From contig CAZHPN010000137.1 in the NCBI GenBank assembly GCA_964534375.1, positions 1 to 17,054 on the forward strand: a DNA stretch of 17,054 bases, read 5' to 3'. This document shows positions 1 through 17,054 of this stretch, piece by piece. How positions within the stretch are numbered: position 1 is the stretch's first letter; each line of letters starts with the position of its first letter. The translations under genes were made by a program, and so were the position numbers. The notes below the pieces were generated by a model. The model worked only from the letters and a program-made list of their open reading frames with translations. It was not told where the DNA came from and ran no database searches. This DNA is from an uncultured bacterium. Its GTDB lineage: Bacteria; Lernaellota; Lernaellaia; Lernaellales; Lernaellaceae.

Positions 1-2
1 CG

Positions 3-326
3 GCGCCATTTCCGAGTGCGAATGGCGTCAATTATCCAAATTGGTATTTGCGGCACGAATCGACGGGGAATTATGAAATCAGGCCGCCGTACTCGATTGC
101 GGCAAACGGCGCGGTAACGCAACACGTCGCCGGCGACTTCGCGCTGCCTTCGGTCCAGTTGACGGCCGTGGTCCCGGTCATGCTGGCGTTCTCCTTAATG
201 TGGGAAAACGACACGGCGGGAAATTGGTTTTTCCTGCTTTCCTTTTTCTTGCCGCCCATTCTCGGGAATCCGTGTATGCGCGTTGACTCCGAATTCTACT
301 TCTCAACCCTGCAACTGAAAGCGTAA
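3..326 (+). CDS. Partial CDS (C-terminal end of a gene starting before the window), function unknown; possibly a virion/tail protein
   Basis: The frame of ORF 48..326 is open back to position 3 (APFPSANGVNYPNWYLRHEST...). Its stop lies 4 nt before the glycosyltransferase ATG, consistent with an operon. Confidence 0.55.
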   Translation, partial: APFPSANGVNYPNWYLRHESTGNYEIRPPYSIAANGAVTQHVAGDFALPSVQLTAVVPVMLAFSLMWENDTAGNWFFLLSFFLPPILGNPCMRVDSEFYFSTLQLKA

Positions 327-330
327 CGCC

Positions 331-1413
331 ATGTTGAGACCTTTGGAAAAATCCCCCTGGGGCCGCAGACGGGCCGCGCCGGCGCCGGCGCCGCGCGCCG
401 CGCGTGAAAAGCCGGTTCTCGTGCATGTGATTCCCTTCGGCCTCGTCGAGCATGGCGTTCAATCGCTCGTGCAGGACATTTGCCGCTTCGAGGGCGGCAA
501 GTGGGAAATGCACGTCGTTCATCTTGGGCCGTGCAGAATCAAAATCGAAAATGCGGTCGTTCATTCGGGCGTCGATTACGGCCGCGCGCCGTCGCTGGTC
601 GCGTCCCTCGACCCGGACGCCGTGATCTACCATATCCCGCTGATGAACTACGGGCGCATCAATCCGGCCCTGTGCCCGATTTTCTTCTTCTTTCACATTC
701 CGGCGAACTTGCGCGCCCCCAAGCCGGATTGGTGCAAGCCCGCGGGGGTCTTTTCCAACTACATGCCGTCGCCGGGAAACCTCGGCCCCGGCTGGAAGCC
801 CGAAGAAATAACGGTCGTGCCGTTGGGCGTCGATCTGCACGCCTGCACGCCGGCCTCGAAACGCGAGCGCCTGGTCGCGGGCTACGTCGGCCGGCTGGTC
901 GAGGGCAAAATCCCGATGGCCTGGGTTGACGCGCTGCTCGCCTGGGGCAACCCCGGCCGGAAATGGCAGTTTGAATTTTACGGCGACGAAACCGGCGCGC
1001 ACGCCGACGAAGTAAAAGCGAAGCTGGCCGGTCTGAATTGGGTTTCATTCCACGGCATCGTGGCGCGCAACCTGTTGCCGGTCATCTATCGGTCTTTCGA
1101 TGTGCAGGCGATTCCCTCGAAGTCGGAAGCGGGCAGCTTGGTCGCCGTCGAGGCGATGGCGTCGGGCGTGCCTGTCCTGGCGCGGCGCATCGACGGCTTG
1201 CCGACCACCATCGAGCGCGGCGGCCTGTTTTTCGACACGGACGCCGAATTTTTCGCGCTGTTGGCGGAAATGGAAAACGCGGACTACCGCGCCGTCGTCG
1301 GCGAGGTCGCGCGCGAAATGGCGGAAACGCGCCCTCTCGCGGTGCAGGCGCAAAAATACAGTGACGCGATTTTCGCGGCCCTGAGCCGAGGCGACGGTTA
1401 TGCGGGCTATTGA
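331..1413 (+). CDS. Glycosyltransferase, GT-B fold, GT4 family
   Basis: C-terminal GT4 signature: GYVGRL..K, then 'IYRSFDVQAIPSKSEAGSLVAVEAMASGVPVLARRIDGL' containing the E-x7-E motif. Confidence 0.9.
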   Translation: MLRPLEKSPWGRRRAAPAPAPRAAREKPVLVHVIPFGLVEHGVQSLVQDICRFEGGKWEMHVVHLGPCRIKIENAVVHSGVDYGRAPSLVASLDPDAVIYHIPLMNYGRINPALCPIFFFFHIPANLRAPKPDWCKPAGVFSNYMPSPGNLGPGWKPEEITVVPLGVDLHACTPASKRERLVAGYVGRLVEGKIPMAWVDALLAWGNPGRKWQFEFYGDETGAHADEVKAKLAGLNWVSFHGIVARNLLPVIYRSFDVQAIPSKSEAGSLVAVEAMASGVPVLARRIDGLPTTIERGGLFFDTDAEFFALLAEMENADYRAVVGEVAREMAETRPLAVQAQKYSDAIFAALSRGDGYAGY

Positions 1414-2203
1414 GGCGGCGGGGCTGCTGGCGAAGGCCGGTGTCGCGTCGTCGCTGATTGGCGACCCTGACATGGAATTCGGGGAGTTTCGGCCGTTCTG
1501 GCAAGGCGTGGCCGGCTGTGCGGTGTTTCTGTGGCGCGCGAGCGCGAGCTATCCGGCGATGGACGGGCCGGCGAGCGTGCCGTCGCTGCTGATTACAACG
1601 TCGGCGCTGGCGGCGCAATTTGTCGGCAAAATCCCGGCCATTATCACGGTCGCGGCGCCGCGCGCGGCGTTTGCGGTGGTTCAAACGGCGCTGCTCGGCA
1701 TCGGGGCGGCGCAGATCAGCCCCCTCGCCGTCGTCGAGCATTGCCTCGTCGGGCGCGACGTTCAGATTGAGCCGTTCTGCCATGTCGGCGGCGATGGCCT
1801 CAGCGCGAACCGAACCGGGAACCGCCAACTGCACACGCCCCACGGCGGCATCGTGCGCCTGGGCGACCGTGTGCGGCTTGAATCCATGACGGTAATCGAG
1901 CGCGCGGTGATGGGCGAAACCGTCGTCGGCGATGATTGCCAATTTGGCAACGGCAACAACGTCGGGCATGGCTCAGTGATCGGCAAGCGTCTCGCGTGCG
2001 CCGCCCGCGTCATCATCTGCGGACATTGTGAAATCGGCGACGACGTGCGGCTCGGGGCCGGCGTCGTGTTGCGGGAGGGTACGCGCGTCGGCGACCGGGC
2101 GTTTGTCGGCATGGGCGCGGTCGTGGTTCGTGACGTGCCGGCCGATGTGGTCGTGGCGGGGAATCCGGCGAGGATTTTGAAAGGGTCGGTTGCACCGTGG
2201 TAA
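1400..2203 (+). CDS. Hexapeptide-repeat (left-handed beta-helix) acyltransferase, diverged LpxD-like
   Basis: [IVL]G-xx-xx hexapeptide repeats. 'TVIERAVMGETVVGDDCQFGNGNNVGH' resembles the LpxD IDRG...DN.VQIAH region with the His retained. Ends in 'GMGAVVVRDVP...VAGNPARILK'. Overlaps the GT stop by 14 nt. Confidence 0.85.
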   Translation: MRAIEAAGLLAKAGVASSLIGDPDMEFGEFRPFWQGVAGCAVFLWRASASYPAMDGPASVPSLLITTSALAAQFVGKIPAIITVAAPRAAFAVVQTALLGIGAAQISPLAVVEHCLVGRDVQIEPFCHVGGDGLSANRTGNRQLHTPHGGIVRLGDRVRLESMTVIERAVMGETVVGDDCQFGNGNNVGHGSVIGKRLACAARVIICGHCEIGDDVRLGAGVVLREGTRVGDRAFVGMGAVVVRDVPADVVVAGNPARILKGSVAPW

Positions 2204-2799
2204 ATCTTGACGTGGGTTGCTCGCGGCTGCTGGCGATCGGCGCGCACGCCGACGATGTGGAATATGGCATCGGCGGCTGGTTGCAACGCTTTTCGTCGGC
2301 GCGGGTCGTCGTTGTCACCGATGGTCGGCCGGCGCGCGTGCGCGAGACTGAGGCCGCGGCGCGGATCTTAAACTACCAGCCCGCGATTCTCGACTACGCC
2401 GAGAACGACGTGAACCTTTCGCGGCTGGTCGTCGCCCTCGATGCGATCCTCGCCGGCGAGCGGCCCGACCTGATTGCGGTTCATTGGCCGAACGACACGC
2501 ACCAGGACCATCGGGCGGCGGCGGCGGCGACCCTGGCCGCGGCGCGCAACTTCGACGGCGCGATTGTGTTCTACCGCAGCCCGTCGTCGGCCGATTTTGC
2601 CCCCAATTTCCTCGTGGCGCTGACCGACGACGAATGGCGCGACAAGCTCGCGGCAATCCGCGCGCACGCTTCGCAGATGAGCAAACCGTTTTTGAGCGAC
2701 AAGGCGCTGCGCGCCGTCGCCCTGTCCTGGCCGGTCCTGTGGCATCAAGACGCAAAACTGTGCGAACCGTTCGCCCTTCACCGTTTGATCGTGGGGTAA
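2197..2799 (+). CDS. PIG-L/LmbE-family N-acetylglucosaminyl deacetylase
   Basis: Metal-binding motifs 'AIGAHADDVE' (H-x-D-D) and 'DTHQDH' (H-x-D-H), plus 'R..E..AA..L' and 'K..AI.AHASQ'. GTG start overlaps the upstream stop. Confidence 0.9.
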   Translation: MVNLDVGCSRLLAIGAHADDVEYGIGGWLQRFSSARVVVVTDGRPARVRETEAAARILNYQPAILDYAENDVNLSRLVVALDAILAGERPDLIAVHWPNDTHQDHRAAAAATLAAARNFDGAIVFYRSPSSADFAPNFLVALTDDEWRDKLAAIRAHASQMSKPFLSDKALRAVALSWPVLWHQDAKLCEPFALHRLIVG

Positions 2800-2802
2800 A
2801 AA

Positions 2803-3051
2803 ATGGCGGCAATCGTCGAACAGGACGGTCGCGGGTTGCGCGACGACCGCAGCGTTTCAGTAACGGAGTGCGCGCTGACCAGGGCGGCGTGCGTGGCGAC
2901 AATTCAGGGCAAGCTCGCGGTCGGCGAGGAAAAATTCGCCGAAGTAATGCGGCAACTCGCGTTCAACACCAAACTGCTTTATTTCTTCGGGGCCGGAATG
3001 CTCGGCCTGATCTCTCTTGTCATCGGCCTCTACGCCAAATTGCCGAAATGA
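2803..3051 (+). CDS. Small membrane protein with one C-terminal TM helix (holin/XhlA-like topology, unconfirmed)
   Basis: 82 aa with hydrophobic 'LLYFFGAGMLGLISLVIGLYA' followed by a basic tail. Fills the operon gap exactly (3 nt and 6 nt spacing). Confidence 0.6.
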   Translation: MAAIVEQDGRGLRDDRSVSVTECALTRAACVATIQGKLAVGEEKFAEVMRQLAFNTKLLYFFGAGMLGLISLVIGLYAKLPK

Positions 3052-3057
3052 CCGGCC

Positions 3058-3768
3058 ATGAAAGACAAAAACGCCAGTATCAACTATGCCATTTTCAAAA
3101 ACACCGAGGCCGAAATTCAGGCTCTTGCCCGCGCGAATCCGGTTACGCTCGTGGCATTTTCGGGCGGCAAAGACAGCTTGGTTCTGCTCGACCTCTGCTC
3201 GAAGGCGTTTCAAAAAGTCGTGTGTTTTTTCATGTATCTCGTGCCAAACCTCGCCGTCGCCGAAAAGCAGCTTGACTATGCACGCGACCGCTACGGCGTC
3301 GAAATTCTGCAATATCCGCATTGGGCGACCATCAAAAGCCTGAAAAATGGGGTCTATTGCAACGTTCATCCCTCGTGGGATGCAGTCAAAGAACAGACCG
3401 TCAACGACGTGCATGAATGGGTCAAGGCCGACACGGGCATCCCGATCATCGCGCACGGCGCCAAGAAAAGCGACAGCCTTTGGCGGCGGCGCTACATGGC
3501 CGCGCGGAAAAACAAGAAAGACGGCGCTTACTACCCCCTGGCCGACTGGAACAAATACGAAGTGCTGGCGTACCTGGGGCTGAACAACATCCCGCTGCCG
3601 GAAACGTCGAGCGGCGGCAAAAAGGCGGCGTCGGGCCTGGGCCTGATGACCGAATGCCTTTTGTGGCTGCACGACGAACACCCCGAAGATTTTGCAAAGG
3701 TGCTGACTTGGTATCCCTACGCCGAGGCGGTGGTGTACCGGAGAGATTGGTATGGAATCAAATACTGA
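3058..3768 (+). CDS. PAPS-reductase-like PP-loop (adenine nucleotide alpha-hydrolase) protein, mobile-element type
   Basis: PP-loop 'VAFSGGKDS', 'HGAKKSDSLWRR' and 'YPLADWNKYEVLAY'. Lacks the CysH C-terminal ECGLH and the CC...CxxC cluster motif. Confidence 0.85.
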   Translation: MKDKNASINYAIFKNTEAEIQALARANPVTLVAFSGGKDSLVLLDLCSKAFQKVVCFFMYLVPNLAVAEKQLDYARDRYGVEILQYPHWATIKSLKNGVYCNVHPSWDAVKEQTVNDVHEWVKADTGIPIIAHGAKKSDSLWRRRYMAARKNKKDGAYYPLADWNKYEVLAYLGLNNIPLPETSSGGKKAASGLGLMTECLLWLHDEHPEDFAKVLTWYPYAEAVVYRRDWYGIKY

Positions 3769-4646
3769 ATTGGGCGCGGCCGACGAGCAGACCGGCGAAC
3801 AAGGCGGCGAGAAGTCGGGGCGTAAGGGGGCGCAGGGAAAGGCCGGGATGCGTCGCGGCGCCGCAAGCGGCCGAACGAAGGCGCGGCCACGGCGCGGCAA
3901 GGGGCCGAAGGTTACACCGGGCGGGCTAAACCCGTTCGAGAAGTTTGAAGTCGTCGAAATTCACCGAAGTTTGATTAAGAACGCGCCCTATAACCCGCGT
4001 CAGATCACCGACGACGCCCGCGAGCGGTTGGGAAACAATATCGAAAAAGTGGGCCTGTTGACGCCGCTCGTTTGGAATGCGGAAACGGGCAACCTCGTTT
4101 TGGGGTCATCAGCGCCTTGAACGCCTCGACGCCAAGACCGGCACGCAGGATTACACCCTGCACGTCGCGCGGGTCCATCTCGATCCCGCGACCGAAAAAG
4201 CGCAGAACATTTTTTTCAACAATGCCAACGCGCAGGGCTATTTCGACATGGCCGCGCTCGAAACGATGTTCAAAGAGGAAAAAATCGACTTCGAGGCCGC
4301 GGGCTTCGACCTGGGGGAAGTCTATAAAGAGTTCGGCGAATCGCCGCTCGTGGAACAACCCGAACAGATGCTTGAGTTGTCGAAGCGAATCCGCGAGGCC
4401 GACGACCGCCAGAAACTAATCCGCGAAACCGTGAAAACGCGCGACGATGCCGATTTTTACCTCGTCGTCGTTTTCCCCGGCCACGATGAGCGCGAAAAGT
4501 TCACCGACGCGCTCGACCTCGACGACAACCGCTATATCGACGGCAAGAGTCTGCTCGCCAAATTGCTTGCGGCCCAGGCCGCGGCCGGCGCGATCTCGAC
4601 CACGACGGCGACCGCGACCGCGGCGGCGGCGGAAATGACAGTTTAG
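3752..4646 (+). pseudogene. ParB/Srx N-terminal-domain protein split by a single-base frameshift (sequencing error or true lesion)
   Basis: The first frame gives 'IKNAPYNPRQI...L..NIEKVGLLTPLVWNAETGNLV' and the +1 frame continues 'GHQRL...'. Deleting one base from TTTTGGGG (4098-4105) restores the ParB motif GNLVxGHQRL and a single ~297-aa ORF. Confidence 0.85.
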
Positions 4647-4706
4647 CAAGGCAGCGCCCCGGCCTTCGACGGGGGCGGCAAACGTTTGCGAAAGGATGAT
4701 GGAAAC

Positions 4707-4856
4707 ATGGCGAAACGCGGAACCGGCAAGCTCAAGGTCAGCGCCGCCGAAGCGAAATTCTTGGGCGGCGGCAAAGGCAAAAAGGGCGGCAAGGGCAAGA
4801 AACTCAGCGGCGCGATCAGCCCCGGCGCTCGCAACAGCCTCGGCGGCTGGTACTAA
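4707..4856 (+). CDS. Unannotated 49-aa Lys/Gly-rich basic peptide (MAKRGTGKLKVSAAEAKFLGGGKGKKGGKGKKLSGAISPGARNSLGGWY)
   Basis: Read manually because it is below the ORF-track cutoff. AAGGA RBS at 4692-4696, codons ending mostly in G/C like the rest of the operon, and stop codon immediately followed by hairpins and the terminator. Confidence 0.75.
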   Translation: MAKRGTGKLKVSAAEAKFLGGGKGKKGGKGKKLSGAISPGARNSLGGWY

Positions 4857-4891
4857 CCAGCACGGCCGTCTCACGACGGCCGGTTAAACGA

Positions 4892-4931
4892 AAAAGCCCC
4901 GGCGCGGCCGTAAGGCTGCGCCGGGGCTTTT
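4892..4931 (+). terminator. Intrinsic terminator, probably bidirectional, preceded by a second 8-bp hairpin at 4863-4882
   Basis: AAAAGCCCCGGCGCGGCC-GTAA-GGCTGCGCCGGGGCTTTT forms a long stem with a GNRA loop and A/T tracts on both sides. The upstream hairpin is CGGCCGTC-TCAC-GACGGCCG. Confidence 0.9.
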
Positions 4932-4958
4932 GCATTTGATTTCCGTTTATCTTACAAT
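4930..4958 (+). promoter_or_regulatory. Putative sigma70 promoter for the TM-HerA gene
   Basis: TTGCAT (4930-4935)-N17-TACAAT (4953-4958), about 75 nt upstream of ATG 5035. The -35 box overlaps the terminator T-tract. Confidence 0.6.
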
Positions 4959-5034
4959 CGCAACCTAGACGCGCTCTACACCTTGGATTTTTCAACAAAC
5001 AGGCTCAACAAGGCGAAGGGCAAAGGTCATCGAA

Positions 5035-7233
5035 ATGGACACCACGGCAACAACATTAAAACAGCGAACCCGTTTGCTGATCCTCATTCTTTATGTGGTC
5101 GGCTTGCTCATCACATCACGCCTCGCATTAGGTGCTTGGCTGCCACCAAGGTCGGAAAAAGGCGTTTGGTTCTATTCCGCATTGGCAGCTCTACTTCTCG
5201 GCAATCTCCTTGTAACGCCGTACTTCCGAAAGCCCACTAACTCGATTTCATACTCCGTTGCGGCTGCAATCGCGCTTCTAGCAGTGAATCCATGGGGCCG
5301 AACCAACTATATTGGATTTGACTGCTTTCTCTGGTCTTCGGCTATGGGGTATACGGGCGTCGTCTTTCTCGCCGGCATTTTCACGATAGCGCTAAAGGAT
5401 TCTCAACGTGTAATATGGCAAAAATTTGACAAGTCGTGTTTTCTCGTGAGTGACACACTTGGCAATCCACGGGCAATTTTTTCCGTGATTTTCCTCTTTG
5501 CCCTTGTCACATTCCACCGGAGTTCACCGCGCGAATATATTATCATCGGGTTTGCCTGGGCCGTGTTCGTTGGGCTACGCCCTCTCGAATCCATCGCTGG
5601 CCTTTTCCGCAGATTCAGCGCGGTATGGTCAACCGAGGAGGCCACGGCTCGCCTTGGCACCGTCGTTGGCCATGAAACTCCTGGGCTGGTCCTTATTCGG
5701 GAAGAGACTTCCTCAGCGGTGTCTTTTGGCGATCTCCTTTATGTCCGAAACGAGAGCGGCAAGCCGGGAATCGCTGTTGCCCTAGATCACGTCGGCTTTA
5801 CTGATGGTCGCTGGCTACGAGCGCAGCATCTATGCTCCGAAACCGAATCAGATCAATCTGCGCGAGGCCCATCTCTGGTTCGGGACGTTGCCGAAGGCAG
5901 CGTTTTTTTTGCCGACAAACGAAAGGTCTCCGCAGACACAAACTCGGCTGTGGACGATATTTGTAAGCGCCTCCTTGGGCTGGTTGCTCCGGATACGGCA
6001 GTCGGGACGCTACAAGTCGAGGTTGTCAGGGCCGATTTAGATTTGCAGTTGGGGAGCCTTATCCAAGTCAACATTGGCTCACGCACCGTTTTATACCAAA
6101 CCATCGAAGGGATCACCAAGGAGGAAATTCTCCATCAAAAGAACACACGAGGTTTCGTTCGAGCGGTGGCAAAAAAGATTGGATGCTGGAACAGCGCCAA
6201 CACAACATTCGAGAGTGTTCCGTGGCTGCCGCAGCCTAATGCGCCAGTTTTTCTGGCACCTCAGCAAACACCAACACCGAAAAGGGAAGCCATCGGCCAC
6301 TTTCCACAAACGGATTACACAGTAAGAATCGACCCGCAATTTCTGGTTACGCACAACGCCGCAATTCTTGGCATCCTTGGTGTAGGAAAGACATTCCTTG
6401 CGCTAGAACTGGTTGAGCGTATGGTTGATGCAGGGATAAAGGTGATCTGCTTGGACCTGACCGATCAATACTCGCAGCAGCTTGCTGCCTTCTATAAAAG
6501 CGATGCGGAAAGCGCGTTTATGACCGAATTGAATGGCATCGGACTGTCAGGTAAGACCAATTGTAACAAAAACGTTGAAGAAGGCGGCAGCGTGCGGCCG
6601 TTCGAGGCGAAGCTCAAAGAACATCTTACCGCGTTTCTTGGACCGGCGGGCACCGACAAACTATTAATATTCAACCCCGCTCGGTTTGAGGTGTGGCGAC
6701 AGGATAGCAAGCCGTTCCAAAACGTGGCGTCGATGGCGACACTGACGCCTACGGAAATAACACGTGTCATAACCGAAGTTGCGCTTGGCGTACTGCAAGC
6801 TCAGGGAATGACAGATCGAGCGAGGTGTTGCCTCGTCTATGAGGAGGCACATTCTCTGATCCCGGAATGGAATGCTGTCGCCGCCGAGGGTGACAAGGCC
6901 GCGACCAACGGTACTGCCAAAGCTATTCTACAAGGTCGGAAATTCGGACTTGGATGTTTGGTCATTACTCAGCGCACCGCAAATGTGACAAAAAGCATTC
7001 TTAACCAGTGCAACACAATATTTGCACTCCGCGTTTTCGACGCTACAGGGATGGAGTTTCTTAAGAATTACATAGGGAACGATTACGCCGGCGTCTTGTC
7101 GTCCCTAATGGATCGGCACGCAGTTATCTTTGGACGTGCATCATCTTGCAAAGACCCGGTACTGCTCCGCCTGAATGACCGTGACGAATTCTTGAAGATA
7201 TTTCGCAAACAGATCAGCGTCGAATCCGTGTAA
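5035..7233 (+). CDS. HerA/FtsK-superfamily (DUF87) ATPase with N-terminal multi-pass membrane region and probable HAS barrel
   Basis: About 6 hydrophobic segments in aa 10-185. Walker A 'HNAAILGILGVGKT', Walker B 'LVYEEAHSLIP', and the HerA motif 'ILQGRKFGLGCLVITQRTANVTKSILNQCNT'. 'P.PNAPVF' closes the HAS-like region. Visibly lower GC than the flanks. Confidence 0.9.
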   Translation: MDTTATTLKQRTRLLILILYVVGLLITSRLALGAWLPPRSEKGVWFYSALAALLLGNLLVTPYFRKPTNSISYSVAAAIALLAVNPWGRTNYIGFDCFLWSSAMGYTGVVFLAGIFTIALKDSQRVIWQKFDKSCFLVSDTLGNPRAIFSVIFLFALVTFHRSSPREYIIIGFAWAVFVGLRPLESIAGLFRRFSAVWSTEEATARLGTVVGHETPGLVLIREETSSAVSFGDLLYVRNESGKPGIAVALDHVGFTDGRWLRAQHLCSETESDQSARGPSLVRDVAEGSVFFADKRKVSADTNSAVDDICKRLLGLVAPDTAVGTLQVEVVRADLDLQLGSLIQVNIGSRTVLYQTIEGITKEEILHQKNTRGFVRAVAKKIGCWNSANTTFESVPWLPQPNAPVFLAPQQTPTPKREAIGHFPQTDYTVRIDPQFLVTHNAAILGILGVGKTFLALELVERMVDAGIKVICLDLTDQYSQQLAAFYKSDAESAFMTELNGIGLSGKTNCNKNVEEGGSVRPFEAKLKEHLTAFLGPAGTDKLLIFNPARFEVWRQDSKPFQNVASMATLTPTEITRVITEVALGVLQAQGMTDRARCCLVYEEAHSLIPEWNAVAAEGDKAATNGTAKAILQGRKFGLGCLVITQRTANVTKSILNQCNTIFALRVFDATGMEFLKNYIGNDYAGVLSSLMDRHAVIFGRASSCKDPVLLRLNDRDEFLKIFRKQISVESV

Positions 7234-7276
7234 AAACCGCCCGCGCCGCCCAAGAGGCGGAAGGGAAGCGCGGGCG
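7231..7276 (-). terminator. Possible terminator for leftward transcription (bulged hairpin)
   Basis: CGCCCGCGC/GCGCGGGCG outer stem with a CCGCC/GGCGG inner stem, followed on the minus strand by GTTTTTA. Confidence 0.35.
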
Positions 7277-7412
7277 AGCCGTCAATTTCGCAGCTTGCCG
7301 GAATGGCGAACGCGGAATAAAACGAGCCGGGTCGCAGCATGTTTAGAACCTCACTTGCAAGGGACGCTCTGCCGCAATAACGCCGAGTTGTTGTCCGAGT
7401 CCCTAAAGAAGA

Positions 7413-7441
7413 TTGCAACGGAATCTTTTGCGGCGTATAAG
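7413..7441 (+). promoter_or_regulatory. Putative sigma70 promoter for the AbiGi-family gene
   Basis: TTGCAA (7413-7418)-N17-TATAAG (7436-7441), with a GGAG RBS just before GTG 7504. Confidence 0.5.
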
Positions 7442-7503
7442 AAGTACGCCAAATGACGGAAACGGGGCAGCCGACGACTTAGCACGGAAACGGAGTCATC
7501 AAA

Positions 7504-8271
7504 GTGCAAAGATATGTGGCCAACGAGTTAATTCATTTTGTCGGCCGAGGAAAGCCTTCCGAGGTCGAACGGTACGAATTGCTGAAACATATATTAAATA
7601 CGGGCCAGCTAATATATCCGACATATGATCCAAACAATGAAAAGGTAACGATGAGGCTAAATCCTAATAAGCCTTACAAGGACCGGCTGGACGTGGATGG
7701 CATAAGCTTTTGTGACATTCCGATTAATGATCTCAACATTCACATGCAAAAATACGGGAGATTTGGCATTTCTTTTCGCAAAAGGTTTTTGCTTGAAAAA
7801 GGCGCAAATCCGGTATTCTACTATGCCGTTGATAAACTGGAATGCGGAGCGGGGCTGCGTTTCGGTAAATCTGGCATCTTTTTTACTGATATTATGGCGA
7901 TTGGACTGGAAATATTCAAGCATTATCGAGATGACACGACAACGTTTGACGCGCCAGAACACGATCTGCAAGGCACTAAAATTGGGAAGCACACTGGAAT
8001 GACATTTGAACAATGGTACGGTAATTTGATTTCGGAATTATTTGCTTTCATAAAACCTTTTATGGGCGATCTTGATGAAGGCGACGAGGAACAGTTTTAT
8101 ATGGAACGTGAGTGGAAAATCACCTATAGGGTTGTATTTTCTATGGCGGATGTATATAGAGTTATTTTACCGCAGGAATACGCCGAGAAATTCAACACTG
8201 ATTTCAGGGAAAAATATCTAGGCCAAATAACTTTCGCCGATGATTTGGGCGGCGGAAAAAGTCAACGGTGA
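7504..8271 (+). CDS. AbiGi-family protein (putative abortive infection, ADP-ribosyltransferase-like motifs)
   Basis: 'LIHFVG', 'IL.TG.L', 'ISFCDIP...L..HMQKYGRFGISF.K..L...GANPVFY' and 'FYMEREWK' match the AbiGi family pattern as I recall it. Markedly AT-rich relative to the flanks. Confidence 0.8.
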   Translation: MQRYVANELIHFVGRGKPSEVERYELLKHILNTGQLIYPTYDPNNEKVTMRLNPNKPYKDRLDVDGISFCDIPINDLNIHMQKYGRFGISFRKRFLLEKGANPVFYYAVDKLECGAGLRFGKSGIFFTDIMAIGLEIFKHYRDDTTTFDAPEHDLQGTKIGKHTGMTFEQWYGNLISELFAFIKPFMGDLDEGDEEQFYMEREWKITYRVVFSMADVYRVILPQEYAEKFNTDFREKYLGQITFADDLGGGKSQR

Positions 8272-8394
8272 ATTTTGGAAAGCCTGTCGCCGACGTAAAA
8301 AGCCTCCGAAAACATCGTGCCGATTCGCCAGCGGCAACCTAGCTGATGGCTACTTGACCAATCGCGCGAGGGCGGCGCGCGAAAGGCGCAGCAA

Positions 8395-8730
8395 TCACGT
8401 TCCTTTTTTGCCGCCCCGCTTCTGGGGCTTCGTTTGCGGGGCGTGGCGCGCAAACAGCGCCAACCCTTTTTTCGTCAACTGGTAGCCGCCCGCCCCGGCC
8501 TGTACGCTGGCCGGCAGCGCGGTAAAGCAATCGGGCCACGCAGACGGCCAAACTTGGCCGGTGCATGACCCGACGACGACTTCGCCATTTTCGCGGCGAA
8601 TCACGACGTCACAAGAGCCTTCCGCGCCGGCCGGCAGCACCGTTTTCCAAAGCTGGTCGGTCGGCACGCCGACGAGACGCCATCGCTCGATGCCTAGCTC
8701 GTCGTTCGCCGACAGCATGGTTGCGTTCAT
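8395..8730 (-). CDS. Hypothetical protein (111 aa)
   Basis: RBS GAAAAGAGGACAA-ATG of the type shared across the operon. Starts 16 nt after the DUF488 stop. Confidence 0.65.
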   Translation of the reverse strand: MNATMLSANDELGIERWRLVGVPTDQLWKTVLPAGAEGSCDVVIRRENGEVVVGSCTGQVWPSAWPDCFTALPASVQAGAGGYQLTKKGLALFARHAPQTKPQKRGGKKGT

Positions 8731-8746
8731 TTGTCCTCTTTTCCGG

Positions 8747-9232
8747 TTAGAACAAGTTTCCCTGACGCGGCCGGCGCGCGGGCTTCTCGACCTTCACTTT
8801 TTCCCCTCCCCCGACCCGCAAATGCTCGACAGTGACCGGGATTGTTATTTTCGTTCCCCATAGCTCGAACTCGACAGGCTCGCAGCCGGCCGCAATCCAT
8901 TCCGCGTAAAACTTCCGATGACAGGCGGCGGGGTCGCTCTCGGCGCACATCAAGACGATGTTGCCGCCGTCGAGAACATGCGCGCGGATTTCTTCGAGCG
9001 CGTCGATTACCTCGCCCTGGTCGGTCCACCCGAACCCGCCAAGCTGCGGGAAATGGGCGTAGCGCTCGCCGAGCAGATTTTCGAGATTGCGTTTGTTGCA
9101 ACTCGGATTATGCCTCGATCCCGGCCGCGAGCGAACGTCAACAAGCTCCCGGTCGCCAATCGCGGCGATCAGCTCGGCGGCGGGCGTCAGGCCGTGGCCG
9201 ATCGTGTAGATGGTAAAAGGCTTTCCATTCAT
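8747..9232 (-). CDS. DUF488 family protein (161 aa, start revised to ATG at 9232)
   Basis: 'IYTIGH', 'LVDVRSRPGSR', 'Y.H.PQLGG' and 'LMCAESDPAACHR' are DUF488 motifs. RBS GAAAGGA lies upstream of 9232. Confidence 0.85.
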   Translation of the reverse strand: MNGKPFTIYTIGHGLTPAAELIAAIGDRELVDVRSRPGSRHNPSCNKRNLENLLGERYAHFPQLGGFGWTDQGEVIDALEEIRAHVLDGGNIVLMCAESDPAACHRKFYAEWIAAGCEPVEFELWGTKITIPVTVEHLRVGGGEKVKVEKPARRPRQGNLF

Positions 9233-9258
9233 TTGTCCGTTCCTTTCTCGTATAGCTT

Positions 9259-9327
9259 GCCTCATCAGTGCGTCGGGAACCACCCAGGCGCAGACGGCGA
9301 CACGCTTGCGCGTGCCGTCGTTTCGGC
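9259..9327 (-). ncRNA. Hammerhead ribozyme, type II permutation
   Basis: Minus strand reads GCC-GAAA-CGACGGCACGC-GCAA-GCGUGUCGCCG-UC^UGCG-CCUGGGUGGUUCCCGA-CGCA-CUGAUGA-GGC. This gives the full core (CUGAUGA, GAAA, GUC triplet), stem II GCC/GGC, stem III with a GNRA loop and stem I UGCG/CGCA. Predicted cut between 9293 and 9292. Confidence 0.9.
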
Positions 9328-9357
9328 GGGAAAGGACGGGGGAACGTGGCGGGAGAG

Positions 9358-10377
9358 CTACATCTTGAGCGCGAAGATTTGCCGCTGATTTTCGGGTTTT
9401 TTCTCGCTGGCTTTGACGATCTTGAGCGCGGCGATCTCGCGGCCCATCGCCGCTAAGTCGCGTTCGTCTTGCTCGACACACTCGACCAATTCGGCATTTT
9501 TCGCGCGCAGATCACTGAGGCACGCCGCGACCAATTCAAAGCCCTTCGTCATTTCGGCCTGCAACCCGGCGACCATTGTTTCGACGGCCTTGCCATACTC
9601 GATGAGCTTTTGTTTGCAATGTTCGTCAACAGCGTCGAGCAGATCGTCGGCGGGAGTGCGCGCGGGGGCCGTCAAAAATTCCTTCACGGCCGCGGCGCTC
9701 ATGTCGTCCTCGATGGTCGCCGGCGCGGGCGCGGCCTTCGGCTTGAATTCATAAACGGTCGCGCCGGCCTCATTGTCGTCGTCGGTGGTCGGTTCGGTCG
9801 TCGTCATGGCGATCGGCGCCGCCTCGACAATCGCCGCCCGGTTGAGCGGCAAATTGCGCGGGTCGCTGATCGGCCAGGGCGTGCCGTCCGCGTCGAAACT
9901 GATTTTTTCCAGTTCACGAATCGCGGTCATCGCCAGATTCGACCATGTGCAACCGTCGTCGGATTTTGGGACCGTGATTTCGTGGGCCTCTTTCTTTCGG
10001 TCCCACAAGATCCCGTATTTCGCGGCGACGAACTCTTGAGCGGTCAACTCGTTTTCCGCGGTGAAAGACCGATGCACGTTGATAAAATCCGCGCCCATGA
10101 ACCGCTGTCCATCATACGGATAGGCTTCATAGTCCATCGAGTCGGTCATTCCGTCGAATGTCGTGCGGGTGAACGCATTCGTAACCTGTTCGACCAGCGC
10201 GCTCGCCGGCCCATCGGTGTAGCCGATGCTCACCGAGCAGCCGCCGCTATACTTGCTGGTCGTGACCGAAAATTTGCAGTCGGGGAAAAAATGCTTCAAC
10301 GCGAGCCGGATTTTTTTCGCGGTTTGCGTAGCATCCTCGAACGCCCATTCTTGCCGTCCTTTGTCCTGTTCGTTCAT
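9358..10377 (-). CDS. LPD29 (large polyvalent protein-associated domain 29) protein with C-terminal coiled coil (339 aa, start revised to 10377)
   Basis: 'TAKKIRLALKHFFPDCKFSV....YSGGCSVSIGYTDGP....V......F....FDGMTD' matches LPD29 as I recall it. RBS GAAAAGAGGC precedes ATG 10377. Confidence 0.8.
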   Translation of the reverse strand: MNEQDKGRQEWAFEDATQTAKKIRLALKHFFPDCKFSVTTSKYSGGCSVSIGYTDGPASALVEQVTNAFTRTTFDGMTDSMDYEAYPYDGQRFMGADFINVHRSFTAENELTAQEFVAAKYGILWDRKKEAHEITVPKSDDGCTWSNLAMTAIRELEKISFDADGTPWPISDPRNLPLNRAAIVEAAPIAMTTTEPTTDDDNEAGATVYEFKPKAAPAPATIEDDMSAAAVKEFLTAPARTPADDLLDAVDEHCKQKLIEYGKAVETMVAGLQAEMTKGFELVAACLSDLRAKNAELVECVEQDERDLAAMGREIAALKIVKASEKKPENQRQIFALKM

Positions 10378-10409
10378 CTCGTGCCTCTTTTCTTCGGGCA
10401 GTAATCGCC

Positions 10410-10447
10410 CGACCCAGGCCCGCGCCGCGGGACGTGAGCTAGGGTCG
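10410..10447 (-). repeat. Intergenic hairpin motif, copy C (diverged, covarying)
   Basis: CGACCC-UAG-CUCACGU-CCCGCG-GCGCGGG-CCU-GGGUCG, followed by the CGGGC/GCCCG hairpin and the RBS. Confidence 0.7.
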
Positions 10448-10451
10448 TCGA

Positions 10452-10871
10452 TCACACGACGAACCGTTTTTTTTCGACCATGCGAAGGGTGATTTTCTGT
10501 TGCGGCTTGCCGGCCGGCGTTTCAACGTGGCTGTCGATGACCCACGCAAGATTGTCCCAATAAACGCCGCCGATTTCTTCGACCAGCTTCGCGGGGTGCA
10601 GGTGGTATGGCCGCCGCGCCGGCTTGACCAGTTGGACGGTATAGGTGTCGTCGGCCGCCAAAAAAACGGTGACGTAGCCCTTGAACAACCGGCCGGTCAC
10701 TTTGAAACGCAGACCGCCACGCATCAGCACGCCGTCGCGCTTTTCCTCGGGCATTGCCGCGAATTCGTGCGCGCCCCAGGAACCCAGGGTCGCATTGCCG
10801 CCGACCGCGAGAATTTGCTGCTTAATCGTGTTGGCGATCTCGACCGCTCGTTGCGCCTGTTCGTTATCCAT
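10452..10871 (-). CDS. Hypothetical phage-type protein (139 aa, start revised to 10871)
   Basis: RBS AAAAAGAGGCGAAA-ATG. 'IANTIKQQI...WGA...GLRFKV....KGYVTVFL..DDTYTV...GVYWDNL...ID' resembles a widespread uncharacterised phage family. Confidence 0.75.
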   Translation of the reverse strand: MDNEQAQRAVEIANTIKQQILAVGGNATLGSWGAHEFAAMPEEKRDGVLMRGGLRFKVTGRLFKGYVTVFLAADDTYTVQLVKPARRPYHLHPAKLVEEIGGVYWDNLAWVIDSHVETPAGKPQQKITLRMVEKKRFVV

Positions 10872-10907
10872 TTTCGCCTCTTTTTGTTGGAGCATTGGAG
10901 TAATGCC

Positions 10908-10941
10908 CGCCAGGAACGCGCCGCGGGGCGTGTTCTAGGCG
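10908..10941 (-). repeat. Intergenic hairpin motif, copy B
   Basis: CGCC-UAG-AACACGC-CCCGCG-GCGCGUU-CCU-GGCG. Shares the flanks CGCGTAGTGCGCGCCTAGA and CCTGGCGGGCAT with copy A. Confidence 0.8.
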
Positions 10942-10945
10942 CGCA

Positions 10946-11323
10946 CTACGCGCTCTCGACCGGCGACGCCTCGACTTTTTCCTCGTGCAACGACGCCGCG
11001 CACTCGCTCATCACATGGGCGAACCGCTGCTCGGCGGTAAGGCCGCTCAGGTCAAGCGGCTTCTCGCCGAACACCGGCCGCGGGGCTTTCGGCTGTTCGG
11101 GTTCGCCAAACATGCTCGCGGTTTTTTCTTCGGTGTCGGTGTCGGGGCGTGCATCGGGCGGGACGACGGCGGCGAGCCGCGCAACGTCCACGTCGAAAAG
11201 CGGGCGCGCTTTCTGGCCGAAAATGTCGGCCTGTCGCGCATCGGTTTTCCTCGATCTCGCGCCGACGACAACGGCCTCGTCGCCCGCGAATAGGTCGCGC
11301 CGGGTTGTCACTGTTCTTTTCAT
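10946..11323 (-). CDS. Hypothetical, probably disordered protein (125 aa) with repeated hydrophobic-Phe motifs
   Basis: RBS AAGAGGCGAAA-ATG. The stop sits directly before motif copy B. Confidence 0.7.
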   Translation of the reverse strand: MKRTVTTRRDLFAGDEAVVVGARSRKTDARQADIFGQKARPLFDVDVARLAAVVPPDARPDTDTEEKTASMFGEPEQPKAPRPVFGEKPLDLSGLTAEQRFAHVMSECAASLHEEKVEASPVESA

Positions 11324-11342
11324 TTTCGCCTCTTGTCCTGTT

Positions 11343-11409
11343 TTGAGCGGTCAAAATCGACGCTCAAGAAAAGGCCCGAAGCACCGCGCTTCGGGCCTGA
11401 TCTTGAACG
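11343..11409 (-). terminator. Terminator-like hairpin with alternative pairings (possible attenuator or processing site)
   Basis: AGGCCCGAAGC-GCGGU-GCUUCGGGCCU-UUUCUU. The outer arms CGUUCAAGA/UCUUGAGCG extend the stem, and UUGAGCG can instead pair with downstream CGCUCAA. Confidence 0.65.
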
Positions 11410-11422
11410 GGCGGCGAGCCGC

Positions 11423-12109
11423 CTAAAACGGCACTTCGTCGTCGGTCCCTGTGCTTTGGCCGGAGTCTTGCTCTTGCGGTTGCTCTGGTGCTTGCTCTTG
11501 GCGCGCTTTTTCGCTTTCCTCGTAGTTGGCCAATTCAAGCGCAAGCTGTTCCCGCGACTCCATTTCGGCAATTCGCTCCGGTGCTCGCAAAAACGGAAGG
11601 TAATGCGTAAGGCACCCGTGAATCTCACCAAGGGCCAAACCGCCGTTAATTCGCTGGTGTTGCTCAAGGCAAATTTTCATCGCAATGAGCAATTTTTGGT
11701 CAAACGGAAGCGCGCCGATTTCCTCGCTGCTCACGTCGTAACCGTTTTCGCCGCCGACCTCGCGCAACACGTCGTTGACGGTGTTGTGCGCTTCGACGGT
11801 TTCACAATGTTCGCCCGCCGGGTCGCCGCCGTGGTAGTTTTCCCGAAAATACAGTTCGACGAACAGCATGAAGTCCCACGACCGGACTATTATCATCGGA
11901 TGGTACTCAAGATAATCAAATCCGTTGAAGTAATAGCCGTGGAACCGCGGCCCCTTTTTGCGAGGATAATAACCGGCCTCCAAGTCAGGCACGAACGCCG
12001 GTTTCTCTTTTTTCGCTTTTTTCGGTTTGCTTTCTTCGACCGGCTTTTCCTTCGGTTTCGCCTTTTGGCTGGCAACCTTGCCGGCCTTTTTGTCCTGTTC
12101 TGTGTTCAT
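11423..12109 (-). CDS. Hypothetical protein (228 aa) with Lys-rich N-terminus and SSB-like acidic tail (DDEVPF)
   Basis: RBS GAGGCAAAA-ATG. Bounded by motif copy A and the 11343-11409 hairpin. Confidence 0.75.
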   Translation of the reverse strand: MNTEQDKKAGKVASQKAKPKEKPVEESKPKKAKKEKPAFVPDLEAGYYPRKKGPRFHGYYFNGFDYLEYHPMIIVRSWDFMLFVELYFRENYHGGDPAGEHCETVEAHNTVNDVLREVGGENGYDVSSEEIGALPFDQKLLIAMKICLEQHQRINGGLALGEIHGCLTHYLPFLRAPERIAEMESREQLALELANYEESEKARQEQAPEQPQEQDSGQSTGTDDEVPF

Positions 12110-12137
12110 TTTTGCCTCGCTTTTCGGGCGATATGCC

Positions 12138-12169
12138 CGCCAGGACCGCGCTTTTGCGTGGTCTAGGCG
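12138..12169 (-). repeat. Intergenic hairpin motif, copy A
   Basis: CGCC-UAG-ACCACGC-AAAA-GCGCGGU-CCU-GGCG, followed by the CGGGC-AUAUC-GCCCG hairpin and the RBS. Confidence 0.8.
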
Positions 12170-12173
12170 CGCA

Positions 12174-12488
12174 CTACGCGCCGGCGCTTTCGCTTTTGGG
12201 TTCGTTGAGGGAGTATTGGGGCCAATCGGCCGGGGTGCTCAAATCGCCATGAATCCACGGCTTGTTACAACCGCATTCGCTAATTTCGCAGTATTCCGCG
12301 CCCTGATTTTGCCGAAGCTCGACGCTTTGCGTTTGGCGCAGTTCGGTCGCTTGCCGGCGCGACAACTCGTAAACATTTATCGCCACATCGACCGCATCGC
12401 GTCGGCTTTCTAATGCTTGGCAAAAGTCAGGCAAACAGCCGTGCGAACCGCCCATAATAATCCAGTGTGTTTTCGCCGCCTTGTTCAT
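12174..12488 (-). CDS. Hypothetical protein (104 aa), Cys/His-containing, first gene of the leftward operon
   Basis: RBS AAAAGAGGCGAAAA-ATG. Contains 'HGCLPD' and 'CEISECGC..PWIH'. Confidence 0.75.
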   Translation of the reverse strand: MNKAAKTHWIIMGGSHGCLPDFCQALESRRDAVDVAINVYELSRRQATELRQTQSVELRQNQGAEYCEISECGCNKPWIHGDLSTPADWPQYSLNEPKSESAGA

Positions 12489-12814
12489 TTTTCGCCTCTT
12501 TTGTTAGGATTTTGGCCTAAAACGCACGGAAACCATGCGTTTTAGGCCGGAATCCCGAATGGAATCCGGTCTAGGCAGAAAATGAACAGGACATTACCGA
12601 GAATCCAAAATTTCTCGGTCGCCCGCGCGTACACGGTTTCTTCGCTCTGCTGCTGAACAGCAGGCTAACGCCAAGTCGTCGCGGGTTAAGTTATTCTATT
12701 GTCAATGGGGACGGGGCGTTAACATGCTCTTGCGCGGGTGGCCTTTTTTCCTCACTGGTTAAGAATCCTATGTTCGGCCTTGCCCCTTTCGCATCCTACG
12801 GGGCAACACGCGCG

Positions 12815-13073
12815 AAGTGTTGAAAATCTCAACACTTCTTTTAAGGCTGACATTAACAACGCCCTGGCTTGTCATCTTGCTATGGACTCCCCAGGACTTG
12901 AGCAAGCCTTAAGGGTCTTGCCCTCGCCTTACTGCTTGGAAAAGAACTAACTGAACATGCGTATTATAACGTAGCTGTTAGATAATGCAAGCATTATTTT
13001 CGGTTTTTTCGTTACATTTTGTAACGTTTGTCGTTAAAGAATAGCGGCCTAAGTGTTTAGTTTTACAACACTT
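12815..13073. promoter_or_regulatory. Pair of palindromic sites AAGTGTT-N9-AACACTT (12815-12837 and 13051-13073) bracketing the promoter
   Basis: Identical 7-bp arms and identical 9-nt spacing with different spacer sequences. Confidence 0.55.
12963..12990 (-). promoter_or_regulatory. Sigma70-type promoter for the leftward operon
   Basis: Minus strand TTGCAT (12990-12985)-N16-TATAAT (12968-12963) with an A-rich upstream tract. The palindrome ATAATGC-AA-GCATTAT (12982-12997) overlaps the -35 box. Confidence 0.7.
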
Positions 13074-13076
13074 TAT

Positions 13077-13188
13077 GCGCTACCAGGGCGACCAGGGCGC
13101 TACCAGGACGGCAGGGCGCTACCAGGACGGGGCAGGGCGCTACCAGGACGGCAGGGCGCTACCAGGACGGCAGGGCGCCACCAGGACG
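13077..13188. repeat. Tandem array of about 6 copies of a 19-bp unit GCGCTACCAGGACGGCAGG
   Basis: Units start at 13077 (degenerate), 13097, 13116 (+GG), 13137, 13156 and 13175 (partial), with no spacers. Confidence 0.95.
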
Positions 13189-13329
13189 AGCAATTTACAT
13201 TACTACCCACTAAACCTAGCCGCCTCTTTCGGCAAGGTTAGTGCTGCGCCGTCTCCGGCCGCCGCAACCTTCGCGGCTTGCTCGACAAGTTTACTCAGGT
13301 GTGATTTTATCATTGGCATCGGGCATTGT

Positions 13330-16300
13330 TCACCATGACGCGGCCTTTTCAATTATTTCAATTTCACCGGTCGTCAGGCCATAAATTCTATATACGTGCT
13401 TGTCAATAGTCGCTTGCAGTTTCCACGACTCCTGCGCCCTTTCCGCACTAGCGGCACATTCGATTACACGTCTCACTAGACCAGCAATCTCCTCCTCATC
13501 ATTTTTAGAACAAACCGGCACGGAGAATGATTCAAGGTACTTCGTCTGGAAGTAGTAATAGCTGTTGTTATACGGGTTGCTAGTGTTTTTGATGAAGTAC
13601 CAGAGAACCTTGCTGTTTAGCACTCCGAGCAAAAACTCCTCCCCGATACGAGATGCACAGCCAACGAGGGAGTAACCCCCGGCATCCGGGTACCAACCCT
13701 GGTCGTCTAAGGTGAAGTGCGGCATATTCTGTAACTGAGGCGTAATAAGTTTCCTGCCATCAAACAGTCGTTTGTCCCGCGATCTATGCAGCGAAAACCA
13801 GCATTTGGGATTTGTCTTGTACTTGACCTTTTTTTCAATCAAATGCTTCTTAAAGGGCTTGAAGTAAGCGTAGGCCAATGGGAAGGCGGCCTTCATCTCT
13901 GCCTCTGTGTACGGCACCGTTTTTCCACGTTTGTCCAGGTGATGCGGATAGATGATGACTATGTCGCTCGTCAGCTTGCCGTAGCGTCTAATGTGCTCCC
14001 CTTTTACAAGCGGCTTCACAAGGCTTGCCTCGACCTCGACCTCGGCATTTGCAGCGGCCGAATAACCTACGTAGGTCTTACCTTTCCGTTCACCGCGCAA
14101 GACGAAGATATCGTCCCCGACGGTGACGATCCCTTGATAGATTCCCTTAACGATATCTGTTAAGGGCCGCGCCTGAGATTTTAGCTTCACGACGAGATCG
14201 GTGGACCCGGCGGTCTCGGTAGCCAATATCCAATGCCGACCGTCCTCCTCATACTTACGCTCGGCGAATTTTACCGCCCCAAAATCCTTCGTCGTTACGT
14301 ACTTGAATTGAAAGCAGCTGTTGTTGCGGCTGTAAAAGAATATTCCAGTGTAGGTAGTGGCCGTCTCAAAGACCTGCTCGACGCCGAATAGAACGGCTTT
14401 TTTTAATCCGCCACTCTTGTCCAAGAAGACTTTTAGGCCTCGTCCATAACCTGCTGTGAGAAACCGATGTGGATGAATCAGGCAGACGGTTCCGTTCTTA
14501 TTCATCTGGGCAAACGCAGCCTCAACGAACAACACATAAATATCGAACTTCCCTGACGCCGCCACGTACCTGGGTTTCAGGTATTGCACATACTTTGGTT
14601 CGATATTTTGAATTCTAATGTACGGCGGGTTTCCCATAAGAACGTCAAAACCATCCTTTTCACGAAAGACCTCCGAAAAGAAAAGCCGGTAATCGAAATC
14701 GACACGATGTCCGAGGGACTTCTCCGAGTGGGCTAGGATATTCTCGATGCGTCGATCAATCAGCTGTTTAAGCTTTGCCTTTCGTTCGTGGTCAGAATCG
14801 TCGAAATATTTCTCTTTGAGCGTCTCGATATCCGCTAACCCCTGTGACTGGAACGGAAAGCCCAAGAGCGAGTCGCCCGTGACGATTTTAAAATCGAGGT
14901 TCGGCAACGGTTTGATCTGCTGCACGTCTTCCTCGTCCACGACGAGCGAGAGCCAAAGCCGTAACTTGGCGATTTCGACGGCGCCAGCATCAATATCCAC
15001 ACCGTAAAGCGAGTTCTGAATCGCATGACGCTTAAAGTGGTAAGGTGTTCGTTCTGACAAACCGCTGAAATACGGATTCAACGCGGTGCGCGCACGGACA
15101 ATCTCGGTCATCATGCCGACCGGGAAGGCGCCGGAACCAATGGCGGGATCACATACCGTGATGTTCTTGAGCGCGTCGTCGAGATCGCCGGCGTATTTTT
15201 CAACGGCTGCGGGGAGTCGGCGAATGTAGCTCGCCGTGCCGTCCTTACGGGCGGTTTCATAGTGCGCAGCCTGCTCGCCTTCGAGGATGAGGGCTTCGAC
15301 TTCAACCCGCTGAATGATTCGGCCGTTCTTGTTGAGTGTGGTGTCAAGGTAGTTGATGAGGCTCTCCTGACACATATAGTGGACGATCTCGCGCGGCGTG
15401 TAGAAGGCGCCAAGTCCCTTGCGCCGGTTTTCTTCGATCAGCTTCTCGAAAACCTTGCCGAGCATTTCGGGGTCGATGGCCACGTCTTTTTCGAGAGGTT
15501 CGGCCTCGTTGACCGTGAAATTATAGCGGTCGAATACATCGAGGATGCCGGCGCCGACATCGCCGGCTGGTGACGGGTACTTGTTCGTAAAGAGCGTATT
15601 GGGCAGGTTGATCGCCGTTTTCTTCCAATCGTATCCGGCGAGCGGTTCAAACAGGCCGCCGTTGAGGAATGGTATGCGGCATTGGAAGGTCTGGCACCAA
15701 GCATCGTGGCCGCGATCCGTGGCGAGGGTGTCATAGAAAAGCGGTTCGAGGGTATCGCTGAAAAAGCACTTTTTTTCGCGCGTGGCGCGGTCGGCTAATA
15801 GACGAAGGAAATTGCGCGGGCCTTCCCCCCATTTGCCGCCCTTGGCGACGCCGAGCCAGCCCTTTTTCTGGATGAAGTAGAGGAAGACGATCTGACCGAG
15901 AAGCTTCTTGGTAAAGTCCACGGTGCTGACGCCCTTGGCCTTGAAATCGGCCCGGAGGACGGCGTTCTTCTTTACCAAAGCCTCCAAGGCGTCAAGCGCG
16001 GTTGCGAAGAGACGAGCGTATTCATTAAAAAACTCCTTCGTTACCGATTCAACGCTGAAAGCCTCCTCGATTTGGGCGAGCACCGGAACGTCGGATGTAT
16101 TTTGAAGGAGCGCGAGAAAGCGAGATTGCGCCGTATGACATTTCTCGTCGGCGCCGACCAGGTAAGAGTATCGTCGCGCCGGGGTCAATCGCTCCTCGGG
16201 CTTGATCTTGCCGGTTTTCGGATCTCGCTTCGTTTCGTATTCCATGCGGACGTATGAAAAACGCCAGGATTGCGAATCGGGCGCCACAAAGGCGACGAGG

Positions 16301-16620
16301 CCCGCCTCCTTGTAACTATCATCGCGCTTGAGCTTGTGGGCGACGAAATCGCGCAGGGCCGTACGGGTGCGTTCCAGTTTGTAGGATTCGGTGAGATTGA
16401 CGATGAGCACGTCGGCCTTCTCGTTCTCAGGCGTCGTAAAAGTGCCGATCCGTTGGCAGGATTTTACATGCGGGGCGAATGCGTCCGGCACTTGCATCGT
16501 CTGCGCTTTGGATTCGTCGAACCCGTTGCAAAGTTCGTTAATGAAATCGCGGTAGCGTTTTCGATCAAACGACGTTTGGAAGGTGTCGCAGACGATGCGT
16601 TGGGCCGTGGATTTGTCCAT
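13330..16620 (-). CDS. Eco57I-like type IIG restriction-modification protein / N6-adenine DNA methyltransferase with TaqI-like target recognition domain
   Basis: Motif I 'CDPAIGSGAF', 'YGVDID..AVEIAKLRLWL', motif IV 'FDVLMGNPPY', 'IPFLNGGLF', and a C-terminal TRD 'LLGVLNSKVLWYF...ID..VY.IYGLT..EI'. Confidence 0.92.
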   Translation of the reverse strand: MDKSTAQRIVCDTFQTSFDRKRYRDFINELCNGFDESKAQTMQVPDAFAPHVKSCQRIGTFTTPENEKADVLIVNLTESYKLERTRTALRDFVAHKLKRDDSYKEAGLVAFVAPDSQSWRFSYVRMEYETKRDPKTGKIKPEERLTPARRYSYLVGADEKCHTAQSRFLALLQNTSDVPVLAQIEEAFSVESVTKEFFNEYARLFATALDALEALVKKNAVLRADFKAKGVSTVDFTKKLLGQIVFLYFIQKKGWLGVAKGGKWGEGPRNFLRLLADRATREKKCFFSDTLEPLFYDTLATDRGHDAWCQTFQCRIPFLNGGLFEPLAGYDWKKTAINLPNTLFTNKYPSPAGDVGAGILDVFDRYNFTVNEAEPLEKDVAIDPEMLGKVFEKLIEENRRKGLGAFYTPREIVHYMCQESLINYLDTTLNKNGRIIQRVEVEALILEGEQAAHYETARKDGTASYIRRLPAAVEKYAGDLDDALKNITVCDPAIGSGAFPVGMMTEIVRARTALNPYFSGLSERTPYHFKRHAIQNSLYGVDIDAGAVEIAKLRLWLSLVVDEEDVQQIKPLPNLDFKIVTGDSLLGFPFQSQGLADIETLKEKYFDDSDHERKAKLKQLIDRRIENILAHSEKSLGHRVDFDYRLFFSEVFREKDGFDVLMGNPPYIRIQNIEPKYVQYLKPRYVAASGKFDIYVLFVEAAFAQMNKNGTVCLIHPHRFLTAGYGRGLKVFLDKSGGLKKAVLFGVEQVFETATTYTGIFFYSRNNSCFQFKYVTTKDFGAVKFAERKYEEDGRHWILATETAGSTDLVVKLKSQARPLTDIVKGIYQGIVTVGDDIFVLRGERKGKTYVGYSAAANAEVEVEASLVKPLVKGEHIRRYGKLTSDIVIIYPHHLDKRGKTVPYTEAEMKAAFPLAYAYFKPFKKHLIEKKVKYKTNPKCWFSLHRSRDKRLFDGRKLITPQLQNMPHFTLDDQGWYPDAGGYSLVGCASRIGEEFLLGVLNSKVLWYFIKNTSNPYNNSYYYFQTKYLESFSVPVCSKNDEEEIAGLVRRVIECAASAERAQESWKLQATIDKHVYRIYGLTTGEIEIIEKAASW

Positions 16621-16632
16621 AGGGCAGTTCCT

Positions 16633-17052
16633 TTACGGAAGGTAGGATGAGAGGATGACTTCGCTGGGGGCGGCCGGCGCATCCTTTTCGGGTCTGGCGA
16701 CCCGGCCGACAAGGTACTGGCTGGCGACATCCCTGCGGAGAATGCGGACCATCCCGACCGGATCGTCGGTCGTGTCGAACGCCTCCTTGACCTTCCGAAT
16801 GGTATGCTTGCCGACTCGTCCATCGGCAATGATCTTTTCGACAGCAGCGGCGAATTTTCGATCCTCAGAATTGAGCGCATCGGATTGGCGAAAATTCCTC
16901 GCGCGCAGCCGTTTCAGGATGATCGCTTCGTTGCCGCTGCCGATGGCGGTTGCAGACAGCACCGTTTCAAGGCCGGGCGTCGTGGCGGATCGGAAGCCTT
17001 GCTTGTTCTTGTCCAGAAGCGGGTAGAACTTTTCGGGCGGGATTTCCTGCCG
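16633..17052 (-). CDS. Partial CDS (C-terminus), probably the large helicase-type partner of the methyltransferase
   Basis: The frame is open to the window edge (RQEIPPEKFYPLLDKNKQGF...EVILSSYLP) and ends 12 nt before the MTase ATG. The tail resembles helicases found upstream of such MTases, but no helicase motif lies inside the window. Confidence 0.5.
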   Translation of the reverse strand, partial: RQEIPPEKFYPLLDKNKQGFRSATTPGLETVLSATAIGSGNEAIILKRLRARNFRQSDALNSEDRKFAAAVEKIIADGRVGKHTIRKVKEAFDTTDDPVGMVRILRRDVASQYLVGRVARPEKDAPAAPSEVILSSYLP

Positions 17053-17054
17053 TT

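Follow-up and report, generated by a model that had tools for sequence, protein, structure and literature searches.

PAPS-reductase-like enzymes encoded beside ParB-like proteins are known from several systems. One set consists of IbrA/IbrB of E. coli and YbdN/YbdM, in which the two genes are adjacent and of prophage origin; IbrA and YbdN are the longer kind of enzyme, with an extra C-terminal domain, DUF3440. To our knowledge, no small Gly-tailed protein has been described for either of these pairs. A second set involves DNA phosphorothioation (DndC-DndB, SspD) and BrxP, where excerpts of PMC10853773 and PMC12839542 describe a PAPS-reductase-family PP-loop enzyme that works on DNA beside a protein of the ParB superfamily; the ybdNM names, for their part, appear in a portion of PMC9068703. 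Here, we analyse a locus in which a pair of this type is accompanied by a tiny basic gene. Comparison with related loci points to a three-part system of PP-loop enzyme, ParB-like protein and Gly-tailed peptide that is not yet described. No description of such a module was found in searches of the main texts of openly available papers; a PANGU preprint (10.64898/2026.04.06.716658) reports clusters of 'NAP + PAPS reductase', whose NAPs are YejK-like proteins of normal size and not the peptides of this module.

The window, by which we mean the whole 17,054-nt stretch of DNA that was analysed (contig CAZHPN010000137.1 of an uncultured bacterium of the Lernaellaceae), carries the pair on its forward strand. 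The first gene (3058..3768) is intact and encodes a 236-aa enzyme of the PAPS-reductase family with an SGGKDS PP-loop. Its Pfam domains are PAPS_reduct (PF01507; E 1.7e-11, 44.9 bits against a cut-off of 22.5) and a weak ATP_bind_3, with no others. The SGGxDS motif is invariant in the family alignment and, together with a Rossmann-like fold, places the enzyme in the PP-loop superfamily; structure prediction gives the PP-loop fold at high confidence. By description, the locus resembles IbrA/IbrB and YbdN/YbdM in its adjacent PAPS-reductase-like and ParB-like genes, but unlike IbrA the window's enzyme has PAPS_reduct without the extra C-terminal domain. A search for longer fused forms returned none, which is weak evidence, and the enzyme was not matched in a plasmid collection at E <= 1e-10. 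Neither gene of the pair is present a second time in the window's own genome, and related genomes yielded close homologs in 0 of 40, with only two partial matches (E 1e-4 and 8e-4).

The partner protein belongs to the ParB/Srx superfamily and has the ParB-N fold with a GxxR-type loop. Proteins of this group score below the Pfam cut-off for ParB_N (16-20 bits against 26.3; 16.3 for the 5' part of the window's gene). A G-H-Q-R motif, corresponding to the GxxR-type nucleotide-binding loop, is invariant in the 16 aligned sequences, and the model of one intact homolog (L069) matches CDP-bound ParB, Noc and KorB with E values of 3.5e-6 to 1e-4. The gene order is also conserved: the PAPS-like gene is followed by the ParB-like gene on the same strand in 17/17 loci whose PAPS-like match reaches at least 32% identity and recurs 29 times in a further 31 metagenome loci, two of which end before the ParB-like gene. 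The same-strand neighbour is present in the window and 46 related loci. Riemerella phage RAP44 and Lactobacillus phage LR1 are annotated with the same order, and of 15 loci with ORFs scanned against PHROGs, 10 have a terminase large subunit downstream of the pair. This is a conserved pair of phages and mobile elements, in phages often just 5' of the terminase genes, and the prophage- or phage-type association that the original prediction had proposed is borne out by these phage loci and annotated phages. The pair occurs in cultured phages of Lactobacillus and Riemerella, and the Lactobacillus phages also carry Gly-tailed proteins.

Does a tiny basic peptide belong with this pair, as had been proposed? 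Related loci were surveyed for basic ORFs of 19-95 aa with GG in the last 8 residues and an end between -150 and +40 nt of the PAPS-like start. Such an ORF was present in 26 of 35 non-redundant loci, in some of them overlapping the PAPS-like start, compared with 8 of 1116 other long-ORF starts; three of these eight were in-family peptides elsewhere in the module, leaving five among about 1,113 unrelated starts. The criteria were set after the first examples had been inspected and the survey was not blind, though the contrast with the controls is large. In the window and in L071 and L079 the peptide lies downstream of the ParB-like gene, and with these three the count rises to 29 of 35; the remaining six (L005, L070, L129, L137, L142 and L149) have no such peptide by the criteria used. 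Looking beside homologous pairs for small ORFs of the same type, as had been proposed, therefore gave a positive answer, and the small basic Gly-tailed ORF travels with the PAPS-like/ParB-like pair. Its position varies between upstream of the PAPS-like gene, between the two genes and downstream of the ParB-like gene; most relatives have it upstream of the PP-loop gene, unlike the window.

The peptides are low-complexity Lys/Arg/Gly sequences of 22-65 aa, and scans of 19 of them with Pfam and 26 with PHROGs gave no credible family. What they share lies at the two ends. GG is the exact C-terminus in 18 of 29 module peptides, compared with 49 of all 8235 small ORFs (0.6%), and is followed by 1-6 residues in the other 11, including the window's (GGWY). 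An MA start occurs in 24/28 peptides versus 536/8235 small ORFs, and a Shine-Dalgarno-like motif of at least 4 nt precedes 27/28 peptides versus 484/1629 random ATGs (at least 6 nt in 15/28, read off by eye). Across 1.1 Mb plus 0.13 Mb of fetched loci, small ORFs with Lys and Gly fractions each of at least 0.18 occur almost only beside the gene pair. One clade has a common …RRKSxGGxGG and is conserved at the protein level over 50-65 aa; a profile search with it gave 8 representatives of 49-72 aa, seven of them with GG at the end. Two or three Gly-tailed proteins, of up to 167 aa, are encoded in some modules, and the longer ones (72-167 aa) end in similar tails: GSTGS[KR]GG, GSTGNRGG (JNU_P7, L079) or GSGSSGG (L073). 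For the 167-aa protein of L079, look-alikes in the ESM Atlas were confined to unnamed viral clusters, below 0.9. What had been a vague annotation becomes a defined three-component system: an enzyme stripped of redox residues, a ParB/Srx partner and an unannotated tiny protein with conserved termini, the last a conserved small gene that gene callers systematically miss.

How might these parts work together? We give a probability of about 0.4 to the reading that the window holds a copy of a three-part phage and mobile-element module in which a Gly tail enters the PP-loop active site during a DNA-directed modification. The first component is a PP-loop ATP-pyrophosphatase of the PAPS-reductase family without the CysH redox tail, the second a protein of the ParB/Srx fold that has a basic N-terminus and carries a GGHQR motif, and the third one or more small, basic and probably disordered proteins, typically with a Met-Ala start and a Gly-Gly or poly-Gly end. 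All characterised PP-loop enzymes that we know of use ATP to adenylate their substrate, and this one would presumably spend ATP in the same way. The flexible Gly tail would insert into the active site, where either its C-terminal carboxylate would be activated or the tail would serve as a carrier or nucleophile attacking an adenylated position. The reaction would be kept on DNA by the ParB-like protein together with the peptide's basic body, and it would leave the element's DNA, or a protein bound to DNA, covalently modified in a way that gives an advantage against host defences. Our best guess, by analogy with PP-loop enzymes that engage a partner's Gly tail (TtuA, Cap9 and QatC), is that a DNA-directed modification involves the enzyme working on the Gly tail or making use of it. 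Should the tail be an activation handle, peptides would be activated here by a new route, and phage-host conflict might include a DNA or protein modification of a new kind.

A more specific version of this chemistry, which we consider rather unlikely, is that the basic Gly-Gly peptides form a novel class of phage-encoded conjugatable tags or carriers whose C-terminal Gly is adenylated by the PP-loop enzyme in place of an E1 or PafA. With help from the ParB/Srx protein, the tag would then be joined to DNA or protein, or be made into a thiocarboxylate that donates sulfur to DNA. Since 11 of the 29 peptides have residues past the GG, a free Gly carboxylate would require trimming in those cases, and no peptidase was seen among 104 neighbouring ORFs scanned with Pfam or 84 scanned with PHROGs. 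The same scanned ORFs include no E1-like (ThiF/MoeB) enzyme, cysteine desulfurase or rhodanese, so a thiocarboxylate would have to be made with enzymes taken from the host. If this reading were true, phage genes widely labelled 'cysH' or 'PAPS reductase' would serve DNA or protein tagging rather than sulfur metabolism. A co-fold of the PP-loop enzyme with ATP and the window's 49-aa peptide scored 0.02 against a mark of 0.32; run without controls, it weighs neither way. Among the points that stand against the proposed mechanism in general, low-complexity polycationic peptides could simply bind DNA, the peptide's place in the module shifts, six of 35 loci are without one, and the window itself combines a broken ParB-like gene with a peptide that has no detectable homolog in sequence.

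The simple binding of DNA is the core of the alternative that survives best, which we regard as unlikely. The small basic proteins would bind DNA as protamine- or histone-like polycations that neutralise charge; expressed along with the late genes, they would help in ParB-like loading, condensation or packaging of phage DNA. The Gly tail would be flexible without any chemistry, and the PP-loop enzyme would act elsewhere. The peptides are indeed extremely rich in Lys and Arg and in phages directly precede the terminase genes, the ParB-like partner likewise has a basic low-complexity N-terminus, and the strong Shine-Dalgarno sites suggest high expression. But it is difficult to see why polycations that otherwise cannot be aligned should keep GG at or near the C-terminus, with the excess of exact GG ends given above, or why longer module proteins that are not polycationic should end in the same tail. 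Moreover, the peptide is kept with the pair in contexts from which packaging genes are absent, such as the window, L132, L139 and L145.

The window's own peptide requires separate consideration. The ORF at 4707..4856 on the forward strand encodes 49 aa, rich in Lys and Gly (MAKR…LGGWY), and falls into the class of basic small ORFs with Gly-Gly tails that lie beside the PP-loop/ParB pair. An AAGGA Shine-Dalgarno-like motif stands 10 nt 5' of it, at 4692-4696, and the module is closed by an intrinsic terminator on the same strand (4892..4931) with an 18-pair stem, 13 of the pairs GC, and a T-rich tail. The picture of a hidden basic peptide ending in GGWY, encoded by the last gene before a terminator, was thereby confirmed, and the word hidden is fair because no gene caller's product in the protein collection equals this ORF. 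A protein search with the peptide gave 13 candidates but none at E <= 10, and so no sequence homolog. Across the window, Rfam gave no family at the gathering threshold, and Pfam and PHROGs found neither terminase nor other phage structural genes on the contig.

The ParB-like gene of the window is in two frames. Its 5' part (3752..4120, forward strand, 122 aa) matches positions 6-62 of phrog_9353 (E 5.5e-18), and its 3' part (4077..4646, forward strand, 189 aa) matches positions 62-236 (E 5.3e-23). The former ORF holds the basic low-complexity N-terminus and the first half of the ParB-N fold and runs into a premature stop past the frameshift; the latter is homologous from GHQR (about 4106) onward and has a helical C-terminal region. 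The break is a +1 frameshift at a T4G4 run (4099..4106, forward strand) directly 5' of the invariant G-H-Q-R, and skipping one base at 4103-4106 restores a 297-aa product, which can be aligned over its full length with 15 intact homologs. The original prediction of a ParB-N protein with its own Arg/Lys/Gly-rich N-terminus therefore holds for the protein and for the N-terminus, and fails in treating the gene as a single ORF. The frameshift is real: contigs from 3 public runs show it with no indel, and L126, an independent contig with a copy of this locus, is broken in the same way. Programmed frameshifting was considered and is less likely, because the gene is in a single frame in all 46 other related loci and T4G4 is not among the slippery motifs known to us. 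With its ParB-like gene broken in this way, the window's copy of the module is probably decaying or only partly functional.

Perhaps, then, the 49-aa ORF arose by chance or survives as a remnant in a G+C-rich spacer, and the locus is no more than a decaying prophage pair of the IbrA/IbrB type without a third component. The frameshift, the peptide's lack of a homolog, the presence of other ORFs overlapping it on both strands and the want of phage structural genes on the contig would all fit. We nevertheless consider this quite improbable, considering that such Lys/Gly-rich ORFs occur almost nowhere but beside the gene pair across about 1.2 Mb of fetched DNA, and that this one lies on the right strand with a MAK start, a Shine-Dalgarno motif, GG three residues from the end and a terminator. 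In L071, too, the peptide is followed by a terminator of its own, and the peptide of L152 ends in …DSGGW, near the window's …GGWY.

Slightly less probable again is a regulatory role, in which the small ORFs would serve as leader peptides or uORFs that control translation or transcription of the PP-loop gene, for instance through stalling at Lys and Gly codons or through translational coupling, and would not encode functional proteins. Runs of Lys and Gly codons do occur, and the ends of the ORFs fall close to the PAPS-like start, sometimes overlapping it, in the 26 loci of the survey. A leader would not be expected downstream of the ParB-like gene, where the ORF lies in the window, L071 and L079, with its own terminator in the window and L071; nor would it account for protein-level conservation through 50-65 aa in one clade, or for modules with two or three Gly-tailed proteins as long as 167 aa.

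The remaining readings concern the enzyme and its upstream neighbours. In CysH, the C-terminal catalytic Cys lies in an ECGLH-type tail. No such Cys is conserved among 28 members of the family: only C47 (26/28) and C101 (24/28) are conserved Cys, the C-terminal third has no conserved Cys at all, and C199 is confined to the window's protein. The three or four Cys of an Fe-S cluster, as in APS reductase or DndC, are likewise not conserved in the 28 members, and the NCBIfam equivalog for CysH (NF002537) scores 19 bits against a cut-off of 154. The claim that this PAPS-reductase-like ORF has neither the CysH tail nor Fe-S Cys is upheld by NCBIfam and the 28-member comparison. Phage PAPS-reductase-like genes are among the 'auxiliary metabolic genes' reported most often and are usually read as sulfur metabolism, as in the portions of PMC12323421, PMC6145125 and PMC10945359 that bear on them, and the Pfam domain and the names given by the sources would agree; that the present enzyme is an ordinary sulfate-assimilation CysH is nevertheless very improbable, given the missing Cys, the equivalog score and the obligate pairing of its gene with a ParB-like gene.

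Upstream on the same strand, a PIG-L deacetylase (2197-2799) ends 4 nt before an 82-aa ORF (2803..3051, forward strand) with a C-terminal hydrophobic segment, which occupies the slot immediately 5' of the PP-loop gene, where relatives carry the Gly-tailed peptide. Its membership of the module is doubtful: it has no match in Pfam, PHROG, PADLOC or NCBIfam, and tblastn among the fetched loci found it only in the window's own copies. Near 2800 the G+C content falls from about 0.67 to about 0.55, and the glycosyltransferase, acetyltransferase and PIG-L genes look like host cell-envelope genes adjoining an inserted element. It had further been suggested that PIG-L releases an amine to which the PP-loop enzyme joins the peptide, so that a sugar-peptide conjugate results. 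Strand and spacing would fit this reading, which is disfavoured as scarcely credible: PIG-L homologs among 125 + 32 fetched loci occur only in the window's own copies (L001 and L126), and the G+C step separates the deacetylase from the module.

How does the three-part module compare with described chemistry? The first likeness is to DNA phosphorothioation (DndC-DndB, SspD) and type-4 BREX (BrxP), which share the combination of a PAPS-reductase-family enzyme with a ParB-superfamily partner; the window's enzyme has a weak match to BrxP (35 bits over residues 30-187). It lacks the extra Cys-rich and Fe-S elements of DndC and BrxP, however, and none of the companions of those systems (cysteine desulfurase, DndA, DndD/E, SspB/C, PglZ) was found in the window or among the scanned neighbours of related loci. 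Those systems are host defences, whereas the module is phage-borne.

A second likeness is to TtuA-TtuB and Ncs6/NcsA-Urm1 of tRNA thiolation, in which the C-terminal Gly-Gly of a carrier is inserted into a PP-loop active site. TtuA heads the Foldseek list for the enzyme model, which includes the TtuA-TtuB complex 5gha, but the predicted similarity of fold is generic. TtuA and NcsA bind an Fe-S cluster through three Cys, whereas two Cys are conserved here. Of the 29 module peptides, 18 end exactly in Gly-Gly, the C-terminus of ubiquitin-like and sulfur-carrier proteins (ThiS, MoaD, TtuB, Urm1), and 11 have 1-6 residues beyond it, the window's (GGWY) among them; TtuB and Urm1 are folded beta-grasp carriers activated by an E1, whereas the module peptides are basic and of low complexity, with no Pfam match. 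Another small protein with a tail of this type is Pup, which is acidic and intrinsically disordered and whose GG-containing C-terminal tail is the handle for conjugation by the glutamine-synthetase-like ligase PafA. The module peptides resemble Pup in size, probable disorder and tail, but are polycationic and would be served by a PP-loop enzyme, and no homolog of PafA or Dop was seen at the module loci.

The third likeness is to PP-loop enzymes of phage-bacterium conflict. According to PMC13279940, PMC13639016 and 10.1101/2025.04.06.647259, the QueC-family enzymes Cap9 (type IV CBASS) and QatC (with QatB) act on flexible Gly tails at the N-termini of their partners, and Cap9 (9nto_B) has a weak sequence match to the window's enzyme (E 2.3e-4). 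These enzymes have the QueC domain (PF06508) where ours has PAPS_reduct, their Gly tails are N-terminal where those of the module are C-terminal behind Met-Ala starts, and they defend the host, while the module is mostly phage-encoded. Finally, a phage PAPS reductase is reported to act against Dnd defence (Piel et al. 2022, Nat Microbiol, as cited in passages of PMC13551039 and PMC10945359). In that case, as in the module, the PAPS-reductase-like gene is borne by a phage, and the phenotype there, so far as these passages report it, is one of anti-defence and not of sulfur metabolism.

The window is the entire 17,054-base contig C137, part of a bin of 381 contigs that is 94% complete, and on its forward strand it starts with three genes in a region of G+C ~0.64-0.68: a group-1 glycosyltransferase (331-1413), a hexapeptide acyltransferase (1400-2203) and a PIG-L deacetylase (2197-2799). 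At ~2800 the G+C drops to ~0.55-0.61, and around 7600-8200 it is 0.41-0.52; these falls suggest a mosaic of inserted DNA adjoining host envelope genes. The lower-G+C region begins with an 82-residue ORF with a hydrophobic C-terminus (2803-3051), followed on the same strand by the PAPS-reductase-like ORF (3058-3768), the 5' and 3' halves of a ParB-like gene (3752-4120 and 4077-4646), a Lys/Gly-rich ORF of 49 residues ending GGWY (4707-4856), and a strong terminator (4892-4931). The original prediction had considered the deacetylase as a possible partner of this module. Because searches of the related loci found no PIG-L homolog and G+C shifts at the boundary near 2800, the deacetylase is, judged from sequence, a neighbor and not a partner. 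The junction at ~2800 is likewise present in L126, an independent contig carrying a copy of the same locus.

The 236-residue enzyme scores above the Pfam cut-off for PAPS_reduct, and the 185 homologs detected are mostly ~222 residues long and 40-68% identical. In 28 aligned homologs the PP-loop, SGGxDS, does not vary, and GAKxSDSxWRRR and WLHDxHPxDF are further shared motifs. Cysteine conservation is limited to C47 (26/28) and C101 (24/28), with none in the C-terminal third, and the CysH equivalog model reaches just 19 bits where its cut-off is 154; the enzyme thus lacks the CysH catalytic tail and the Fe-S cysteine set, as had been predicted. No other gene of the 94%-complete bin matches PF01507 (PAPS_reduct). 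Each of 14 control genomes has a match, and the organism may lack a CysH/CysD of its own or have it in unassembled sequence.

Does a small basic ORF recur beside homologous PP-loop/ParB pairs, as originally predicted? Searches by tblastn with the window's 49-residue ORF found nothing in the fetched related and metagenome loci. A composition scan of 1.1 Mb of fetched DNA, which took in every ORF of 20-90 residues on either strand (K and G each at least 0.18), returned the window's ORF, one ORF in each of the related loci L069, L077 and L071, and one unrelated 21-residue ORF in L024. Those of L069 and L077 end just upstream of the PAPS-like gene, and that of L071 follows ParB and has a Shine-Dalgarno motif and a terminator to itself. 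Many further K/G-rich ORFs, located directly upstream of the PAPS-like gene, came from a set of 32 metagenome loci. The ATG-initiated ORFs ending near the PAPS start are basic, 19-90 residues long, and mostly have a MA(K/T/Q) start and a Gly-Gly or poly-Gly end; examples come from L069 (MAKAKLKPKV…RPTGGGGGGG), L131 (MAKGKAGKGGKGGKGGKGGKGGGGGGGG), L007 (…ARRRKSLGGKGG), L080 (…ARRKSMGGSGG) and L152 (…NTNDSGGW).

To be counted, a peptide had to begin with ATG, span 19-95 residues, have K+R of at least 0.18, carry GG among its final 8 residues and reach its stop between -150 and +40 nt relative to the estimated start of the PAPS-like gene. Among the 35 non-redundant loci with sufficient upstream sequence, 26 have such a peptide; the control figure, for starts of other long ORFs from this DNA, is 8 of 1116. 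These figures describe a pattern and are no blind test, because the criteria were chosen after the first cases. Three of the eight control positives are themselves family members: in L071 and in L079 the peptide lying downstream, and in L073 a second Gly-tailed protein located between the PAPS-like and ParB-like genes. Once the window, L071 and L079 are counted, at least one Gly-tailed peptide is present in 29/35 loci, and the predicted recurrence holds; by these criteria it is absent from the other six (L005, where the ORF ends …RSSG, L070, L129, L137, L142 and L149). At the metagenome locus L130, two PAPS_reduct genes stand in tandem (1478-2170 and ~2764-3453), with a Gly-tailed peptide, MAKKGGKKGGKKGGKKGGGRGIDR, directly upstream of the second.

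The C-terminus is exactly GG in 18 of 29 module peptides, and the others continue 1-6 residues beyond GG (GGWY, GGW, GGGGA, GGEG, GGGGR, GGGGRTG, GGGRGIDR, GGPSA, GGDH, GGGDI, GGKSCC); an MA start is found in 24 of 28. Among 8,235 small ATG-ORFs of the same DNA, the family's own peptides included, the frequencies are 0.6% for a GG end and 6.5% for an MA start. A Shine-Dalgarno-like motif accompanies 27/28 module peptides versus 484/1629 random ATGs, and in 15/28, by reading of the search output, six or more nt match (e.g. AAGGAGG). The Firmicutes-type clade can be aligned (MATxKQxIA…RRKSxGGxGG), and its profile, run against 1.84 billion representatives, matched eight proteins of 49-72 residues end to end, seven of them ending in GG. 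Because of this alignment and these end-to-end matches, the small ORFs are, on sequence grounds, proteins and not mere composition. In several modules the Gly-tailed proteins number two or three, and some of them are much longer: Lactobacillus phage JNU_P7 encodes three (123, 140 and ~92 residues; two end …GSTGS(K/R)GG and the third …FGSKGG), L079 has two, and phage LR1 has one tailed protein, ending …GSSGKSSG. The module peptides matched no Pfam or PHROG family, and the window's peptide is not in the protein collection searched; therefore, gene callers did not call it.

Both ParB-like ORFs match one PHROG, phrog_9353 ('unknown function'), at positions 6-62 and 62-236. Taking four letters in one step at 4103, within the run TTTTGGGG (4099-4106), restores a 297-residue product that can be aligned full length to 15 intact homologs, and the frameshift directly precedes the G-H-Q-R motif, an invariant part of the ParB/Srx nucleotide-binding loop. 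The halves are in one frame in 17/17 related loci of the first scans (offsets are multiples of three) and in 29 metagenome loci, the exception being L126 (8,970 bases), which has the identical frameshift and only two substitutions relative to the window (3851 and 3876) over 6,471 bases. No insertion or deletion appears at the site in Logan contigs from three runs in three studies (X1, 3000-4417; X2, 3841-4308; X3, 4010-4163), one of which may be the source sample of the bin. Since the break is the same in L126 and in the contigs of three runs, it is real DNA and not a bin error. At 3851 and 3876 the window stands apart: neither L126 nor the contigs of any of the three runs share its bases there, and both substitutions change amino acids within the low-complexity N-terminal stretch that the ParB-like gene encodes.

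Because both ParB halves are otherwise open, we read the break as a probable recent inactivating mutation; programmed frameshifting is a possible alternative. The broken gene, together with the atypical GGWY end, suggests that the window's module is a decaying or reduced copy. In the predicted model of the intact L069 homolog, the N-terminal domain is confident (pLDDT 86-94, residues 11-100) and the C-terminal half is helical and poorly predicted; structural matches to the model are CDP-bound ParB, Noc and KorB (E 3.5e-6 to 1e-4) and, less strongly, sulfiredoxin. In JNU_P7 the ParB-like gene is likewise annotated as two CDSs (3947-4258 and 4316-4645), and the near-identical copy in L079 is a single 232-residue ORF; because of this split in a cultured phage, the gene may be dispensable for growth in the laboratory.

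The pair is absent from all 40 related genomes searched, a second copy was not found in its own genome, and no record in the plasmid collection matched the enzyme; viral contigs and metagenomes carry the pair frequently. The order PAPS-like then ParB-like on one strand holds in 17/17 loci with at least 32% identity, and the next loci, L081 (28%) and L082 (26%), gave no ParB match with the query used. Among 15 loci whose neighbors were scanned with PHROGs, 10 have the terminase large subunit within ~3 kb downstream of the pair, usually with the small subunit before it and a portal gene after. The annotated genome of the cultured Riemerella phage RAP44 reads PAPS reductase family, ParB-like nuclease, TerS, TerL, and that of the cultured Lactobacillus phage LR1 has this order plus one inserted gene. 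The metagenomic loci closest to the window lie more often among integrase, NikA-like, HicB, ASCH and DUF488 genes, with a terminase in 1/17 (L153), many of these contigs being short. DUF488 is near the module in three of the 17 (L132, 4306-4887; L139, 4511-4882; L143, 1878-2423) and in the window (8747-9481, reverse strand), and may be a further associated component.

The region 3' of the module is a defense or mobile-element island. A 732-residue HerA/DUF87 ATPase protein (5035-7233, forward strand; ATPase domain at residues ~420-705) appears membrane-anchored, its N-terminal part being hydrophobic and membrane-like by eye, and is followed by an AbiGi-like protein (7504-8271, forward); the two look like a defense pair, with no obvious partner nuclease or effector. 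On the reverse strand are a protein with LPD29 (9358-10455), a domain of phage/plasmid 'polyvalent proteins' for which an anti-defense role has been proposed (PMC5512222, PMC13551039), and a 1096-residue Eco57I/MmeI-like type IIG restriction-methylase (13330-16620; PADLOC E 3e-229). Scans with Pfam, PHROG, PADLOC and NCBIfam found no phage structural genes on the contig.

What might the three components do together? This analysis establishes that the three genes are associated, that the small genes have ribosome-binding sites and conserved termini, that the PP-loop enzyme lacks the CysH redox residues, and that its partner is a ParB/Srx protein. PP-loop enzymes adenylate a substrate oxygen with ATP, releasing PPi (GMP and NAD synthetases, TilS, tRNA thiolases, QueC, CysD, DndC), and ParB/Srx proteins bind nucleotides and DNA. 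In the mechanism we propose, the small protein would extend its flexible Gly end into the PP-loop site. The enzyme could adenylate the peptide's C-terminal carboxylate, to be followed by transfer onto an amine or by conversion into a thiocarboxylate; or it could adenylate a DNA position, with the tethered peptide supplying the attacking group. The polycationic peptide body and the ParB-like protein would hold the chemistry on DNA. To this family of mechanisms we give a probability of about 0.4. The main rival, in which the basic peptides are plain DNA-condensing polycations, seems unlikely. That the small ORFs are leader peptides is very improbable, as such a role fails for the copies downstream of ParB and for the long Gly-tailed proteins.

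PAPS-reductase-like/ParB-like pairs are already known (IbrA/IbrB, YbdN/YbdM), and ParB beside PAPS reductase already appears in phage annotations. In the main texts of openly available papers we found no description of a third component with a Met-Ala start and a Gly-Gly end. An anti-host-defense role for the module would fit the defense-island setting of the window and the report, as cited in PMC13551039 and PMC10945359, that a phage PAPS reductase overcomes Dnd. If the Gly tail acts as an activation handle in the way we propose, the module would be categorically new. TtuA-TtuB, where a PP-loop enzyme takes in the glycine tail of its partner, provides one precedent, and the QueC-family enzymes Cap9 and QatC, PP-loop enzymes described as acting on N-terminal Gly tails of their partners, provide another (PMC13279940, PMC13639016, 10.1101/2025.04.06.647259).

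Follow-up and report, generated by a model that had tools for sequence, protein, structure and literature searches.

RNA structures at the gene junctions of a seven-gene operon from a putative mobile element: possible segmentation of the transcript

The window analysed here is a stretch of 17,054 nucleotides from an uncultured bacterium, and its minus strand carries, from 12990 to 8395, what is most likely a mobile element's accessory operon of seven genes under a single promoter: one promoter-like site, a leader of ∼470 nt and seven small genes (Table 1). RNA structures stand at five of the six gene junctions, namely three hairpins (M1-M3), one terminator-like hairpin and one type II hammerhead candidate, supporting a description of the operon as one coherent foreign module with structured junctions. 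The first-pass annotation had listed the same order of genes and elements, which is borne out with everything on the minus strand; its claim that nearly every junction carries an RNA element is correct for these five and fails at g6/g7, a 16-nt spacer without structure (fold z = -1.01). Taking the evidence as a whole, the best explanation in our view, held with even confidence, is that the junction elements act on the mRNA, splitting one transcript into units. By analogy with known systems a plausible route is that the hammerhead cleaves itself and that the hairpins are either cut in RNase III fashion or protect 3' ends. The sequence shows the structures, where they stand, the upkeep of their pairing and an intact ribozyme core; each cleavage event, the enzyme responsible and any effect on expression are inferred. 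If true, one transcript would give rise to several units, each with its own stability and translation.

Table 1. Features of the operon in order of transcription, with positions in the window.
Feature	Position	Strand	Description
Promoter-like site	12963..12990	-	-35 TTGCAT 12990-12985, 16-nt spacer, perfect -10 TATAAT 12968-12963; read from sequence
Structured leader	12489..12962	-	no family match
g1	12174..12488	-	104 aa, Cys-rich, no family; GC1/2/3 = 0.56/0.47/0.62
M1, imperfect hairpin	12118..12186	-	core 12177-12130; g1 stop codon 12176-12174 in 5' arm; z -3.55; model R1 68.1 bits
g2	11423..12109	-	228 aa; N-terminal part Lys-rich, C-terminal tail acidic; no family
Terminator-like junction	11361..11423	-	small hairpin 11423-11410 abutting stop codon, then 9+11-bp hairpin 11409-11361
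g3	10946..11323	-	125 aa, low complexity, no family
M2, imperfect hairpin	10900..10949	-	50 nt; g3 stop codon 10948-10946 paired inside outer stem; z -2.67; model R1 78.8 bits
g4	10452..10871	-	139 aa; unnamed family of ∼100-125-aa proteins
M3, imperfect hairpin	10401..10455	-	55 nt; g4 stop codon 10454-10452 in outer stem; z -3.54; model R1 58.8 bits
g5	9358..10377	-	339 aa; N-terminal LPD29, then long C-terminal part without family match
Type II hammerhead candidate	9237..9339	-	Rfam Hammerhead_II match 9328-9251
g6	8747..9232	-	161 aa, DUF488
g7	8395..8730	-	111 aa, no family; starts 16 nt after g6, no element between

The promoter-like site is absent from the list produced by a promoter scan because its -35 hexamer matches at only three of six positions. 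Transcription would begin ∼470 nt upstream of g1 and enter a leader that folds far better than expected (z = -7.71 for the 481 nt from 12960 to 12480, a stability reached by none of 100 shuffles, and z = -7.46 for its end, 12600-12480), and for which an RNA-family search returned chance matches only, of a miRNA-precursor-like kind. The 3' part of the leader contains a 16-bp hairpin (12555-12507) and a complementary 16-nt anti-RBS segment (12588-12573) that pairs with the RBS and AUG of g1 (12497-12482); the predicted probability that this AUG is unpaired is 0.01, and the fold would sequester both signals. The stereotyped RBS reported in the first-pass annotation is recovered as AAGAGGC ahead of the start codon in g1, g3, g4 and g5, with close variants in g2 and g7 and no occurrence at the nine other window genes compared, and the shared N-termini MNTEQDK, MDNEQ and MNEQDK are likewise present. 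Searches of the family libraries gave zero matches for g1, g2, g3 and g7.

The motifs A, B and C described earlier exist, not as separate motifs but as three copies of one family, each a long imperfect hairpin. M1-M3 are paralogous and 48-55 nt long, hold the upstream stop codon within the 5' arm in all three cases, and comprise ∼19-21 pairs with small internal loops, or about two helical turns. The pattern CCTAG-N(16-24)-CCTGG occurs three times in the window versus 0.07 expected, a count that none of 200 shuffles reaches. No Rfam family matched the hairpins, and an exact-pattern search of the rest of the genome and of viral, genome and metagenome collections found them only in the same operon in a sister sample. 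The 5' arms of M1 and M2 are identical at 25 of 26 bases. In M3 each arm of the middle stem is two bases longer (CGACCC/GGGUCG versus CGCC/GGCG, a compensated 2-bp insertion) and the outer stem is re-paired (GUGAUCG/CGAUUAC versus GUAGUGC/GCAUUAC), and RNAalifold on the three copies gives 2 of 20 pairs changed on both sides; all three retain the UA/CU internal loop and one A-C mismatch. Pairing has been kept through compensatory substitutions and a compensated insertion; with no related operon found in the collections scanned, this covariation therefore rests on three copies, which may be recent duplicates. Sense/antisense fold energies are -39.7/-39.4 (M1), -33.9/-32.3 (M2) and -33.1/-25.8 kcal/mol (M3), that is, the antisense strand folds almost equally well in M1 and M2 and the sense strand clearly better in M3.

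Because the internal loops stay invariant while the stems change, and four operon proteins have no assigned function, M1-M3 might be binding sites for an element-encoded factor that recognizes RNA or hairpin DNA, in autoregulation or in acting on a transferred single strand. However, family searches detect no RNA- or DNA-binding domain in any operon protein, invariance among three copies may reflect a recent common origin, and the strand preference of M3 favors the transcribed sense; such a role seems highly improbable. A further possibility is that the repeats are mainly DNA-level linkers, stop-to-start cassettes that provide homology patches for gene shuffling, the hairpin being an attenuator or incidental. 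The repeated unit does take in the final codons of one gene, the hairpin, the RBS and the opening codons of the next gene (repeat families D8, D9, D11, D12, D13 and D20), which, with the shared N-termini, is the extent that cassette-type recombination would leave, and to this degree the first-pass suggestion of cassette-like shuffling is upheld. The precedent is the PeSL cassettes of T4-type phages, in which a stem-loop and a Shine-Dalgarno sequence lie beside orphan genes as proposed sites of modular shuffling, and which hold a strong promoter and act as terminators (PMC2839356, PMC4122927). M1-M3 units also combine stem-loop and Shine-Dalgarno; unlike PeSLs, they have no promoter-like hexamers in the promoter scan and no U-tract. 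Homology patches alone, moreover, need neither compensatory changes nor a compensated insertion, and the collections scanned yielded no relatives showing gain or loss at the boundaries, so that we consider a mainly DNA-level role decidedly unlikely.

The early RNase III sites of phage T7 are similar to one another. The T7 early transcript carries RNase III processing signals (PMC4858673), and M1-M3 are like these sites in being several related, irregular hairpins of about two turns between genes of an early-type polycistronic operon dependent on host RNA polymerase. Early operons of phages are already known to punctuate their gene junctions with RNA elements. M1-M3 differ from the T7 sites in that they are unrelated to them in sequence, enclose the stop codon in the stem and are predicted cleavage sites; the element, moreover, is not a T7-like phage, and its genes point to conjugative elements. 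On the segmentation reading M1-M3, each beginning at a stop codon (those of g1, g3 and g4), would be double-strand-specific (RNase III type) processing sites and/or hairpins that protect 3' ends. Cutting by RNase III itself is a tentative proposal that we hold with less than even confidence, while processing of two or more junctions in vivo seems about as likely as not. RNase III is encoded in the metagenome-assembled genome (C167, 134.6 bits); since the contig is that genome's compositional outlier (GC 0.565 versus 0.642, rank 1 of 180), the RNase III of its true host may be another enzyme.

The position of the stop codons, inside the stem in all three copies, also admits a reading in which M1-M3 are translation gates rather than cleavage sites, translation of one gene licensing the next without any cutting of RNA. 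With the upstream stop codon in the 5' arm, a terminating ribosome would melt the hairpin and the flanking pairings over the next start site. Bases flanking M3 do pair with the g5 AUG region, and when a ribosome footprint on the upstream stop is forced open the unpaired probability of the g5 AUG goes up from 0.07 to 0.56 and that of the g4 AUG from 0.37 to 0.68; the nearly complete pairing of the g1 AUG by the leader fits as well. By contrast the g2 AUG, downstream of M1, barely shifts (0.59 to 0.69), g2-g5 have Shine-Dalgarno sequences that are roughly half open to begin with, spacers of 67-77 nt are long for termination-reinitiation and the conserved internal loops are given no role. We judge gating without cleavage to be unlikely.

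No other site in the region resembles a terminator as well as the g2/g3 junction (fold z = -4.73), which has 12 pairs, 8 of them G-C, and a T-rich tail; its larger hairpin has a G+C-rich upper stem followed by a U-rich tract, as in intrinsic terminators, and would stop part of the transcripts after g2. Of the terminator-like switch proposed earlier the terminator-like part is supported and the switch is not: the 3' arm has an alternative pairing, which loses to the terminator hairpin in full context.

Across the whole window Rfam gives zero matches at gathering scores. The Hammerhead_II match between the LPD29 and DUF488 genes reaches 29.4 bits versus a gathering cut-off of 37 (E = 0.0057 in a 5.2-kb search); against the 6.3-Mb genome its E value is 0.0016 and the runner-up, at 20.8 bits, is 8.6 bits lower. 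The core is complete, with all core positions in agreement with the Rfam consensus (CGAAAC 9325-9320, stem I 9292-9269, CUGAUGA 9268-9262), the topology is type II, and the element is sense and intergenic, so that the first-pass call of a hammerhead at this place is probably right even though it lies below the Rfam cut-off. With 12 pairs, stem III is unusually long, and a GCAA loop caps it. Pairing of 9339-9330 with 9247-9237 forms a distal stem II helix that covers the g6 Shine-Dalgarno (predicted unpaired probability 0.10); the MFE fold includes stems I and III and this helix. We think it fairly likely that the candidate is active. It would then cut itself after C 9293, the predicted site, and set apart a message of DUF488 and g7 that carries its Shine-Dalgarno within stem II of the ribozyme.

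There are grounds for the opposite view, that nothing is segmented: an inactive look-alike or relic of a hammerhead, hairpins with no role beyond pausing or attenuating RNA polymerase or shielding 3' ends, and one or two plain transcripts. The match is sub-threshold, and in a control search 6 of 14 well-known genomes likewise give Hammerhead_II matches below threshold at E <= 1; the 141-nt junction is no more stable than shuffles (z -0.35); one other junction is a plain terminator-like site; and the pseudoknot between loop I and the 3' tail can form only two Watson-Crick and two G-U pairs, such pseudoknots being important for fast cleavage according to Perreault et al. (2011, PMC3088659). The complete, correctly arranged core, the gap to the next match in the genome and the missing U-tracts of M1-M3 argue the other way and make this view quite unlikely. 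The same work describes hammerheads flanking single genes in operons of prophages and mobile elements, including the anti-restriction gene ardA, and long hammerhead transcripts cut in vitro and in E. coli. Compared with those clustered hammerheads (Rfam RF02276, type II), ours shares the full core, sense orientation and placement between two genes in a mobile-element operon made up of small accessory genes; it differs in being single, in its score below the cut-off and in its 12-pair, GCAA-capped stem III. It differs also in its distal stem II helix, which masks the Shine-Dalgarno of the following gene, and in that the other junctions bear a different element.

The gene content points to a mobile element, as does the outlying composition of the contig. 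LPD29 in g5 is clear (PF18847, 3.5e-21, 76.1 bits, cut-off 27; also phrog_15549), and the earlier assignment to polyvalent-protein domains holds for a solo domain of conjugative elements, in agreement with PMC5512222; the phage side is minor, matches falling in 345 plasmid records (195 typed conjugative) versus 5 phage records. In the three plasmids chosen for inspection the gene sits among transfer and establishment genes, next to SLT and traM (no oriT annotated there) or to ArdC-like, SSB and KorA-like genes. The g4 family (212 cluster representatives at E <= 0.001; phrog_9437, 1.2e-4; structure model pLDDT 90.7) has a member in a Bacteroidales conjugative transposon and, like the LPD29 gene, is typical of conjugative plasmids and transposons. 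Its phage occurrences speak against segmentation: the genes of one phage operon that includes a g4 homologue (L187) overlap tightly and have no junction elements, and 0 of 6 viral loci with g4 homologues have a ribozyme match. Compared with the leading-region or establishment gene clusters that conjugative plasmids carry (PMC11541004; for the polyvalent-protein domains, PMC5512222), the 17-kb contig has no oriT, relaxase or T4SS gene, no Frpo-type single-strand promoter is recognized on it, and its neighbouring genes are of defence type (type IIG RM, AbiGi, HerA-like). The operon genes may be anti-defence cargo, as the first-pass annotation supposed; the DUF488 protein of g6 (PF04343, 3.9e-14, 53.8 bits, cut-off 22.2) matches candidate defence families instead (PADLOC PDC-M45B, 1.9e-12).

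The operon analyzed here, with its genes numbered g1 to g7, lies on C137, a contig of a 381-contig MAG that makes up the entire window, and every part of the finding lies on the minus strand.

Coordinates of the promoter-like site, the seven genes and the hammerhead candidate on contig C137
Feature	Position	Strand	Basis or match
Promoter-like site	-35 (TTG-type) 12990-12985; -10 TATAAT (perfect) 12968-12963	minus	read from sequence
g1	12488-12174	minus	ORF
g2	12109-11423	minus	ORF
g3	11323-10946	minus	ORF
g4	10871-10452	minus	ORF; weak match to phrog_9437
g5	10377-9358	minus	ORF; LPD29 (PF18847), residues 15-105, 76.1 bits vs cut-off 27
g6	9232-8747	minus	ORF; DUF488 (PF04343), residues 27-113, 53.8 bits vs cut-off 22.2
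g7	8730-8395	minus	ORF
Hammerhead_II (RF02276) candidate	9328-9251	minus	Rfam E-value mode, 29.4 bits vs cut-off 37

The promoter-like site is absent from the output of the promoter scan because its -35 element matches at three of six positions. Between it and g1 lies a leader of ∼470 nt that holds no convincing ORF and is strongly structured (fold z -7.71); one segment, 12588-12573, is complementary to the ribosome binding site (RBS) and AUG of g1 (12497-12482), and folding predicts an unpaired probability of 0.01 for this AUG. Inspection of the leader by eye for a single-strand promoter of the Frpo type revealed no paired copy of the promoter hexamers. A 30-codon GTG ORF for a hydrophobic peptide (12634-12542, minus strand) lacks the stereotyped RBS described below, crosses the anti-RBS segment and ends within the 5' arm of a 16-bp hairpin; it could encode a leader peptide or have arisen by chance. 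Four palindromes surround the promoter (13073-13051, 12837-12815, 13026-13010 and 12997-12982), two of which, with identical half-sites and a 9-nt center, are placed ∼60 nt upstream of the -35 element and ∼130 nt into the leader, with the remaining two just upstream of the -35 element and overlapping it, so arranged that the promoter looks heavily regulated. Farther upstream, a 19-20-nt direct repeat (13077-13188, 5.7 copies, TRF score 176) lies in the interval separating the promoter from the end of the type IIG RM gene, and could represent iterons or an operator array.

All seven ORFs of the operon show the GC1 > GC2 < GC3 coding pattern, and g1, g2, g3, g4 and g7 have no Pfam or NCBIfam match. 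The first-pass annotation had called attention to a stereotyped RBS and to common N-termini, and both hold up: the box AAGAGGC precedes the start codons of g1, g3, g4 and g5, with close variants in g2 and g7, and is found in none of the nine other window genes inspected, and the N-termini MNTEQDK (g2), MDNEQ (g4) and MNEQDK (g5) were confirmed. The g2 product (12109-11423) finishes with an acidic stretch followed by DDEVPF, and so resembles the C-terminal tip with which bacterial SSB docks other proteins; neither an OB-fold nor any other family was detected in g2, an atlas search gave no usable match, and neither g1 nor g2 has a match in the plasmid collection. A sequence search of the PDB with the DUF488 protein returned nothing.

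The gene content points to a conjugative type of carrier. LPD29 is found in 345 of 72,556 plasmid records, 195 of them typed as conjugative, versus 5 of 50,697 phage records, and in the 3 plasmids out of 345 chosen for inspection its gene lies, respectively, beside SLT and traM genes in an F-type transfer region where oriT is unannotated, between an ArdC-like gene and ssb/parAB/korA-like genes, and as two copies around a KorA-like gene adjoining a 1,495-residue protein with a zincin-like metallopeptidase domain. The g4 family comprises 212 cluster representatives, with 6 loci in viral contigs, and in a Bacteroidales conjugative transposon a g4 homologue adjoins the coupling protein gene. PMC5512222 and a 2026 preprint predict that solo LPD domains are likely early-invasion or anti-defense factors. 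The neighbors of the operon in the window are of defense type (type IIG RM, AbiGi, HerA-like and BrxP-like PAPS reductase), and the DUF488 protein itself matches candidate defense families. The leading region of a plasmid is recognized by its place beside oriT, on the side first to enter the recipient; no relaxase, oriT or T4SS gene was found on the 17,054-base contig. Its GC content of 0.565 is the lowest of 206 contigs longer than 10 kb (mean 0.642, sd 0.016) and it ranks first of 180 contigs longer than 12 kb in tetranucleotide distance; C137 is thus a compositional outlier of the MAG, and therefore either a recently acquired (foreign) element or mis-binned.

The predicted structure of g4 has a pLDDT of 90.7, and Foldseek gave no match in the PDB at E ≤ 0.001. 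With VIA wide the best hit was 1ylx_B (Z 6.0), with PsiB (3nct_A) at Z 5.3 and AcrIIA11 at Z 5.1; because all of these Z-scores fall within the background range of the tool the fold was left without assignment. On one phage contig (L187:3400-5600) a g4 homologue belongs to a small-gene operon that follows a tRNA gene; its stop and start codons overlap, and no junction hairpins were seen in it. In the window a ParB-like gene adjoining the PAPS-reductase (BrxP-like) gene is divided between two ORFs that overlap (3752-4120 and 4077-4646, plus strand). They match positions 6-62 and 62-236 of phrog_9353, and may reflect a frameshift or a broken gene. On a Serratia IncI1/MOBF plasmid carrying LPD29 (L182) a solitary CRISPR-DR4 repeat (2126-2153, 37 bits vs a cut-off of 35) sits among small genes upstream of LPD29, near the transfer region; it looks like a candidate for a solitary-repeat RNA anti-CRISPR.

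Returning to the operon, the pattern CCTAG-N(16-24)-CCTGG occurs three times in the window, versus 0.07 occurrences expected, at the g1/g2, g3/g4 and g4/g5 junctions. These are the motifs A, B and C of the first-pass annotation, which prove to be three copies (M1, M2 and M3) of one long imperfect hairpin. Folding gives a length of 48-55 nt with 19-21 pairs. Moving inward, a 7-pair outer stem leads through a 1x1 or 1x2 loop into a stem of 4-6 pairs; a UA/CU internal loop separates this from 4 further pairs, and an A-C mismatch separates those from the last 3-4, which a tetraloop closes. Fold z-scores are -3.55, -2.67 and -3.54 for M1, M2 and M3, respectively. In all three copies the preceding gene has its stop codon within the 5' arm. 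Pairing is kept despite sequence change: RNAalifold finds two-sided changes in 2 of 20 pairs over the three copies, and on comparison of the folds M3 differs by two added bases in each arm of its middle stem and by the re-pairing of its outer stem. M1 and M2 fold equally well in sense and antisense, while M3 folds clearly better in the sense orientation (-33.1 vs -25.8 kcal/mol). In having two-turn intercistronic hairpins with internal loops, present as related copies within one operon, M1-M3 match RNase III signals of the T7 early type.

The same repeats could instead act at the level of DNA, as linkers resembling PeSL, the promoter plus stem-loop cassettes of T4-type phages. Such a reading agrees with the extent of the repeated unit, but it leaves both the compensated changes and the missing promoter unexplained: in the promoter scan 12118-12186, 10900-10949 and 10401-10455, where a PeSL cassette would have its sigma-70-type promoter, are free of promoter-like sites. 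Other identities were rejected. An integron attC was discarded as there is no integrase domain in the 18 contig proteins scanned (Pfam; the contig is only 17 kb), and the arm ends of M1-M3 lack the attC core consensus (inverse core sites at the two ends). A solitary CRISPR repeat or RNA anti-CRISPR was likewise set aside, the repeats of the MAG arrays being dissimilar and Rfam giving no CRISPR-DR match; those arrays are located at C92:1-215, C233:7427-8101 and C208:9722-9894, with 32-nt and 36-nt repeats unrelated to M1-M3. No known ribozyme other than the hammerhead matched at the junctions in Rfam at E ≤ 5.

Of the terminator-like sites in the region, the one at the g2/g3 junction ranks first: a G+C-rich stem-loop of 12 pairs (8 of them G-C) with a loop of 3 and a T-rich tail, as in an intrinsic (Rho-independent) terminator. 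It had been described as a switch, for which we find no support: the alternative pairing gives way to the terminator hairpin in the full context. The first-pass annotation had further placed an RNA element at nearly every junction; because g6/g7 is a bare 16-nt spacer, the count is five of six.

The element at the g5/g6 junction is the hammerhead candidate. At gathering scores Rfam reports no match in the window, and the lower-scoring Hammerhead_II match has E = 0.0057 in a 5.2-kb search and 0.0016 genome-wide, where the next match scores 20.8 bits; the shortfall relative to RF02276 arises mostly from a 9-nt insertion in stem III and from irregularities in stem I. The catalytic core is complete, with CUGAUGA at 9268-9262, the GAAA strand at 9325-9320 including the A15.1-U16.1 pair, and GUC ending at 9293, and all upper-case consensus core positions of RF02276 are matched. 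[quoted passage not shown] Stem III is long (12 pairs, 1 mismatch, GCAA loop), and both it and stem I are present in MFE folds; stem II has 3 pairs and is extended distally by a 10-bp helix (9339-9330 with 9247-9237) that covers the g6 Shine-Dalgarno sequence, whose unpaired probability is 0.10. Cleavage is predicted after C 9293. PMC3088659 describes, for most type II members and not all, a pseudoknot in which loop I forms at least 4 pairs with the tail 3' of stem II. A possible counterpart here, at the position of the Rfam consensus pseudoknot, would pair UGGU of loop I (within 9283-9278) with GCUA of the tail (within 9258-9252) through 2 Watson-Crick and 2 G-U pairs. The predicted type II hammerhead is probably a real ribozyme.

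Our analysis identifies punctuation at the RNA level as the best-supported reading of the junction elements. The terminator after g2 would trim a share of the transcripts, the two-turn M hairpins would serve as RNase III-type processing sites and/or as protectors of 3' ends, and the hammerhead would split off a DUF488-g7 message. As a close precedent, PMC3088659 reports hammerheads flanking single genes, including ardA, in operons of mobile elements, with long transcripts being cut. An RNase III gene is encoded in the MAG, of which C137, as a compositional outlier, is possibly a mis-binned member. The M hairpins might alternatively gate translation, with a ribosome on the upstream stop codon opening the next start site, and here the support is partial: fold predictions with a ribosome so placed open the AUGs of g4 and g5 but not that of g2. 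A more elaborate scheme would make the junction elements a relay driven by ribosomes and cleavage, with stem II doubling as the anti-Shine-Dalgarno of DUF488, so that ribozyme folding and translation initiation would be mutually exclusive, with the M flanks gating g4 and g5 likewise, and with M an uncatalogued processing module, interchangeable with the hammerhead and swapped between junctions by recombination. We regard this scheme as improbable.

At present the operon is a well-documented case in which a familiar design takes a new sequence form. Particular to it are the LPD29/DUF488 gene content of conjugative type, the mixing of three junction types among seven genes, and a Shine-Dalgarno sequence built into stem II of the predicted hammerhead. 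If the cuts are real, elements of conjugative type would resemble lytic phages in using RNA signals to punctuate the accessory genes that they express first; equivalent slots could be taken by a self-cleaving ribozyme and by a hairpin that depends on a protein; and the known settings of type II hammerheads would extend to an LPD29/DUF488 operon. Seven genes with three kinds of junction would then form a compact natural test bed for the part that mRNA processing plays in setting the relative doses of establishment or counter-defense genes and for how junction repeats aid the shuffling of such genes.

M1-M3 match no Rfam family, even with lax filters, and a blastn-short search of the MAG with all of the junction elements found no other copies of any of them. 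R1, a covariance model made from the three M copies, recovers in the MAG those three, one antisense image and one 22.9-bit match at E 0.27; in 4 plasmid loci its matches do not rise above chance (E ≥ 0.4). No ribozymes were detected in 4 plasmid loci that carry homologues of LPD29 or g4, nor in the 6 viral loci with g4 homologues, where one tRNA was the sole match. The M core was also scanned as an exact pattern of 18 specified bases, from which diverged copies escape; viral contigs gave 1 match, in a coding region and not a hairpin, and of the 60 loci matched in contigs of species genomes not one has the extended hairpin. The LPD29 protein was not found in the 60 relatives and 17 phylum genomes searched, its own genome excepted, and a word-based search with g4 returned only g4 itself.

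Among metagenome contigs the 18-base pattern gave 107 loci (109 matches scored), of which three (L103, L104 and L114) are real. These carry the C137 operon itself, at 100% and 99.5% identity, two of the contigs being contributed by a sister sample. The window sequence is carried by 4 DNA sequencing runs, from wetland metagenomes, with no RNA run listed among the carriers. M3 and the hammerhead show no difference between C137 and the sister-sample copy L114, and the 8 differences in the 1,608 bases compared are all in the coding part of LPD29, where they cluster in 181 bases (10150-10330) of the part encoding the LPD29 domain and constitute a local patch of variation.

Follow-up and report, generated by a model that had tools for sequence, protein, structure and literature searches.

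Does a self-cleaving RNA between two genes decide when the second of them is translated? The question is raised by a locus of an uncultured wetland bacterium, where a type II hammerhead lies between two genes on the minus strand and its upstream flank is complementary to the Shine-Dalgarno (SD) sequence of the downstream gene. Thousands of bacterial and phage hammerheads are known and their purpose is still called undefined in reviews, where they are suggested to process transcripts and thereby to affect stability or translation (PMC6765202). A ribozyme switch that masks the SD is known only as an engineered design. The locus is small and clean: a single ribozyme and a single SD are linked by a 10-bp helix. 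If translation is indeed gated by the cut, the locus would be a natural counterpart of that engineered design and would give a bacterial hammerhead a concrete function. If not, it holds an ordinary intercistronic hammerhead, outside phages, in what appears to be a defence-type island.

The ribozyme and its setting

The positions of all features are given in Table 1. The upstream gene carries an LPD29 domain (Pfam PF18847, E 4e-21); an alternative start, AUG 10377, corresponds to a 339-aa gene call in the protein collection, the entry being 100% identical. For the downstream DUF488 gene, the 161-aa gene call in the same collection is identical. DUF488 has weak PADLOC matches to the candidate defence families PDC-M45B, PDC-M19A and PDC-M45C. 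The neighbourhood consists of defence-type genes (a type IIG R-M enzyme, HerA and AbiGi) and PHROG matches are weak, so that, judged from gene content, the ribozyme appears to reside in a bacterial defence-type island without a recognisable phage. A search of the assembly found no 16S gene from which the organism's own anti-SD could be read, and the SD type was therefore taken from k-mer enrichment. AAGGA is the top enriched 5-mer upstream of the genome's ORF starts (10-fold), and the 7-mer GAAAGGA, the Shine-Dalgarno of DUF488, is found upstream of 54 of 5589 ORF starts as against 5 at a control position.

Table 1. Ribozyme, spacer and flanking genes, by position in the window (the whole 17,054-nt stretch of DNA that was analysed)
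Feature	Position	Strand	Remarks
LPD29-domain gene, upstream	9358..10455	-	longest ORF, start GTG 10455; stop UAG 9360-9358
Pyrimidine-rich spacer, 30 nt (C18 U8 G3 A1)	9328..9357	-	between LPD29 stop and stem II
Anti-SD strand CCGUCCUUUC	9330..9339	-	pairs with 9247-9237 in MFE and centroid folds
Type II hammerhead, stem II 5' strand to 3' strand	9259..9327	-	RF02276; Rfam match spans 9328-9251
Stem II 5' strand GCC (C11.1 = 9325)	9325..9327	-	pairs with GGC 9261-9259
Core GAAA (G12 A13 A14 A15.1)	9321..9324	-	from Rfam alignment and coordinates
Stem III	9294..9321	-	12 pairs including A15.1-U16.1; A/C mismatch 9318/9297; GNRA-type loop GCAA 9309-9306
Predicted cleavage site	9292..9293	-	after C17 (9293), position from Rfam alignment; U16.1 = 9294
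Stem I	9269..9292	-	4 bp, internal loop CC/A, 4 bp; loop UGGUU 9282-9278
Core CUGAUGA (C3-A9)	9262..9268	-	from Rfam alignment and coordinates
Stem II 3' strand GGC	9259..9261	-	stem II of 3 bp, open
Pseudoknot strand AGCUA, 3' tail	9253..9257	-	pairs with loop I UGGUU
SD strand GAAAGGAACGG	9237..9247	-	holds GAAAGGA, the DUF488 Shine-Dalgarno
DUF488 gene, downstream, 161 aa	8747..9232	-	AUG 9232-9230; Pfam PF04343, E 3.9e-14

An earlier note, made from the letters of this DNA, had given coordinates for the hammerhead, its 5' flank and the SD, all of which were confirmed on the minus strand. Its complete hammerhead core between LPD29 and DUF488 was likewise found, with every invariant base present: CUGAUGA, GAAA and the UH dinucleotide (U9294, C9293), in type II order. 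Three helices surround this core, of which stems I and III are capped by loops and form in the MFE structure, and stem II is open. According to Perreault et al. (2011; PMC3088659) the type II pseudoknot is formed by loop I with nucleotides just 3' of stem II, at least four pairs being taken as the criterion. Here five pairs link UGGUU to AGCUA (U-A, G.U, G-C, U.G, U-A), two of them G.U. The cut is predicted at 9293|9292, where the earlier note had placed it, and cleavage would leave a 5'-OH end at U9292 and a leader of 60 nt to the DUF488 AUG.

The same note had proposed a check against Rfam hammerhead models. Hammerhead_II (RF02276) matched the site with 29.4 bits and the gathering score of 37 was not reached. 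The E-values were 2.4e-4 in a 221-nt search, 0.019 in the window and 1.6e-3 in the bacterium's own 6.3-Mb genome. Seven weaker matches to the model exist in that genome, the best at 20.8 bits, and none of them passes a hammerhead descriptor that was composed after the site had been seen. This descriptor has a single match among the 643 CTGATGA sites of the genome, namely 9327-9259, and none in any of 10 locally shuffled genomes; a stricter version does not admit the A/C mismatch of stem III and so misses the site. None of 14 control genomes contains any RF02276 match at E <= 0.01. Moreover, the site fits a 23-base signature common to at least 124 viral loci. Scores under the cut-off also occur among clear family members: in a set of 20 viral or metagenome loci, type II matches score under 37 in 5 cases out of 18, and 4 of the loci lack an RF02276 match at E <= 0.1. 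The type II hammerhead is a single copy in both contig and genome, and hammerheads of type I or III were found neither in the phylum's 17 genomes nor in the bacterium's own. The proposed type II class is well supported. The ribozyme is almost certainly real, and the locus adds a new member to a known family.

Likeness to type II relatives

The locus and other members of RF02276 have in common the catalytic core, loops that close stems I and III, a short open stem II, the pseudoknot between loop I and tail, and a position between co-directional genes with the next start some 25 nt downstream (28 nt here, on the sense strand; family median 24.5 nt). It differs from them in its score below the gathering cut-off, its long stem III, the two wobbles in its pseudoknot and its 30-nt pyrimidine-rich spacer that pairs with the SD of the next gene. 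The length of this spacer is atypical. In 163 of 196 family members (83%) stem II follows the stop codon after 7 nt or fewer. From the stop to CGAAAC there are 32 nt here, the family median being 2 nt. From the phage relatives it is further set apart by its host locus, which is apparently a bacterial defence-type island. The intercistronic hammerheads of phages and prophages described by Perreault et al. (2011) are often clustered, whereas the present one is a single copy in the same sense-strand intercistronic position.

A closer comparison is afforded by ribozymes with the same loop I. Three of them (L096, L138 and L141) also have a similarly interrupted stem I, in whose upper part A-U is exchanged for G-C. 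The 26 same-loop ribozymes other than the present one, which are non-orthologues whose sequences were read by eye, have a 3-bp stem II that covaries. Read in the same way, their tails carry AACCA or AGCCA in the same pseudoknot register; the pseudoknot is weaker here than in any of these relatives, and none of the 26 has a G.U at the position concerned. The differences from relatives preserve pairing, both in the stem I exchange and in the pseudoknot, where a C-to-U change gives the G.U.

The pattern specific to this loop was found in 36 metagenome and 2 genome stretches, among which only one (L145) is the present locus, as an identical copy. DNA contigs from four runs span the ribozyme with zero differences; none of the runs listed for the locus is an RNA run. 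Among 60 relatives, only two short DNA matches were found, which fall within flanking coding sequence, and the plasmid and phage collections contained no match to the locus. The LPD29 protein has no close homologue, its best non-self matches reaching 31-51% identity over 18-32% of the protein. For DUF488, one distant homologue of 34% identity was found, and none in 17 genomes of the class. Since the copies found are all identical and none has diverged, they afford no covariation test of the outer helix.

Pairing of the spacer with the Shine-Dalgarno

The spacer is unusual in composition as well as in length: a 30-mer offset from it by 2 nt contains 25 pyrimidines, and only 0.2% of the contig's 30-nt windows contain as many. 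The complementarity between 9339-9330 and 9247-9237 that had been noticed earlier holds, with 10 pairs, one bulged A and an energy of -12.0 kcal/mol. An additional, outermost helix of 5 bp (9346-9342 with 9230-9226) is found in the MFE structure, nearer the LPD29 stop. In the folding model the SD is paired with the 5' flank in the precursor with P = 0.82. The suggestion that the flank can extend stem II over the SD also stood up: with the hammerhead helices enforced, the pairing of SD and spacer has P = 0.905, and the structure lies 0.7 kcal/mol above the MFE (-46.8 vs -47.5 kcal/mol). As modelled, the SD helix closes the ribozyme and is compatible with its predicted active fold. The SD is predicted to be unpaired at 0.18 in the precursor and at 0.92 in the 3' product, a change that ranks 2nd of 106. 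Among 600 SD-bearing ORFs of the genome, DUF488 falls in the lowest 3.2% for unpaired SD and in the top 1.3% for long-range pairing of the SD with upstream sequence.

This complementarity exceeds chance modestly, and to an extent that varies with the null (p from 0.0125 to 0.13). Only 1.25% of 400 shuffled flanks reached the observed value, and none of 105 foreign flanks did. Nevertheless, 58-60% of shuffled flanks gave P > 0.5, which indicates that composition does much of the work. The energy of the duplex formed by the spacer alone gave p = 0.12-0.13 against shuffled spacers and p = 0.033-0.046 against random segments. In a crude genome-wide test of duplex energy, 80% of 9051 ORFs had an upstream duplex at least as strong. 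For the 136-nt region as a whole, 83 of 200 shuffles folded equally well (z = -0.20); this z-score is uninformative.

Pairing of spacer and SD as a general type II trait was considered and rejected. P exceeded 0.5 in 14 of 106 ribozymes as against 10-18 in swapped or shuffled controls, spacer length and pairing were uncorrelated (Spearman 0.12, p = 0.26), and of the 31 viral ribozymes whose spacer is at least 8 nt long, none reached p < 0.05 against pooled segments. In the model, cleavage alters SD accessibility by a median of 0.017.

The only other type II match in the phylum's 17 genomes (G004:C95:2760-2831, also L175; 35.6 bits) lies at a locus with no protein or DNA similarity to the DUF488 locus. 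There a 13-nt spacer pairs with the SD region at -14.6 kcal/mol (p = 0.0185 vs shuffled spacers, p = 0.0255 vs genomic segments), and the stop codon is 2 nt before the anti-SD strand. The ribozyme/SD layout is repeated at an unrelated locus, at p of about 0.02. With the hammerhead enforced, the pairing has P = 0.83; in the unconstrained model P is only 0.18-0.34, a value reached by 27% of shuffles, and the SD of this second locus remains paired in the modelled 3' product.

What the cut may do

The switch or timer inferred in the earlier note is unproven. The reading that we favour, likewise unproven and at about even odds or slightly below, is that a genuine hammerhead in the LPD29-DUF488 mRNA, from a mobile or defence island, frees the SD by cleaving itself, with DUF488 translation following the cut. 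In the uncut bicistronic transcript, the open 3-bp stem II would be continued, across an internal loop with the pseudoknot strand, by the 10-bp helix of pyrimidine-rich spacer and DUF488 Shine-Dalgarno, and the ribozyme would sit inside a hairpin closing that SD. Cutting after C9293 would turn the hairpin into a two-piece duplex, open to dissociation or degradation. The 3' product would carry a 5'-OH, the stem I hairpin first and a free SD, and DUF488 translation would follow self-cleavage rather than transcription alone. That the SD is hidden until the cut is plausible; self-cleavage in the cell, the masking of the SD there and its release by the cut are inferred. However, a duplex of 10 + 3 bp could persist after cleavage. 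The wider proposal, in which the phylum's chromosomal type II hammerheads are built into an SD-closed hairpin and their irreversible cut licenses a defence-island gene as a one-shot gate or delay, is possible and rather doubtful.

A substantial possibility, somewhat short of even, is that the ribozyme is real and only processes the transcript, as a constitutive intercistronic cutter or 'insulator' of the sort known by the hundred in phages, which would part the two cistrons and leave hairpins protecting both new ends; the SD pairing would then be incidental or would just assist in closing the weak stem II, and would regulate nothing. Transcript processing is a role suggested in reviews (PMC6765202, PMC3088659). 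The phage relatives sit between genes without flank/SD pairing above controls, and the median change in accessibility (0.017) points the same way, as do the unremarkable genome-wide duplex energy and the extent to which spacer composition alone predicts pairing (58-60% of shuffles with P > 0.5; p = 0.12-0.13). Left unexplained by processing are the atypical 30-nt spacer (median 2 nt; composition in the top 0.2%), long-range SD pairing in the genome's top 1.3% and the same layout at the phylum's only other hammerhead. Moreover, reduced initiation would be expected from a helix of -12 kcal/mol over the SD, however that helix arose. It is very unlikely that translational coupling accounts for the arrangement, with ribosomes ending LPD29 melting the anti-SD strand and the ribozyme a passenger or acting later in mRNA decay. 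At L175 a terminating ribosome would cover the anti-SD strand, given the 2 nt that separate stop and strand, and at the DUF488 locus the outermost 5-bp helix of the MFE structure is nearer the LPD29 stop. Here, however, the LPD29 stop and the anti-SD strand are 18 nt apart, a distance beyond the usual reach ascribed to a terminating ribosome, and the idea is weak for that reason; nor does coupling give any reason for a complete ribozyme core within the hairpin.

There is likewise little chance that the site is not an active ribozyme, being a chance match or decayed copy with no cleavage-linked effect. The score under the Rfam gathering cut-off, the weakened pseudoknot and the A/C mismatch in stem III speak for this reading. 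With a per-family E of ~4e-6 per window, a scan of ~250,000 windows would yield about one chance match at this score, and 4 of 18 consensus hammerheads were uncleaved in vitro according to the Discussion of PMC3088659. Against this, all invariant core bases are intact, the descriptor finds nothing in any of the 10 shuffled genomes, and strand and intergenic position are typical. Family resemblance extends beyond the core to loop, tail register, 3-bp stem II and GNRA-capped stem III, and the changes relative to other members (stem I exchange, pseudoknot G.U) preserve pairing.

Cleavage-licensed translation, the favoured reading, has its nearest parallel in engineered platforms that mask the SD (hammerhead and twister, in E. 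coli), which likewise place the SD in a helix closing the ribozyme. In these constructs cleavage frees the SD, and PMC5052635 reports 5- to ~100-fold more expression with an active than with an inactive ribozyme; the release proposed here is a model prediction only. The platforms are designed, stand in a 5' UTR and hold the SD inside the ribozyme stem proper, whereas the present arrangement is natural and intercistronic, with the SD set in an outer helix on the far side of an internal loop and no ligand-sensing part evident. Like the glmS ribozyme, it would be a bacterial self-cleaving leader RNA whose cut alters downstream expression (PMC6765202). Unlike it, glmS has an unrelated fold, is activated by a metabolite and lowers expression on cleavage via RNase exposure; no ligand is evident here and the proposed effect is raised translation. 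The HHphage of haloviruses HF1/HF2 differs in its variant core and its archaeal virus host, and the Discussion of Perreault et al. (2011) describes no SD-pairing flank for it. It resembles the present locus in that a hammerhead lies 13 nt upstream of a start codon; a transcript 5' end was mapped near its cleavage site, and the authors speculate on gene control (PMC3088659).

A type II hammerhead between the LPD29 and DUF488 genes

The minus strand carries a complete type II hammerhead ribozyme in the gap between its LPD29-domain and DUF488 genes. The earlier note had recognised it from the sequence, and its core, its stems and a match of 29.4 bits at 9328-9251 to the Rfam Hammerhead_II model (RF02276) bear this out; a re-reading of the minus strand found all of the note's coordinates to be correct. 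Hammerheads cut after C17, leaving a 2',3'-cyclic phosphate and a 5'-OH. This would put the stem III hairpin at the 3' end of the upstream piece and the stem I hairpin at the 5' end of the downstream piece, 60 nt from the AUG.

Features of the ribozyme region and of the surrounding genes
Feature	Position	Strand	Evidence
LPD29-domain gene	9358-10455	-	Pfam E 4e-21
LPD29 stop UAG	9360-9358	-	
30-nt spacer, pyrimidines 26/30	9357-9328	-	
Stem II strand GCC	9327-9325	-	
Core GAAA	9324-9321	-	
Stem III: 12 pairs, one A/C mismatch, GCAA loop	9321-9294	-	
C17; expected cut between 9293 and 9292	9293	-	
Stem I: 4 bp, small internal loop, 4 bp, loop UGGUU	9292-9269	-	
Core CUGAUGA	9268-9262	-	
Stem II strand GGC	9261-9259	-	
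Tail A-AGCUA-UACGA	9258-9248	-	
GAAAGGAACGG (SD strand)	9247-9237	-	
DUF488 AUG	9232-9230	-	
DUF488 gene	8747-9232	-	Pfam E 3.9e-14; identical 161-aa gene call in protein collection
PAPS-reductase/BrxP-like protein	3058-3768	+	
HerA-type ATPase	5035-7233	+	
AbiGi	7504-8271	+	
Type IIG restriction-modification enzyme, 1096 aa	13330-16620	-	PADLOC E 3.4e-229

The RF02276 match had an E-value of 2.4e-4 in a search of 221 nt, 0.019 for the window with all 4227 Rfam families searched, and 1.6e-3 when the single family was searched against the whole 6.3-Mb assembly, where the runner-up scored 20.8 bits. None of 14 control genomes contained an RF02276 match at E <= 0.01. The score lies below the Rfam gathering cut-off of 37 bits and a default search reports no match. 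A re-scan of 20 viral or metagenome loci, each with a well-formed type II ribozyme, placed 5 of 18 type II matches at 27.9-35.9 bits and left four loci without a type II match at E <= 0.1. The sub-threshold score is therefore not disqualifying, since well-formed relatives also score below 37. Moreover, a descriptor made up of the core, two hairpin stems and a 3-bp stem II (relaxed post hoc for one stem III mismatch) was fitted by the window site alone among 643 CTGATGA occurrences in its own genome, and by nothing in 10 locally shuffled genomes.

The window also matches the pattern CGAAAC...GUCUGC...GCACUGAUGAG (9325-9261), as do at least 124 stretches of viral contigs. The accessible text of PMC3088659 defines type II hammerheads by stems I and III that are both capped, by a stem II that can be as short as two pairs, and by a pseudoknot of at least four pairs between loop I and the nucleotides directly after stem II. 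A search with a second pattern, built round the window's loop I, returned 36 metagenome and two genome stretches; with locus L096 from the first viral scan, these gave 26 distinct type II ribozymes sharing the loop, whose stem II and tail were compared by eye. Stem II has 3 bp in this set and covaries, and the tail reads AACCA or AGCCA, rarely AACCU or AACCG, 0-1 base past stem II. In the window the tail is AGCUA, one base past stem II and in the same register, which is the common AGCCA with one C-to-U step. Its pseudoknot with loop I runs U-A, G.U, G-C, U.G, U-A, the altered pair being kept as a wobble. This contact is weaker, because a wobble at that position occurs in 0/26 of the same-loop ribozymes. 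In upper stem I, an A-U to G-C exchange separates the window from L141, another of the compared loci. The window ribozyme is an additional member of the well-known type II hammerhead family.

The LPD29 and DUF488 proteins are both near-orphans. No diverged copy of the locus was found, nor any DNA match to it in relatives, plasmids or phages, and the sole other copy found (L145) is identical to the window. Contigs of four wetland-metagenome DNA runs cover the ribozyme with 0 differences. Only two variants were seen in the 1.7 kb compared, neither of them in the ribozyme region: C>T at 9173, within the DUF488 gene, in contigs of three of the four runs, and G>A at 10119 in one run.

Position within the operon

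Position was compared in 119 distinct ribozymes (118 viral plus the window). A start codon follows within 70 nt in 110 of them, at a median distance of 24.5 nt (28 nt in the window), and an upstream ORF ends within 70 nt in 106, with a median of 2 nt from stop to CGAAAC. The corresponding gap in the window, 32 nt, is among the five longest of the 106. Three further viral scans enlarged the set to 249 distinct ribozymes, 196 of which have a defined stop and an SD-bearing start; the stop codon lies within 7 nt of stem II in 163/196. The window ribozyme is thus located as family members are, its long spacer excepted. Only 0.2% of the contig's 30-nt windows are as rich in pyrimidines as this spacer.

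In the phage type II hammerheads (loci L013-L136 and L176-L320), the upstream stop of those 163 lies 0-7 nt from stem II, often within it, with about 25 nt between the core and the next start. Because of this packing, a ribosome ending the upstream gene would sit on stem II. The accessible parts of the literature on type II hammerheads yielded no statement of such a rule.

Consensus scans found no promoter-like or terminator-like site between the LPD29 and DUF488 genes. A strong terminator-like hairpin was found by consensus scan at 11398-11372 on the minus strand (12 pairs, 8 of them G-C, followed by a tail rich in U). It lies between ORFs 11423-12109 and 10946-11323 and suggests that the transcription unit with LPD29, ribozyme and DUF488 begins downstream of it. 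The DUF488 frame is open upstream across the entire ribozyme and spacer to a GTG at 9481 (8747-9481, minus strand), and at L175, the locus of another type II hammerhead in the same phylum, the downstream gene's frame is likewise open across the ribozyme. Both are probably an effect of GC content, and automatic gene callers could extend either gene across its ribozyme.

Predicted pairing of the DUF488 SD with the spacer

The complementarity between 5' flank and SD described in the earlier note holds: CCGUCCUUUC (9339-9330) pairs with GAAAGGAACGG (9247-9237) through 10 pairs and one bulged A, at -12.0 kcal/mol. AAGGA is the top enriched 5-mer upstream of long ORFs in this genome (10-fold) and GAAAGGA precedes 54/5589 ORF starts, compared with 5 at a control position; judged from sequence, GAAAGGA is a credible DUF488 SD for this organism. 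A 16S gene for comparison is absent from the assembly. The outer helix appears in the MFE and centroid folds. When the three hammerhead helices are imposed on the model, its optimum (-46.8 kcal/mol) lies at most 0.7 kcal/mol from the free minimum and still pairs the SD with the spacer (P = 0.905); outer helix and ribozyme fold are therefore compatible. The predicted layout runs from stem II through an internal loop (2 nt / 11 nt, the latter including the pseudoknot strand) to the outer helix. According to the ensemble model, the probability that the SD is unpaired rises from 0.18 (precursor) to 0.92 (3' cleavage product), a change that ranks the window second of 106 family members (median change 0.017).

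The observed P was attained by 1.25% of 400 shuffles of the 57-nt flank and by none of 105 flanks taken from other loci. Compared with 600 SD-bearing ORFs of its own genome, the window SD falls in the lowest 3.2% for being unpaired (0.073) and the top 1.3% for long-range upstream pairing (0.927), and the flank-to-flank duplex ranks 3 of 119 (z = -2.08). All p-values for the window, including those of the duplex between spacer and SD region (-14.5 kcal/mol; p = 0.046 and 0.033 against random segments), are discovery values and not tests, because the site had been chosen for its complementarity. The case is weakened by the comparison of this duplex with shuffled spacers (p = 0.12-0.13) and by the 58-60% of shuffled flanks that retain P > 0.5, so that pyrimidine-rich composition, rather than exact order, does most of the work. 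By a crude comparison of duplex energies, the upstream duplex is at least as strong in 80% of the 9051 ORFs of this GC-rich genome, and the folding energy of the whole region is at z = -0.20 relative to shuffles.

SD pairing with the 5' flank was rejected as a family trait: P > 0.5 was seen in 14/106 ribozymes versus 10-15 in swapped and 13-18 in shuffled controls. P > 0.7 was reached by 9 of 106 versus 2-8 in controls, and longer spacers did not go with more pairing (Spearman 0.12, p = 0.26). Of the 31 viral ribozymes whose spacer is at least 8 nt long, 0/31 reached p < 0.05 for the spacer/SD duplex in the comparison with pooled segments and 2/31 in that with shuffles; with the window added, it ranks first of 32. 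The viral contig L034, with a 65-nt spacer, carries an SD-complementary hexamer directly after the stop codon, modelled as pairing with the next gene's SD (P = 0.83); its spacer-only duplex test is not significant.

The sole other RF02276 match at E <= 0.01 among 17 genomes of the phylum is the L175 ribozyme, G004:C95:2760-2831 (35.6 bits, E 3.2e-5), from a genus related to the window's. It is a well-formed type II hammerhead with stems I and III unlike the window's; the downstream gene encodes a DEAD/DEAH-domain protein, the flanking genes differ, and no protein or DNA similarity between the two loci was found. Its 13-nt spacer after the upstream stop contains GUCCUUCC, complementary to GGAAAGGAC, the next gene's SD region (-14.6 kcal/mol; p = 0.0185 against shuffled spacers, 0.0255 against genomic segments). 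The layout is that of the window: stem II is followed by an internal loop, with the pseudoknot strand as its 3' side, and then by an outer helix over the SD. Enforcing the hammerhead gives P = 0.83 for SD with spacer, at -51.0 versus a free minimum of -53.1 kcal/mol. The unconstrained model gives P = 0.18-0.34 only, attained by 27% of shuffles, and in the modelled 3' product the SD stays paired, with coding sequence. As a replicate of the SD-pairing layout this one case, at p about 0.02, is suggestive and no more.

Cleavage, translation and genomic surroundings

The best reading of the modelled structures, though with roughly equal chances of being right or wrong, would be that cleavage licenses DUF488 translation. 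The outer helix would close the SD in uncut RNA, self-cleavage would make that closure bimolecular, and hence losable, and translation would then follow cleavage. Masking of this kind is physically plausible, since engineered constructs with the SD sequestered within a ribozyme stem respond to cleavage; in these, the accessible part of the source gives expression 5- to about 100-fold higher with active than with inactive ribozyme (PMC5052635). Gating by cleavage has two weak points: a 10 + 3 bp duplex may persist past the cut, and the outer helix may do no more than keep a weak stem II and pseudoknot in place. Constitutive processing or insulation without SD gating is the main rival, processing being the role suggested for bacterial hammerheads in reviews, which in their accessible text call that role undefined (PMC6765202). 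Opening of the SD through coupling by terminating ribosomes suits the phylum's other hammerhead, where the stop is 2 nt from the anti-SD strand, but fits the window less well, with a gap of 18 nt.

The literature searched, mostly outside subscription journals and in part only, contained engineered designs and general suggestions and no natural hammerhead masking an SD. Ribozymes aiding translation in eukaryotic RNA viruses, as described in the accessible text of a 2026 paper (PMC13725137), are a distant analogue of the window's layout.

With the type IIG restriction-modification enzyme, HerA, AbiGi and the BrxP-like PAPS-reductase domain as neighbours, the surroundings of the ribozyme look like a defence or mobile island, and the DUF488 protein has weak matches to candidate defence families (PADLOC). 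The overlapping plus-strand ORFs 3752-4120 and 4077-4646 look like a single gene that a frameshift, or an error in the assembly, has broken in two, because they match consecutive parts (positions 6-62 and 62-236) of the same ParB-like family, phrog_9353.

Follow-up and report, generated by a model that had tools for sequence, protein, structure and literature searches.

Introduction
Why should the same irregular hairpin recur at three gene junctions of one bacterial operon, and what could it do there? The question is raised by a 17,054-nt contig of an uncultured wetland bacterium (CAZHPN010000137.1, assembly GCA_964534375.1), which is called the window here over its whole length. The minus strand of this contig carries three homologous irregular hairpins, referred to as rods, of 50–55 nt each in one operon. 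Their structure, their relatives and their neighbours were analysed computationally, and several explanations of their role are weighed below.

Structure and position of the rods
All three rods lie between ORFs of the same strand with conserved RBSs (Table 1), and the flanking ORFs are probably co-transcribed. The three copies of the original prediction at 12138–12169, 10908–10941 and 10410–10447 of the minus strand were found again, and CCUAG-NN-CACG...CGCG-NN-CCUGG is common to all of them. Every copy follows the same fold plan, which runs from an outer stem through a 2×2 loop (UA opposite CU), 4 bp, an A.C mismatch and 3–4 bp to a tetraloop. The rods are bigger than first noted. A basal stem of seven positions extends the helix and includes the stop codon (UAG, UAG and UGA), which stands in an identical register in 3/3 copies. 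The motif had been placed just after a stop codon and before a small hairpin and an RBS. The small hairpin and the RBS do follow downstream, while the stop codon is part of the rod and does not precede it.

Table 1. Positions of the rods, the hairpins around them and other features of the operon
Feature	Position	Strand	Details
Rod copy 1	12128..12179	minus	between orf104 (12488..12174) and orf228 (12109..11423); stop codon UAG 12176-12174 within basal stem; core 12169-12138; R1 66.5 bits
Rod copy 2	10900..10949	minus	between orf125 (11323..10946) and orf139 (10871..10452); stop codon UAG 10948-10946 within basal stem; core 10941-10908; R1 75.5 bits
Rod copy 3	10401..10455	minus	between orf139 and LPD29 gene (10377..9358); stop codon UGA 10454-10452 within basal stem; core 10447-10410; R1 64.8 bits
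Small downstream hairpin, copy 1	12126..12138	minus	GGGC/GCCC; fragment from CU loop to next start folds at -10.0 kcal/mol, RBS free
Small downstream hairpin, copy 2	10889..10908	minus	GGGCAUU/AAUGCUCC; -7.4 kcal/mol
Small downstream hairpin, copy 3	10394..10412	minus	UCGGGCG/UGCCCGA; -11.3 kcal/mol
Alternative upstream hairpin, copy 1	12166..12182	minus	from upstream-fragment folds
Alternative upstream hairpin, copy 2	10939-10953	minus	from upstream-fragment folds; same sequence as copy 1
Alternative upstream hairpin, copy 3	10442-10465	minus	from upstream-fragment folds; own version
Type II hammerhead ribozyme candidate	9251..9328	minus	between LPD29 stop (9360-9358) and DUF488 start (AUG 9231)
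Leader helix	12478..12592	minus	inverted repeat I14; MFE -57.4 kcal/mol, z -5.8
Terminator-like hairpin and U run	11372..11398	minus	orf228-orf125 junction; junction z -4.8
LPD29-domain gene	9358..10377	minus	339 aa; PF18847, E 3.5e-21; downstream of copy 3
orf139	10452..10871	minus	flanked by copies 2 and 3; family of ~100-125 aa proteins

From base to terminal loop, each rod comprises 23–25 stacked positions. The 2×2 UA/CU loop is near the middle of every rod, 12–15 positions from the base and 8–9 from the terminal loop. Copies 1 and 2 are nearly the same in sequence, and this extends to the codon that precedes the stop. Copy 3 has three G.U pairs and a stem b that is longer by 2 bp. The spacing of the half-sites differs by 2 nt between the copies, and the terminal loop varies (AAAA vs CCGC). 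The MFE values are –33.4, –33.9 and –33.1 kcal/mol for copies 1, 2 and 3, with z scores of –4.7, –4.3 and –2.7, respectively. The rod sequence is invariant across contigs from four DNA runs; a look-up of runs with this locus gave none of RNA.

The minus-strand scan for intrinsic terminators lists the hairpin at 11398–11372 and none at any rod. This hairpin belongs to the orf228–orf125 junction, which is the one small-gene junction without the rod motif. The mRNA strand 3′ of each rod reads GGGCAU..., and just one entry of the scan overlaps a rod. It is on the plus strand, where a stem at 10445–10462, followed by a T run, crosses the 5′ base of copy 3. The energies of the rods are uniform on the minus strand (–32.3, –32.5 and –31.9 kcal/mol) vs –31.2, –30.9 and –24.3 kcal/mol on the plus strand, where the A.C mismatches become G.T wobbles and copy 3 is weaker by 7.6 kcal/mol. 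The sense strand is favoured because the minus-strand energies are uniform and because the rods are phased on the stop codons and RBSs of minus-strand genes. This agrees with the RNA role on the mRNA strand that had been proposed, and RNA rather than DNA is probably the active form of the rods. The strand argument leans largely on copy 3.

Pairing among the three copies
Paired stem positions number 16/18, 19/19 and 21/21 in the individual copies, or 56/58 over the three. Both partners change at four pairs, namely 6 and 7 of stem a and 2 and 3 of stem c, and the 2-bp insertion in stem b of copy 3 is likewise present on both sides. Between copies 2 and 3, 7/7 pair differences preserve pairing, which corresponds to p ~0.002 by crude arithmetic. 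In the 12-pair core, 34/34 cells are paired and 2/12 pairs are changed on both sides, a result matched by 71 of 500 shuffles. The basis of this comparison is three paralogous copies, and formal covariation tests are powerless at n=3. The compensatory changes speak for selection on the hairpin; as judged from the sequences, the hairpin structure of the rods is real and selected. It had also been claimed that UAG, CCU and CACG..GCGCG stay fixed while the stems covary. Pairing is indeed kept through the stem differences. The internal-loop bases differ at 0/6 positions vs 10–11/30 paired positions (copy 3 against copies 1 and 2), and since the one-sided p is 0.09–0.12, an invariance of the loop above chance is not shown.

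Flanking hairpins and refolding
The 5′ strand of the small downstream hairpin overlaps the 3′ strand of the rod in stem b and/or the basal stem (three basal bases in copy 1, one in copy 2). Because this strand is shared, the rod and the small hairpin compete. In copy 1, the small hairpin is an alternative pairing that would be 5′-proximal if the rod were cut in the CU loop. On the upstream side of copies 1 and 2, the alternative hairpin pairs the end of the ORF with the 5′ lower strand of the rod and has part of the stop codon in its loop. In the predicted folds, a notional cut in the CU loop gives a 5′-proximal hairpin and a free RBS in 3/3 downstream fragments, and it leaves a 3′-terminal hairpin upstream in copies 1 and 3. 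The MFE fold of the upstream fragment of copy 2 is different from a simple 3′-terminal hairpin. The predicted folds do not have the downstream RBS sequestered by the rod.

Copy number and search for relatives
The exact pattern of the motif has three matches in the 6.3-Mb genome, all of them rods. A structural descriptor with 6 fixed bases and 11 pairs matches four sites, namely the three rods and one unrelated site on another contig (C148). The same descriptor has no match on the reversed genome, and the rod motif is considered non-random because of this difference (4 vs 0). In the genome, a covariance model of the rods (R1) scores them at 64.8–75.5 bits, followed by their antisense at 22 bits and then by 19.8 bits elsewhere. 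A possible degenerate rod at 8399–8344, at the stop of orf111, was not counted, with an R1 score of 11.3 bits and a z of –0.65. The partial fourth copy that had been suggested at 12576–12568 was not borne out: it has no R1 match and sits in an arm of the leader helix (z –5.8).

The novelty of the rods was judged by an Rfam scan, and the literature was searched for context. No Rfam 15 family covers any rod, which agrees with the earlier view of an element that could not be matched to a known family. Over the whole window, cmscan returned three matches at E≤1, all away from the rods. Over 10360–10960 (copies 2 and 3), it returned four weak matches at E≤10, with no rod covered. A match to the P31 family (19.2 bits, gathering 40) at 10441–10498 of the minus strand overlaps the 5′ edge of copy 3 and pairs the ORF end with the 5′ lower strand of this rod.

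Exact patterns were also used against larger collections. A 16-base pattern found 51 loci in viral_contigs, 0 of them with rod stems, and an 18-base pattern found 77 loci in genome_contigs, 0 of them with the inner and outer stems together. In metagenome_contigs, the exact pattern has at least 121 loci, and among the matches listed the motif is only in L176, L177 and L188. These three are the same element; L177 is 100% identical and L188 is 99.5% identical, with eight differences that all fall within the LPD29 gene. Among the matches listed, this check of viral, genome and metagenome sets by exact patterns recovered the same element but no homologue outside it. The blastn search of one rod junction gave no match against phages, and against plasmids the matches listed are only chance 32-nt alignments (E 0.2). 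Among 150 relatives, R1 found five genomes with one match each at 23.4–25.9 bits, none with the UA/CU loop and the A.C mismatch, and at least three of these five matches are terminator-like hairpins with U runs. In 60 relatives, a search for the operon at the DNA level gave nothing beyond short chance matches. The rods are a new sequence family, so far confined to one element. Because no homologue was found outside this element, they do not yet qualify as an RNA family by comparative criteria.

Other elements and genes of the operon
Further RNA elements are predicted in the operon. The near-complete hammerhead candidate matches RF02276 at 29.4 bits, below the gathering score of 37. Its E value is 0.019 for the window, 3.3e-4 for a stretch of 301 nt and 0.0016 for the whole genome (best of 4 matches). 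Its core is complete (CUGAUGA, CGAAAC and GUC), its stems are formed and the predicted cut is at C9293/U9292. Sub-threshold hammerhead matches at E≤1 were found in 6/14 control genomes. In the leader helix, GUCCUGUUCAUUUUCUGCCU is paired to both the SD and the AUG of orf104, which is the first gene, and two hairpins are enclosed. The leader helix is predicted to mask the RBS of orf104.

The tblastn search for relatives of the LPD29 protein gave 345 plasmid records, 195 of which are typed conjugative. In one plasmid inspected, the LPD29 gene is ~1.3 kb from traM with one gene intervening. For orf139, an exhaustive search gave 212 representatives at E≤1e-3. Relatives are encoded at 12 viral loci, where R1 scores do not exceed 10.1 bits and hammerheads were not found. 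Other phage loci with orf139 relatives bear their own repeated intergenic elements, which are unrelated to the rods. With tblastn, orf139 has no match against plasmids and matches three unannotated records among phages. Neither orf139 nor the LPD29 protein has close relatives in a word-indexed protein search, and orf104 has one relative with 53% identity. In Pfam, PHROGs, NCBIfam and PADLOC, orf104, orf125 and orf228 have no match, and orf139 matches only a PHROG of unknown function, and that weakly. The Atlas was also searched with orf228 and orf104, and no named lead came up. RNA-binding families are absent from the operon proteins, and integrase, relaxase and recombinase families are absent from the 19 ORFs scanned. 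The genome has an RNase III gene (PF14622, 134.6 bits, contig C167).

Discussion
Our tentative answer, which we give somewhat less than an even chance, is that the rods are mRNA processing and stability signals at cistron boundaries, comparable with the RNase III sites in the early mRNA of phage T7. The rod, an irregular helix of about two turns with a central 2×2 loop (UA/CU) and an A.C mismatch, would be recognised and cut, at the central loop or close to it, by an endonuclease specific for double strands, for which the host RNase III is the simplest candidate. A 3′-terminal hairpin would stay on the upstream message. In the downstream message, the freed 3′ strand would refold into the small 5′-proximal hairpin before an open RBS. 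The operon would be converted into single-gene messages, each separately stabilised, and at the LPD29/DUF488 junction this task would fall to a hammerhead ribozyme. The cleavage of the rods, the cut site and the responsible nuclease are all putative here.

The processing reading gains indirect support because a hammerhead candidate is present at another junction of the operon and an RNase III gene is present in the genome. The geometry of an RNase III substrate fits because of the 23–25 stacked positions with a central 2×2 loop, a length that spans the ~20–22 bp of two A-form turns. The rods also have the location of the T7-type sites, between the cistrons of what is probably a polycistronic transcript. 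An excerpt of a review gives 22 bp for the ideal RNase III substrate, attributes to loops and mismatches a single-strand cleavage that leaves stabilising 3′ hairpins, and counts five processing signals in the polycistronic early mRNA of T7 (Nicholson 2013, PMC3867540). Several hammerheads flank single genes such as ardA in prophages, and in an excerpt of that report the authors read this arrangement as processing to single-gene mRNAs (Perreault 2011, PMC3088659). Counted against the processing reading were the sub-gathering score of the hammerhead, the upstream fold of copy 2, the covariation drawn from three paralogues and the non-significant loop conservation. The recognition rules of RNase III are known mainly from E. 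coli and may not apply to the present host.

The rods share some properties with known systems. The T7 early-mRNA sites are likewise several homologous irregular hairpins between the cistrons of one mobile-element transcript. As far as they are described in the excerpts, they also have about two helical turns with an internal loop or mismatch near the middle, and the upstream message would likewise be left with a 3′ hairpin. However, they have no sequence relation to the rods. The rods have a small symmetric 2×2 loop and a separate A.C mismatch, whereas T7 R1.1 has a larger asymmetric internal loop. The rods also embed a stop codon in the stem and are flanked by competing hairpins; the host is not E. 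coli, and cleavage is a prediction here. The prophage hammerhead arrays (ardA, Agrobacterium tumefaciens; Perreault et al. 2011), as excerpted, resemble the rods as repeated RNA elements at successive junctions of small mobile or anti-restriction-type genes. The rod operon even carries its own type II hammerhead candidate at one junction. In contrast, the rods are without a hammerhead core and match no ribozyme model; if they are cut, a protein nuclease is probably responsible.

The intercistronic hairpins of REP and BIME type stabilise upstream mRNA, for instance in malEFG. Their likeness to the rods lies in imperfect palindromes past stop codons inside operons, with an action on mRNA stability. 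Genomes with REP elements carry tens to hundreds of them, whereas the rod motif is present just three times, within a single operon, and is no dispersed palindrome. The attC sites of integrons have R″/R′ core sites, AAC...GTT, at the hairpin ends and an integron integrase nearby. As with the rods, several small genes are each followed by an imperfect hairpin, and unpaired stem bases are kept. However, the rods have no AAC/GTT at their ends and are only ~50 nt long, which sets them apart from attC, and the Phage_integrase family was not found among the 19 ORFs scanned.

Instead of a processing site, the rod might be an operator for an RNA-binding protein, encoded by the operon or by the host, that reads the UA/CU loop and the A.C mismatch. 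We consider this unlikely, together with its version in which the protein acts without cleavage and governs termination, reinitiation or the translation of the following cistron. The internal-loop bases that are the same in 3/3 copies while the stems vary (0/6 vs 10–11/30) would suit such a reader. So would the burial of the stop codon in the basal stem, the ability of the rod 3′ strand to switch to a small hairpin adjoining the RBS, and the four operon proteins without recognisable function (orf104, orf125, orf228 and orf139). On the other hand, the loop conservation is indistinguishable from chance (p 0.09–0.12), the rod leaves the downstream RBS unsequestered in the predicted folds, and neither an RNA-binding family among the operon proteins nor a named Atlas lead for orf228 or orf104 was found. 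The non-significant loop conservation would agree with generic intercistronic hairpins, which act as 3′-exonuclease barriers or pause sites and were spread by duplication within the operon. This is rather improbable in our estimation, and so is the form of it in which stem stability alone is selected and the common loops and mismatches are inherited baggage. Near-equal stability (–32.3, –32.5 and –31.9 kcal/mol) and pairing, which is what is demonstrably kept, speak for it, as do the near-identity of copies 1 and 2 up to the final codon before the stop and the unrelated repeated elements at phage loci with orf139 relatives. Yet four mismatched positions are retained in every copy despite their cost in stability, the stop-codon phasing and the competing hairpins on both sides exceed the needs of a simple barrier, and the operon has a canonical U-tailed hairpin where one is needed.

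It is very unlikely that the rods act as DNA, either as an ssDNA hairpin or, in a mobile element, as a site of recombination or a boundary between cassettes; the same holds for the particular candidates, which are an attC-like site, a priming signal and an ssDNA promoter of a conjugative leading region. Small genes that are each trailed by a similar imperfect palindrome do recall cassette arrays. The many plasmid-borne, often conjugative relatives of LPD29, the proximity to traM in the plasmid inspected and the G.T wobbles of the plus strand point in the same direction. However, AAC...GTT occurs in copy 2 alone and there in mid-hairpin, not at the ends as in the attC consensus. The 19 ORFs scanned include no integrase, relaxase or recombinase family, copy 3 loses 7.6 kcal/mol on the plus strand, no –35/–10-like boxes are listed in the GC-rich rods, and the 2-nt difference in half-site spacing argues against a dimeric dsDNA binder. 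Extremely unlikely is a new self-cleaving ribozyme, made of the rod and its flanking hairpins, in the junction slot used elsewhere by hammerheads. Weinberg et al. in 2015 reportedly found new ribozyme classes near known ones, and a gene-junction position in an operon with a hammerhead candidate would suit such a find. Sets of ribozymes flanking single genes are documented in the excerpted report (Perreault 2011, PMC3088659). However, the rod is straight with only ~6–7 conserved unpaired bases, its terminal loop is unconserved (AAAA vs CCGC) so that no tertiary contact is evident, and no Rfam ribozyme model matches it.

If the rods are processing signals, as we tentatively propose, one transcript would be turned into single-gene messages by two means, hairpins cut by a protein and a self-cleaving ribozyme, in an operon that also has a leader masking the first RBS. 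This would be a compact natural case for why mobile or defence-island operons segment their mRNAs. The wider importance of the motif hinges on finding relatives beyond the one element that carries it so far. A bolder and highly improbable idea is that the rod and its two competing flank hairpins form an RNA module of a new class, one that separates cistrons and is functionally interchangeable with the hammerheads of mobile-element operons. It would act by self-cleavage or through a dedicated nuclease gated by a ribosome that terminates on the stem-buried stop, and each message would be released only after translation of the preceding gene. The neighbourhood of the rods is of the kind in which new ribozyme classes have reportedly been found.

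Structure and conservation of the rods

The repeated RNA motif lies at the three gene junctions for which it was originally predicted, and CCUAG-NN-CACG...CGCG-NN-CCUGG is common to all copies. On folding, each copy is part of an irregular hairpin of 50–55 nt, here called a rod and numbered in operon order. The copies had been placed just after a stop codon. The position was right, but the folded element is larger and the stop codon of the upstream gene lies inside its basal stem, in identical register in all three copies, where UAG and UGA pair with the same UUA via wobble. Read from base to tip, a basal stem of seven positions is separated by a 1x1 (or 1x2) mismatch from stem b, of 4 or 6 bp. 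The 2x2 loop UA/CU then divides stem b from stem c (4 bp), and an A.C mismatch divides stem c from stem d (3–4 bp), which is capped by a tetraloop. There are 23–25 stacked positions, and the 2x2 loop is located 12–15 positions from the base and 8–9 below the terminal loop. The stabilities of copies 1, 2 and 3 on the minus strand are nearly equal (–32.3, –32.5 and –31.9 kcal/mol), with z values of –4.7, –4.3 and –2.7 against dinucleotide shuffles. The small downstream hairpin of the original prediction was borne out: the 3′ lower strand of the rod can pair downstream to form it. The ORF end can pair with the 5′ lower strand, and part of the stop codon is then in a loop. The rod is favoured over this three-hairpin form by about 3–7 kcal/mol (from two slightly different windows).

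The existence of the repeat and its pairing exceed chance. The 16-base pattern matched the genome at these three places only, and the reversed control pattern gave no match. A descriptor with six fixed bases and eleven pairs found four places (the three rods and an unrelated site on contig C148) and none in the reversed genome. A covariance model of the three copies (R1), which the original prediction had called for, scored the rods at 64.8–75.5 bits; below these came the antisense of the rods at 22 bits and, elsewhere, at best 19.8 bits. Of the 58 stem positions in the three copies together, 56 are paired; copy 1 has the only two exceptions, a U.U and an A.A in its basal stem. In compensatory changes, both sides are altered at positions 6 and 7 of stem a and positions 2 and 3 of stem c. 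Two additional pairs in stem b of copy 3 are inserted on both strands, and three further one-sided stem changes are all wobble-compatible. Between copies 2 and 3, every one of the seven pair differences retains pairing (p ~0.002 by crude arithmetic). The 12-pair core is paired in 34/34 cells, with two pairs changed on both sides; only 19–53% of cells pair in its slid controls. Pairing is kept through the changes as claimed, but covariation cannot be confirmed by formal tools with three rows, since 71 of 500 shuffles are as good.

Operon layout and other junction elements

The assembly (6.3 Mb) comprises 381 contigs, of which this complete contig accounts for 17,054 bases. The operon, its elements and the gene ahead of it are listed below.

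Minus-strand genes and RNA elements in and ahead of the operon
Feature	Coordinates	Strand	Basis or remark
Type IIG restriction-modification (RM) gene	16620..13330	minus	Eco57I family; PADLOC REase_MTase_IIG, E 3e-229; first in order
Leader		minus	840 nt, between RM gene and small-gene row
Leader helix	12478-12592	minus	MFE –57.4 kcal/mol, z –5.8
orf104	12488..12174	minus	
Rod copy 1	12179-12128	minus	Folding
orf228	12109..11423	minus	
Canonical U-tailed hairpin	11398-11372	minus	12 bp; orf228/orf125 junction, inside longer helix
orf125	11323..10946	minus	
Rod copy 2	10949-10900	minus	Folding
orf139	10871..10452	minus	
Rod copy 3	10455-10401	minus	Folding
LPD29-domain gene	10377..9358	minus	PF18847, E 3.5e-21
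Type II hammerhead ribozyme candidate	9328-9251	minus	Rfam model 29.4 bits, gathering 37; between LPD29 stop and DUF488 start
DUF488 gene	9231..8747	minus	
orf111	8730..8395	minus	

The RBSs of the small-gene row are near-identical (AAGAGGCGAAAAUG, repeat D5), and a hairpin, an A-rich spacer and then an SD stand ahead of every small-gene start. The rod occupies three junctions, the ribozyme candidate one and the U-tailed hairpin one; the first RBS of the row is masked by the leader helix. At the orf228/orf125 junction (11324-11422, minus strand; z –4.8), which is without a rod, the U-tailed hairpin is followed by another one ahead of the RBS. The ribozyme candidate has a complete core (CUGAUGA, CGAAAC and the GUC triplet), and its score loss is mainly due to a long loop; its E value is 0.019 when the window is searched, 3.3e-4 for a 301-nt stretch and 0.0016 for the whole genome, which has four matches, this one being the best. 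In the MFE fold of this junction, the DUF488 RBS is paired with sequence upstream of the ribozyme candidate. A hairpin starting from the UGA stop of orf111 (8344-8399, minus strand) has a loosely rod-like layout (R1 11.3 bits, E 0.27, fold z –0.65), and may be a decayed rod relative or chance.

A partial fourth copy had been proposed in the leader (GCCUAGACC, 12576-12568). It gave no R1 match at E<=10 even with filters off, and belongs to a different structure, in which GUCCUGUUCAUUUUCUGCCU of the leader forms a helix with the SD and AUG of orf104 around two hairpins (inverted repeat I14), one with a perfect 16-bp stem (12555-12507). As modelled, the leader helix masks the first gene from translation, is not a partial rod, and suggests translational control of orf104.

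Further upstream, a tandem array with a unit of 19–20 nt and 5.7 copies (13077-13188, minus strand CGUCCUGGUAGCGCCCUGC) lies about 140 nt past the RM gene stop and is followed by an AT-rich, promoter-like region. The array could consist of binding repeats for a protein. An AT-rich island (12960-13090, minus strand) within the GC-rich contig contains TTGCAT-16 nt-TATAAT at 12990-12963. With this as the promoter, the operon would have a 5′ UTR of about 460 nt; no Rfam match was found in this putative UTR.

The plus strand encodes AbiGi, a HerA-like ATPase, a PAPS-reductase-domain gene and ParB-like pieces, and the surroundings therefore look like a defence island. Among the ParB-like pieces, overlapping ORFs at 3752-4120 and 4077-4646 match consecutive parts of phrog_9353, which looks like a single gene that a frameshift or assembly error has divided. 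A weak match to Rfam sR035 at 4890-4993 on both strands (25.5 and 19.7 bits, gathering 233) is not credible as a family assignment, and points to palindromic sequence in the gap ahead of the HerA-like gene. LPD29 relatives are frequent on plasmids (345 records, 195 typed conjugative, by tblastn). In one plasmid examined, the LPD29 gene is the last of a row of small genes on one strand; traM is about 1.3 kb away, and a single gene separates the two. Polyvalent proteins are reportedly treated by Iyer et al. 2017, and ribozyme neighbourhoods by Weinberg et al. 2015.

Proposed function of the rods

We tentatively read the rods as processing and stability signals at cistron boundaries. The rod geometry, the RNase III encoded in the genome (134.6 bits, contig C167) and the refolding after a notional cut point to this reading. 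RNase III would process the rods between cistrons in a T7-like manner, by cleavage at or close to the CU loop, and the messages would be separated and stabilised. After a notional cut in this loop, each of the three downstream pieces forms a 5′-proximal hairpin (–10.0, –7.4 and –11.3 kcal/mol) and leaves the RBS unpaired. The upper hairpin forms the 3′ end of the upstream fragment in copies 1 and 3; in copy 2 another fold is preferred. Structure, its maintenance, phasing and refolding potential are observed for the rods; cleavage, cut position and enzyme we infer. Nicholson 2013 (PMC3867540) gives the ideal RNase III substrate as 22 bp, describes loops, bulges or mismatches at the target site as causing cleavage of a single strand, after which stabilising 3′ hairpins can remain, and notes five processing signals in the T7 polycistronic early mRNA. 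Perreault et al. 2011 (PMC3088659) describes prophages in which several hammerheads flank single genes or short blocks, for example ardA (Agrobacterium), and the authors' reading is that long transcripts are processed into single-gene messages.

An RNA role was also favoured in the original prediction. We favour it because the sense strand keeps the copies equally stable, the rods are phased on the stop codons and RBSs of minus-strand genes, and the competing local hairpins on both rod flanks are meaningful only in mRNA. The plus-strand folds of copies 1, 2 and 3 are –31.2, –30.9 and –24.3 kcal/mol, the three G.U pairs of copy 3 becoming A.C mismatches, and a single copy carries most of the strand argument. 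The weak plus-strand fold of copy 3 speaks against a DNA-level hairpin or cassette site, as do the lack of conserved AAC/GTT ends and of any recombinase among 19 ORFs, and the unequal half-site spacing; such a site is very unlikely. The loop bases, described earlier as fixed, differ at 0/6 positions versus 10–11/30 paired positions, but a one-sided p of 0.09–0.12 does not establish special conservation. A protein-binding operator, whose protein reads the rod loops, is rather unlikely, and we are similarly doubtful of plain decay barriers, in which the loops would be inherited baggage. The neighbourhood would favour a new self-cleaving ribozyme. However, the rod is straight, has few conserved unpaired bases and its terminal loop is not conserved, which makes this highly improbable.

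As to known families, T7 RNase III signals are nearest to the rods in presumed working and gene-flanking hammerhead arrays in location, but the rods are members of neither. The rods match no Rfam model, in line with the novelty claimed at first. REP elements are dispersed, unlike the rods; integron attC core sites are absent, and the U run of a terminator is absent after the rods. We rate the rod as an intercistronic irregular hairpin, which is a known kind, and this one as new. Its structure is convincing and the ribozyme neighbour suggestive, but the motif has three copies in one element. The available part of PMC13478746 holds nothing on hairpins of this kind.

Search for relatives

Exact-pattern scans, R1 in 150 relatives, blastn and protein-relative routes found no rod relatives outside the element. 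The DNA runs containing the contig are labelled as wetland metagenomes. In the metagenome scan, the motif was present in three loci among the matches listed, all of them the same element (99.5–100% identity). Since only the same element was recovered, the motif is, as far as seen, private to it. A tandem 15-nt repeat (CTCACGCGGGCCTGG) in a Planctomycetota MAG contig (L081, ~1989-2060) mimics half of copy 3, hence its match to the search pattern, and probably has no relation to the rods. The rod motif was absent from 12 viral loci encoding orf139 relatives, several of which carry their own repeated intergenic elements. In L276 (2914-2995 and 4231-4312) and likewise in L278, the repeated element is a promoter-like unit of 82 nt that includes a GC hairpin and immediately precedes the orf139 relative. 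L277 has six copies of TGGCAC-N5-TTGCA, which we take to resemble the sigma-54 promoter consensus.
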